Source: Macrostomum hystrix
Taxonomy: Eukaryota; Animalia; Platyhelminthes
Direction of reading: 5' to 3'
DNA length: 64,000 nucleotides
Assembly (NCBI GenBank): GCA_950097015.1
Contig: CATNEN010000038.1
Coordinates: 27,342,001-27,406,000 of the forward strand
The notes below the pieces were generated by a model, which did no database searches, was not told the origin of the DNA, and saw nothing but the letters and a program-made list of their open reading frames with translations. A program made the position numbers and the translations under genes. Below, in pieces: positions 1 through 64,000 of the stretch (position 1 is its first letter; every line of letters starts with the position of its first letter).

Positions 1-17
1 GATGATCCTGTTCCGAT

Positions 18-350
18 TTCATTGTGTCTAACATGTACTTCATTCTGTCTCACAGGTACTTCATTGTGTCTAACAGGTACTTCATTCTGTCTAACAGACC
101 TACTTCATTCTGTCTAACAGGTACTTCATTCTGTCTAACAGGTACTTCATTCTGTCTAACAGGTACTTCATTCTGTCTAACAGGTACTTCATTCTGTCTC
201 ATAGGTACTTCATTCTGTCTAACATTTACTTCATTCTGTCTCACAGGTACTTCATTGTGTCTAACATGTACTTCATTCTGTCTAACATGTACTTCATTGT
301 GTCTAACATGTACTTCATTCTGTCTAACATGTTCACCGTCTTGTCTAACA
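18..350. repeat. 21-bp minisatellite (TTCATTCTGTCTAACAGGTAC)
   Basis: About 15 tandem units. Confidence 0.95.
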
Positions 351-778
351 GATGCTTGATCCTATTTAACAGTTTGTAGGTTTACTATTTAATATAACAT
401 TAAAACACTGAGAAGTAGTGAACCCTTTCTAAAGCCTTATATCTTGAAGCCTAGCGGAATCTATTTTTCAACCTAAAATGCACTTTCTGAAAGCAAGAAG
501 TGAGTTCACCAGATAAAGTCAAGGCATTGTTTAGCAGCTCTCATGCCTGTCAAACACTGCCAGTTATTTATTAACCTGCCTAGAATGCTGTTATATATTG
601 AGCGATGGCGTTATACGAGTGCAAATATAAGCACTTAAACAAAGCATCAGTTTATAACTTCATTCTGAAACCCTGCGCAGAAATATATTTTCAGTACTAC
701 TAACAGTAATAAACACAGTAACGGAAAAGTTCAATAACATTTAAAGTAATTTTTAAGTACATTTAGATTTTACAGGTC

Positions 779-2048
779 TACAGCCTGTCTAACATGATTA
801 CAGCCTGTCTAACATGATTACAGCCTGTCTAACATGATTACAGCCTGTCTAACATGATTACAGCCTGTCTAACATGATTACAGCCTGTCTAACATGATTA
901 CAGCCTGTCTAACATGATTACAGCCTGTCTAACATGATTACAGCCTGGCTAACATGATTACAGCCTGTCTAACATGATTACAGCCTGTCTAACATGATTA
1001 CAGCCTGTCTAACATGATTACAGCCTGTCTAACATGATTACAGCCTGTCTAACATGATTACAGCCTGGCTAACATGATTACAGCCTGGCTAACATGATTA
1101 CAGCCTGTCTAACATGATTACAGCCTGTCTAACATGATTACAGCCTGTCTAACATGATTACAGCCTGTCTAACATGATTACAGCCTGGCTAACATGATTA
1201 CAGCCTGGCTAACATGATTACAGCCTGTCTAACATGATTACAGCCTGTCTAACATGATTACAGCCTGTCTAACATGATTACAGCCTGGCTAACATGATTA
1301 CAGCCTGGCTAACATGATTACAGCCTGGCTAACATGATTACAGCCTGTCTAACATGATTACAGCCTGTCTAACATGATTACAGCCTGTCTAACATGATTA
1401 CAGCCTGTCTAACATGATTACAGCCTGTCTAACATGATTACAGCCTGTCTAACATGATTACAGCCTGTCTAACATGATTACAGCCTGGCTATCATGATTA
1501 CAGCCTGGCTAACATGATTACAGCCTGTCTAACATGATTACAGCCTGTCTAACATGATTACAGCCTGGCTAACATGATTACAGCCTGTCTAACATGATTA
1601 CAGCCTGTCTAACATGATTACAGCCTGTCTAACATGATTACAGCCTGGCTAACATGATTACAGCCTGGCTAACATGATTACAGCCTGTCTAACATGATTA
1701 CAGCCTGTCTAACATGATTACAGCCTGTCTAACATGATTACAGCCTGTCTAACATGATTACAGCCTGTCTAACATGATTACAGCCTGGCTATCATGATTA
1801 CAGCCTGGCTAACATGATTACAGCCTGTCTAACATGATTACAGCCTGTCTAACATGATTACAGCCTGTCTAACATGATTACAGCCTGTTTAACATGATTA
1901 CAGCCTGGCTATCATGATTACAGCCTGGCTAACATGATTACAGCCTGTCTAACATGATTACAGCCTGTCTAACATGATTACAGCCTGTCTAACATGATTA
2001 CAGCCTGTCTAACATGATTACAGCCTGTCTAACATGATTACAGCCTGT
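779..2048. repeat. 20-bp minisatellite (CAGCCTGTCTAACATGATTA), 3' of NOL9
   Basis: About 63 nearly identical units; T/G variant at one position. Confidence 0.98.
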
Positions 2049-2275
2049 GTTTTAAAATACAATAATTAAAGTATAACAGTAAATATTTCACCCAAAATGA
2101 CTTTAAGGTAATACACGAGTAAAAGTCTTCCAGAAAGCCAGAAAAAAGAAAACAGAACACTACAATTCAACATATTCGAATGATACAGCAAAGCAATAAA
2201 AAAAGGTTTAATTAATTGTGTCATACAGCCAACACGAGCTTATAAATATTCATAGATTAATTAGAAGACAGTTAC

Positions 2276-5200
2276 TCATCGCTTAGCAAGGTGACGATGC
2301 TTTAACGGCCTACGCTCAGCCCGGAGGCGCAGAGAACCGATGCCGCAGTCGGGCATATCGCCGACGTACGGCGGCGGAGCGACAGTCGGCGAGTCGGCCG
2401 ACAACGCGTCATCCAACGGTTTTGGCTGCAGGCGAGCGAGAAACGGCAGCGGCAGATCTGGCACGCAGTGCAAAATGAACTGAACTCTTGGCAGCCGGTC
2501 CGGTTGCAGCCACGTCTGAATGCACAGCTCGTGTCTGGCTGTATCAACGCATCGAACTAAGCCGACGCCGATGCAGCCGTGCCTGTCCGGCATGCGGTTA
2601 AGCCGACACAATAGGCGGTGATTCTTTGCCTGCGATGATGACGTAGGATTGTCCGCGGACTGGTCGAAATTGTCTTCGTCAATAGTGCACAGGCCAACTA
2701 AAGAGGCGTTTAGGACCTGCGAGTTAACCGAGGAAGAATTTCAATTATTTTTTTGAATATCACAAATCTCAGGTATTGTTGGTCATAGAAGTTTATTAGG
2801 GCGAGAATCTCAGGTATTCTTGGTCATAGAAGTTTATTAGGGCGAGAATCTCAGGTATTCTTGGTCATAAAGTTTATTAGGGCGAGAATCTCAGGTATTC
2901 TTGGTCATAAAGTTTATTAGGGCGAGAATCTCAGGTATTCTTGGTCATAAAGTTTATTAGGGCGAGAATCTCAGGTATTTTTGGTCATAGAAGTTTATTA
3001 GGGCGAGAATCTCAGGTATTTTTGGTCATAAAGTTTATTAGGGCGAGAATCTCAGGTATTTTTGGTCATAAAGTTTATTAGGGCGAGAATCTCAGGTATT
3101 CTTGGTCATAGAAGTTTATTCGGGCGAGAATCTCAGGTATTTTTGGTCATAGAAGTTTATTAGGGCGAGAATCTTAGGTATCGCAAGAATCTGAGGTATT
3201 TTAGGTCATAGTTTATGACGAGAATCTGAGGTATTTTCTGCAATAGTTTATGACCAGAATCTGAGGTATTTTCTGTCATTCTTTATGACCAGAATCTGAG
3301 GTATTTTCTGTCATTCTTTATGACGAGAATCTAAGATATTTTCTGTCATTCTTTATGACGAGAATCTGAGATATTTTCTGCCATAGTTTATGACGAGAAT
3401 CTGAGGTATTTTCTGCAATAGTTTATGACCAGAATCTGAGGTATTTTCTGTCATTCTTTATGACCAGAATCTGAGGTATTTTCTGTCATTCTTTATGACC
3501 AGAATCTGAGGTATTTTCTGTCATTCTTTATGACCAGAATCTGAGGTATTTTCTGTCATTCTTTATGACCAGAATCTGAGATATTTTCTGTCATTCTTTA
3601 TGACGAGAATCTGAGATATTTTCTGTCACTCTTTATGACGAGAATCTGAGACATTTTCGGTCATTCTTTATGACGAGAATCTTAGATATTTTCTGTCATT
3701 CTTTATGACCAGAATCTGAGGTATTTTCTGCCATAGTTTATGACCAGAACCTGAGGCATTTTCTGCCATAGTTTATGACCAGAATCTGAGGTATTTTCTG
3801 TCATTCTTTATGACCAGAATCTGAGATATTTTCTGTCATTCTTTATGACGAGAATCTGAGATATTTTCTGTTATTCTTTATGACGAGAATCTTAGATATT
3901 TTCTGTCATTCTTTATGACCAGAATCTGGGGTATTTTCTGCCCTAGTTTATGACCAGAATCTGAGGTATTTTCTGCCATAGTTTATGACCAGAATCTGAG
4001 GTATTTTCTGTCATTCTTTATGACCAGAATCTGAGGTATTTTCTGTCATTCTTTATGACCAGAATCTGAGATATTTTCTGTCATTCTTTATGACCAGAAT
4101 CTGAGGTATTTTCTGCCATAGTTTATGACCAGAACCTGAGGTATTTTATGTCATTCTTTATGACCAGAACCTGAGGTATTTTCTGCCATAGTTTATGACC
4201 AGAATCTGAGGTTTTTTCGGTCATAGCCTTAACCTTGTCCAATGAGCCAGCGCTGAGGCTGTCTCTACCGGAGCCGGCAACGAACACGCCCTCCAGTGTA
4301 TGAAACGGCACCCGATATACCGGACAATTGTTCAACGGCAGAATGGTAGCCAAAACCGACAATTCGCGCTGTTGCGGCGCACCGTATCGGGTTGGCTGAC
4401 TGCGCAATTTGCCCGGCACGCAGATTAACAAATACTGGGCCATAGCGCTTTTGTCGCTGTTAGTAGTATTATTAGTAGTTGTTGTTGTCATTGGTAACGG
4501 CGGTTGCCAAGAGCGTAATCTCGGCGACGAAGAATCGTTCCATAAGTAGTCCGGAGTAAGAAGTGATGGCAAATTTCTACTTGGCAATTCAGATTCAATT
4601 TGAATTAAATAGCTGGGCGATAATAGGCGAATAGTCTCGCATAGTAACACCAGGCCAAGGCCATTTGTCCAGCCCATTGTGTTAACTACTAGAGGGTGGC
4701 TTAGCTCCGAGGCTAATGCTGTCAGGCGAGCTACAGCGGATAAATAGTCAGTGGGGCTGCCCGGACTGCAGCCGCCGAGACAGCAGGCGGCTATGATGCT
4801 GGGTCGGTGATCTTGCTCGCGGCTGGTCGAGTCGTCAGTTGAGCAGTCGCTAGTGGCGCCGGTTACTGACGCACTGAGTTGATTGAAAATGAAAGTTTTG
4901 GTTAGCTGCATAAATATACATAATTTGAGAATTTAAAATGGTGCTAAAAAGCCACTGTTTATGCTTGAGTTTAGCTATGATGACGACCTAATAAGAGCGA
5001 ACAAAAAACTGACAGACATAGAATATAACGCCAAACAGAACAGACAGACAGACAGACAGGCTGACAGACAGACAGAAAGGCTGACAGACAGACAGCCATC
5101 AAAAGCTCTTCGCTGTCCAAAGCCACCGGACCGGACGGCCTTTCCCCCATCGTCCTGAAGCATCTTGGACCAAGGGGAATTGCCTTCCTCTGCTGCTTAT

Positions 5201-8200
5201 TCAATCTGAGCCTTACCACCAGTATCGTTCCTAGCACCTGGATTTCTGCCAAGGTAGTGCCTCTTCTCAAAGCGGACAATGATGCTACCTGCAGCTCTTC
5301 CTACAGGCCTATCTCCATCCTTTCTCTAGCCGCCAAATTGCTGGAAAAGTGCCTGCTGTCCACCTTTCAGAGCGCACTCCTGCTTCCCACCTGGCAGCAT
5401 GGCTTCCGCGCGGGGCACTCCACCACCACCGCCCTCACCAGCCTCAACAGCTCCATCAGCAACGGCCTTAACCAACCTAAACCTGCTGAGAGGACTCTGC
5501 TCGTCGCACTTGATCTGCAAAAAGCATTCGACAAAGTTAATCATGCCAAGCTCCTCCGGATGCTCTTCAACTCCAGCCTTCCGAAATGCCTCACCAGGTG
5601 GCTCAGTGCGTACCTATGCGGTCGGAGCACGAGAGTCCTCTTCCGCGGCTCGCTCTCCTCGGCCAGGCGTCTCAGAGCGGGCGTGCCTCAGGGAGGGGTT
5701 CTGTCCCCGCTTCTCTTTGCCTTTTACATGAGCGACATCCCGGCTCCTCCTGCCCAGATCCAGCTGACTCAATATGCTGACTCCCTGCTTGTCACCTACA
5801 AAGCTGTCTCCAGGGCCCACGTCAACTACTGAGCTCCTGTCTGGGCGCCCTACCTCAGCCCCTCCAGCTGGTCGCTTATCCAGACTGCGCAGAACGCAGC
5901 GCTTAGAATCATCACCGGGTGCCACAGCTGCTCGGGCATCGATCATCTCAATGACGAATGTATGATCCTGCCGGTGTCCCTGCACTCTGAACTTCTGGCA
6001 GCGCAGTTCTGAGTGCAAGCGCTTCATCCGTGCCACCCATGTCATCACCTATCGCTCGTCCTAGCCCCGCGGCGGCAACTCCGCTCGTCGCTCACCTCCT
6101 GCGCCACCAACTTCATCAACGTGCATCAGCCGCTTCTCCGTCCTTCCTCCGGTCCGCTCACCACCCACCAACTTTCCAACGCCCTCCACACCGCTTGCGT
6201 GCAGAAACGCCTGCTGGACCGGCAACCTAATCGGGTCCTCGGCGCGCCACCGCCTGTGATCGACGCTTCCGAGACGCAGTTGCCGCGCTTCGCCCGGGCC
6301 ACGCTAGCCCAACTCCGGTCGGGTTTCTGCCTTCACCTGGCCAGTTATAAGCACCGCCTCGGCCAGGAGTCGCCTGCCACCTGCCCGCGGTGCCACGGCG
6401 AGGAAGAGTCGGTCACGCATCTGTTCGCCTGCCCGGCTCGTCCCACCTCGCTCGTCCCGCGGGATCTCTGGTCCCAGCCCAAGACCGTCTGGGCCCTCTT
6501 CGCCGAGCTTTTCCCAGGAGCAGGTACTGGCCCTGGCCCGCCGAGCCCAGGTTAACATACACAGATGGAAAGGCTGACAGACAGGCAGGCAGGCAGACAG
6601 CTAGCAAGGACTAATAAGCAAAAGATGAGTAATAACCAAAAATAGCGTTGACTATCCAGCCAGCTCACCAAGTATCTTTAGGCAGCTCCTGTGCAGCGAA
6701 TGCCTGATGAGTGAAGGGCGGCCCCAGCAGCGGCTGACGCACCAGAGTGAGGGACAAAAATCCCGGCGGAGTAAACTCAGTCTGGCCTGGGTCGCAGTCC
6801 AGGTAGGCGACACCTGTTTGGACAGACGGTGGGTGCTGCGAGTGCGGCTTCAAGGTATTCGTCGAGGTCAAGCCTTGATTGTCGCCTTAAACTTGGCTTG
6901 GCTACAATTCTCGCCCTAAACCTATAACGGCGAAGCTAAGATTCACGCCTTAAAACAAATGACGGCGAATCAAAGATTCTCGCCCGAAACCTATAACGGC
7001 GAAGCTAAGAATCTCGCCTTAAAACAAATGACGACGAAGCTAAGATTCTCGCCTTAAAACAAATGACGGCGAATCAAAGATTCTCGCCCGAAACCTATAA
7101 CGGCGAAGCTAAGAATCTCGCCTTAAAACAAATGACGACGAAGCTAAGATTCTCGCCTTAAAACAAATGACAACGAAGCTAAGATTCTCGCCCTAAACAT
7201 GTAACGGCGAAACTAAGATTCTCGCCTTAAAACAAATGACGGCGAATCAAAGATTCTTGCCCTAACCCTATAACGGCGAAGCTTAGAATCTCGCCTTAAA
7301 ACAAATGACGGCGAAGCCAAGATTCTCGCCTTAAAACAAATGACGACGAAGCTTAGATTCTCGCCTTAAAACAAATGACGGCGAAGCCAAGATTCTCGCC
7401 TTAAAAAATGACGGCGAAGCTAAGAATCTCGCCTTAAAACAAATGACGACGAAGCTTAGATTCTCGCCTTAGAACAAATGACGGCGAATCAAAGATTCTC
7501 GCCCTAAACCTATAACGGCGAAGCTTAGAATATCGCCTTTAAACAAATGACGGCGAATCAAAGATTCTCGCCCTAAACCTATAACGGCGAAGCTAAGATT
7601 CTCGCCCTAAACCTATAACGGCGAAGCTAAGATTCTCGCCCTAAACCTAGAGCCTTTCGCCTTACTAAGAGAAGCAGTTTTCCTTCAATTGCAAATCACA
7701 TACCATCAACACCAGCAGACAGAAGTTGATTAACTAGGCACCTGGAAATGCTACTCTTGCCGGAGTTTCTAGGACCGCAGACAACAAACTGCTGCTGTTT
7801 CTTATCCTTCTGATTGCACGCAGCGGCTGCAGCAGCGGCGACAGCATCGCCAATTCGACCTGTCCAAAGCTGATCGTCTGGCAGGTGAACGCGAAACTCA
7901 TCCGAGACGGAGCGAAGAAGCTTAACTGAGCCAAGATACAAGCGATGAGTTGGCGACTCGGACACCAGCTGCAAACTGAGCGGATGATGCTTCGGCGGCG
8001 CTAGCACGTACCTTAGGGATCGGGATTTGGTTTTCATCAATACTGACGCATTCATTGGAGACAGTGGAAGCAGGTAAGCAGGCACACGCTCACACAGGTG
8101 TGTACTTTCACTGTGCCTTGGAGGTTGGCCCTCAAAAGGCTGTAAATTGCACGACAAGGCACCAAGCCTTTTCTACGCGGACCTTGCAGCGAGAGGCAAA

Positions 8201-8907
8201 ATGAGCAAGACTTGCCCTGCCACTCAACCCATGGATAGCTCTAATACACGAACGTACGTTTCCCGACCCTAAGCGGATTCGAACCCAGGGACTTTGGTAC
8301 AATTAGGTAGGCGTTTTTCAAGCAAAAAACATATTTGAAGGTAGACTAACTTGAAAATGTGATGTTTAGCGAAGGCCTCGCCGTAGCCCACTGGTCGCAA
8401 TGGTTTGCAAGCTAGGGCGCAAAATTTTCTATTAGAAAATCGATCAGAATTGCTAGATACTACTTGTAGTACGCTGTTTAACAAACTCGATTCCGGATCT
8501 ACTTTGTCAGGCTTGTATAAATCAATAGGCCCATACTGCAATTCAATAGAGAGCCAACTAATATTCTCAGTCGAGTAAACAGGGAACCATTCGCTTTGTC
8601 GCAAATTAAATTGTACAATTTTTCCACCGCCAATTAGACAGTTGAGATTACAACAGCCGCAAATCACGGCAATAGAGTCTGAGTCTTCTGCTACTGCTCC
8701 AGTAGCAATGTCTGGTTCCAGAAACAGAGCTACACTAACAGATTGATTAGGAAAATCTAATCTATAGCAATCATTGTCCAGCTGAATCAGATTGGGCTGT
8801 AGATCCGAGTCGCTAGTCATTTGATGATCCTGTTCCGATTGTTGCAATTGACTGAGTTCTAATTCACGTTTTTTCTTACGTTTGGGTTCTTCCAACTGAG
8901 TTGACAT
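2276..8907 (-). CDS. NOL9: Polynucleotide 5'-hydroxyl kinase NOL9/Grc3 (Clp1-family P-loop kinase); exons 8907-8351, 8011-7704, 6813-6669, 4873-4234, 2716-2276; about 696 aa
   Basis: Walker A VVCGPRNSGKS, YLDCDPGQTEFTPPG, LVVNTMGW, VLNASLVGLC and CIGVGLVRCVD motifs; four GT-AG introns with matching phases (2,1,2,0) give one ORF of 2091 nt. Confidence 0.9.
2765..4225. repeat. Compound intronic minisatellite: 40-41-bp units (2765-3183) grading into 35-bp units (3186-4225), NOL9 intron 4
   Basis: GGGCGAGAATCTCAGGTATTCTTGGTCATAAAGTTTATTA and TGACCAGAATCTGAGGTATTTTCTGTCATTCTTTA. Confidence 0.95.
5095..6555 (+). mobile_element. 5'-truncated, inactivated non-LTR retrotransposon (RT plus C-terminal zinc knuckle) in NOL9 intron 3, antisense to the gene
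   Basis: KATGPDG, SYRPISIL, QHGFR, LDLQKAFD, GVPQGGVLSPLLF, YAD then an internal deletion, QNAALRIITG, LAQLRSG, CPRC..E.SVTHLFAC; in-frame TGA stops at 5830 and 6010; flanked by (CAGA/CAGG)n. Confidence 0.9.
6908..7648. repeat. 34-35-bp intronic minisatellite, NOL9 intron 2
   Basis: GATTCTCGCCTTAAAACAAATGACGGCGAAGCTAA units. Confidence 0.95.
8075..8225 (-). mobile_element. Degenerate SINE family A copy (NOL9 intron 1)
   Basis: CACTGTGCCTTGGAGGTTGGCCCTC...AAATTGCACGACAAG...CTGCCACTCA. Confidence 0.7.
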
Positions 8908-9258
8908 ACTACTTACTCACTTAGTAGTATTGAATAATCAACTTATGATTTTGCTTCTATTTTTGTTGCTGAAGAGCGCTGAAAAAATGTGTATAGATTA
9001 TAAATTAATATTTTATATTTACTTAAGCAAAACACACGCCACGCAGTAATATGGGTTTCCATGGACTGAACAGTTGAACTCGTACATGGTGTTTGCAAAA
9101 GTTCAATTCTTTTTCGTATTACCCTAATCTACGGGTGTATTATAAATAATTATACATCATCAATGATTGATTGATTAATCAAGACTGAAGACATATATAA
9201 ACAAAGTTGTTAAGCACATAATTTATCTCAATTTTATTTGTATAATTGTCTTGAACAA

Positions 9259-11462
9259 CTGAATAATCGGGGGATAGCTGAGGGAGAGCAATCCCTGAAG
9301 AATCGGGGGTTAGCTGAGGGAGAGCAATCCCTGAATAATCGGGGGATAGCTGAGGGAGAGCACTCCCTGAAGAATCGGGGGTTAGCTGAGGGAGAGCACT
9401 CCCTGAAGAATCGGGGGATAGCTGAGGGAGAGCAATCCCTGAATAATCGGGGGATAGCTGAGGGAGAGCACTCCCTGAAGAATCGGTGGTTAGCTGAGGG
9501 AGAGCACTCCCTGAAGAATCGGTGGTTAGCTGAGGGAGAGCAATCCCTGAAGAATCGGTGGTTAGCTGAGGGAGAGCACTCCCTGAAGAATCGGTGGTTA
9601 GCTGAGGGAGAGCACTCCCTGAAGAATCGGTGGTTAGCTGAGGGAGAGCAATCCCTGAAGAATCGGGGGATAGCTGAGGGAGAGCACTTCCTGAAGAATC
9701 GGGGGTTAGCTGAGGGAGAGCAATCCCTGAATAATCGGGGGATAGCTGAGGGAGAGCACTCCCTGAAGAATCGGGGGTTAGCTGAGGGAGAGCACTCCCT
9801 GAAGAATCGGGGGTTAGCTGAGGGAGAACACTCCCTGAAGAATCGGGGGTTAGCTGAGGGAGAACACTCCCTGAAGAATCGGTGGTTAGCTGAGGGAGAG
9901 CACTCCATGAAGAATCGGTGGTTAGCTGAGGGAGAGCACTCCCTGAAGAATCGGGGGTTAGCTGAGGGAGAGCACTCCATGAAGAATCGGGGGTTAGCTG
10001 AGGGAGAGCAATCCCTGAATAATCGGGGGATAGCTGAGGGAGAGCACTCCCTGAAGAATCGGGGGTTAGCTGAGGGAGAGCACTCCCTGAAGAATCGGGG
10101 GATAGCTGAGGGAGAGCAATCCCTGAATAATCGGGGGATAGCTGAGGGAGAGCACTCCCTGAAGAATCGGTGGTTAGCTGAGGGAGAGCACTCCCTGAAG
10201 AATCGGTGGTTAGCTGAGGGAGAGCAATCCCTGAAGAATCGGTGGTTAGCTGAGGGAGAGCACTCCCTGAAGAATCGGTGGTTAGCTGAGGGAGAGCAAT
10301 CCCTGAAGAATCGGGGGTTAGCTGAGGGAGAGCAATCCCTGAAGAATCGGTGGTTAGCTGAGGGAGAGCACTCCCTGAAGAATCGGTGGTTAGCTGAGGG
10401 AGAGCAATCCCTGAAGAATCGGGGGATAGCTGAGGGAGAGCACTTCCTGAAGAATCGGGGGTTAGCTGAGGGAGAGCAATCCCTGAATAATCGGGGGATA
10501 GCTGAGGGAGAGCACTCCCTGAAGAATCGGGGGTTAGCTGAGGGAGAGCACTCCCTGAAGAATCGGGGGTTAGCTGAGGGAGAACACTCCCTGAAGAATC
10601 GGGGGTTAGCTGAGGGAGAACACTCCCTGAAGAATCGGTGGTTAGCTGAGGGAGAGCACTCCATGAAGAATCGGTGGTTAGCTGAGGGAGAGCACTCCCT
10701 GAAGAATCGGGGGTTAGCTGAGGGAGAGCACTCCATGAAGAATCGGGGGTTAGCTGAGGGAGAGCACTCCATGAAGAATCGGTGGTTAGCTGAGGGAGAG
10801 CACTCCCTGAAGAATCGGGGGTTAGCTGAGGGAGAACACTACCTGAAGAATCGGGGGATAGCTGAGGGAGAGCAATCCCTGAAGAATCGGGGGATAGCTG
10901 AGGGAGAGCAATCCCTGAAGAATCGGGGGTTAGCTGAGGGAGAGCACTCCCTGAAGAATCGGTGGTTAGCTGAGGGAGAGCACTCCCTGAAGAATCTGGG
11001 GATAGCTGAGGGAGAGCAATACCTGAAGAATCGGGGGTTAGCTGAGGGAGAGCAATCCCTGAAGAATCTGGGGATAGCTGAGGGAGAGCAATCCCTGAAG
11101 AATCGGGGGTTAGCTGAGGGAGAGCAATCCCTGAAGAATCTGGGGATAGCTGAGGGAGAGCACTCCCTGAAGAATCTGGGGATAGCTGAGGGAGAGCAAT
11201 ACCTGAAGAATCGGGGGTTAGCTGAGGGAGAGCAATCCCTGAAGAATCGGGGGATAGCTGAGGGAGAGCAATCCCTGAAGAATCGGGGGTTAGCTGAGGG
11301 AGAGCAATACCTGAAGAATCGGGGGTTAGCTGAGGGAGAGCAATCCCTGAAGAATCTGGGGATAGCTGAGGGAGAGCAATACCTGAAGAATCGGTGGTTA
11401 GCTGAGGGAGAGCAATCCCTGAAGAATCGGTGGTTAGCTGAGGGAGAGCACTCCCTGAAGAA
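9259..11462. repeat. 36-bp minisatellite between OSGEP and NOL9
   Basis: GCTGAGGGAGAGCACTCCCTGAAGAATCGGGGGTTA, about 61 units. Confidence 0.98.
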
Positions 11463-11545
11463 GCAGATGGAGAAGTCTCATAACCAAAAGGATTTGGTTA
11501 AAAAAGCTGTTTGAATTTGAAGTTTGAAATTTGAAGTTGCAAAAG

Positions 11546-13551
11546 TCAATTACGCCAAAGAATTTCAACTTCGTCAGTTCGAAACCTCTGAGTACAGGTG
11601 GTGTCCTGAAGCGGTGTAGTCAGGCCGCACCTGAACATTTCCATGCCAGCCTGAGCTATCATAGCCCCATTATCAATGCAGAATCGATGATCAGTGGCAT
11701 ACAGTTTGGCTCCCCGCTCCTCAGCCATCTGACCAACCATCTCCTGAAGGCGGACATTGCAGGCAACACCGCCAACTAATAGCACCTCCTGGGAGCCGCA
11801 GTGGGCCATAGCTCGCTCGGTCATTTCTGTTAGCATGGCGAATATGGTCTCCTGCAGGCTATAGCACAGATCAGCTTGGCTATATTCTCCGCTGTCTAAT
11901 AAACTAGGAGCCCGCTCCTCTAAGTAGCTTAGCAGACCGCTGAACGATACGTCCATGCCCTTCACAGTGTAGGGCAGTTTGACAAATTTACTGCCATCAG
12001 ACTGTTTCGCTAGCTGTTCAATATTGTAGCCAGGACTGGGATCGTTGGATAAGCGAATGCAGCGAGCGAACCGGTCCAGACAGTTGCCAACGGCTATGTC
12101 AAGGGTTTCACCGAATATGCGGTAACGGCGCTGACTGTAGGCTATCACCTGCGGGTCGGTGAATCAGCGGGTGACTGGCTGTGTGAGTTACTGGGTGAGT
12201 TACTGGCTATCTGAGTGACTGGCTGTGTGAGTTACTGGGTGAGTTACTGGCTATCTGAGTGACTGGCTGTGTGACTGGCTGGGTGAGTTACTGGCTATCT
12301 GAGTGACTGGCTGTGTGACTGGCTGGGTGAGTTACTGGCGATGTGAGTGACTGGCTGTGTGACTGGCTGGGTGACTGGCTGGGTGAGTTACTGGCGATGT
12401 GAGTGACTGGCTGTGTGACTGGCTGGGTGACTGGCTGGGTGAGTTACTGGCGATGTGAGTGACTGGCTGGGTGACTGGCTAGGTGAGTGAATGACAGGTG
12501 GAATAACTGGCTAGGTGAGTGAATGACAGGTGGAATAACTGGCTAGGTGAGTGAATGACAGGTGGAATAACTGGCTAGGTGAGTGAATGACAGGTTGAGT
12601 ATCTGGCTAGGTGAGTGAATGACAGGTTGAATAACTGGCTAGGTGAGTGAATGACAGCTGGAATAAATGGCTAGGTGAGTGAATGACAGCTGGAATAACT
12701 GGCTAGGTGAGTGAATGACAGCTGGAATAACTGGCTAGGTGAGTGAATGACAGCTGGAATAACTGGCTAGGTGAGTGAATGACAGCTGGAATAACTGGCT
12801 AGGTGAGTGAATGACAGGTGGAATAACTGGCTAGGTGAGTGAATGACAGGTGGAATAACTGGCTAGGTGAGTGAATGACAGGTGGAATAACTGGCTAGGT
12901 GAGTGAATGACAGGTGGAATAACTGGCTAGGTGAGTGAATGACAGGTGGAATAACTGGCTAGGTGAGTGAATGACAGGTGGAATAACTGGCTAGGTGAGT
13001 GAATGACAGCTGGAATAACTGGCTAGGTGAGTGAATGAATGAAGATTTAGTGAACCAAATAATCTTCAAAAACCCTGTCTCATGAATTGGGTATATTTCT
13101 AGTTAAAACTGGCAACCGCACAAGCCCAGCAGCCAACCTGAGTATTGCCGCCGCTGACATATAGCACTGTCGGATTGACAGCTCCAGTAATTAATCGGCC
13201 CATTTCAATGTGCCCAATGCAATGATTGACAGCTACAATTGGCTTGCGCCACAGCTGAGCGACAGTGCGTGCCACCAGAGCAACGCTAACCAATGGGGCG
13301 CCCATACCGGGACCTTTAGTGTAACAGATTGCGTCAATATCACTCGGCGTTAACTGGGCCTCCTTCAACGCGTCGGCTAGAACATCCAGCGCGTGCTGCT
13401 GATGATGCCTGGCTGTCTCGGACGGTTGAAAGCCTTCGCCTGGCGGCGTGACAAAGGTGACCCTGGGGTTGGCTAGTACTTGGCCGTCCTCGCGCACAAT
13501 GCCAATGCCAAGCTTGTTAGCGCTGCCTTCGAAGCCAATTGTAATGAGCAT
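11546..13551 (-). CDS. OSGEP: tRNA N6-threonylcarbamoyltransferase OSGEP/Kae1; exons 13551-13138 and 12148-11546; 338 aa
   Basis: [27 protein letters not shown]|[37 protein letters not shown]; single phase-0 GT-AG intron. Confidence 0.97.
12169..13037. repeat. Compound minisatellite filling the OSGEP intron: 12-16-bp subunits, then 32-bp units
   Basis: GTGACTGGCTGG-type subunits to about 12480, then CTAGGTGAGTGAATGACAGGTGGAATAACTGG. Confidence 0.95.
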
Positions 13552-16500
13552 TTCACTGATTTATTGAAGCTGTTATCTCTACAGTAGCCTATGACAGACT
13601 GGATGACACTTGAAAGTAAAGTGATTGTAAAGCATTCTGGCTGGGATATCAGCAATTTGAGTAGAAAGATAGGGATTTTGGTATAAATAAACTCAATGAA
13701 TATAGCAAATTTTTTGTCATCAAATTAATTGACTGACAACTAAGAAGACATTTCTTAAATTTGCAACATGCATAGGACAATTTGTCATATTCAAAGCTTA
13801 TTTATAACAATAGCTGTTTGTGGCAGGCACTGTCCAGATACTCCATTTCCAAACATTTTCCAAGTCTTCGAAATACAAGCAAGTTTTTCAAACCAGTTAA
13901 GCTTTAGGCTTGCTCATAGTAACATAGTGTACATATACTATTCTGCCTATTCTTCCTTACAGTATTCTAATAATAATACCCATGTTCAATATAAATGCCA
14001 CTTTACCTCATAGTCGACTTAGTAGGGTATCATTATTGCCTGATTATCTAGTATAAAGGTTACTCTCGAAAGCTCTCCTGGTATCCTCCACACTATTCCC
14101 TAGGGTGTGCCCTGGACCAGCCTCAATTATACCTTTTCATTTACCTCCAAATACTTACACCCTAGGCTCTATTGAAGATTTAAGACACAAGGATTAAATA
14201 GTTGTGAGGAATACTAAGTTCAGTTTTTATACTAGGCCATAATGGAGGCTCTTTCACCCAGTACATTTTGGTTGATTGGTTTATTGGTTCATATCAACTA
14301 GTTACTGTTTGAAAAGCAAGAATAATTTTGATAAAGATTAGGGATGACTTCCAATGAGTATATTGCTATTTATCACAGCTTAGAGTGAAAGGAAAGTTTG
14401 GTTTTTGGCAACACTGAATAGCATACCCAAGACACAACTTGACTCTAATAAACAGTGCGCAGTCTTTGTCTGCCAAGATATTCTTCTTTTAAGACTATTT
14501 TAGTCTTCATGGGTTTAGCTTTAGTTTTAGCTTTGTGTATTTAGTGTGTATTTAGTGTATTGTATATTATTAAATAAGTAGCATAAGCTACTTATTTGTT
14601 CCAGAACTTAAAGAAAAATCCAAGCATTATAACAAATGATAAATTATGAGACATTTAGATAACATTTCAAAACAAAGCTTGATGATAGGCCCTATAATTT
14701 GTTATTCCAACTAATGCCTGTTAGCAAATCAATGGACTGTATAATATATTGGCAAATAAAACAACTATAGGGGATATTGTATATTGGCAAACAAAAAATC
14801 AGCAGACAAAAAGGGGCAGATGAGATTACTGTCAACGTAAAAAAAACTAGTTAAAGGGGTCATCAGCTGATAGGTATTCTCACTTTAAACCCTTAGTCCC
14901 TCTCTATTATATACTATATTGCAAACAAACTAGAGTTGCCCTACTTCTTTCATATTCAGGGCTTAGGACAAGACAATAGCAGCAAGTTACAATCTAGCCT
15001 AGGCTAGTTGTTTATACCACAAAAATAGAAATACAAATATGAAGTCTATAGGCCTATCACAAAGCTCTATCACAGAAAAACAATAGCAGTTAAAAAGTTT
15101 TTAGTGGCAAATATCAAAGGCAAGAAACTCAACACCTCAATTTCATAAACATAATGTAGGATATTTACAATGAACATCATCCCAATATATTATTATAATA
15201 TTACACACTTTGTCTCTTGTGACTCTTGGTCACTTCGTCATCTACATTGACTGTGTTCAATGAAATAAAAAATTGTCAAAAAAACTGGAATTTCGTCACT
15301 TGGACGACGATTCGACGAAGCGTCCAGCCTCCAGGATAGGCGATGGCTGATAGCGAGTGATCTCTTTCTATATATTCTTTCTTTCTCAAAGAAAATAAAT
15401 AAATAAAACGTGCGAAACTAGCAAATTGTTAATATAACAAGTATGTTTACCATTGTATAATTTTTGTAGTTGAAATACTTTTATGCCTAGAATCAGATTA
15501 AAAATTATAAGTATAAATACTTACCGCAATATTACCATATTCATATTTTACAATATGTCCCTTATAGACAGAAATAACTATTTAGATCGCGCGTGCTTGC
15601 AGTAAAAATTTAAATAGTTCTAAGAACTAAAGCAAACTAAAGTAACATCCACTGTAATGTAAAAGCAGAAATTTCTAGGAATTAAAAGGGCGCTAAAAAT
15701 TTATTTACACTTAAATTATATTGCCATAAATTAATTTACATAACGAATAATTGTAGTTTTACTACTGTACTTCTTGGAATTTTTAAAACTTTTTTATAAT
15801 TATTTTTTTCGGCTTAGTATATTTATTTAATATCAGGTTTAAAGGCACTTATTAAATTAGAAACCGAGTTTCTGCTCTTAGCTGTTTGCCTCATGCATCG
15901 ACAATAATCACGTCCATTGAGCCATCATAAGGGTGAAATGCTGTTCTTTTATTTTTAATGATTGTATATGAAAAATATATATATCATTATATAGGCCTAT
16001 TATATATATATATTGGAAATTTTTTTAATTTAAAAAATCATCTACATCATACATACAAGTACAAATGACGAAGAGTGCTTCTAAAAATTATTAATGCTGT
16101 CAAAATCAAAAACTTATAACTGAGATTTGGGGTACATGTTTTGCTCACGAGTCACATATTATAGCATAGGTATACACCTCAGTCCACACTGTCCACTAGG
16201 GTAGGCCTAATGTATCATCAACCAAACAAGAATGTATATTTTTTTAACTTCAAACCTAAGCTACAGATTTTCTATTTAAGATATGATGATAAATTAAAAG
16301 CCAAGTTATAGAAAACAGTTACATCTTTCTAAAAAGTATCTGCTTTTGCTATTTTATCAAATAGAAAAAAGTTAGCCTATTCCTGCTTTTTATCTAAAAC
16401 CGAACAATGATTTTCATGTATCTTCAAACCAAACAGATAATTTGATGTTTGCTTTTACAATTTGAGTGAGTGGTTTAATCTTATTTTAAGAAGTGAACTA

Positions 16501-17132
16501 TCATGAATTATGTAATTTGAAAGCATTTTTCCACTATACTAAAAATGAAATGGTTGCTTGGTTGTAATTGATTTTCTCCCGAACGGCGCAACCGATTTTC
16601 ACCATTTCTTCACCAAAAGATGCCAAATATAGGGACAATTATACACGTATTTTTATTAAGCTTAACTTTATTTCTAAAGGGATTAAATATTCGAAAAACA
16701 TGACTTTTCAAAGGTCAAACATCTTGGCCTATTGAGAATTTTACTCACTGCCACTGAATCAGAATTGCATCGTCAAATTGCGCAACAACCCCTAGCTGAT
16801 TGAATTTAAAGCCTGCACTCTGGAGACAAATTGGAAATAAATGTACACAACCAACCGCGAGACTGAGTGTACTTTATTTTCTTACTTCATTGTACAAAGC
16901 CAGAACTTTGAGAATTCATTTTATAAGGCTGATTTCTGCACCCACTAACCAACAGTCGGAATAGCCGATGTGTAGGCACTAGGAATAGGTTAGGCTAGGC
17001 AAGGCAAAGTGTCCCTGGTTCGACTCTGCACTGCGTAAAATCATTTAAACTAATTGTCAGTCAGTAGTGATTGAAGACTATTTTTATTTATTTTTTTAAT
17101 TTCGTAAATAAAATATCATAAATCTTAGCACA

Positions 17133-18050
17133 CCAGAGTTTGAATCATTGCAAAAATAGAGTTTGAATCATGGCTAAACTAGAGTCTGAATCATGGCTAA
17201 ACTAGAGTCTGAATCATGGCTAAACCAGAGTTTGAATCATTGCTAACCAGAGTCTGAATCATGGCTAAACCAGAGTTTGAATCATGGCTAAACCAGAGTT
17301 TGAATCATTGCTAAACCAGAGCTTCAATCATGGCTAAACCAGAGTTTGAATCATGGCTAAACCAGAGTTTGAATCATGGCTAAACCAGAGCTTGAATCAT
17401 GGCTAAACCAGAGCTTGAATCATGGCTAAACCAGAGCTTGAATCATGGCTAAACCAGAGTTTGAATCATGGCTAAACCAGAGACTAAATCATGGCTACAC
17501 CAGGGTTTGAATCATGGCTAAACCAGAGTCTGAATCATGGCTAAACCAGAGTCTGAATCATGGCTAAACCAGAGTTTGAATCATGGCTAAACCAGAGACT
17601 AAATCATGGCTATACCAGGGTTTGAATCATGGCTAAACCAGAGTCTGAATCATGGCTAAACCAGAGTTTGAATCATGGCTAAACCAGAGACTAAATCATG
17701 GCTACACCAGGGTTTGAATCATGGCTAAACCAGAGTCTGAATCATGGCAAAAACATCATCATCAGCATGGCTAAACTAGAGTTAGAATCATGGCTAAACC
17801 AGCGTTTGAATCATGGCTAAACCAGAGTTTGAATCATGGTTATACTAGAGTTTGAATCATGGCTAAACCAGAGTCTGAATCATGGCTAAACTAGAGTCTG
17901 AATCATGGCCAACCAGAGTTTGAATCATGGCTAAACCAGAGTTTGAATCATGGCTAAACCAGAGTTTGAATCATGGCCAACCAGAGTTTGAATCATGGCT
18001 AAACCAGAGTCTGAATCATGGCTAAACCAGAGTTTGAATCATGGCTAAAC
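17133..18050. repeat. 23-bp minisatellite (AGAGTTTGAATCATGGCTAAACC)
   Basis: About 40 units. Confidence 0.95.
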
Positions 18051-19592
18051 TAGGGGATCATGCCCAACTGGGGGATCGTTGTGAACTGGGGGATCATTGT
18101 CAACTGGGGGATCATTGTCAACTGAGTGATCATTGTCAACTGGGTGATCATTGTCAACTGGGGAATGATTGTCAACTGGGTGATCATTGTCAACTGGGGG
18201 ATCATTGTCAACTGAGTGATCATTGTCAACTGGGTGATCATTGTCAACTGGTTGATCATTGTCAACTGGGGCTTCATTGTCAACTGGGGGAAAATTGTCA
18301 ACTGGGGGATCATTGTCAACTGGGGCTTCATTGTCAACTGGGGGAAAATTGTCAACTGGGGGATCATTGTCAACTGGGGATCATTGTCAACTGGGGGATC
18401 ATTGTCAACTGGGGGATCATTGTCAACTGGGGGATCATTGCAAACTGGGGTATCATTGTCAACTGGGGTATCATTGTCAACTGGGGGATCATGGCCCCAG
18501 TTGACTGTGGGATCATTGTCAACTGGGGGATCATGGTAAACTGGGGGATCATTGTCAACTGGGGGATCATTGTCAACTGGGGGTTCATTATCATCTGGGG
18601 GATCACTGTGAACTGGGGGATCATTGTCAACTGGGGGATCATTGTCAACTGGGTGATCATTATCAACTGGGGAATCATTGTCAACTGGGGGATCATTGTC
18701 AACTGGGGGATAATTGTCAACTGGGGGATAATTGTCAACTGGGGGATCAATTTGAACTGGGGGATCATTGTCAACTGGGGGATGATTGTCAACTGGGTGA
18801 TCATTATCAACTAGGGGAATCATTGTAAACTGGGGAATATTGTCAACTGGGGGATCATTGTCAACTGGGGGAACATTGTCAACTGGGGATCTTCATCAAT
18901 GGGGAGTCATCATCAACTGGGGGATCATTGTCAACTGGGTGATCATCATCAATCGGGGGATCAATGTCAACTGGGGAATCATTGTCGACTGGTGGATCAT
19001 TGTCAACTGGGGGATCATCATCAACTGGGGGATCATTGTCAACTGGGGGAACATTGTCAACTGGGGAATCATTGTCAACTGGGGGATCATTGTCACCTGT
19101 CGGAACATCATCAACTGGGGGATCTTTGTCAACTGGGTGATCATCATCAACTGGGGGATCATTGTCAACTGGGGGAACATTGTCAACTGGGGATCTTCAT
19201 CAATGGGGAGTCATCATCAACTGGGGGATCATTGTCAACTGGGTGATCATCATCAATTGGGGGATCATTGTCAACTGGGGAATTATTGTCGACTGGTGGA
19301 TCATTGTCAACTGGGGGATCATTGTCAACTGGGGGATCATCATCAACTGGTGGATCTTTCTCAACTGGGGGATCATTTTAAACTGGGGATCATTGTCAAC
19401 TGGGGGATCATCATCAACTGGTGAATCATTGTCAACTGGGGGATCATTTTAAACTTGGGGATCATTGTTAACTTGGGGATCATTGTCAACTGGGGGATCG
19501 TTGTCAACTTGCGGAATATTGTCAACTGGGGATCATTGTCAACTGGAGGATTATTGTCAACTGGGGGAACATTGTCAACTGGGGGATCATTG
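18051..19592. repeat. 18-bp minisatellite (CAACTGGGGGATCATTGT) abutting the 23-bp array
   Basis: About 85 units with single-base indels. Confidence 0.95.
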
Positions 19593-20220
19593 TAGGATTA
19601 AAAAGCTGAAAATACAGCTGCTAAAAAGTATATACAATACGAATTTAAAATATTTCTGCTCCCCGAAGGGGGGCAAAACATGCTAGTCATGTTCTATAAA
19701 TGACTACATTTATGGTCATTTAATTGGCAAGCAACTATATACAATCTTCGTCTAAAGTACATACTGAAAAAATGTTGTTAAAAAGTATGCTTTTGCAATA
19801 AAAATTTCTACTGAAACATCAATATCTTTCTTTCCTCTTAATGCTTCATTGCACATCATGCCTCAGCTTGTAGATAATTTCTTCAACTTTCAAATTAGTT
19901 GTTCTGTGAAACAGAATAGCTTGTTTCTGTCTTGCACGAGACCAAGGAAGAAGTCAAAATTCTTGTTCGGTTTTGAAGATACACTGTTTGGTTGATGATA
20001 CATTACCCTATGCCAAGTAACTAACACACTAGATAATATATTGGCCAAAATATTTTATGCCTATGCCAATATTTAAATTTTTCAACCCAAATCTGCACTT
20101 GAAATTTCAGGTGTAATAAATGCAAAATGCACCATGGCCTTGCCCTGCCCAATTTGGACCCCAATTTTTCATGAGAAACCCGCCTTATTGACCATGGAGA
20201 CTCTTTATTAGGCCTAGCCT

Positions 20221-20574
20221 AGAAACTTGGAATATTCCAACACTTATTCCGACAGTTAATGTGTTATACATTACCTGTCAGAATATTCCAACAGTTATAC
20301 CAACCCAGAATGACATGCATGTACTTGTAATCTACTTGTAATAAGCTCTCAGACAGTTATACCAACTCAAAATTAACTATCAGAATCATTGTCTGATTGT
20401 CATATTCTCACAGTTAATTTCAAGTCAGAATAACTGTCTGAGAGCTTATTAGATGTATGCATGTAATTTTGAGTCAGAATAACTGTTGGAATATTCTGAC
20501 ACATGTAGTGCTCGTACTATTAGTCCAAGTATTAGGCCTAACTGTTGGAATATTCCGAGTCAGACAAAGTTTCT
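20221..20574. mobile_element. Foldback/palindromic MITE-like element
   Basis: Nested inverted arms TGTCAGAATATTCCAACAGTTAT / ATAACTGTTGGAATATTCTGACA and TAATAAGCTCTCAGACAGTTAT / ATAACTGTCTGAGAGCTTATTA. Confidence 0.6.
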
Positions 20575-22371
20575 CAGCTCTCTTTATTGGCCTTTAAACA
20601 TTTGACATTGGAATAAGATAAGAATAAATTAAGACAACACTAGATACTATCATACTAAGTGTTTATGATGTAATTATATTATCAGGCTTTTGCTTCTGTT
20701 CATTAGTGCTATTTTTAATGTTTATTTAGAATAATTAAATGGCTAGGTGACTGACTGGTTGTGACCTGATGATAATGATATATTCATTGTTGATTATTAA
20801 GACTTAGCAAGTAATATACAGAGCCACTCAGCCACTGTTATTTCTGAAATACAAATTGTTTTATTGGTTTGTAAAGGTCCTTAATCTGCAGAATTGTCAT
20901 AAGAAAACTGAAGATCTCAAGTTGAGATTAAAATTGTAGACCTTATAATGAAGTAAATCATTGTTGATTGATAATTTTGTCATTGAAATTCAAATAAAAA
21001 CCAAACTTTCCTTTCACTCTAAGCTTCGGCCATAGTAACAAAACACAAAAGCTAGCTGTGAACTGAAAATTAGTAGAATGAATTATATTCAAGTTTGTTT
21101 GTGAGCACAAAAACTGCACAGTATTTTGTGTTTATGTTTAATTGCTAGCATTTGTCTCTACTCATAAACCCTGTCAGGCTAGGGTTTGGTCCCACATGCA
21201 GTCTTGTCTATCATTTTTCATGTTGCTGCAGAGTTAAGAAGTATAAACTGTAACAGTGTCCTACAATATATAAACAGTGCTTCCTACATTCAGAGGTAGG
21301 TCCTTTTGGGTATGCAAGAATGCAAATATAGAGCAAATGTGTCCAATGTTAAAGTCAGGGTTTTCCTATATGCACAGTGGTACCAAAGCAATAGAATATT
21401 CCTTTATTAAGCTTGTCTGTCCTGTTTTAAAAGCATTTGTATATGTGATCAGTAATGATCAGTTTAACTATATTCAGTTATACTAGACCTAGGATCTTTG
21501 CACCAATGAAACACAAGGTTTGACAGCTTTAAGATTTTGGTCAGATTGAAATCAGATTAGTCACACTCAGTCTAATTGAAATACTTCTGTCATTTACCTC
21601 AATTTTTTGCTTGGCTTGAAGTTAAGCTACCAAAAAATTCTTGAAGATCTAACATGGCAACATAATTTTTGAAAATGGTTAGGCCTACTTAATATTGGTA
21701 ATCACAATTTTTTTTCAATTTTTGTTGACTTAATATGTTATAAATAAATAATTTGATTGACTTGGCAATAGGCATAGCATAGACTTAGGTCTGGAGCTAA
21801 CAGTGGTTCAAATGGTGTGAATATATAAACATTTTTTTCTGAAGTTTAGCTTTTAATTTTGCAATTTTAAATTTAGCAATTAAAAATCACAATTCTCATT
21901 AATATAATAAATTCATTTTGCTGCTTAGTGCTTGAAATGTTATATTGCATTTTAATCATGGATTAAAAATAATTAAACATTTGTTTAAGTGTTATAGCTA
22001 TATTTTTTATGTGTAAACAGTAAAAGGAAGACTCATGAGGATCAAATCTTTTTATTTTGGGCCAGTATGAATTCTATATTGGCCCCTATTATAGAAAATG
22101 TGAGACAATTTTTTAACTTATTATTAATCATTATTATTAATTTTTCTAAACAAACCATGTAATACTTATATTTTATCTCATTGGCAAAGTAAGTGTTAGA
22201 GACAAATGTGTATAAATTGTAAATAGTTGTAAAAATTATTTTCCAGCTTCGAAAACAAGTTCACACCTCTGAGGCAGGTCTGCTGACACTTATTGTCAGC
22301 AGTGGCTGAGCTTCAATAACTTGATCATTGTTAAGCCAAGTACAGTTTAAACAGTACAGAAGCAGTGCAAA

Positions 22372-25365
22372 ATGTTTTCAAAGCAGCCTGTCTTGTGGTT
22401 CTGTTGCTTTTGCTACTGGTGTTGTGTGCCAATCCAAGCTACAGCAGCCACTGCCGCCTCTCAGTTGTCCTGCGACTTTGATCAGCACCATGCTTGTGGC
22501 TATGTCATCCAAGGCTGGCTAATGGAAGCTGTTGAAAACACTGGCATATTATGCGTCATTCCCAGACGAAATGGCTACCTATTATTCACCTTCACTCAGA
22601 AGGCAGCAGTAGAGAGGCTTGATATTTGCCTAAAGTTTAATTACCGACAAACAGATGATAAGCAGGTCTGTTTTAATGGAAAGCCTAGGCTAACTATGGC
22701 ACTGGATGCCGCCGTTCATTGGTCACTTGAGACTACGAATAATGATTTTAAAATAGACAGCGATATTGGATGGACTAGATCGCAGGTAAGCTTTTTAGAT
22801 CTTCAGTTAAATTATGTTATCTTCCCAGATCGCCTGTTGAAGTCCCAGATCTTCATTTGAAGTCCTAAATTTATCTTCCAAGTGAAAGTCTCTTATCGTC
22901 CCAGATCCTCAGTTAAATTCTTCCCAGATCCTCAGTTAAATTCTTCCCAGATCCTCAGTTAAAGTCTTCCGAGATCCTAAGTTAAATTCATCCCAGATCC
23001 TCAGTTAAATTCCTCCAAGATCCTCAGTTAAATTCTTCCCAGATCCTCAGTTAAATTCCTCCAAGATCCTCAGTTAAATTCCTCCAAGATCCTCAGTTAA
23101 ATTCCTCCCAGATCCTCAGTTAAATTCCTCCAAGATCCTCAGTTAAATTCCTCCAAGATCCTCAGTTAAATTCTTCCCAGATCCTCAGTTAAATTCCTCC
23201 AAGATCCTCAGTTAAATTCTTCTCAGATCCTCAGTTAAATTCTTCCAAGATCCTCAGTTAAATTCTTCCCAGATCCTCAGTTAAATTCCTCCAAGATCCT
23301 CAGTTAAATTCTTCTCAGATCCTCAGTTAAATTCTTCCAAGATCCTCAGTTAAATTCTTCCCAGATCCTCAGTTAATGTCTTTCCAGATCCCAGATACCA
23401 TTGTCAAGTCTATCAGTCTTCTAGATGGTGCTTGCAATTTATGTCATTGGTGCTGCCAATGGGCTGAAAAAATGTTCTCCACATGTACAAAAATCCCTCC
23501 CAACAAGGTGTCTCTAAGCGTTCGTCGCAATCAGAGCCAACTTCGCATCAACGCATGCGGAGTCTGCCTAGACAATCTGACCGCCGTTGCCGATCGCTGC
23601 CCTGTGAACCCCGCGGATTTAAACTGGGGCCTTCGCCTAGTGGCTGTTGATCCGCTGCTCTGGTTGGCCCCATTCGCTGGTTTAGCCTTCATCTGTCTGG
23701 CTTCGGGTATCGCCCTGTCTTTGTCGCTTTCCCGACGTCGTCAGAATCGTCAGCGTCGGCAGGCCGGCCTGTGCTGCTACTGCTGCTGCTCAGCCGATGG
23801 AGAAGAGGCTGCAAGCAATGCCGACTGCGGCAGTAATAAATGCAGGCGTCAGCAGCAGCCTCTGCAGACTCCTAGAACTCCGCCTAGCATTCATCATCAT
23901 CGTCAGGATCTTCAACAGCAGCGTTCGCATCCGCACAGTTCGCAGTTATTATTGTTGTTGGGCGACACTGAAGCAGATAATCAAACTGCTGAGAATTCTA
24001 AAGTAGCTTTACGACTGTCTGCACATCAGCAGTTTGTTGAGGTGAGCTTCGAATTATTCTTGATCTAGCATAAATAAGGAATTAGAATTGCATCTCTTTG
24101 TAGGGATTAGTTTCGCTGAGTAAGGATTAGTATAGCTGGGTCAGATTCGGTGTCCTTTGGTCAGGATTAGTGTCCCTTGGAAAGGATTAGTGTCCCTTGG
24201 TCAGGATTAGTGTCCCTTGGTCAGGATTAGTGTCCCTTGGTCAGGATTAGTGTCCCTTGGTCAGGATTAGTGTCCCTTGGTCAGGATTAGTGTCCCTTGG
24301 AGAGGATTAGTGTCCCTTGGAGAGGATTAGTGTCCCTTGGTCAGGATTAGTGTCCTTTGATCAGGATTAGTGTCCCTTGGTTAGGATTAGTGCCGCTGGG
24401 TCAGGTTTAGTGTCCCTTGGTCAGGATTAGTGTCCCTTGGAGAGGATTAGTGTCACTGGGTCAGGATTAGTGTTCCTTGGTCAGGATTAGTGTCACTGGG
24501 TCAGGATTAGTGTCACTGGTCAGGATTAGTGTCCCTTGGTCAGGATTAGTGTCCCTTGGAGAGGATTACTGTCCCTTGGTTAGGATTAGTGCCGCTCGGT
24601 CAGGATTAGTGTCCCTTGGAGAGGACTAGTGTCCCTTGGTCAGGATTAGTGTCACTGGGTCAGGATTTGTGTCACTGGGTCAGGAACTCAGGATTAGTGC
24701 CGCTGGGTCAGGATTAGTGTCCCTTGGTCAGGATTAGTGTCGCTGTGTCTGGATTAACAATCACTGGGTCAGGATTAACGTTGCTGGGTCAGGATTTAGG
24801 CTATGTTAGGAGTAGTGTGGGGATTAGTGTACTTGGCCGTCTGCTACCAAAAATAATGTGCCGTGGCCATAATCCCCTGAAATAATATTGTTATTATGAT
24901 TGTGAGTTTAAAAGGATTAGTGTCGCCGGATTAACTGTCTAATCTCGCTTGTCACAGACCACATCGGCTGGATTATCCGCCGCTGCCCTACCGGAGACTT
25001 CCGCCTCGGCTTGCGGCAGCCGCGGCCACCGGCCCTTGAGCATTCCGGCCACGTGCACTTTTGTCATGTCGGCAGAGCGCTTCGGCGCCCCGACTCCCAC
25101 AACGACGCCAACGCCGCAGACTCCGTCATCCGCGCCGACCGCGGCACCTCAGCGTCAGCATTCGACCAGCCTGTCTCTGTCCTGCCCAGGACGCGATCTG
25201 GAATACTTTCGCGACCCCGACGCCAGCAGCGACAGCGACGGTGATGGCGCCGGCGGAGGCGGGGACGCCGCCTCCCGGTTGCTAGTCGCCTCCGACGCCT
25301 CCACCGGAGCGCCGACTGTGCCTCGACGGTTTAGCCCCACACTTTCTGGAGCTAATGTTGATTGA
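22372..25365 (+). CDS. Single-pass type I membrane protein with MAM-like ectodomain; exons 22372-22785, 23388-24041, 24958-25365; about 491 aa
   Basis: Hydrophobic N-terminus; SCDFDQHHACG...W resembles a MAM domain start; TM helix LLWLAPFAGLAFICLASGIALSLSL followed by RRR and a CCYCCC cluster; strong donors GTAAGC and GTGAGC, both introns phase 0. Confidence 0.65.
22797..23391. repeat. 23-bp minisatellite filling intron 1 of the MAM-like gene
   Basis: AGATCCTCAGTTAAATTCTTCCC units. Confidence 0.95.
24104..24797. repeat. 20-bp minisatellite in intron 2 of the MAM-like gene
   Basis: TCAGGATTAGTGTCCCTTGG units. Confidence 0.95.
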
Positions 25366-25427
25366 CAGCTTGATAGATATTTTAATTACAAGTTTAAATT
25401 TTGAGATCTCTGACCAAAAACCCAGAA

Positions 25428-25910
25428 ATCCCAGTCTCAAACATCCACACTCCCCAGTCTCAAACATCCACAATCCCCAGTCTCAAATATCCACAATCCC
25501 CAGTCTCAAACATCCACAATCCCCAGTCTCAAACATCTACAATCCCCAATCTCAAACATCCACAATCCCCAGTCTCAAATATCCACAATCCCCAGTCTCA
25601 AACATCCACACTCCCCAGTCTCAAACATCCACAATCCCCAGTCTCAAATATCCACAATCCCCAGTCTCAAACATCCACAATCCCCAGTCTCAAACATCCA
25701 CAATCCCCAGTCTCAAACATCCACAATTCCCAGTCTCAAACATCCACAATCCCAAGTCTCAAACATCCACAATCCCAAGTCTCAAACATCCACAATCCCC
25801 AGTCTCAAACATCCACAATCCCCAGTCTCAAACATCCACAATCCCCAGTCTCAAACATCCACAATCCCCAGTCTCAAACATCCACAATCCCCAGTCTCAA
25901 ACATCTACAC
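25428..25910. repeat. 23-bp minisatellite just 3' of the MAM-like stop codon
   Basis: CAGTCTCAAACATCCACAATCCC units. Confidence 0.95.
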
Positions 25911-26442
25911 CCGTAGATAAATTTCAGGTTTTGTAATTTCATTGTTTTGTAATCTCGATTGCAAATTTGAAAAAGTAAAGACTAACAATATTTTAGTCTG
26001 TTAATGTCATTGCAATAATTCTAGTTTTGTATGTTTTTTTCAAATTTTTCAGGTAATTAACATTGTTTAGCAAATATTCTTACTTTCAAGATGCAACGAA
26101 ATGATTGTTAGCACTGTATGTTATTTCGTTTGTCTAGTTAGTTTTCCTTATTAACTTTTTATACTATATTTATGTGATCGTAGTAGATTTAGCTGGCATT
26201 GTCCTTTAGCAAACAATATCGCAGAGCTTCACTGTAATGTTTCTTTCCAATTAGCTAGCTATATATGTACACCTAGGTACACCTAGGTTGTCTCTATTCC
26301 CTAATCCTCTATCCTGTCATTTCCCTAGTGTAAAGCAATAATAACTGTGCATGTTCTTTTGCGTTTTCGTCATGCATATATCTATATATGGCATCAGCCA
26401 GACGCTATGCATAAAGTCCATGGTTTTTTTGCAAAATAAAGT

Positions 26443-26810
26443 GCATAGACAATAGGAAAAGACACGGGTTCCGGATTCTTAAATTGAATCTGCTGTTTAA
26501 GTCTAAAAATGCCATAGACAATAGGAAAAGACACGGGTTCCGGATTCTTAAATTGAATCTGCTGTTTAAGTCTAAAAATGCCATAGACAATAGGAAAAGA
26601 CATGATTTTCGGATTCTTAAATTGAACTCAGTTTAAGTCCAAAAATGCCATAGACAATAGGAAAAGACACGGGTTCCGGATTCTTAAGTTGAATCTGCTG
26701 TTTAAGTCTAAAAATGCCATAGACAATAGGAAAAGACACGGGTTCCGGATTCTTAAGTTGAATCTGCTGTTTAAGTCTAAAAATGCCATAGACAATACAA
26801 AAGACACGAT
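26443..26810. repeat. 69-bp tandem repeat, about 5 copies
   Basis: TAGACAATAGGAAAAGACACGGGTTCCGGATTCTTAA... recurs at 26446, 26515, 26584. Confidence 0.9.
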
Positions 26811-28039
26811 TTTGAATTATTAGCGATTAGCCATAGAAAAATAAAGGAATTTAAAAGTTTCATGTAAATTGTTTATTTTACCATGTTGTACACAAACAAT
26901 GGTTTTTCATTTCGCTCTCTCTCCACTTCATTTAATTCCAGGTTTAATCTTCCCTTTTTGCTTTTAGAAGGATCTAAATATTGAATTAGTTTCTGCACCT
27001 TTCATTGCTTTTTAATTGCACAGATTTTAAATTGTTGTTATTAATTAGATTCTTAATGTTTGTTCTATTTTGTAAGTTTTTCTTTAGCAATCATAGATTA
27101 TCTATTCTCTCACTAACCTTGTAGTATGTGATAGACAAGATGAAAAGCTTTTTTTGGCATTTTGTTGCTGTCAATACTTGCTAGATATATTGATTGTTTC
27201 AAACATTCATCCTGTTTCTGATAGATTTCACAGAATTGTGCTTGGCTTTTTATTTTCCGTGTCAGATACGTTAACACAGAACACAGAACTTGCTTAATAA
27301 TAGTTGCTATCTCAATTACCTACTAATATCTGTCTTTCCTTTTAGCTTCGTCTGTTGTTATTGTTAGTTTTTTAACCTTCGGAAATCTGAGCATATACTT
27401 TCTTTTTGTACTGTCTGCGAAACTTTCTCTATTAATTTAATTTCAGTTTTTCTATCTTGCCTAAAATTTATTGTTGCAATGTTTGCTTTTAAAGAATCAA
27501 TTTATCAAGTCAGGAAATAGTTTGCCTATTGAGCATAATTTATCAAATGTTTATGAAAATCGATTATGAATACTCATACAACACTTTTAATGACATAAAG
27601 AATCTAGTTGTTACTTTTTCCTAAATCAGTTTTGTTTGAATTTGCTTATTTATATGTATCAGTTACTAGCTGGATCTTTTACAGTTTTGTATGCAGTGTA
27701 TTATCTTAATATTTTATTGCTGTCTGATATTAGTCACCATATTAGATATTAGTAGAAGTACTCGGCATGATTCTGTGTAATAAATTTCACTTTTTTAGCT
27801 GTTCAACACTAATTGTTTTGACGAATACAGTAGGCGTATCATATCAAAAAGGCGTGTTAAATGCTTCGTGATAATAGAATTGTTTTGTTAATCTTTGCAC
27901 GCATGAAAGCCATTATTGGACACTGAATAAATATATTTCAAATCTTCTTTTTCATACTCGTTTTTTATTACTTTACTAATTTGTGTTTTACTTTTTCAAC
28001 ATTTCTGCTTGAAGATGTGTTCTATCCTTAACTTCCCTA

Positions 28040-28390
28040 TGGGATTTAAAACTAGATTTACGGGATTTCAAAGTAGATTAATAGAATTTCTAACTTAGAT
28101 TAGAAATATTTTTTCAAATTAGATTAACGTGATTTAGAAGTTTAGAAGTTGATTAAAAATATTTCAAACTAGATTAACCGGATTTGCAAAATATATTAAC
28201 CGGATTTTAAACTGGATTAATGGGATTTCAAAGTAGATTTACGGGATTTCAAAGTAGATAAAAATAATTTCTAACTAGATTAGAAAGATTTTAAACTCGG
28301 TTCACAGAATTTATTTCAAACTGTATTGACTGGATTTTAAACTTGATTAGAAATATTTCAAACTAGATCGACGGTATTTTGAAACTAATC
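28040..28390. repeat. Old degenerate 21-22-bp minisatellite upstream of p190RhoGAP
   Basis: Recurrent GGATTTCAAA(C/G)TAGATTAA. Confidence 0.7.
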
Positions 28391-28562
28391 ACATTTTAGA
28401 TATTTCAAATCACAACAAACGTGATTGATTTTGATTTCTGTCTTGCAGGCATCGCAGATGGCGATTAGACTATCGCCTTAGGATCTACGCATGCGTTGTC
28501 AGCTCAACCAACTCAATTGAGTACCAATTGTTTCATCTAGTTGCTAGGTATTCTTTGTTGCA

Positions 28563-31500
28563 ATGCTGAAAAGTGTGAGCGGAGGTGGCGGCGGACCCAG
28601 CACCGTCAGCTGCATCAGCGTCATCGGTATGTCAGCCAAAACTCTGCCGGAGGATCAGAAAGTCAACGGTGTCGGCAAGTCATGCTTGTGCAATCGATTT
28701 GTAAGGCCCAGTCAAGATGATTTCCGAATGCAGCATATTTCTACGGTGCACGAAGCCGACTTCTCTGGCCAGGTGAAACTATTTGGTTGCTGTGTGAGCG
28801 ATTCAAAGTGATTGATAGATAACAGGTGTGTACATTTGCCCTGAATTTCTCGTCGTCAGGCAGTGTACACTCTCACTGTGCATTGGCGGTTGGCCCTTAG
28901 GGGCATAAATTGCACGCCAAGCCCCAAAGCCTTCTCTCCGCGGCTGCGCCCCAAATGAATGTGGCCTCGCCGCCATACCTTAAGAATCTAGAATGCTCAA
29001 ATGTTCTGATTTTAAGAATTAACGAAGAAAAATCTAGATGCTATATAGTTGTTAACTGGGATAAAAAAGTACGGACTTATCAACTGAACCCGATCGCGCA
29101 CCTGTGCAGGTGTTGCGCAACAGCCACTGGCTCTACTGGGGCTGCGTCGAGCGTCGTTCCGGCCGCCTCTGTCACGTTGTTGAACAAACCGAATTCGTCA
29201 ATGACAAAGATTTGCGCCCATTTCCTGCTAGCGAGCCGTACTATGTTCGCTGCTCGGCTACTAAACTATACGCCTCACAAAAACTAGCCTGGGTGTGCTC
29301 TGATCAGTTGGGATTTGAAAATGATTATCCCAAACAGCGGGCGCCGGATGGTTCGCTGCTAGTTGGCGGATTTCTAGTGTGTGTGGATCTGTCGCAGGAT
29401 TTAGACAGACAAATTCAGTTCCTACAGGTATGGATAGTTTTGATTGAGCCATTAAGTTAAAATATTTGAAATTTGAAAACTGCATTCGTAAATACGGTCG
29501 GACCATAGGCGAGAAGTCCTGCAAGAAAATTGAACTAGAAAAATGCGATAATAATTGCCATTGTATCATTGTTTGTGAGTGATATAGGGCCTATTTGCAT
29601 GTCTGTTTTGCTAAATAACTGCCTATAACTTTACTGTCTATGGGTAAGAGGTCTTGAGAGTTATTATTTATTTTAGTGCACTAACTAAAAATATAGGTCA
29701 TTATCTCCTACGTTTTTGTGAAGCCTCAATGCTTGGAACAAATCGGCGCTTTAGTATTAGCGACTAGCTAATCATACCCCCATCGACCTTACTTGATCTA
29801 TGCGTAGCACAAAGTAATTAACATTATTTGACTATTTTTAATTTGGAGTTCACAATCAAACCCCACTACTTATAGCTCTATAAGTAATATAAAACTACGA
29901 TGCATCCAAAATTCTTTTGCGCAGGAAGTGGCGCTTGTATTACAGAAGACCAAGCGGCCCGCCCTGCTGGTAGCTACCAAAGTAGACAGCTGCCTACCGC
30001 AACAGACATCTAGTAATGCTGATTTGACTGCGTCGGCAATGTCGGCTGCCTACGCAAAAAAGTTAGACATCCTCCGTAAAGAATGCCGCCAATTTCGATG
30101 CTTTGTCGGCGGCGGAAGCGGCGGCGGAAGCAGCGCCAGCGGTGGTAGCGTCGGTGGCGGCGGCACCGCAAGCGCGGGCGGTGGCAGCAGTGGCGGACCT
30201 TACATTGTGGAGACTTCGGCTGCTCTGAATATTAATATTGATGAAGCTTTTCAGTGAGTGGAAGTTCTTGTGTATTTATTTGGCCGTTTGATAGATTGGG
30301 GTTGAAAATACATTCAGTTAGATAAGAGTATAGCCCTAATTAAGTTGAAGGAGATGAAGAGCCAGGTGCAAAGTCACAGCTATTACGTGGCGCTGGGTGA
30401 CTAGGGAATCTAGTGTCTTCCTTAGGGACACAAATTGTTTCCTTAAGTCAAACAATTTGATCAGAGTCTCAGAGGCTTACTAAACTGACCCCAACTGTTG
30501 CCACCCGCTCAGATACCTGTTGGCATTGATCGAAAAGGACAAATCGCGAATGGTGAAGCCGGGCTCGTTCGCCGACGCGTTTGTTGCCAGGCGAGCCCAG
30601 TGCGAATCGGCCACCTGGGCTTATCACCGCCTGCTGCAGAGTACAATGAAGCGTCAACTGCTGTTTCAGTCGTTCAGTACTTGGCAGTCTAGTCATGCTA
30701 GTTGTCCGGAATTTCTGCGGCTAATTGAACTGCAGGTTAGAGAAATCTGCTATTGGAATTTGGGAGTTGTGACGATAATCTGAGTCTAATTGGGACAGGT
30801 GAGGATTATCTGAGTCTAATTGGGACAGGTGAGGATTATCTGAGTCTAATTGGGGCAGGTGATGATTATCTGAGTCTAATTGGGGCAGGTGAGGATTATC
30901 TGAGTCTAATTGGGGCAGGTAAGGATTATCTGAGTCTAATTGGGGCAGGTGAGGATTATCTGAATCTAATTGGGACAGGTAAGGATTATCTGAGTCTAAT
31001 TGGGGCAGGTAAGGATTATCTGAGTCTAATTGGGACAGGTGAGGATAATCTGAGTCTAATTGGGGCAGGTGAGGATTATCTGAGTCTAATTGGGGCAGGT
31101 AAGGATTATCTGAGTCTAATTGGACAGGTGAGGATAATCTGAGTCTAATTGGGGCAGGTGAGGATTATCTGAGTCTAATTGGGGCAGGTAAGGATTATCT
31201 GAGTCTAATTGGGGCAGGTGAGGATTATCTGAGTCTAATTGGGGCAGGTAAGGATTGTCTGAGTCTAATTGGGGCAGGTAAGGATTATCTGAGTCTAATT
31301 GGGACAGGTGAGGATAATCTGAGTCTAATTGGGGCAGGTGAGGATTATCTGAGTCTAATTGGGGCAGGTAAGGATTATCTGAGTCTAATTGGGACAGGTG
31401 AGGATAATCTGAGTCCAATTGGGGCAGGTGAGGATTATCTGAGTCTAATTGGGGCAGGTGAGGATTATCTGAGTCTAATTGGGGCAGGTGAGGATTATCT

Positions 31501-34500
31501 GAGTCTAATTGGGGCAGGTGATGATTATCTGAGTCTAATTGGGGCATGTGAGGATTATCTGAGTCTAATTGGGGCAGGTAAGGATTATCTGAGTCTAATT
31601 GGGGCAGGTAAGGATTATCTGAGTCTAATTGGGGCAGGTGAGGATTATCTGAGTCTAATTGGGGCAGGTAAGGATTATCTGAGTCTAATTGGGGCAGGTG
31701 ATGATTATCTGAGTCTAATTGGGGCAGGTGAGGATTATCTGAGTCTAATTGGGGCTGGTGAGGATTATCTGAGTCTAATTGGGGCATGTGAGGATTATCT
31801 GAGTCTAATTGGGACAGGTGAGGATTATCTGAGTCTAATTGGGGCTGGTGAGGATTATCTGAGTCTAATTGGGGCAGGTGATGATTATCTGAGTCTAATT
31901 GGGACAGGTGAGGATTATCTGAGTCTAATTGGGGCAGGTGAGTATTATCTGAGTCTAATTGGGGCAGGTGAGGATTATCTGAGTCTAATTGGGGCAGGTG
32001 ATGATTATCTGAGTCTAATTGGGGCAGGTGAGGATTATCTGAGTCTAATTGGGGCAGGTGATGATTATCTGAGTCTAATTGGGGCAGGTGATGATTATCT
32101 GAGTCTAATTGGGGCAGGTGAGGATTATCTGAGTCTAATTGGGGCAGGTGAGGATTATCTGAGTCTAATTGGGGCAGGTGATGATTATCTGAGTCTAATT
32201 GGGGCATGTGAGGATTATCTGAGTCTAATTGGGGCAGGTAAGGATTATCTGAGTCTAATTGGGACAGGTGAGGATAATCTGAGTCCAATTGGGGCAGGTG
32301 AGGATTATCTGAGTCTAATTGGGGCAGGTGAGGATTATCTGAGTCTAATTGGGGCAGGTGATGATTATCTGAGTCTAATTGGGGCAGGTGAGGATTATCT
32401 GAGTCTAATTGGGGCAGGTGATGATTATCTGAGTCTAATTGGGGCAGGTGATGATTATCTGAGTCTAATTGGGGCAGGTGAGGATTATCTGAGTCTAATT
32501 GGGGCAGGTGAGGATTATCTGAGTCTAATTGGGGCAGGTGATGATTATCTGAGTCTAATTGGGGCATGTGAGGATTATCTGAGTCTAATTGGGGCAGGTG
32601 AGGATTATCTGAGTCTAATTGGGGCAGGTGAGGATTATCTGAGTCTAATTGGGGCAGGTGAGGATTATCTGAGTCTAATTGGGGCAGGTGAGGATTATCC
32701 TGCTTTAATTAAGACACGAGGATTATCCTAGTCCATCTGGGACAGATGTCCTACAAATCAGATCCTCATTCGCCCAGGGCTCACCTCGCGCCCGCGAGGA
32801 GTTCGATCGCCATCTGCACGTCCTGCGTCGCGAGGCCCTATCCGATCGGCGTTCAGCCATCGAGAGAACTCTGAGAATATTTTTTGAACGCGTTGTACCA
32901 GACTGTTCGGCTGCTCAAAGATTGGCCGCAATGTCCTGGACAGCCGCGGTGGCTGATATGACTTCGACGGCGGCCGGAGATCCGGATGCGGCCAGCTGCC
33001 TGGTTGACACGGGCCAGATTGCCTGGCATCAGTGTGTGGCCTACCTAAACTCTCCAGAGGATGCCAGAGTGCCGTTGGACTACTTGGGTGACGAGATCGC
33101 TTCTAGGCCGGTGTTTGAGAAGCACACAGACAGGCTAAAGGCACAACAGCGAACTGCGGAACTGCGGACTTATCTACTGCTGGCCATGAAAGCTTCGAGA
33201 GCCGTTCGCTGGGGCACGCCGCTGGATGAGGTGGTCAACGGCGAGCTGGTGCCAGGCTGGGATGAGCTGACTGCTCAGCTGGGCCCAGCCGATGTGGCCA
33301 AGGCCTACGCGGATGCTCAGGTTTGTCAGACCGCTGTACACTTTCAGGCGATCCTCTAGAGGATTGGATTAGTTAACTATGGGAACACCCAGGGAGTATG
33401 AGTGGCAGAGCGGTTAACGCGTTTGTCTCTTGAACCAAGGTCGCTGAGCTCGATTCCACGGCGAGGCCACATTTATTTTGGGCGCAGCCGCGGAGAAAAT
33501 GCTTGGGGCTTGTCATACAATTTACTACCTTGAGGGCCAACCTCCAAGGCACAGTGAGAGTGTACACTGCCTGGCAATGAGAAAGTCAGGGCAGATGTAC
33601 ACAACTGTGTGCTCAGGAGTCAGCGAAATTGACAGTATTGCCTCCTCGCTGGCTGCGGGTCTAGTGTCTAGATCGATCGTCCATATTTTTTTAAGAATAA
33701 GTTATTTTTAAGTAGTTCATTAGTTTCTAATATACGTCAATTTTAGGAAACCCCTTAGTTTCTTAGATAGGTCAGTTTTAGGAAATCGTACTATAGACTC
33801 AACGAGTGGCATTTGAGAATTTTAGGAAATCCCTAAGTTTCTAGGATTACTGAATTTTAGAAAATCCCATAGATTCTACTATTTAAGAAAGAATTTCAGA
33901 AAATCCCATAGATTCTAATATTTGTTTTAGGGAAATGTACTAGCATCTAGGAGAAGTCGATTTTCGGAATTCCATAGATTTTTGGAATTAACTACCGCAC
34001 TACTTATCTGCCTACTCATAGTAGAAATATAAGCAAATATAGTCCATTGGATTCTCGAAATGCCTATAGGCTTCTCTGGAACGCCGCGCCCTGGCCGATC
34101 TAAACGAGGCCCTGATGGAACTGTCCGGCTATTTCTATCGGCCGCAAACTGGCCGAGACACCCTGGCCGAGATGGCCAATCAGGCTTGGCTAACCATGTC
34201 CAAACGACTCGATAGTCAACGATTCGCCAATCTGTTAGACCAGCGAGAGCGTTTAAACGACGCCCTGCTGCGCCACCTGCAGTTCGTTCGCGGCGGCTCA
34301 GACGCTGCTGCTTGCTTTTACGCATCGGCCTGCGTTGATCGCCTGGTGCCAGACGTTCTTAATAACTGCGTCGGCGATTTCGCTAAGAATTCGACTGCAA
34401 CAGCTGCGAGTTGCGAGGCTGAGTCGCCTATTCTACTACTTAGCACGGAGCAACTGACTCAGAGATTCAAGCAGAGTTGCCGCAGTCTCTGCCAGACTCA

Positions 34501-37500
34501 GGATTCCTATCGGATGGGCGATCGGCTCTATCGGCTGTCGTTTCGGTCTCCGCGACTAAATTCGGCGAGGCTTAGCGGCTCATTGACAACAAAATGCAGG
34601 CACGACTATATTGGCTGCGTGCTGCTCTACGATAGCCGCAACGCTCTAGCCAACCTGCAGGAACTGGCTGCCACAGCGCCGCTGCTATTAGAGGCTCAGC
34701 AAATGCTCACAGGTTTGTGCCGCAAAGAATTTAGACTCTTTGGGGCTGCTCTTTGGAGTCATAGCCAATAGAGACCTTTGATGTGCCGCCAACCCCATCG
34801 CCTCAGTAGTTTCCTTTGAAGTGCCGCCAAACCCATCACTTTGATCGTTTCCTTTGATGTGCCGCCAACCCCATCACTTCGATGGTTTCCTTTGATGTGC
34901 CGCCAACCCCATCACTTCGATGGTTTCCTTTGATGTGCCGCCAACCCCATCACTTTGATAGTTTCCTTTGATGTGCCGCCAACCCCATCACTTCGATGGT
35001 TTCCCTCGATGTGCCGCCTACTGCATCGCATTAATAGGGTCCTTTGATGTGCCGCCAAGCCACTTCCATCAGTAGGGAACTTTGAGAGGCTTTTTAATTA
35101 GTGATAAGGCTAAAACACAGCTTCATGCATTCAACTGTTTAATCACCAGTGCGCACCGGCTCGGAGTCTGTCGACCAGCCCGAGAGCGAATACGAGTGCC
35201 TAGTACCCTCGGCTTCGCCATCCCCGGCTGCCTCGCTGAAGGAGTCCGACGAGTCATTTTATCAATCAACTAATTCCACAGCTAACCAACTAGCTAGCGT
35301 CAGTAACGACAGCAGCAGCAGCGTCGCAACACCCCCTGCCAAGCAGCTATTGAAGCCTAACAACAGCCTCGGCACTAATTCAGAGTTTCGCATTATTGTG
35401 GCCTTTTTAACTGCAGTCCCATCTGCAAAGTTAACTGGCGACAATGAGTCAACAGCCGACAATGGGACAACTAATAACAACGAATTTCTGGAATTGAAAT
35501 CCGCCGGCCTTCGATTGGCTAGCCGATTGAATGCTCACTATCTAGTTGTTGAAGGCGGCGGTGGATTGGCTGCCGCGGATCCGGCCGAACTGTTGGCCAG
35601 ACTGGCTCTGGAGCATCTCCTGCCTGCTAGCTTCTACAGACGGACACCGGATATGCTCTACCTGCGCAGGTGTGTCCGACCATGCGTCTATCTCCCTGTT
35701 CGAGCTGTCAGTTCTGTGTGTGTGTGTGTGTCTTCTGTCTTTCTGTTTAATAATAATGATAAGTGCAGGAGGGCTGCCGGCAATAGCACATCATTTAGTG
35801 ACACTAGACCCGCAGCCAGCGAGGAGGCAATTCTGCTCATTTCGCTGACTCCTGAGCACACACGCACACAGATACTGTACGCAGGCACTTTTTCTGTGCC
35901 ATGGAGATTGGCCCTTACGGGCGTAAATTGCACGACAAGCCCTCAAGCCTTCTCTCGGCGGCTGCACCCCAAATAAATGTGGCCTCGCCGTGGAATCGAA
36001 CTTAGGGACCTTGGTGCGAGAGGCAAACGCGTTAACCGCTCTGCCACTCACACCATTTACCTTTCTGTCTACTCTAGCTGTGTGTTCTGTGTGTCTATTT
36101 TATCTCTCTGTACATTCTTGCTGTCAATTCTAGCTTTCTAAATATTTAAAATCCTTTGTTTTGTAAAGAACACTTATTCTTTGAAATCCCCTATCAGAGA
36201 CGCCTGCCAGTTGAGCCTAATCTGTGTCCTAGCCTGCGGCGACAATCTCAGTGTGGCTCGTGAGCGTCTAGCCCGTCTGGTTGCAGCCATTGCCGGCGGC
36301 CGATCGAGTGCCTGCGCCTATCGAGGTCGCAGCCTAGCTGTGGAGCTGTGCTCACGCCGACTGCTCATTCGCCTGGCCTCATTTCACACCGCTTGGCGGC
36401 TGTGCGATTCCCACGCATTCCACGGTGCCTTATTTGCCTATTCACCTGAGCGGAAGGCCTCGATAGCTTGCGCTGAAACCTTAGCTAGCAATATATCCCA
36501 CCGAATGCCCGTGACTCTGATCGCTTTGGGATCTCATCAAACCGACGGTGATCAGCTGGCTTCTCTCCGAGATAGCGGCGTCCGATTTGTGCAGCTCGAC
36601 ATTGGCGGCAGCAGTTGGTTTGCGGATTTCGCCAACGAATGCCTGGCCGCCAAGGACCTGACCGAGCGTCGGTTTCAAGATCGCTTCCCGGCATTTGTGG
36701 CCGCTTCAACAGGCTGCAATTTTCCTGATTCATTTGTCTCGCCGCAGCCGCCGCCGCCGCCGCAGCAACAGTTATCCACGTCGATTAGTCAGTCCAATTC
36801 GCCCTGCAACGGTAATAACAATAGCAGCAGCGCGTATTACGATTGCAACGATGACCATGACGACGGAGAGGACGATAATTCTGTCTACTCCAGCGCCGAC
36901 TCCATCGGTGGCAGCGCTCAGAAGGCGCCTATCTATTCTTGTCCGACTTTGCCTTCGCGGCCTCCGCTAGCTTCGCAGGAGATCTGCGAGGTGTACGCCG
37001 ATCCGCCAGACGCTCGCCAGTTGATGCATCATCGACCTAAATCGTCTTCAGACCCAGTTGGTGACAATGCCGAGTCCACCTACGCTTACACCTGCAACGC
37101 ATTGCCACCGGGTACTTATCGATTAGTGAATAGCAGGTCAGACTATTGTCATCAGCAGCCGGTCACTTCGTCGGCTTCGAACAACCAGCCGCTGCGCGAC
37201 GATCATCAGTCCGAGCGTCGACGTTCGCACAGCGGCGACAGTCAGCGGCAGCCTCAGCCAGCTGCAACGGTGACAGTAACAGCTGGGAAGCCGAACAAGT
37301 CTGTCGCTAATTCATTCTTTAACCAGGCTGCCACAATTCACCACAGTCTGGCTAGACTGGCTAGACTCGGTTACAACAACAGTAATAATAACAATAATAC
37401 TACTAGCAGTAGTCAGCCTCACAAAGTCTACCTAGCCGTGCCGGCGCCGCCATTGACATTGGCCGATTTGGCAATCTGCACCGATTCGCGCCAGCTATCG

Positions 37501-38142
37501 CCAGCCGATGGCCCGGTGCCGCAGCTGGTTGTAACCTGCGTTGAATTTGTTGAACGCGAGGGCGGCCTTCGCTCCGAAGGTGTCTACAGATTGTGCGGCA
37601 ATGCCACTGAGACCTCGGCCGTCATGGACCTGCTACTGCGAGAACCCAATAGTAACCTGGCCAGTCTCAAGCCCAAGCCGTCAATCTGTGCTGTGACCAG
37701 CGCTCTCAAACAGCTCCTAATGAAACTGGAACCGTCGCTTATACCCGGCCGTCTACTTGGCGGCCTACTCAAGGTCACGAGTACGCCTAGACAATATCCG
37801 AATTTTCAACCGAATGTCACCTATTTTCTAGTGAATAATCTTAGCCAACCAGCGCTAGCCTGCCTGCGTTACATTGTCCAGCACCTGCATAGGATCAGCT
37901 GTCATGCTGCTGATAACCGTATGACATCGGCTAATCTGGCTGTCTGTTGGATACAGACTCTGCTACCAGCTAGCGATCCTAGGATTAGCCTGGCCTATCA
38001 GGACCAGCTGCAGACTCTAATTGACACCCTGATTCGTTATCCGAATCTGCTCAATCCGCTGCCAGTTGTGAGTAGCGAATCGTCGACACTGATTGACGAT
38101 AAATCTCCAATACCACCGCCGTTGCCATCTAGAAGACTGTGA
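28563..38142 (+). CDS. p190RhoGAP (ARHGAP35/ARHGAP5 family); exons 28563-28772, 29110-29427, 29925-30253, 30513-30735, 32778-33320, 34070-34712, 35150-35669, 36198-38142; about 1576 aa
   Basis: N-terminal GTPase-like domain GVGKSCLCNRFVRP...HWLYWG...EQTEFVND, FF-like helical region, C-terminal RhoGAP with arginine finger EGVYRLCG and NRMTSANLAVCW; all seven introns GT-AG with consistent phases. Confidence 0.92.
28822..28973 (-). mobile_element. SINE family A internal fragment (p190RhoGAP intron 1)
   Basis: Core and hairpin module match the other copies. Confidence 0.75.
30770..32700. repeat. 30-bp minisatellite filling p190RhoGAP intron 4
   Basis: GAGTCTAATTGGGGCAGGTGAGGATTATCT, about 64 units. 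Confidence 0.98.
33399..33668 (+). mobile_element. tRNA-derived SINE family A, near full-length copy (p190RhoGAP intron 5)
   Basis: A box TGGCAGAGCGG, B box-like GCTCGATTCC, shared core GGGCCAACCTCCAAGGCACAGTGAGAGTGTACAC and 3' region GCCTCCTCGCTGGCTGCGGGTCTAGTGTC repeated across the window. Confidence 0.85.
34776..35058. repeat. 38-bp minisatellite in p190RhoGAP intron 6
   Basis: TTTGATGTGCCGCCAACCCCATCACTTCGATGGTTTCC, about 7 units. Confidence 0.9.
35750..36051 (-). mobile_element. tRNA-derived SINE family A copy with (ATT)n tail (p190RhoGAP intron 7)
   Basis: Reverse strand has GAGTGGCAGAGCGGTTAACG and GTTCGATTCC, same core and 3' region as the 33399 copy. Confidence 0.85.
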
Positions 38143-40880
38143 TATATATGTGTGTATATATTATTGTTTACCTTGGACACAGTTTGGCAAATTTTAGCGC
38201 ATATGTCTCATTGTGAGTTTGTAAGGCACTTATTTTACGGAACTAATATATTGCTATTCAAACTAACGTCTTCTTCTATTTGTTAAAACGAGTTTCGTTG
38301 CTTAGCGAATCACGATTTTTGCTTTTTTTCATCTCAGAGGCAAGCTGTGTTGTTATAACACACGGCATGGAGATTTTGCTATATTTTGGTCTACAAAGAT
38401 TAGTACATGATTCGCTGCTTTGCGAATCATTTAAGCAGCTATTTTAGTTTAAGCACAAGTGCACATACTTAAACTAATGTTTACATCTGACGAGACGTTC
38501 TTTTTTAGAATGACCTTAAGAATTTCCCAGCCTTTCATTATAAATGAATGCTATAAATAGACAGTGCAGAGCTGTCACGTGACTGTTAGTTCGTCCGATT
38601 GCGGCCGTGTGTGTTTTGTGGTTTGTGCCGTACAGTGTGTTTTTGGCTAATTTGATTTAACAACGTTATCTTAACTGATACTCGAACGTTATAAATATTT
38701 TCACTGTGCAATTAATCCCTTATCTTGACTACATTTTATAAATAGAAAACCGTCAAAACTAATCAGAACGATTCTGATTGGCTGGTCAGAGGCAGCGCGA
38801 AGGGTAAGAGAATTAGCGCGGCGCGGGGTGGATGCTAGAACCGATGACACTAACAGCAGCCCTGTACCCCACTATAGGGTAAGATAACAAGATAAGCATC
38901 GAGTGTATTCGCACGGTAGTAAAATTTAGAATCGTAAAAAAGTTCCAATCGGACCACTAAAATGCCAAAGCACTTTTATTTTGTTGTAAAATCTATTCAA
39001 GTTGGGGGAATAAAAACAGGACCCATCTTACGGGTCCCTGTCCCATAACTGGCTCTTCCGCAAGCACTTTTATTTTCTAATCCGTAATCTCAGAATAATT
39101 CAATTATATACTGCTCTTTTATTAGCTTACGTCATTTTCTTGTGCAAACCACTTTTTTAATTGCCATGTAGATTTATCTTGTCAAGCAAACGTTTTATAT
39201 TTTGTTATTTGAATAAGGCGTTCTCATTTTATACAATAAGTGCATTATTATATATTTTAATATTCTGCTTGTAGTCCTGCAGCTCCATTATTCGCAATTA
39301 TTGGCTTTACACATTTTAGCTACCACATTAATTATGTGTAACATTAGTAGTTTGCCTTTGTTTTGTAATGTCTGCCACTATTACATAATAGTAGCATGTA
39401 GCTTCGTAAAGCATCCAGTTGGTTTTTTTGTTTTTTTAGATATTTATCTTCCTTGCCTTTTCAAAGCCAAAAAAGTGTTTCCAATTTTTCGTTTGATTTG
39501 CTTAACTTTAATTAGTTAATTACTGTTTACTTCACGTTACTGGGTTTAGACACCGATTATAGATCGTCTTGCCATTTTTATTCTATACATATCGGGAAAG
39601 CGTTTAGATATTATTGCTTTTTTGTTTGGTGTCGGTCCACAAACATTTTCGCCAATTTTAACTACTTGCAGTAGCGAACTGGAATATAATTTTCCTTTAT
39701 TTATTGCACGTTCTTTAAGTGTCAGAAACCCCAGGCCCCATTTTTGTTTATATTCTCGCCATAGGCGTTTTTCCTGTTTAGTTTATTTTTCGCATTTTAG
39801 AAACGGAGTTTAAAGCTAGCACATAGTCATAGCTGTTGTGTGATAAACCATGATAAACTAACCAGCCGAACACGGCCATATGCTGGATATACTGAAAACC
39901 AGTTTAGTAGCTGGCTAGTGGCGTATTGCTTTAGGACACAAAATTGTTTTCGACACGGAGCCTAAGACACGGAGCTCTGAATCTAGAAACTGACACAACT
40001 TTGCGAATTAATGTTTTAACGATGACGATTTTCGTATTCCTAAAACTTTATTTAAGCACAGCTCACTAGACAAAACAGGCAGACGCACATGTGTCCTAAA
40101 ATGTAGAGAAGTTATTCAGTTTTCTAATAAATCACTTCAAACCTTAAAATACATGCACGAGTCTCAGAAATCTATATGCCCCCGTGTCCAAATTCCATTG
40201 AGTTTAAGGCCGCTCATTCGCTTTTTTGCTTCGTTTTTTGCTTCCTTTGTCTAAACTTTAATTAGACGCTTGAACTGCCTATACACTCCACCAATGGAAG
40301 CGGGTGCCAATCTATTTTTTGTTGCTAGCTTTCCTTTTCTTTAATATTAGCTACTATGATAGTTTTTAAGCAGCATAACAAATTTGTGTCAAAAAAAGAG
40401 ATATTTTTCGTAGTGTTTCTTTTTCAAAGTAAAACTCCGTTGAAACGTTTTTGTGTGCACATTTTCTCAGTTAATTGTTGTTTTTTAGTTTTTGGACAAT
40501 CTGGGATTATTCGCTTTCTTAACTTGAATGTCAAATAAATATATCTATAATTATATTATCTATTTGAAAATATGGTGGTTTCTGGAGACACTCAGCACTT
40601 CTGTTTAATGTTGGCGTGTCTTGAAAAGATATTCTGTATCAAAAGTGTGACATAAATTTCTTCGATAGTATTTTAAAGATGGAATTGTAGATTTTCCGGA
40701 CAAAAGAACGGAATGAGAATTTATGGATAGTTGAGTAGATTTTTGATTAGTGAATCCAATATGTGATTTACGATTCATAAATTGTCAACGCATTTTAATA
40801 TTCAAGTGTTGGCGGGATCGATCCGTAGAGAATGGGTCGAATTGCGGTCTCAGATTTTAAATATCGCTGATAGTTCCTCA

Positions 40881-41147
40881 ATAATAATAATAGTTGCAGG
40901 AGGGCTGTGGGCAATAGCAGTGGCATATCATTTAGTGACACTAGACCCGCAGCCAGCGAGGAGGCAATTCTGCCCATTTCGCTGACTCCTGAGCACACAC
41001 GCACACAGATACTGTATGCAGGCACACGCTCACACAGGTGTGTACATCCGACCTGACTTTCTCATCGTCAGGCAGTGTACACTCTCACTTTGCCTTGGAG
41101 GTTGGCACTCAAGATAGTAAATTGCACGACAAGCCCCCAAGCCTTCC
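40881..41147 (-). mobile_element. SINE family A copy, 5'-truncated, with (ATT)n tail
   Basis: Near identity to 35750-35950 over the 3' region; contains the GTGTACAC hairpin module. Confidence 0.85.
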
Positions 41148-41261
41148 TTAATTCCCTAACTGAGTACAATAATGTCCCTGATTACTCATAATCACGAGCT
41201 TAGTCGAATAGAAAAAGCCAGCAAGTTTAATCTAAGTGTAAAAGCCCGGCTCTTTGTTTAC

Positions 41262-41772
41262 TTAATTGCACGGGGCCTGGGGCACTTGACGCACAAGCGC
41301 AGGAACGGCATGCCTCCAGGCCGGCGAACTAGGCGGAAGTCGCCCATCGCGCCATCTGGACCGGACTCAGGCACCTCATACACAGCAGCAAGCCAAGCGG
41401 GAAGGGGGCGGCAGCCGGAGTGCCTCTCACCCCAGGCCCGCGCACGCACAGAGAGCAGACCAAACCAGGGGAGGACTTAGATGCCTGAAGGGTTGGGACG
41501 AGAGTACACATTGGTGCACACCCGCCCCACTCCCATACAACGCCTCACACCCGGCCCAACACACAAACACAAACACAAACGCAAACGCAAACAAGCAGGC
41601 ATACAGAAGGCAGGGGTTAAGCTATTTTAAATTAGCTTTGGTTGCACAGAATAAGGTGCATCTCCGCAAGTCCCTACTACTCCGCAAACCTCCAACTAAG
41701 CCCCGAAATAATCGTGACTTGGAGGGAGGAACGAACCATCGACCATTGGAAAGTGAGGCAGCGACATTAGCC
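41262..41772 (-). mobile_element. tRNA-derived SINE family B copy 1
   Basis: Collinear with 51645-52390 (GGGGCACTTG.CGCACAAGCG, CCGGCGAACTAGGCG, AATCGTGACTTG, GAGGCAGCGAC.TTAGCC). Confidence 0.7.
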
Positions 41773-42105
41773 CCAAAAATGCCGTTTTTTATAATGAGCC
41801 TTCTTAAAGCCCAGAGACCTGTTAAAGGCGCACAAGCAGAGAGCCTTATAGGCCAGCAAGTGTGCATGAGCTGAAACCTGAAACCCTACACACACCGCAC
41901 TAGAGCAGAGGATAGGCAAAACTGCGTAAGAGGTTAGTGTGTGTGCGTAGGGTGTGGGGTCCAGAATTGCACTTGGCCCCGAAAGAGTACAATAAATAAA
42001 CTGAGGGCGTTTATGAATCATACATAAATGCAGCGGTGCTTTCCTGTTGGTCTCTCTGCACTTCGCAAATTATTTACTGATGACTGCTTTGGACGCCTGT
42101 ATACT

Positions 42106-45100
42106 ATGGTAAGCAGCTCTGTTAATTTTTTGCAAACGCTTATTCAGTGTTGGGCGCGTTACTCGTTATTAGTTACCGATTCGGTAACGATCGTTACTTT
42201 TTTGCAACGTAACGAAAATGATGGAAACGAGTCCTTACCTACGTTTCCGTCCTAGCGTCGTTTCGTATGGGCGTCCTTTCGTACGGGCGTCGTTTCCGAA
42301 AGAAATTGGTTATTTAAGTAATTAGCCGCACTGTTCATCATTTATTTTGCTTCATTAAAAAAGTTTTAAACTGTCTATTTTTTATTTTAGAAGTCAAATT
42401 TATATATTTAGTCATTATATCTTTTATATCTGTGTTTTACTTAAATATATTTCGCCTGCATTTTGATTAGAAGTTTTTTATTGCAAACTTTAAATTTCGC
42501 GAAAATGTAAAGGTCAATTTATAGACTGACTATATTCTGGTACTTTACTCTGACGACAATCTGACGACGGAATTGCATTGTTAATTGCCTGCCATGACAA
42601 ATAATTCTCATACGAGCTAATTCCAGTCGCAATACTTACTTCTGCCACCCTTTTCAAAATGCACAGCTTTTGCTGAGTATGATGTGGGCTGTAGTTCGAA
42701 TGCGTTCCCTATAATTAATGCAAGGCCTTTTAATGCCCCGGCCTCATCAATAAACTTTCAAAAACTTCAAAACCAAAAATGCAACATTTCTCAAAGCCAC
42801 AATGCCACACGTCTTAAAGTTTAGAAGCCTTTTTACGTTGATGGGGTATAAAAAACAATGAGGTAAACGACACCAGCATGCAGTGCCAGTGCAGGTCATG
42901 ACGGGCGATGTCATTATTCTCGGACATTGATCCACGGGATCAGAGAGAAATCTCAGAGACAATGAAAAGCTTCCTGATAATTTGTTCGTTCAATCTCGGG
43001 ATAGGAAAATGTCCGAATTTGTGAACACTTGTAAAATTGAAATGCTGAGTATTGAAAATATCTCCGCCGGGCAAATCTCGGCGGGTAAATCTCGTGCTCC
43101 CGTCTAAAAAGTAGACGATTTTGGAGATAACAACATAAGATGTGAGTAATGAGCAGCTACGTGTATTTATGACATGCTTTTACTTAAAAAACAGCAGATT
43201 TATGGTAAAAGTGAAAAAAAAACTGAAAGTAACGATTAAAAGTAACGACCGTTTTTTATTGGTAACGCGCCCATCACTGCGCTTATTATATGCCGGCAGG
43301 ATTTGACTGCGCTAAATGTATGCGTTAGAAAAGCTGAAGGCGTCTCCCCAGTCCATGGACTGAACTGCCGTACGCAGCCTTCAGATGCGCTGTATGTCCC
43401 TAGCTTTAGCCCTATGTCGGCTGCACATCTGGCCCCATAATAAATAATAATAATTGTTATTATAAGTTCAGAAAGTCAGTATTGATCTTTGGCTTAAAAA
43501 ACGCCTGCTTTTATGACACCTCACTCGACACGAGCAGTCAGTAGCATCTGCATTCAGCATTGTGCTTATCGGCTCCAGCGGAGTTGGCAAGTCTGAGATC
43601 GTCAGGAAACTCTACGCCGCTGTGAACCCGACTACCGAATTTGCTGATTCTTCTAATGCCTTTCTGGAAGCGGTACACCTGAAAGCGGTGGACGTTGCGC
43701 CTGGAAAAACCGTGTCGTTGACAGTTTACGATACTTCTGGAGCGGTGAGTTGCATTAGGTTAGACCATTAGAGTCAAGTTTGAGTTCAACGAAACGAGAT
43801 AAAAATTGAGTCCTTTTCCTAGCTCCAGCCCTATGGAAGCTGGTCACTTTCCCTAGCTCCAGCCCTATGGAAGCTGGTCACTTTCCCTAGCTCCAGCCCT
43901 ATGGAAGCTGGTCACTTTCCCTAGCTCCAGCCCTATGGAAGCTGGTCACTTTCCTTAGCTCCAGCCCTATGGAAGCTGGTCACTTTCCTCAGCTCCAGCC
44001 TTATGGAAGCTGTTTCCTTTCCTTAGCTCCAGCCCTATGGAAGCTGGTCACTTTCCTCAGCTCCAGCCCTATGGAAGCTGTTCCCTTTCCCTAGCTCCAG
44101 CCCTATGGAAGCTGTTCCCTTTCCCTAGCTCCAGCCCTATGGAAGCTGGTCACTTTCCTCAGCTCCAGCCTTATGGAAGCTGTTTCCTTTGCTTAGCTCC
44201 AGCCCTATGGAAGCTGGTCACTTCCTTAGCTCCAGCCCTATGGAAGCTGGTCACTTTCCTTAGCTCCAGCCTTATGGAAGCTGTTTCCTTTCCTAGTTAA
44301 AGCCCCTATGGAAGCTGTTCAATCTATGGAAGCTACCAATCTTATCGACAAAATTATCGTTCAACCAGGCCCTTGAAAAAAACTGTTTCCCGCAGCAAAA
44401 AGACATTGGCAACACAGTGTTCACAGTGAGGCAACACTCGCCGCATGCCATTGTGTTGCTGTTCTCTCTGGTGGAAGCTCGCTCGTTCATAGCACTGCCT
44501 GACTGGCTGAAACGACTGAATGAATTCTGCTTCAGGCGCATCTTTTCCAGACCCGGATCCGAACTTGATCGCCCCAAAATCTTTCTTCTAGGCAATAAAA
44601 AGGATCTGATTTCAAATGCTAAACATGACCTGGCCGTGTCTCAGGCACAGGTGGACGAGTTTCTGTCGAAGAACCAGATAATTCGCTACTTTTCTATGAC
44701 TGTATTCGAACAATCGACCGAAAGTGTGCTGAGTATTTTTGAGCAGATTGCTCAAGAATTGTTGCTGCTCAATGAGCAGGGCTTGCCAAAAGCTAAAGAA
44801 AAACCAGGTGCTGCTTTGAAAGAGAGCGTTGTCTGCGCGCAAGACAGGTTAGTGGTCTTATTATTAGCAACATGTTTCACATAACTTTTAGCCACTCTAC
44901 TTAATTCATGATTCACTCCAATACATGATTCACTCCAATACATGATGCACTCCAATACATGATTCACTCCAACACGTGATTCACTCCAATCTGTGATTCA
45001 CTCCAATACATGATTCACTCCAATACATGATTCACTCCAATACATGATTCACTCCAACACATGATTCACTCCAACACGTGATTCACTCCAATACATGATT

Positions 45101-48100
45101 CACTCCAATCTGTGATTCACTCCAATACATGATTCACTCCAATACATGATTCACTCCAACACGTGATTCACTCCAATCTGTGATTCACTCCAATACATGA
45201 TTCACTCCAATACATGATTCACTCCAATACATGATTCACTCCAATACATGATTCACTCCAACACGTGATTCACTCCAATCTGTGATTCACTCCAATACAT
45301 GATTCACTCCAATACATGATTCACTCCAACACGTGATTCACTCCAATCTGTGATTCACTCCAATACATGATTCACTCCAATACATGATTCACTCCAATAC
45401 ATGATTCACTCCAATACATGATTCACTCCAACACGTGATTCACTCCAATCTGTGATTCACTCCAATACATGATTCACTCCAATACATGATTCACTCCAAT
45501 ACATGATTCACTCCAACACGTGATGCACTCCAATCTGTGATTCACTCCAATACATGATTCACTCCAACACGTGATTCACTCCAATCTGTGATTCACTCCA
45601 ATACATGATTCACTCCAACACGTGATTCACTCCAATCTGTGATTCACTCCAATACATGATTCACTCCAACACGTGATTCACTCCAACACGTGATTCACTC
45701 CAATACATGATTCACTCCAACACGTGATTCACTCCAACACGTGATTCACTCCAACACGTGATTCACTCCAACACGTGATTCACTCCAACACGTGATTCAC
45801 TCCAACACATGATTCACTCCAACACGTGATTCACTCCAACACGTGATTCATTCCAACACGTGATTCACTCCAACACGTGATTCACTCCAACACGTGATTC
45901 ACTCCAACACGTGATTCACTCCAACACGTGATTCACTCCAACACGTGATTCACTCCAACACGTGATTCACTCCAACACGTGATTCACTCCAATCTGTGAT
46001 TCACTCCAATACATGATTCACTCCAATCTGTGATTCACTCCAATACATGATTCACTCCAATACATGATGCACTCCAATCTGTGATTCACTCCAATACATG
46101 ATGCACTCCAATCTGTGATTCACTCCAATACATGATTCACTCCAATCTGTGATTCACTCCAACACATGATGCACTCCAATCTGTGATTCACGCAACTCGA
46201 ATGACTACACTACTGGTCACTCTGCTCAATGATTCTGTGAGCTCATGCGCGACCTTTTGCGCCACTTCTAGTCAGACGATGCAGTCAGGAGCTATCCGGA
46301 AGTCGTCTGCCAAATCGCTGAAGCAGCTTGCGCAACTGCTTGAGAGGCCGCTTGAAGCTCAAGACGAATCGGGCAGGTCGCCACTCGCTCTAGCTTCGAT
46401 ACAAGGCAATTTGAGCATCCTAGCTGTTCGAGCTGGACTAGCGGCTACTTCGCTTGAAAAAACACAATCGGTAAAAAATTTAGTTAACAATCCGGACAGC
46501 GCCGGTATGACACCTATGATGCTAACAGTTGCTAATGGTCACGTTATTACGATTGCCGAGCTGCATCAGATGGGAGCTGATCTGAATATAACGGTGAGAA
46601 TAACCAAAGCATATACTGCAACAATCTCCCATTGATTCAGCAAGATTCTGAAACTATATTAATATCACTATACCGATGTTCTCTCGAAAATTCCTTGATG
46701 TCGACTCGTCGATTCCTTGATTTACATAATATGAGCTGTTTAAGTTACGAGCGCAAAAGTATAGTCTACACACAACAAAGTGTAGTGCTCAGTGCCCTGG
46801 CACCACAGATTCCTTGATATCGTCTAGACGAGTCCTTGATGTTCTCTCAACAATGCATTGATGTTCTCTCGAAAATTTCTTGATGACTTGGGAATAAATT
46901 CATTGATGTTCTCTCGATGATGATGATGTCGTCTCGAAAATTTCTTGATGTTCTCGCGACAATTCCCTGATGTCGTCTCGACAATCAATGCCTTGATATT
47001 ATCTCGAAACTAACTGTTTTGTCGACAATTCCATGATTTTCTCTCGACAATTCCGTTATGTTTCCTTGATAATTCGTTCGATTTCCTTGATGTTCATTCG
47101 ACGATTCCTTCTTGATGTTCATTCGACGATTCCTTGATATTCATTCGATGATTCTTGATGTTCATTCGACGATTCCTTGATGTTCATTCGACGATTCCTT
47201 GATGTTCATTCGACGATTCCTTGATGTTCATTCGACGATTCCTTGATGTTCATTCGACGATTCCTTGATGTTCATTCGACGATTCCTTGATGTTCATTCG
47301 ACGATTCCTTGATGTTCATTCGACGATTCCTTGATGTTCATTCGACGATTCCTTGATGTTCATTCGACGATTCCTTCTTGATGTTCATTCGACGATTCCT
47401 TCTTGATGTTCATTCGACGATTCCTTCTTGATGTTCATTCGACGATTCCTTGATGTTCATTCGACGATTCCTTCTTGATGTTCATTCGACGATTCCTTCT
47501 TGATGTTCATTCGACGATTCCTTGATGTTCATTCGACGATTCCTTGATGTTCATTCGATGATTCCTTGATGTTCATTCGACGATTCCTTCTTGATGTTCA
47601 TTCGACGATTCCTTCTTGATGTTCATTCGACGATTCCTTGATATTCATTCGATGATTCTTGATGTTCATTCGACGATTCCTTGATGTTCATTCGATGATT
47701 CTTGATATTCATTCGACGATTCCTTGATGTTCATTCGACGATTCCTTGATGTTCATTCGACGATTTCTTGATGTTCATTCGACGATTCCTTGATATTCAT
47801 TCGATGATTCTTGATGTTCATTCGACGATTCCTTGATGTTCATTCGACGATTCCTTGATGTTCATTCGACGATTCCTTGATGTTCATTCGACGATTCCTT
47901 GATGTTCATTCGATGATTCTTGATGTTCATTCGACGATTCATTTATGTTTACTCGACGATTCTTTTGTGTTCACTCGACGATTCCTTGATGTTCGACATG
48001 ATGTGACGCTCTACAATACGTACCTTTCTTACTTCATTTTAACTTGTTATGGACTCAGTTTATTTACTTAGTACAAACAGTACTAACCATGTCATTTAAA

Positions 48101-48716
48101 ACTATTTCGTCCCGATAAGGAGTCATAGCTCGTATATAATTAAGTGAAAAGTTTTTACTCAAGTGCACTCAACTCGACCTGAACCGCAGGACCAGTTGAG
48201 CTTCAGCGCGCTGACTCACGCCTCAGTGCGTGGCAATGCGCCGGCTGTGGCTGAACTGCTCCGCCTGAAAGCCGAGCCGCATCAGGTGGACTTCTGTGAC
48301 AATACGCCGCTAATTTGGGCCGCAAGGTGCGGCCATGCGCAGGTGATTCGAGAATTAAGCAGCACCCTGACGGAGCTGCGACACTGGCTGCACCGCGGCG
48401 AGTACGGAATGGACGCGCACCAATGGGCGGTGTATTTTGGGCACAAGGAGTGCGCGAGGCTGATTCAAGAACGGTATAGACCTCCCAGACACCACCACAC
48501 TGTGAAACATTTTCAAATGAAACTTTCAAGTTAAGTCGTGAAACCACCCACTAACTGTTTCTGCGCAGCGTAAAAAGTCTAGTGCGTTCGGATTCAAGTG
48601 GAGGCCAAAGTGCAGCTCAGGTACTCGATCTGCTTCAACCACATGACGATGCTCTGTTGGAACAGCCCGCAATTCAAGCAAGGTGGCATTGGTACGCAAT
48701 GCAGAGAACTAGGTGA
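42106..48716 (+). CDS. Rab/Ras-like small GTPase domain fused to C-terminal ankyrin repeats; exons (42106-42108 ATG, tentative), 43538-43744, 44369-44847, 46272-46593, 48190-48473, 48569-48716; about 480 aa
   Basis: G1 GSSGVGKS, G3 DTSG, G4 NKKD; ankyrin motifs GRSPLALA, GMTPMMLT, SALTHA, NTPLIWAARCGH; phase-2 intron 44848-46271 joins GTPase and ankyrin parts in frame; first and last exons less certain. Confidence 0.7.
42145..43279. mobile_element. 1135-bp non-autonomous hAT-type DNA transposon
   Basis: 18-bp TIRs CAGTG(T/A)TGGGCGCGTTAC, perfect 8-bp TSD CGCTTATT at 42137-42144 and 43280-43287, subterminal GTAACG repeats, no recognisable transposase. Confidence 0.88.
43815..44335. repeat. 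34-bp intronic minisatellite (GTPase-ankyrin gene)
   Basis: AGCTCCAGCCCTATGGAAGCTGGTCACTTTCCCT units. Confidence 0.95.
44907..46190. repeat. 17-bp intronic minisatellite (GTPase-ankyrin gene)
   Basis: TGATTCACTCCAATACA / ...CACG / ...TCTG variants. Confidence 0.97.
46670..47997. repeat. 22-bp intronic minisatellite with degenerate flanks (homogeneous core about 47083-47940)
   Basis: TTCCTTGATGTTCATTCGACGA units. Confidence 0.95.
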
Positions 48717-48908
48717 GCTCTCCTTAATGTCGTAAAACAGACTTTCGCAGTTTCGTTGTCGTAACTTAAAAAATTAAGCACAATAATTACCACAGATTAC
48801 ACACGTACGAGCGTATCATCAACAAAATGATAATTACAACTCGATTTCAATCAAATCCCACTGCTGACGGAAAAAATTGAGTATCTTTACTATAAATATA
48901 TATATATA

Positions 48909-49621
48909 TGTGACGATAAATTGATGAAGACAGTAAGTCCGTAGCGGCGACAGTTAAAGTTCACTTCAGTCTTAGAGTCAGTTCCAAATATGTGGGGTAG
49001 CGGTAGCACTTTATTCTCGTGTTGCACTGGGATGCACGACAAGCAGAGAGTAAGAAAAGTAAAGGTGCAGGAGCTCAACGATAGTAATAGTAATAACGGC
49101 ACGGCGAGACAAAGCACGGAAATAGTACGCGAAGCTAGGGCAGATACGAGAGGCCGAGCAGTGGGCAGGGCGAACAGGCAGAACAGTCTCAGAACCAGAA
49201 CAGGCAAGGCCAGACAAGGCCGGACAAGGCAAGGACCGGCTAGACAAGTTGAGACAGGACAGGACAGGACAGGTGGAGCGCGAGCGGGCCTAAAGCCCTT
49301 AGTTAAATAAGCTTAGTAAACTGCAGAACAGGGCGATCGATAACTCTAGAAACTGGCCCCAGCCAATGAGCGTGTAAGTACACTGGTCTGGGCAGACGAC
49401 AATTAGACACGCAAAACCAAGCTGGGGCAGCGCGATGTGCACTAACGCCTACTAACAGTAACACTCTAAGAATTACAGCTTAACCATACGAAACTGAAAA
49501 ATGGATGATAGCCAGACGACGTCAGTAAAACGGCCCTAGTTAGTACACACGTAAATTAGCTATGTAAATTAACACGTAAATTAAATTGCTAGGGGCGCTT
49601 ACAACAAGTGACAACGTCACA
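48909..49621 (-). mobile_element. Probable solo LTR (713 bp) inserted in a (TA)n tract
   Basis: Termini TGTGACG...CGTCACA, TATA on both sides, AATAAA on the minus strand about 100 bp from the left end. Confidence 0.65.
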
Positions 49622-49682
49622 TATATATTTGTGCATTTGTAAATTTATAAATTATATTTTATTATAATTGTTATTTTATTCA

Positions 49683-50331
49683 TATTGGTTTTGAACTTCT
49701 ATTTCCAACATAGTAACTTCAATTTCGTCCGCGAGACCGGCCTGCCCAAGTTAGAGCAAATCAGTCTCACAAAATGTAAATTTAATTTCATCTCCTCAGC
49801 ACAGCGATTTGTGTTTGCGTCCGCTCTGTGAAATACGGACTTTTTCCTTGCCTTTGATCATCGCGACGCCGCCACCGACTCCGCCGCAATGCAATCATAA
49901 TAAATACTCGTATGTCGAGTGTCGAGAGATTTATGGCCCTGTAGCACAGAATCATAATAAAACATTTCTGCTAATTGGATAGCGCCGACACTTTCACATC
50001 CAGCCACTCTTGAAGCTCCAATCTTATTGGGGTGACAATGCGAGCTCTTTTTGTTGTTTGTCTCGGACCACTTTGGTGTCTTGCCTGAGACGTCAAAAAT
50101 ATAAATTGAAATTACAGGCCCAGTATGGTCTATATTAATGTTTGAAGCCGTTGAAAGAAATGCAAGACGAAATAGAAGTTACAATTTGTGAATTTGATTT
50201 ACCCTAACTTGCATGGGCAGGCCGGTCTCGCGGACGAAATTGAAGTTACTAATCGGGTACACACGAGCATCCGCCTCCCCGCGGGCGAAATTGAAGTCAC
50301 TTAGTTTGAAATAGAAGTTAAAAAACCAATA
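49683..50331. mobile_element. MITE-like element with long imperfect inverted termini
   Basis: TAGTAACTTCAATTTCGTCCGCGAGACCGGCCTGCCCA near 49711 is the reverse complement of sequence near 50215-50251; outer arms TATTGGTTTT..AACTTCTATTTC and GAAATAGAAGTT..AAAACCAATA. Confidence 0.7.
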
Positions 50332-50709
50332 ATATTATCACAAGTAGTATTTTTGTGGTGTCTCTCCGTAATTAATTGAATACGTGGTAAGCGTTTATGT
50401 CTATAAGGAGCGGGTGGTAGATTTGGGAGTAGTGTTGCTGCCACTTTGTTCGGAAGGGTCGATTGTTTTGTAAGACTTCTCTCGCCTCAGACCTGTAATG
50501 CAAAAATAAATATCACTTTGGACTCGAGACTCGGAGACAAGTTTTGCGGACAATTTCTACATGCTACACACGGATGCTACCGAACAGATAAGGCGACGTC
50601 TAATTCCTAGTTTATTATAGGCAATAGCCTCTTATCCAAGATATATCTCACTCTAACAGGAATCGGTCTCGAATCCACGAGATTTCCTGAGATAATTAGC
50701 GTAGGATGC

Positions 50710-50866
50710 TCTTATCCAATAGAAATCCTATAACAATCCTAATTTAAACAGGCAAGGGTGGGTCTCATATCCGAGATGAGATCCAAGATCTATGCCATTG
50801 GCTGAAGCTTTTCAAGCTCTCTTATTGGCTGAAATTGAAATCAAAGACGGAAATTCCGCGGGTGAG
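50710..50866 (+). promoter_or_regulatory. Candidate caspase promoter and 5' UTR exon
   Basis: Three CCAAT/ATTGG boxes within about 120 bp, then a donor GG|GTGAGC near 50861 and an acceptor CTAAT..TAG at 50973. Confidence 0.35.
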
Positions 50867-50997
50867 CCATAAGAGCGGTGAAATGTACCGCGGAAATACC
50901 GGCCAACGATTTCCCTTGGCGAAAACGCAAACTGAACCCCTAGCTCTGAAACTTTAACTCAACTAATTATTAGATACGACTAAGGCAATCAGCGACA

Positions 50998-53489
50998 ATG
51001 GCTAACCAATCAGTTAAATACACTTGCAGCCGAGGCTACGCCATGATAATCAATAATATCGACTTTGCCAACTGTTCGAATCTTAACCGCCGCGAAGGGG
51101 CGGAAGTTGACTTTCGTGAAAACACCAGCAGCCTGTTTCAGGCCTTCGTCAAGATGGGCTTCACGCCGAGAATGTACACGAATGTGTGAGTAGCTCCCTT
51201 AAGCATTACAATGAAAAAAATCTATAATTAATCTTCAAAGTTTTTCGCTATTTGTTAAACAAATGTCTTAAATCACAGAGTTACTTTAGAACCTCGAAGT
51301 TATTTCCAAACACTGTTTGTATACTCAATCATTCATTTAACGCTACTATTTTACGAAAACATCAAAGACAATCAGGATTTTTCAACGACCTGATGACGCA
51401 CAACTGCTCGGTAGATGATTACGCCGATCATGACGCCTTCCTGCTGTGCATCAGCAGTCACGGCAGTCATGGATCAGTCTACGCCAGCGATGGAGGTGAA
51501 CTAAAACTTGAAGATATCTTTGAACAGGTGATGTTCCAATCTTGACAGTTGACACGCTTGCGTATAATATTTCTAGCAGGTCTGTGGACACATTGTTTAT
51601 TGAGAGTAGACCCGCAGCTAGCGAGAGGCAGCAACGCCTATCTCTCTATCTATTTGCAGGGGGGCCCGGGGCACTTGTCGCACAAGCGACGGAGCGGCAC
51701 GCCCCCAGACCGGCGAACTAGGCGCTTTTGAGCCCATCGCGCCGCCTCCCCTGAACAGGCACCACACACAGCAGCACAGACCAGCCGGGGAGGGCAGGAG
51801 GCACCCAGAATAGGCAGCAGTGCCCCCACCCAGCCCCACACGCACAGAGCAGACCGAGCCGGGGCGGAAGTCTGATAAGAAATCAGTCCTCAGGGGGGGC
51901 CGGGTGATGAGTGTACACTTATCCAATCGCGCTGACGGAAATCCAGAAAGCGCGCGGCGGTGTACACCCGCCCTCCAGCCACCCCCCGCAAGGCCTCACG
52001 CCCCAGCGCCAGCGCACACAACTCACACAACGCAGAACAGGCACACAGAAGGTAGGAGCGAAGCTATTATTTCAAGCTTTGATTGCACGAAAAATATTGC
52101 ACCTCCGCCGGTCGCTACTGTCCAAACCCCCCCCCCAATAGAGATGCTAATACCGGGATCCCGGTTTCGAAAAATACCGGTTTTGGGCCATTTTTTTGGT
52201 ATTATTCGGTATTTCAATATTGGCGAAATTCCGGTATTGAATACCGGGATCCCGGTTTTGGGCAAGTCCGGTATTTTAGCATCCCTACCCCCCAAGAAAT
52301 CCCGAAATTAATCGTGACTTGAAGGGTGAATCGAACTAGCGTCCTTTGGAGTGCGAGGCAGCGACGTTAGCCGCTGACCCACTCGCCCCCTCAGCAACGC
52401 CCATTCTGATCCGATTGCTCTTCACGGTAGCTCCCAAACCGAATGACCAATTTTCGTGAAAGTCCACTACATAGATCAAAATTTTTCTCCTATTACGATT
52501 AACTAACTTTCAAAGCCGTCTTATAATATGATTGATAATATAATTAATACAATATAATCTACAATATACAATAATAGCCGAAATTGTTTTATTATGAATT
52601 TTTGTCAGCTAAAAATATACCCAAATTTGTGGCTTTTGCCGATAGACACCGCGATGAGAATCGTCGACGAATATCTCGACCATGCCGATGTTTCGTGATC
52701 TTGGAAGTTTTTTTATAGGAGCAGAAAAGAATTGTCCATCTTCTGGATTTTTATGTGGATTGATTGAATATTTTTTGCGATACAGAACAGCAACACAGCA
52801 CAGCAGACGGTTAGTGTACACTCTCACTGCGCCTTGGAGGTTGGCCCTCATGGGCGCAAATTGCACAAGAAGCCGGTAGACCGCACTGCCACTCATCCGC
52901 TTTCATAATGTTTAATGAGACGTGTGTGTTCACGAAGGTCATCAAATTTTAGTCTTATGTGTGTTAAACTACAATTTTACCGAAACCTGTTTCAGGTGCG
53001 CCGAGTACCAGCTCTCAAAGGAAAGCCGAAGCTGTTTATCATCCAGTCCTGTCGTACGGTAGGCATCCACCAGCCACCGGCTGGCGATCGCTGCCGGGTG
53101 TCCTACAGTCAACACGAGGACTGTTTCTACGCGTTTAGCGTGGTTGAGGGCCTGCGGTCTTTTAGGGACACCCAGAAAGGCGGCATATTCGCCCAGGTAA
53201 AAAACACACAGTAGCTGAATGACTTTTGTCTTAATAATTAAAAAAGTACTCGTAGAAAAAAAGCATATAGTTGAAAATTGTTAAACTCTACTACCAGGCG
53301 ATGCGCGATGTTCTGCTGGACCAACTGACCGATCTGCGAATCGATGAATTTAGCCAGCTAATGCCGGGCATTGTTATGAAGGTGGCCGAATTGACCAACA
53401 ATAGTCAGATTCCCAGCAGCAGTAGCACACTTCAGAAACTGTTGTACTTTCCGCCTCTGCCCTCCTGTCTCAGTCTGGAATTGGCGTGA
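50998..53489 (+). CDS. Caspase (peptidase C14A) without prodomain; exons 50998-51185, 51368-51527, 52996-53196, 53298-53489; about 246 aa
   Basis: RGYAMIINN, RREGAEVD, catalytic His in ISSHG, catalytic Cys in GKPKLFIIQSCR, p10 motifs SFRD...GGIF and QIP...STLQKLLYF; the first-intron acceptor (AAG) is the weakest site. Confidence 0.88.
51645..52390 (-). mobile_element. tRNA-derived SINE family B copy 2 (caspase intron 2), interrupted by a hAT MITE
   Basis: Minus-strand head GGGGGCGAGTGGGTCAGCGGCTAACG...GTTCGATTC with A/B boxes; (ATAG)-like tail. Confidence 0.75.
52139..52287. mobile_element. 149-bp hAT-type MITE
   Basis: TIRs TAG(A/G)GATGCTAA, similar to the Ac TAGGGATG terminus; 8-bp TSD CCCCCCAA at 52131-52138 and 52288-52295; internal TACCGG repeats. 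Confidence 0.85.
52813..52895 (-). mobile_element. SINE family A fragment (caspase intron 2)
   Basis: GTGTACACTCTCACTGCGCCTTGGAGGTTGGCCCTC core joined to CTGCCACTCA head. Confidence 0.65.
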
Positions 53490-53729
53490 AACTCGAGCTT
53501 TCGTTGGCTGGAGTTCGTTCAAGCCCGATCAGCCTTGGTGATATTTTGCAAAGGGGTTTCCCCGCTTGGGTTTTCTAAAAATAGCAACACAGGCTTTTGG
53601 CTTTCAATAAAATTGAGATTATCTGACAGTTTTATATTCAATAATTAAATGCAACATTTTGTACATCCAATGGGGTCAACAACACAAAATCTTATAAGAA
53701 AATCTGAAAATACTGGGTAGAATTGAAAG

Positions 53730-54370
53730 TTTAGGAGACAAGACATGAGAGAGGAGACAGAGGAAAAGGACACTGAGGAGAGATGGGACAGGGGCGAGAT
53801 GGGACAGGGGCGAGATGGGACAGGGGAGAGATGGGACAGGGGAGAGATGAGACAGGGGAGAGATGGGACAGGGGAGAGATGAGACAGGGGAGAGATTAGA
53901 CAGAGGAGAGATGAGACAACTGAGAGATGAGAGACAGGAGAGATAGGACAGGGAGAAATGAGACACGGAAGAGATGAGACACGGAAGAGATGAGACACGT
54001 GAAAAGGTGAGGCAGGAGAGATAGGACAGGGAGAAATGAGACACGGAAGAGATGAGACACGTGAAAAGGTGAGACAGGAGAGATGGGACAGGGGAGAGAT
54101 GAGACAGGAGAGATGGGGCAGGGGAGAGATGAGACAGGAGAGATGGGGCAGGGGAGAGATGAGACAGGAGAGATGGGACAGGGGGGAGATGAGGCAGGAG
54201 AGATGGGACAGGTGGGAGATGAGACAGGAGAGATGGGACAGGGGGGAGATGAGGCAGGAGAGATAGGACAGGGGGGAGATGAGGCAGGAGAGATAGGACA
54301 GGGGGGAGATGAGGCAGGAGAGATGGGGCAGGGGAGAGATGAGACAGGAGAGATGGGACAGGGGAGAGAT
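53730..54370. repeat. Purine-rich 15/30-bp minisatellite 3' of the caspase
   Basis: GAGATGGGACAGGGGAGAGATGAGACAGGA units. Confidence 0.9.
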
Positions 54371-54896
54371 ATTGTGCTAATTTTTGTGTCAATTTGCTTT
54401 TACTAATGAGCACATGCGCGAAGCGCGTTTTAGCTACTGACTAAACTGTAGTTAAAATGAATTATGCCCTACAATAACTCGAGTACATTTTTTTGTACAA
54501 AAATTTTTTTTTAGAAAATCCTACTTGATTTTTTCTAATGAAGTTAATTGTTTTGAGAAGTAGTTATTAATTTTTATTTCTAGAGAAAGGCACTTTTATT
54601 TGTGAATCTGCAAGATATCGTACAGTTTAAAAAAAGGCTCGATTAAATACGCTCGAAAAAGCAATAAATAAATATGTGAATATAACCAAGCGAAAACAGG
54701 TTTCACAGATATAACGGAAACTTTTAACATTACTTTAATTGTCAAATATGTTTAAAACAGATTTGTTGAAGAGAGACCTTAAAATTTCTAGGTAAAATCT
54801 TCTACGTTGTTAGCCAAGTCGTTTTTTTATTGCGTAGCGCTATCTGTATGAATATGAATACTTCTTCCCCCAATGATACTGTCTCTTAATTGATCG

Positions 54897-55680
54897 TCGC
54901 TAAACACCCAACCCTAGACAAAAATAACTATTATATATACCAATGGCTCGCGGCTAAACACCCAACCCTAGACAAAAATATCTATTATATATACCAATGG
55001 CTCGCGGCTAAACACCCAACCCTAGACAAAAATAACTATTATATATACCAATGGCTCGCGGCTAAACACCCAACCCTAGACAAAAATATCTATTATATAT
55101 ACCAATGGCTCGCGGCTAAACACCCAACCCTAGACAAAAATAACTATTATATATACCAATGGCTCGCGGCTAAACACCCAACCCTAGACAAAAATATCTA
55201 TTATATATACCAATGGCTCGCGGCTAAACACCCAACCCTAGACAAAAATAACTATTATATATACCAATAGCTCACGGCTAAACACCCAACCCTAGACAAA
55301 AATAACTATTATATATACCAATGGCTCGCGGCTAAACACCCAACCCTAGACAAAAATAACTATTATATATACCAATAGCTCACGGCTAAACACCCAACCC
55401 TAGACAAAAATAACTATTATATATACCAATGGCTCGCGGCTAAACACCCAACCCTAGACAAAAATAACTATTATATATACCAATAGCTCACGGCTAAACA
55501 CCCAACCCTAGACAAAAATAACTATTATATATACCAATGGCTCGCGGCTAAACACCCAACCCTAGACAAAAATAACTATTATATATACCAATGGCTCGCG
55601 GCTAAACACCCAACCCTAGACAAAAATAACTATTATATATACCAATAGCTCACGGCTAAACACCCAACCCTAGACAAAAA
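54897..55680. repeat. 54-bp minisatellite 3' of the ankyrin/DHHC gene
   Basis: TAAACACCCAACCCTAGACAAAAATAACTATTATATATACCAATGGCTCGCGGC, about 14 units. Confidence 0.97.
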
Positions 55681-56043
55681 GTGAATTTGGTATACTAAAT
55701 GAAAAGCTCCTCATTATGTGAGTATTTACGTGTACAGTCACGTAAGAAACAGAGTTAAAAAACTAATGACTGGCGTCACAAGTAAAAAATGTAAAAAGTA
55801 AAATGTAAAAAACTGTATGGGCCAGTACGCGCTAATGCGCTAGTACGCCGAATTAAAATAAGGCAACAAGGGTCGCTTGTCACGGAATGGATACGAAAAA
55901 AGCTACAACAGCTAGAAAAAATGAGCTAAAAACGAAGGAATGTTGACCCAAAAACTTTAAACGTTGAATAAAGGTAAAAAAGTTCGAGATTCTAGTATTT
56001 TAAAGCTTTTTAGAAAATAAGTTGTAAAAAATAAATAAAAAAA

Positions 56044-59899
<3,856 letters not shown>

Positions 59900-59903
59900 C
59901 TGC

Positions 59904-60112
59904 GGGTCAGGATGAAATGCTAGATGAGTCAGTGGGTCAGGATGAAATGCTAGATGGGTCAGTGGGTCAGGATGAAATGCTAGATGGGTCAGTGGGTCAG
60001 GATGAAATGCTAGATGGGTCAGTGGGTCAGGATGATATGCTAGATGGGTCAGTGGGTCAGGATGAAATTATGGATGGGTCAGTGGGTCAGGGTGAAATAA
60101 TGGATGCGTCAG
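59904..60112. repeat. 30-bp minisatellite immediately upstream of the 59900 acceptor
   Basis: GGGTCAGGATGAAATGCTAGATGGGTCAGT, about 7 units. Confidence 0.92.
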
Positions 60113-60777
60113 TAGTCATAGATCGATTGTCTAGATGGGACAATTTTACAGAAAATAACAAGACATGAACTTTTAACTTGCGAAGTGCAATTAAAAATAT
60201 TTTTTTAGTTTTAACATCCACAAAAAAGACAACAGAATAGCTGTTAAATATTTTAGCAATTTGAAAAGCTCAGAAGACAAGACTTAGTAAAAAAAGACAA
60301 AGACCAGAGGGAAAAACCTGTCATATGATGCTAGGAATAATAAAACTTCTAGACCAGAAATTAATTGCAACTCAATAAAACAGAAAAAGATACCACAAGG
60401 AAACAAAGAAGTTTAGTCAGACAATTTGACAAAGCAGAATCAGAATGCCCTTACAACAAAAAAAATAGGTGCTTAGCAATAAACATAAATATTCATACAA
60501 CTTGTTAAGAAGAAAGACAAAAGACAGAAAAATAATAAAATATCTGCTTTGGTTCTTGGAATATTTCTGACAACATTCAGTCGTGAACTTGAATTGAAAA
60601 TTTGCACGTGAAAATTGTGCAATTATAAAATAGATAAAATAAACGACACAATCTTTATTGCTATTACAGTTAAATATCAATGGTGAAGTCTATTTAAACA
60701 TTTGTCAAATTTTGAACTTTTTTAGTTCTGCAAGTTCTGTGAGACTTAAAGGTAGCTGTTTGTAAATGCCCAGCATA

Positions 60778-61150
60778 TTTTGGGATTTTCATGAACGCTG
60801 TAGAGATTTTGGGATAGTTTTGAACGCTGAGGAGATTTGGGATATTTGTGACGCTGAGTAGATTTTTGGGATATTTTTGAACGCGTGGGAAAATTTTGGG
60901 ATATTTGTGAACGCTGAGGAGATTTTGGGATATTTGTGAACGCTTGGGAGAATTTTAGGATATTTGTGAACGCTTGGGAGAATTTTGGGATATTTGTGAA
61001 CGCTTGGGAGAATTTTGGGATATTTGTGAACGCTGAGGAGAATTTTGGGATATTTGTGAACGCTGAGAAAATTTTGGGATATTTGTGAACGCTGAAGAGA
61101 TTTTGGGATGTTTGTGAACATTGTGGAGATTTCGGGATATTTGTCAATGC
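60778..61150. repeat. About 30-bp minisatellite
   Basis: GGGATATTTGTGAACGCTTGGGAGAATTTT units. Confidence 0.9.
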
Positions 61151-62049
61151 TGAGTTTTGGATTTTATGTAATGGTCATTAAAGATTTTGAGATATTTTTG
61201 AAGGCCGAATCTGACTGCCGAGTTTTTAATACAAAATTTAGGGAAATCTAGAAAATACTTTCAACCTTTTAATTTCAGAACAATTTTACAGCGGTAAAAC
61301 ACCAGTGAAAATGGCAGAAGAAAGTTGAAAAAAATTAAACAAATCTTAAAATAATCTTCCTCAAGCAAAGTTAAACCGAGGAAAAAATAAATGACTTAGG
61401 CGCGAAATAACCAGGAAATGAGTTCAGACGTGGACAACGGAAAACTGCGATTTTGACGCCATGAAAACATCAAATAAAGGGAAGAAATTTTATCGGATAT
61501 ACCAAAATAATCCCAATGAAGGGATCCCGCAAACGATTTGAAGATCTTCAAAAAATACAACAGTAATTTAATAGTATCAACTAGAAGGCACTTCAAAATA
61601 ACAAAATAAGTAGTGTTTGAAGAGAACACTGAACTAACTCAACCGTTTTTAAGTAATACTGACAATAGATATGAAGATTGCGAGTGCCTTGTCGGATTGC
61701 CATCAAAATTAAATGAACGGCTACTAAAAATTTTGCCTTTGAAAAATGACTTAATCATTAGGTAAGATATTTTTCCTAAGCAGTACAAAGACCAAGCTAT
61801 TTTTCCCCCTGGAGAAAGACTACGCAGGTATTTCAAATATCCACTCCCTAACTCACTATAGCTCCCAAAACCGAATGATCGACCGATTTTTCCTGGAATT
61901 CCACCATCTGATATACAAAAATCTGAATCTAAAGTTAGCTTTTAGTAAAGGCGGTTGCTTTGAAGACTTTAAATGTCGAAAACTTGTCTCTGTTGCTATG
62001 CTGGGATCTCACGTGTTGCATCAGCTGCGCATTAGACTGTGTCGTTTCG

Positions 62050-63825
62050 CTAAAAAATATTTCGCTTAAAAATCCAAGCAAATTCGTCAATCAACGCGTC
62101 TGCAGTCGATTGGTCTATGGCTCGAATCTCCAATCGAATTGACGCGCCAGATTCTTCAACCAGCGTCTTAGCCAGCATTGACACGGGTCGATTGCGCGAG
62201 TCCACCGCAGCAAATAACAAAGACGAATACGCTTTTGTAGTCGGCGAAGTCAACAACGGTCGGGCGATGACGCCTAGACGATGGGAGACAACTAGGGAAG
62301 TGCATCCTGGCAACAGTTGCTGGGCTTGGCCGTCTAGCTCGCCCTGAGCAATGAGTCGCTGAAGTTGTTCAGTCGTAGCCGTTTGATCCGGCCGCAACTG
62401 GGAGGTCAGGCGAAGCGATGGCAGGCGAATCTCCAAGCTGTCCGCCGAGTTTGACGAGCCGACTAGATGACACCGGAGCTTCAGACGAGCGCGACGCTTA
62501 TTGCTCCACTGTGGAGATTGGAAATGAAGGCAAAGGATGAGGCGAAGTTTCGGCGGGCTAAGGATGTGGGGAATGAGGCTAATGATGTGGGGAATGAGGC
62601 TAATGATGTGGGGAATGAGGCTAATGATGTGGGGAATGAGGCTAATGATGTGGGGAATGAGGTTAATGATGTGGGGAATGAGGCTAATGATGTGGGGAAT
62701 GAGGCTAATGATGTGGAGAATGAGGCTAATGATGTGGGGAATGAGGCTAATGATGTGGGGAATGAGGCTAATGATGTGGGGAATGAGGCTAATGATGTGG
62801 GGAATGAGGCTAATGATGTGGGGAATGAGGCTAATGATGTGGGGAATGAGGCTAATGATGTGGGGAATGAGGCTAATGATGTGAGGAATGAGGCTAATGA
62901 TGTGGGGAATGAGGCTAATGATGTGGGGAATGAGGCTAATGATGTGGGGAATGAGGCTAATGATGTGAGGAATGAGGCTAATGATGTGGGGAATGAGGCT
63001 AATGATGTGGGGAATGAGGCTAATGATGTGGGGAATGAGGCTAATGATGTGGGGATTGAGGCTAATGATGTGGGGAATGAGGCTAATGATGTGGGGAATG
63101 AGGCTAATGATGTGGGGAATGAGGCTAATGATGTGGGGAATGAGGCTAATGATGTGGGGAATGAGGCTAATGATGTGGGGAATGAGGCTAATGATGTGGG
63201 GAATGAGGCTAATGATGTGGGGATTGAGGCTAATGATGTGGGGAATGAGGCTAATGATGTGGGGAATGAGGCTAATGATGTGGGTAATGAGGCTCCCCAC
63301 ATAATTATGTGTTATAAAGAATGATGTTATAAAACTCACAGGCACACAGATCGGTTCGCTGCAGTGTCCCGGTGCCAGAGGACAGCCCGGAATGTGAATA
63401 GGTTCAGAAGAGTCCATCAGGGCTGTGTGCAAAATGTGAGCGGAGGCCACAGCTCGATTCCCGGAGGCACGCAGTCTCAGGCGCAGCAGTTTTTGTCCGG
63501 CATTAGTTGGCCAGGCCAGCTCAAGATAAGCTGACGCAGTTTTCAAATCTGAGCTATCACTAGCGCCCGAATCAACGGTAGCTACAGTCAGCCACAGAGG
63601 TGTGACATCCTTTGAACGATTGGGCCTAGACGGTAGGCACTCGTAATCGCCCTGAGATGAGCTAACCGATGCGTTCTTTGGCTTCGCATTCAATTTCGGC
63701 TTTCTCTGCTTCTCCTGCTCATGTTCAGGCGACGGCGTTGGAGACTTTCGGCCGACCTTTCTAGACTTCTTCTTCCTTGTTGAAGAGGCCGGTTCCACTG
63801 CTGGCGAGTCTAGAACTCTGGACAC
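62050..63825 (-). CDS. Last two exons (63825-63340, 62508-62050) of a gene entering from beyond the window; probable AP-3 complex delta subunit hinge and ear
   Basis: Acceptor CTAAT...TGCAG before 63825, donor GTGAGT at 63339, acceptor at 62509; Lys-rich hinge followed by an appendage-like C-terminus (EQLQRLIAQGEL ... VSMLAK ... DALIDEF) recalling AP3D1 from memory; identity tentative. Confidence 0.5.
   Translation of the reverse strand: MSRVLDSPAVEPASSTRKKKSRKVGRKSPTPSPEHEQEKQRKPKLNAKPKNASVSSSQGDYECLPSRPNRSKDVTPLWLTVATVDSGASDSSDLKTASAYLELAWPTNAGQKLLRLRLRASGNRAVASAHILHTALMDSSEPIHIPGCPLAPGHCSEPICVPVSFITSFFITHNYVGSLITHIISLIPHIISLIPHIISLNPHIISLIPHIISLIPHIISLIPHIISLIPHIISLIPHIISLIPHIISLIPHIISLNPHIISLIPHIISLIPHIISLIPHIISLIPHIISLIPHIISLIPHIISLIPHIISLIPHIISLIPHIISLIPHIISLIPHIISLIPHIISLIPHIISLIPHIISLIPHIISLILHIISLIPHIISLIPHIINLIPHIISLIPHIISLIPHIISLIPHIISLIPHILSPPKLRLILCLHFQSPQWSNKRRARLKLRCHLVGSSNSADSLEIRLPSLRLTSQLRPDQTATTEQLQRLIAQGELDGQAQQLLPGCTSLVVSHRLGVIARPLLTSPTTKAYSSLLFAAVDSRNRPVSMLAKTLVEESGASIRLEIRAIDQSTADALIDEFAWIFKRNIF
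62563..63293. repeat. 21-bp intronic minisatellite
   Basis: GATGTGGGGAATGAGGCTAAT, about 35 units. Confidence 0.97.
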
Positions 63826-63854
63826 CTGCATTTAGAAGGGATTCGAATTAGCAA

Positions 63855-63995
63855 TGGGTAACTGTGGATTGGATAACGGTGGATGGGATAACTTTGGATG
63901 GGATTACTGTGGATTGGATAACGGTGGATGGGATTACTTTGGATGGGATCACTGTGGATGGGATAACTGTGGATGGGATAACTGGATGGGGTAAT
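63855..63995. repeat. 15-bp intronic minisatellite running off the window
   Basis: GGATGGGATAACTGT units. Confidence 0.85.
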
Positions 63996-64000
63996 GTGAA

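What the first reader, a model, noticed from the sequence alone, without database searches (positions are those of the whole stretch)
30712..32782. p190RhoGAP intron 4 is an amplified exon end carrying about 60 AG|GTRAG sites
Exon end TTTCTGCGGCTAATTGAACTGCAG|GTTAG aligns with unit TATCTGAGTCTAATTGGGGCAG|GTGAG, visible even in translation (EFLRLIELQG vs DYLSLIGAG). The acceptor ATCAGATCCTCATTCGCCCAG|G matches the unit at 15 of 22 ungapped positions and ends exactly 3 periods (90 bp) after the last clean unit CAG at 32687. Donor and acceptor therefore occupy the same CAG|G position of the unit, as the tandem-duplication model of intron birth predicts. Most internal units have a donor (CAG|GTGAG or GTAAG) closer to consensus than the real one, plus a CTAAT branch-like motif. 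They could act as decoys or recursive ratchet sites; using one as the donor would retain the stop at 30781. Vertebrate p190 genes encode this region in one very large exon, so the intron may be lineage-specific.
Basis: partly seen in the sequence, partly recalled or inferred. Interest (0 to 1): 0.78.

Follow-up and report, generated by a model that had tools for sequence, protein, structure and literature searches.

The report
Intron built from amplified exon end
In a probable flatworm signalling gene, a 2-kb intron is made of about 68 head-to-tail copies of the last 32 bases of the exon before it and is cut out whole in the RNA seen; it was likely born from that copying, a variant of a known but rarely traced route to new introns.

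Summary
The intron (30736-32777, 2,042 nt) is real: spliced contigs join its flanks in 4 of 4 runs, one study. It holds 64 clean 30-bp units plus four decayed ones. Of 64 unit joints, 58 read AG|GT and 46 read AG|GTRAG, not about 60. The exon's last 32 nt begin GT, hold CTAAT, end CAG and match the whole unit at 18/24 ungapped (coding background max 14, n=929). The intron's last 30 nt match that piece at 13/24 (4 of 1,695). The classic AGGT version fails: the next exon starts with Gly in 120 of 121 homologs. A GT...AG-bounded duplication needs no AGGT and fits; about 60%. Rival (about 28%): an amphioxus/F7-type donor 'mirage' inside an older intron. The intron is absent in 41 of 41 other p190 loci, but so are the gene's four other introns. 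Recursive or decoy use is unsupported. Minisatellites fill 32% of the window. The scan noted splice-site minisatellites before in other genomes. New variant of a known kind.

The parts
30513..30735 (+). Upstream coding exon of p190RhoGAP, ending in CAG (Gln), phase 0
   Evidence: Spliced contigs, 4 of 4 runs end at 30736; translation colinear with homologs
30704..30735 (+). Inferred source piece: last 32 nt of the exon, begins GT, holds CTAAT, ends CAG
   Evidence: 18/24 ungapped to the unit from its GT; coding background max 14/24, n=929
30736..30768 (+). Working donor (CAG|GTTAGA) and first, decayed, 33-nt unit
   Evidence: likeness to unit start 9 of 1,500 background
30781..30783 (+). In-frame TGA met if any internal donor is used
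   Evidence: Read-through translation
30769..32687 (+). Homogenised core: 64 units (63 of 30 nt, one of 29), 16 variants, mean pairwise difference 1.4/30, a 9-unit block repeated
32688..32747 (+). Two decayed units (21/30 ungapped; second aligns with a 1-2 nt shift)
32748..32777 (+). Last 30 nt of the intron with the working acceptor; starts GTCC like the exon piece; pyrimidine-enriched relative to the unit
   Evidence: 13/24 to the exon piece, 4 of 1,695; 11/18 to the unit, highest of 19 acceptors; RNA
32778..33320 (+). Downstream coding exon, begins GGC (conserved Gly), FF region
   Evidence: Contigs cover it in 4 of 4 runs; Gly in 120 of 121 homologs; Pfam FF1 weak hit
28449..38142 (+). Host p190RhoGAP gene; RNA-supported exons 28449-28772, 29110-29427, 29925-30253; RhoGAP domain in ORF 36142-38142 (3' exons inferred)

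Best explanation
The intron is about 68 head-to-tail copies of the exon's last 32 bases and is removed whole in the RNA contigs seen, and it was likely born by that duplication. Inferred steps: (1) The exon piece began GT, held CTAAT and ended CAG, so copying it head to tail would create CAG|GT at every joint. Cutting from the first joint to the last CAG would restore the old reading frame exactly, with no AGGT needed in the old exon. (2) The first-generation donor would read CAG|GTCCGG, 6 of 9 on the consensus, within the 5-8 seen at 17 donors in this window. (3) Later substitutions likely improved the donor (GT.AG) and added pyrimidines at the last acceptor, while ordinary minisatellite turnover amplified and homogenised the middle and left the edges decayed. 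(4) Today the spare sites are likely silent: by analogy with human F7 the most upstream donor would win, internal CAGs lack a pyrimidine tract, and any retained unit brings an in-frame stop, so errors would likely be destroyed by nonsense-mediated decay.
For: Shown: precise junction in 4 of 4 runs; no indel against homologs at the junction. Whole-unit match 18/24 starting at the unit's GT; the unit's first 8 nt match the exon 5/8 (GT plus at least 5/8 in 14 of 929 coding starts) versus 4/8 for the real intron start. The last 30 intron bases match the exon piece 13/24 (4 of 1,695), including GTCC, which the central units lack. All 2,042 nt parse into 68 unit-length blocks. In a test free in phase across 15 arrays and 29 exon edges, this exon end (17/24 with the unit variant used) is the only edge above its background maximum. 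No intron at this site in 41 of 41 covering p190 loci, 27 of which show an intron elsewhere. Five purine-to-pyrimidine differences at the working acceptor; 64 of 65 internal GTs give a stop within 15 nt. Most-upstream-donor rule: PMC1557585, abstract and Discussion.
Against: No close relative without the intron was seen, so gain is not dated. The other four introns are equally absent elsewhere (0/43, 0/40, 0/44, 0/27). Acceptor likeness is not significant in the gapped test (107 of 1,690). The unit and the real donor share GT.AG where the exon piece has GTCCG, which a copied older donor explains more simply. The discriminating matches are short (8-24 nt) and were noticed after the fact. Minisatellites fill 32% of the window and many introns, so arrays arise without intron birth. 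A single 32-nt first copy may have been too short to splice (not tested). The RNA is assembled contigs from one study.
Confidence: 0.6

Rival explanations
1. Donor 'mirage': an older short intron existed; about 22 nt of exon end plus about 10 nt of intron start were duplicated and amplified inside it, and the old 3' part was later lost or overrun.
For: The class is documented in amphioxus and human F7 (PMC3087553 section 16; PMC1557585). The unit start resembles the real intron start (9 of 1,500) and carries a consensus donor. Arrays inflate many introns here, and intron absence elsewhere is gene-wide.
Against: It leaves as coincidences the match of the unit's 5' part to the exon upstream (14 of 929), the unit-like and in-register acceptor (9 of 1,695) and the GTCC start of the last copy. 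No non-unit remnant longer than about 30 nt remains.
Confidence: 0.28
2. A whole pre-existing mini-intron of about 30 nt (GT...CTAAT...CAG) was amplified head to tail, and the exon likeness is incidental.
For: The unit has the outline of a complete intron, and both ends are in register. The scan noted such arrays elsewhere (unchecked).
Against: It does not explain 18/24 identity to the adjacent exon. The shortest RNA-supported intron in this gene is 259 nt.
Confidence: 0.05
3. The internal AG|GT joints are used as recursive (ratchet) sites or kept as decoys that tune p190 level through nonsense-mediated decay.
For: 58 of 64 joints are AG|GT; 46 score above the real donor; CTAAT in 62 of 64 units. 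Contigs cannot show rare or unstable forms.
Against: GGGG precedes each internal CAG (5/12 pyrimidines versus 6-10 at 19 real or inferred acceptors). The intron is only 2 kb. Six joints have lost the AG. AGGT also occurs in the units of two other array-bearing introns, on the antisense strand. No contig used an internal site.
Confidence: 0.04
4. An ordinary intronic minisatellite whose likeness to the exon is chance.
For: About 29 arrays in 64 kb give many chances.
Against: 17/24 was reached once in 15 x 210 background trials and 18 never, against 29 edges tested; separate matches at both intron ends.
Confidence: 0.03

Closest known systems
[quoted passage not shown] Seen: PMC3443670 section 8 and passages; PMC4974935 Introduction and passages. 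The original papers were not read.
   Same: New intron made of duplicated exon sequence; donor and acceptor at one position of the unit; protein unchanged.
   Different: The old exon held no AG|GT (next codon is a conserved Gly); the piece is bounded by GT and AG, so AG|GT arises only at copy joints. About 68 copies, not 2-4. No intron-less close relative shown.
Amphioxus 'mirage' minisatellites (Adh3, globins BflGb6/BflGb9, troponin C, PGBD5). Seen: PMC3087553 section 16 in full; PMC3902484 one passage; Canestro 2002 only as a citation.
   Same: Minisatellite that repeats an exon edge with splice signals; homogenised middle and divergent edges; normal splicing.
   Different: Mirage units span a boundary of an existing intron. 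Here the whole unit maps to exon sequence and the array reaches both splice sites. Probable flatworm.
Human F7 intron 7 37-bp VNTR (PMC1557585; abstract and Discussion read)
   Same: Real donor followed by repeated, silent pseudo-donors; the most upstream site is used even against somewhat stronger ones.
   Different: Five to nine identical sites at the 5' end only; here 58, diverged from the real donor, filling the intron.
Variable tandem repeats at exon-intron boundaries in human segmental duplications (PMC2812944; passages)
   Same: Units of about 30 bp at boundaries, linked to new introns.
   Different: About 4 copies on average, often alternatively retained; here any retained unit carries a stop.

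Membership tests
Tandem-duplication intron gain (Rogers, strict) | Intron is a copy of adjacent exon sequence | tested here: met
   18/24 whole-unit match; last copy 13/24
Tandem-duplication intron gain (Rogers, strict) | Old exon contained AG|GT, so the next exon starts GT and resembles the unit start | tested here: not met
   Starts GGC; Gly 120/121, Val 0; score 0
Tandem-duplication intron gain (any form) | Donor and acceptor at the same unit position, protein unchanged | tested here: met
Tandem-duplication intron gain (any form) | Phylogeny shows gain: close relatives lack the intron | tested here: inconclusive
   0 of 41 loci have it, but none is identifiably close and the other four introns are absent too
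Mirage / F7-type junction minisatellite | Tandem repeat whose first element overlaps an exon edge and repeats its splice signal | tested here: met
Mirage / F7-type junction minisatellite | Only the authentic sites are used in mRNA | tested here: met
   4 of 4 runs, contigs only, one study
Mirage / F7-type junction minisatellite | Unit is part exon, part pre-existing intron | tested here: inconclusive
   Unit 5' 8 nt match exon 5/8 and intron start 4/8
Mirage / F7-type junction minisatellite | Length variation between alleles or cells | not testable with these tools
   No run identifiable as DNA was listed
Recursive splice sites | Strong acceptor (pyrimidine tract) abutting a donor | tested here: not met
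   5/12 pyrimidines, GGGG before CAG; the criterion is recalled, not from a paper read
Recursive splice sites | Intermediate junction reads or lariats | not testable with these tools
   Only assembled contigs available

The most novel reading that the evidence does not exclude
A precise spliceosomal intron was born from a GT...AG-bounded 32-nt exon piece, with no AGGT proto-splice site, and grew to 68 copies. Minisatellite formation of this kind is a recurrent source of new introns in this lineage, which would help explain why all five tested intron positions of the gene are absent from other animals.
Probability: 0.2. Interest if true: 0.75.

Novelty: new variant of a known kind. Interest (0 to 1): 0.48.

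Why it matters
Gained introns rarely have a traceable source (PMC4974935, Introduction). Here the source appears to sit next door and the route differs from the textbook one: a piece bounded by GT and AG, not one containing AGGT. If close relatives lack the intron, it widens the set of duplications that can make a precise intron and gives a testable case in an animal. It is also a natural test of how the spliceosome picks one donor against 46 nominally stronger ones. If the intron proves old, it is a large but ordinary mirage.

Tried and rejected
No whole genome is held, so there is no genome-wide count of such introns and no search for unit copies outside the window; inside the window none lay outside the array at 9 or fewer mismatches. 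No holder on record as RNA was listed; the four runs proved spliced when laid. Reads were laid only on stretches flanking the array (28400-30768 and 32700-33385), so events wholly inside it are unseen. The only named close protein (P0001, Macrostomum lignano) is a poor model around the junction and says nothing on the intron. The strict AGGT model was rejected. My first reading, a mirage in an old intron at 65%, was lowered. Synonymous-codon shuffling of the exon-end peptide gave only 160 of 3,000 at or above the observed score: weak support. A search for papers on p190 gene structure returned nothing useful; recursive splicing with tandem repeats gave one unrelated paper. Zhuo et al. 2007 is not held. 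The idea that arrays here generally copy exon edges was not borne out: 2 of 29 edges, 1 clear and 1 borderline.
Full report
Observation. Tandem Repeats Finder gives an array at 30769-32699, period 30, 64.4 copies. Of 64 unit joints, 33 read CAG|GTGAGG, 12 CAG|GTAAGG, 1 CAG|GTGAGT, 12 CAG|GTGATG and 6 lack the AG. So 46 are AG|GTRAG and 58 are AG|GT. The core has 16 variants, a mean pairwise difference of 1.4 of 30, and one 9-unit block repeated, as in ordinary minisatellite turnover.

Gene and splicing. Four coded runs hold spliced contigs. They skip 337, 497 and 259 nt at three upstream GT..AG introns and stop at 30736. They resume at 32775 with the upstream exon end as loose end in 4 of 4 runs. 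The intron is 30736-32777, 2,042 nt, phase 0, the fourth seen in these contigs. Pfam gives RhoGAP strongly and FF1 and pG1/pG2 weakly. The nearest named protein is from Macrostomum lignano, so the source is probably a macrostomid flatworm (inference). That species has 15% simple and tandem repeats (PMC5730564, passages).

Background. Arrays cover 32% of the window. Among 14 introns chosen because they carry an array and have both ends placed (mostly by eye), 13 are 65-96% array. Introns 1-3 of this gene have none. AGGT occurs in the units of two other array-bearing introns on the antisense strand. An intronic array, or an AGGT in its unit, is therefore not notable here. The exon match is.

Is the exon match real? 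Anchored at CAG, the exon end was equalled by 2 of 1,690 window sites, the intron start by 9 of 1,500, the acceptor by 107 of 1,690; the downstream exon start scored 0. Ungapped, the acceptor was equalled by 9 of 1,695 and was the best of 19 acceptors, 11/18 against 9 for the next. In a phase-free test on 29 exon edges of 15 arrays, only this edge exceeded its background maximum (17 against 15, n=210; 17 rather than 18 because a one-change variant was used); 17 appeared once in all backgrounds. Synonymous shuffling gave 160 of 3,000, which is weak.

What was copied? The textbook model needs AG|GT in the old exon (PMC3443670, section 8). The residue after the junction is Gly in 120 of 121 homologs (many are isoforms; P0001 left out as a poor model) and never Val, with no indel. 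That form is excluded. But the exon's last 32 nt (30704-30735) start GT, hold CTAAT and end CAG, and match the unit from its first base at 18/24 ungapped; the best of 929 coding 24-mers in the same phase was 14. The unit's first 8 nt match the exon 5/8 (14 of 929 for GT plus at least 5) and the real intron start 4/8. The intron's last 30 nt start GTCC, like the exon piece and unlike the central units, and match it 13/24 (4 of 1,695). The intron parses as 1 + 64 + 3 = 68 blocks. Head-to-tail copying of a GT...AG piece makes AG|GT at each joint, and removing all extra copies restores the old sequence. This step is inferred. These short matches were found after the fact, and the shared GT.AG of unit and real donor fits an older donor more simply, hence 60% against 28%.

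Age. A metagenome scan gave 48 p190 loci. The site is covered in 41 and reads through in all 41; 27 of these show an intron elsewhere by a gap heuristic, 7 loci do not cover the site, several are near-duplicates and none is named. The control weakens the point: the four other introns are also absent (0 of 43, 40, 44 and 27). Gain in this lineage is likely, but the array is not thereby shown to be the cause.

How it works now. Of 64 internal donors, 46 score 8-9 of 9 against 7 for the real one. In human F7, the most upstream of several repeated donors is used even against stronger ones (PMC1557585, abstract and Discussion); transfer to a flatworm is an assumption. Internal CAGs follow GGGG, with 5 pyrimidines in 12 against 6-10 at 19 acceptors (one read 1 nt off). 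The working acceptor has 10, through five purine-to-pyrimidine differences from the unit. Any internal donor keeps the TGA at 30781, and 64 of 65 internal GTs give a stop within 15 nt. Errors would be non-productive. Nothing seen supports ratchet or decoy function.

Known kinds. Repeats of exon edges are 'mirages' in amphioxus, already proposed as a route to new introns (PMC3087553, section 16; PMC3902484, passage), and occur in human F7 and in segmental duplications (PMC2812944, passages). Multi-copy exon-derived introns are reported in fission yeast (through PMC4974935, Introduction). Searches listed no flatworm case and no GT...AG-bounded form; most listed papers were seen only as titles and abstract starts, the library lacks most subscription papers, and Zhuo et al. 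2007 could not be read. PMC10468722 (passages) leaves repeat content for later work. No supplements were read. The scan's own notes list 42 word matches on donor minisatellites in at least 25 genomes; they are unchecked and were used as leads only.

Verdict. Real feature, known class, with an unusual and traceable origin that is likely but unproven. New variant of a known kind; interest 0.48.

Noticed in passing
window 22786-23387 (+): A 23-bp array and its decayed edge fill an inferred intron and run into the next exon (0 of 250, 1 of 210). Donor and acceptor fall at different unit positions and a 7-nt near-direct repeat flanks the intron: a second junction repeat. No RNA check.
   Followed up: partly
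window 28448-28449 (+): Contigs in all 4 runs carry 21-24 extra bases before this acceptor (table 8): possibly a spliced leader or a short upstream exon. The letters were not shown.
   Followed up: no
window 28773-33321, p190 introns 1-5: None of the five intron positions is shared with any of up to 44 other p190 loci, which suggests heavy intron turnover in this lineage.
   Followed up: partly
window 2716-4233 (-), 12148-13137 (-), 59123-59387 (-), 59899-60113 (-): Arrays start or end within 2-22 nt of inferred splice sites in NOL9-like, OSGEP-like and ankyrin genes (names recalled from the translations); none extends significantly into the exon.
   Followed up: partly
window 28795-29031 and about 33395-33480: High-copy repeat in intron 1 (contig depth in the thousands) and a tRNA-like, possibly SINE, stretch in intron 5 (seen by eye).
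   Followed up: no
window 5065-6555 (+): Reverse-transcriptase-like ORFs of a probable LINE, opposite to and inside the NOL9-like gene (label recalled).
   Followed up: no
window 18-372 and 779-2048: Two neighbouring arrays (21 and 20 bp) share the core CTGTCTAACA; the first has an acceptor-like CTAACAG|GT on the + strand.
   Followed up: no
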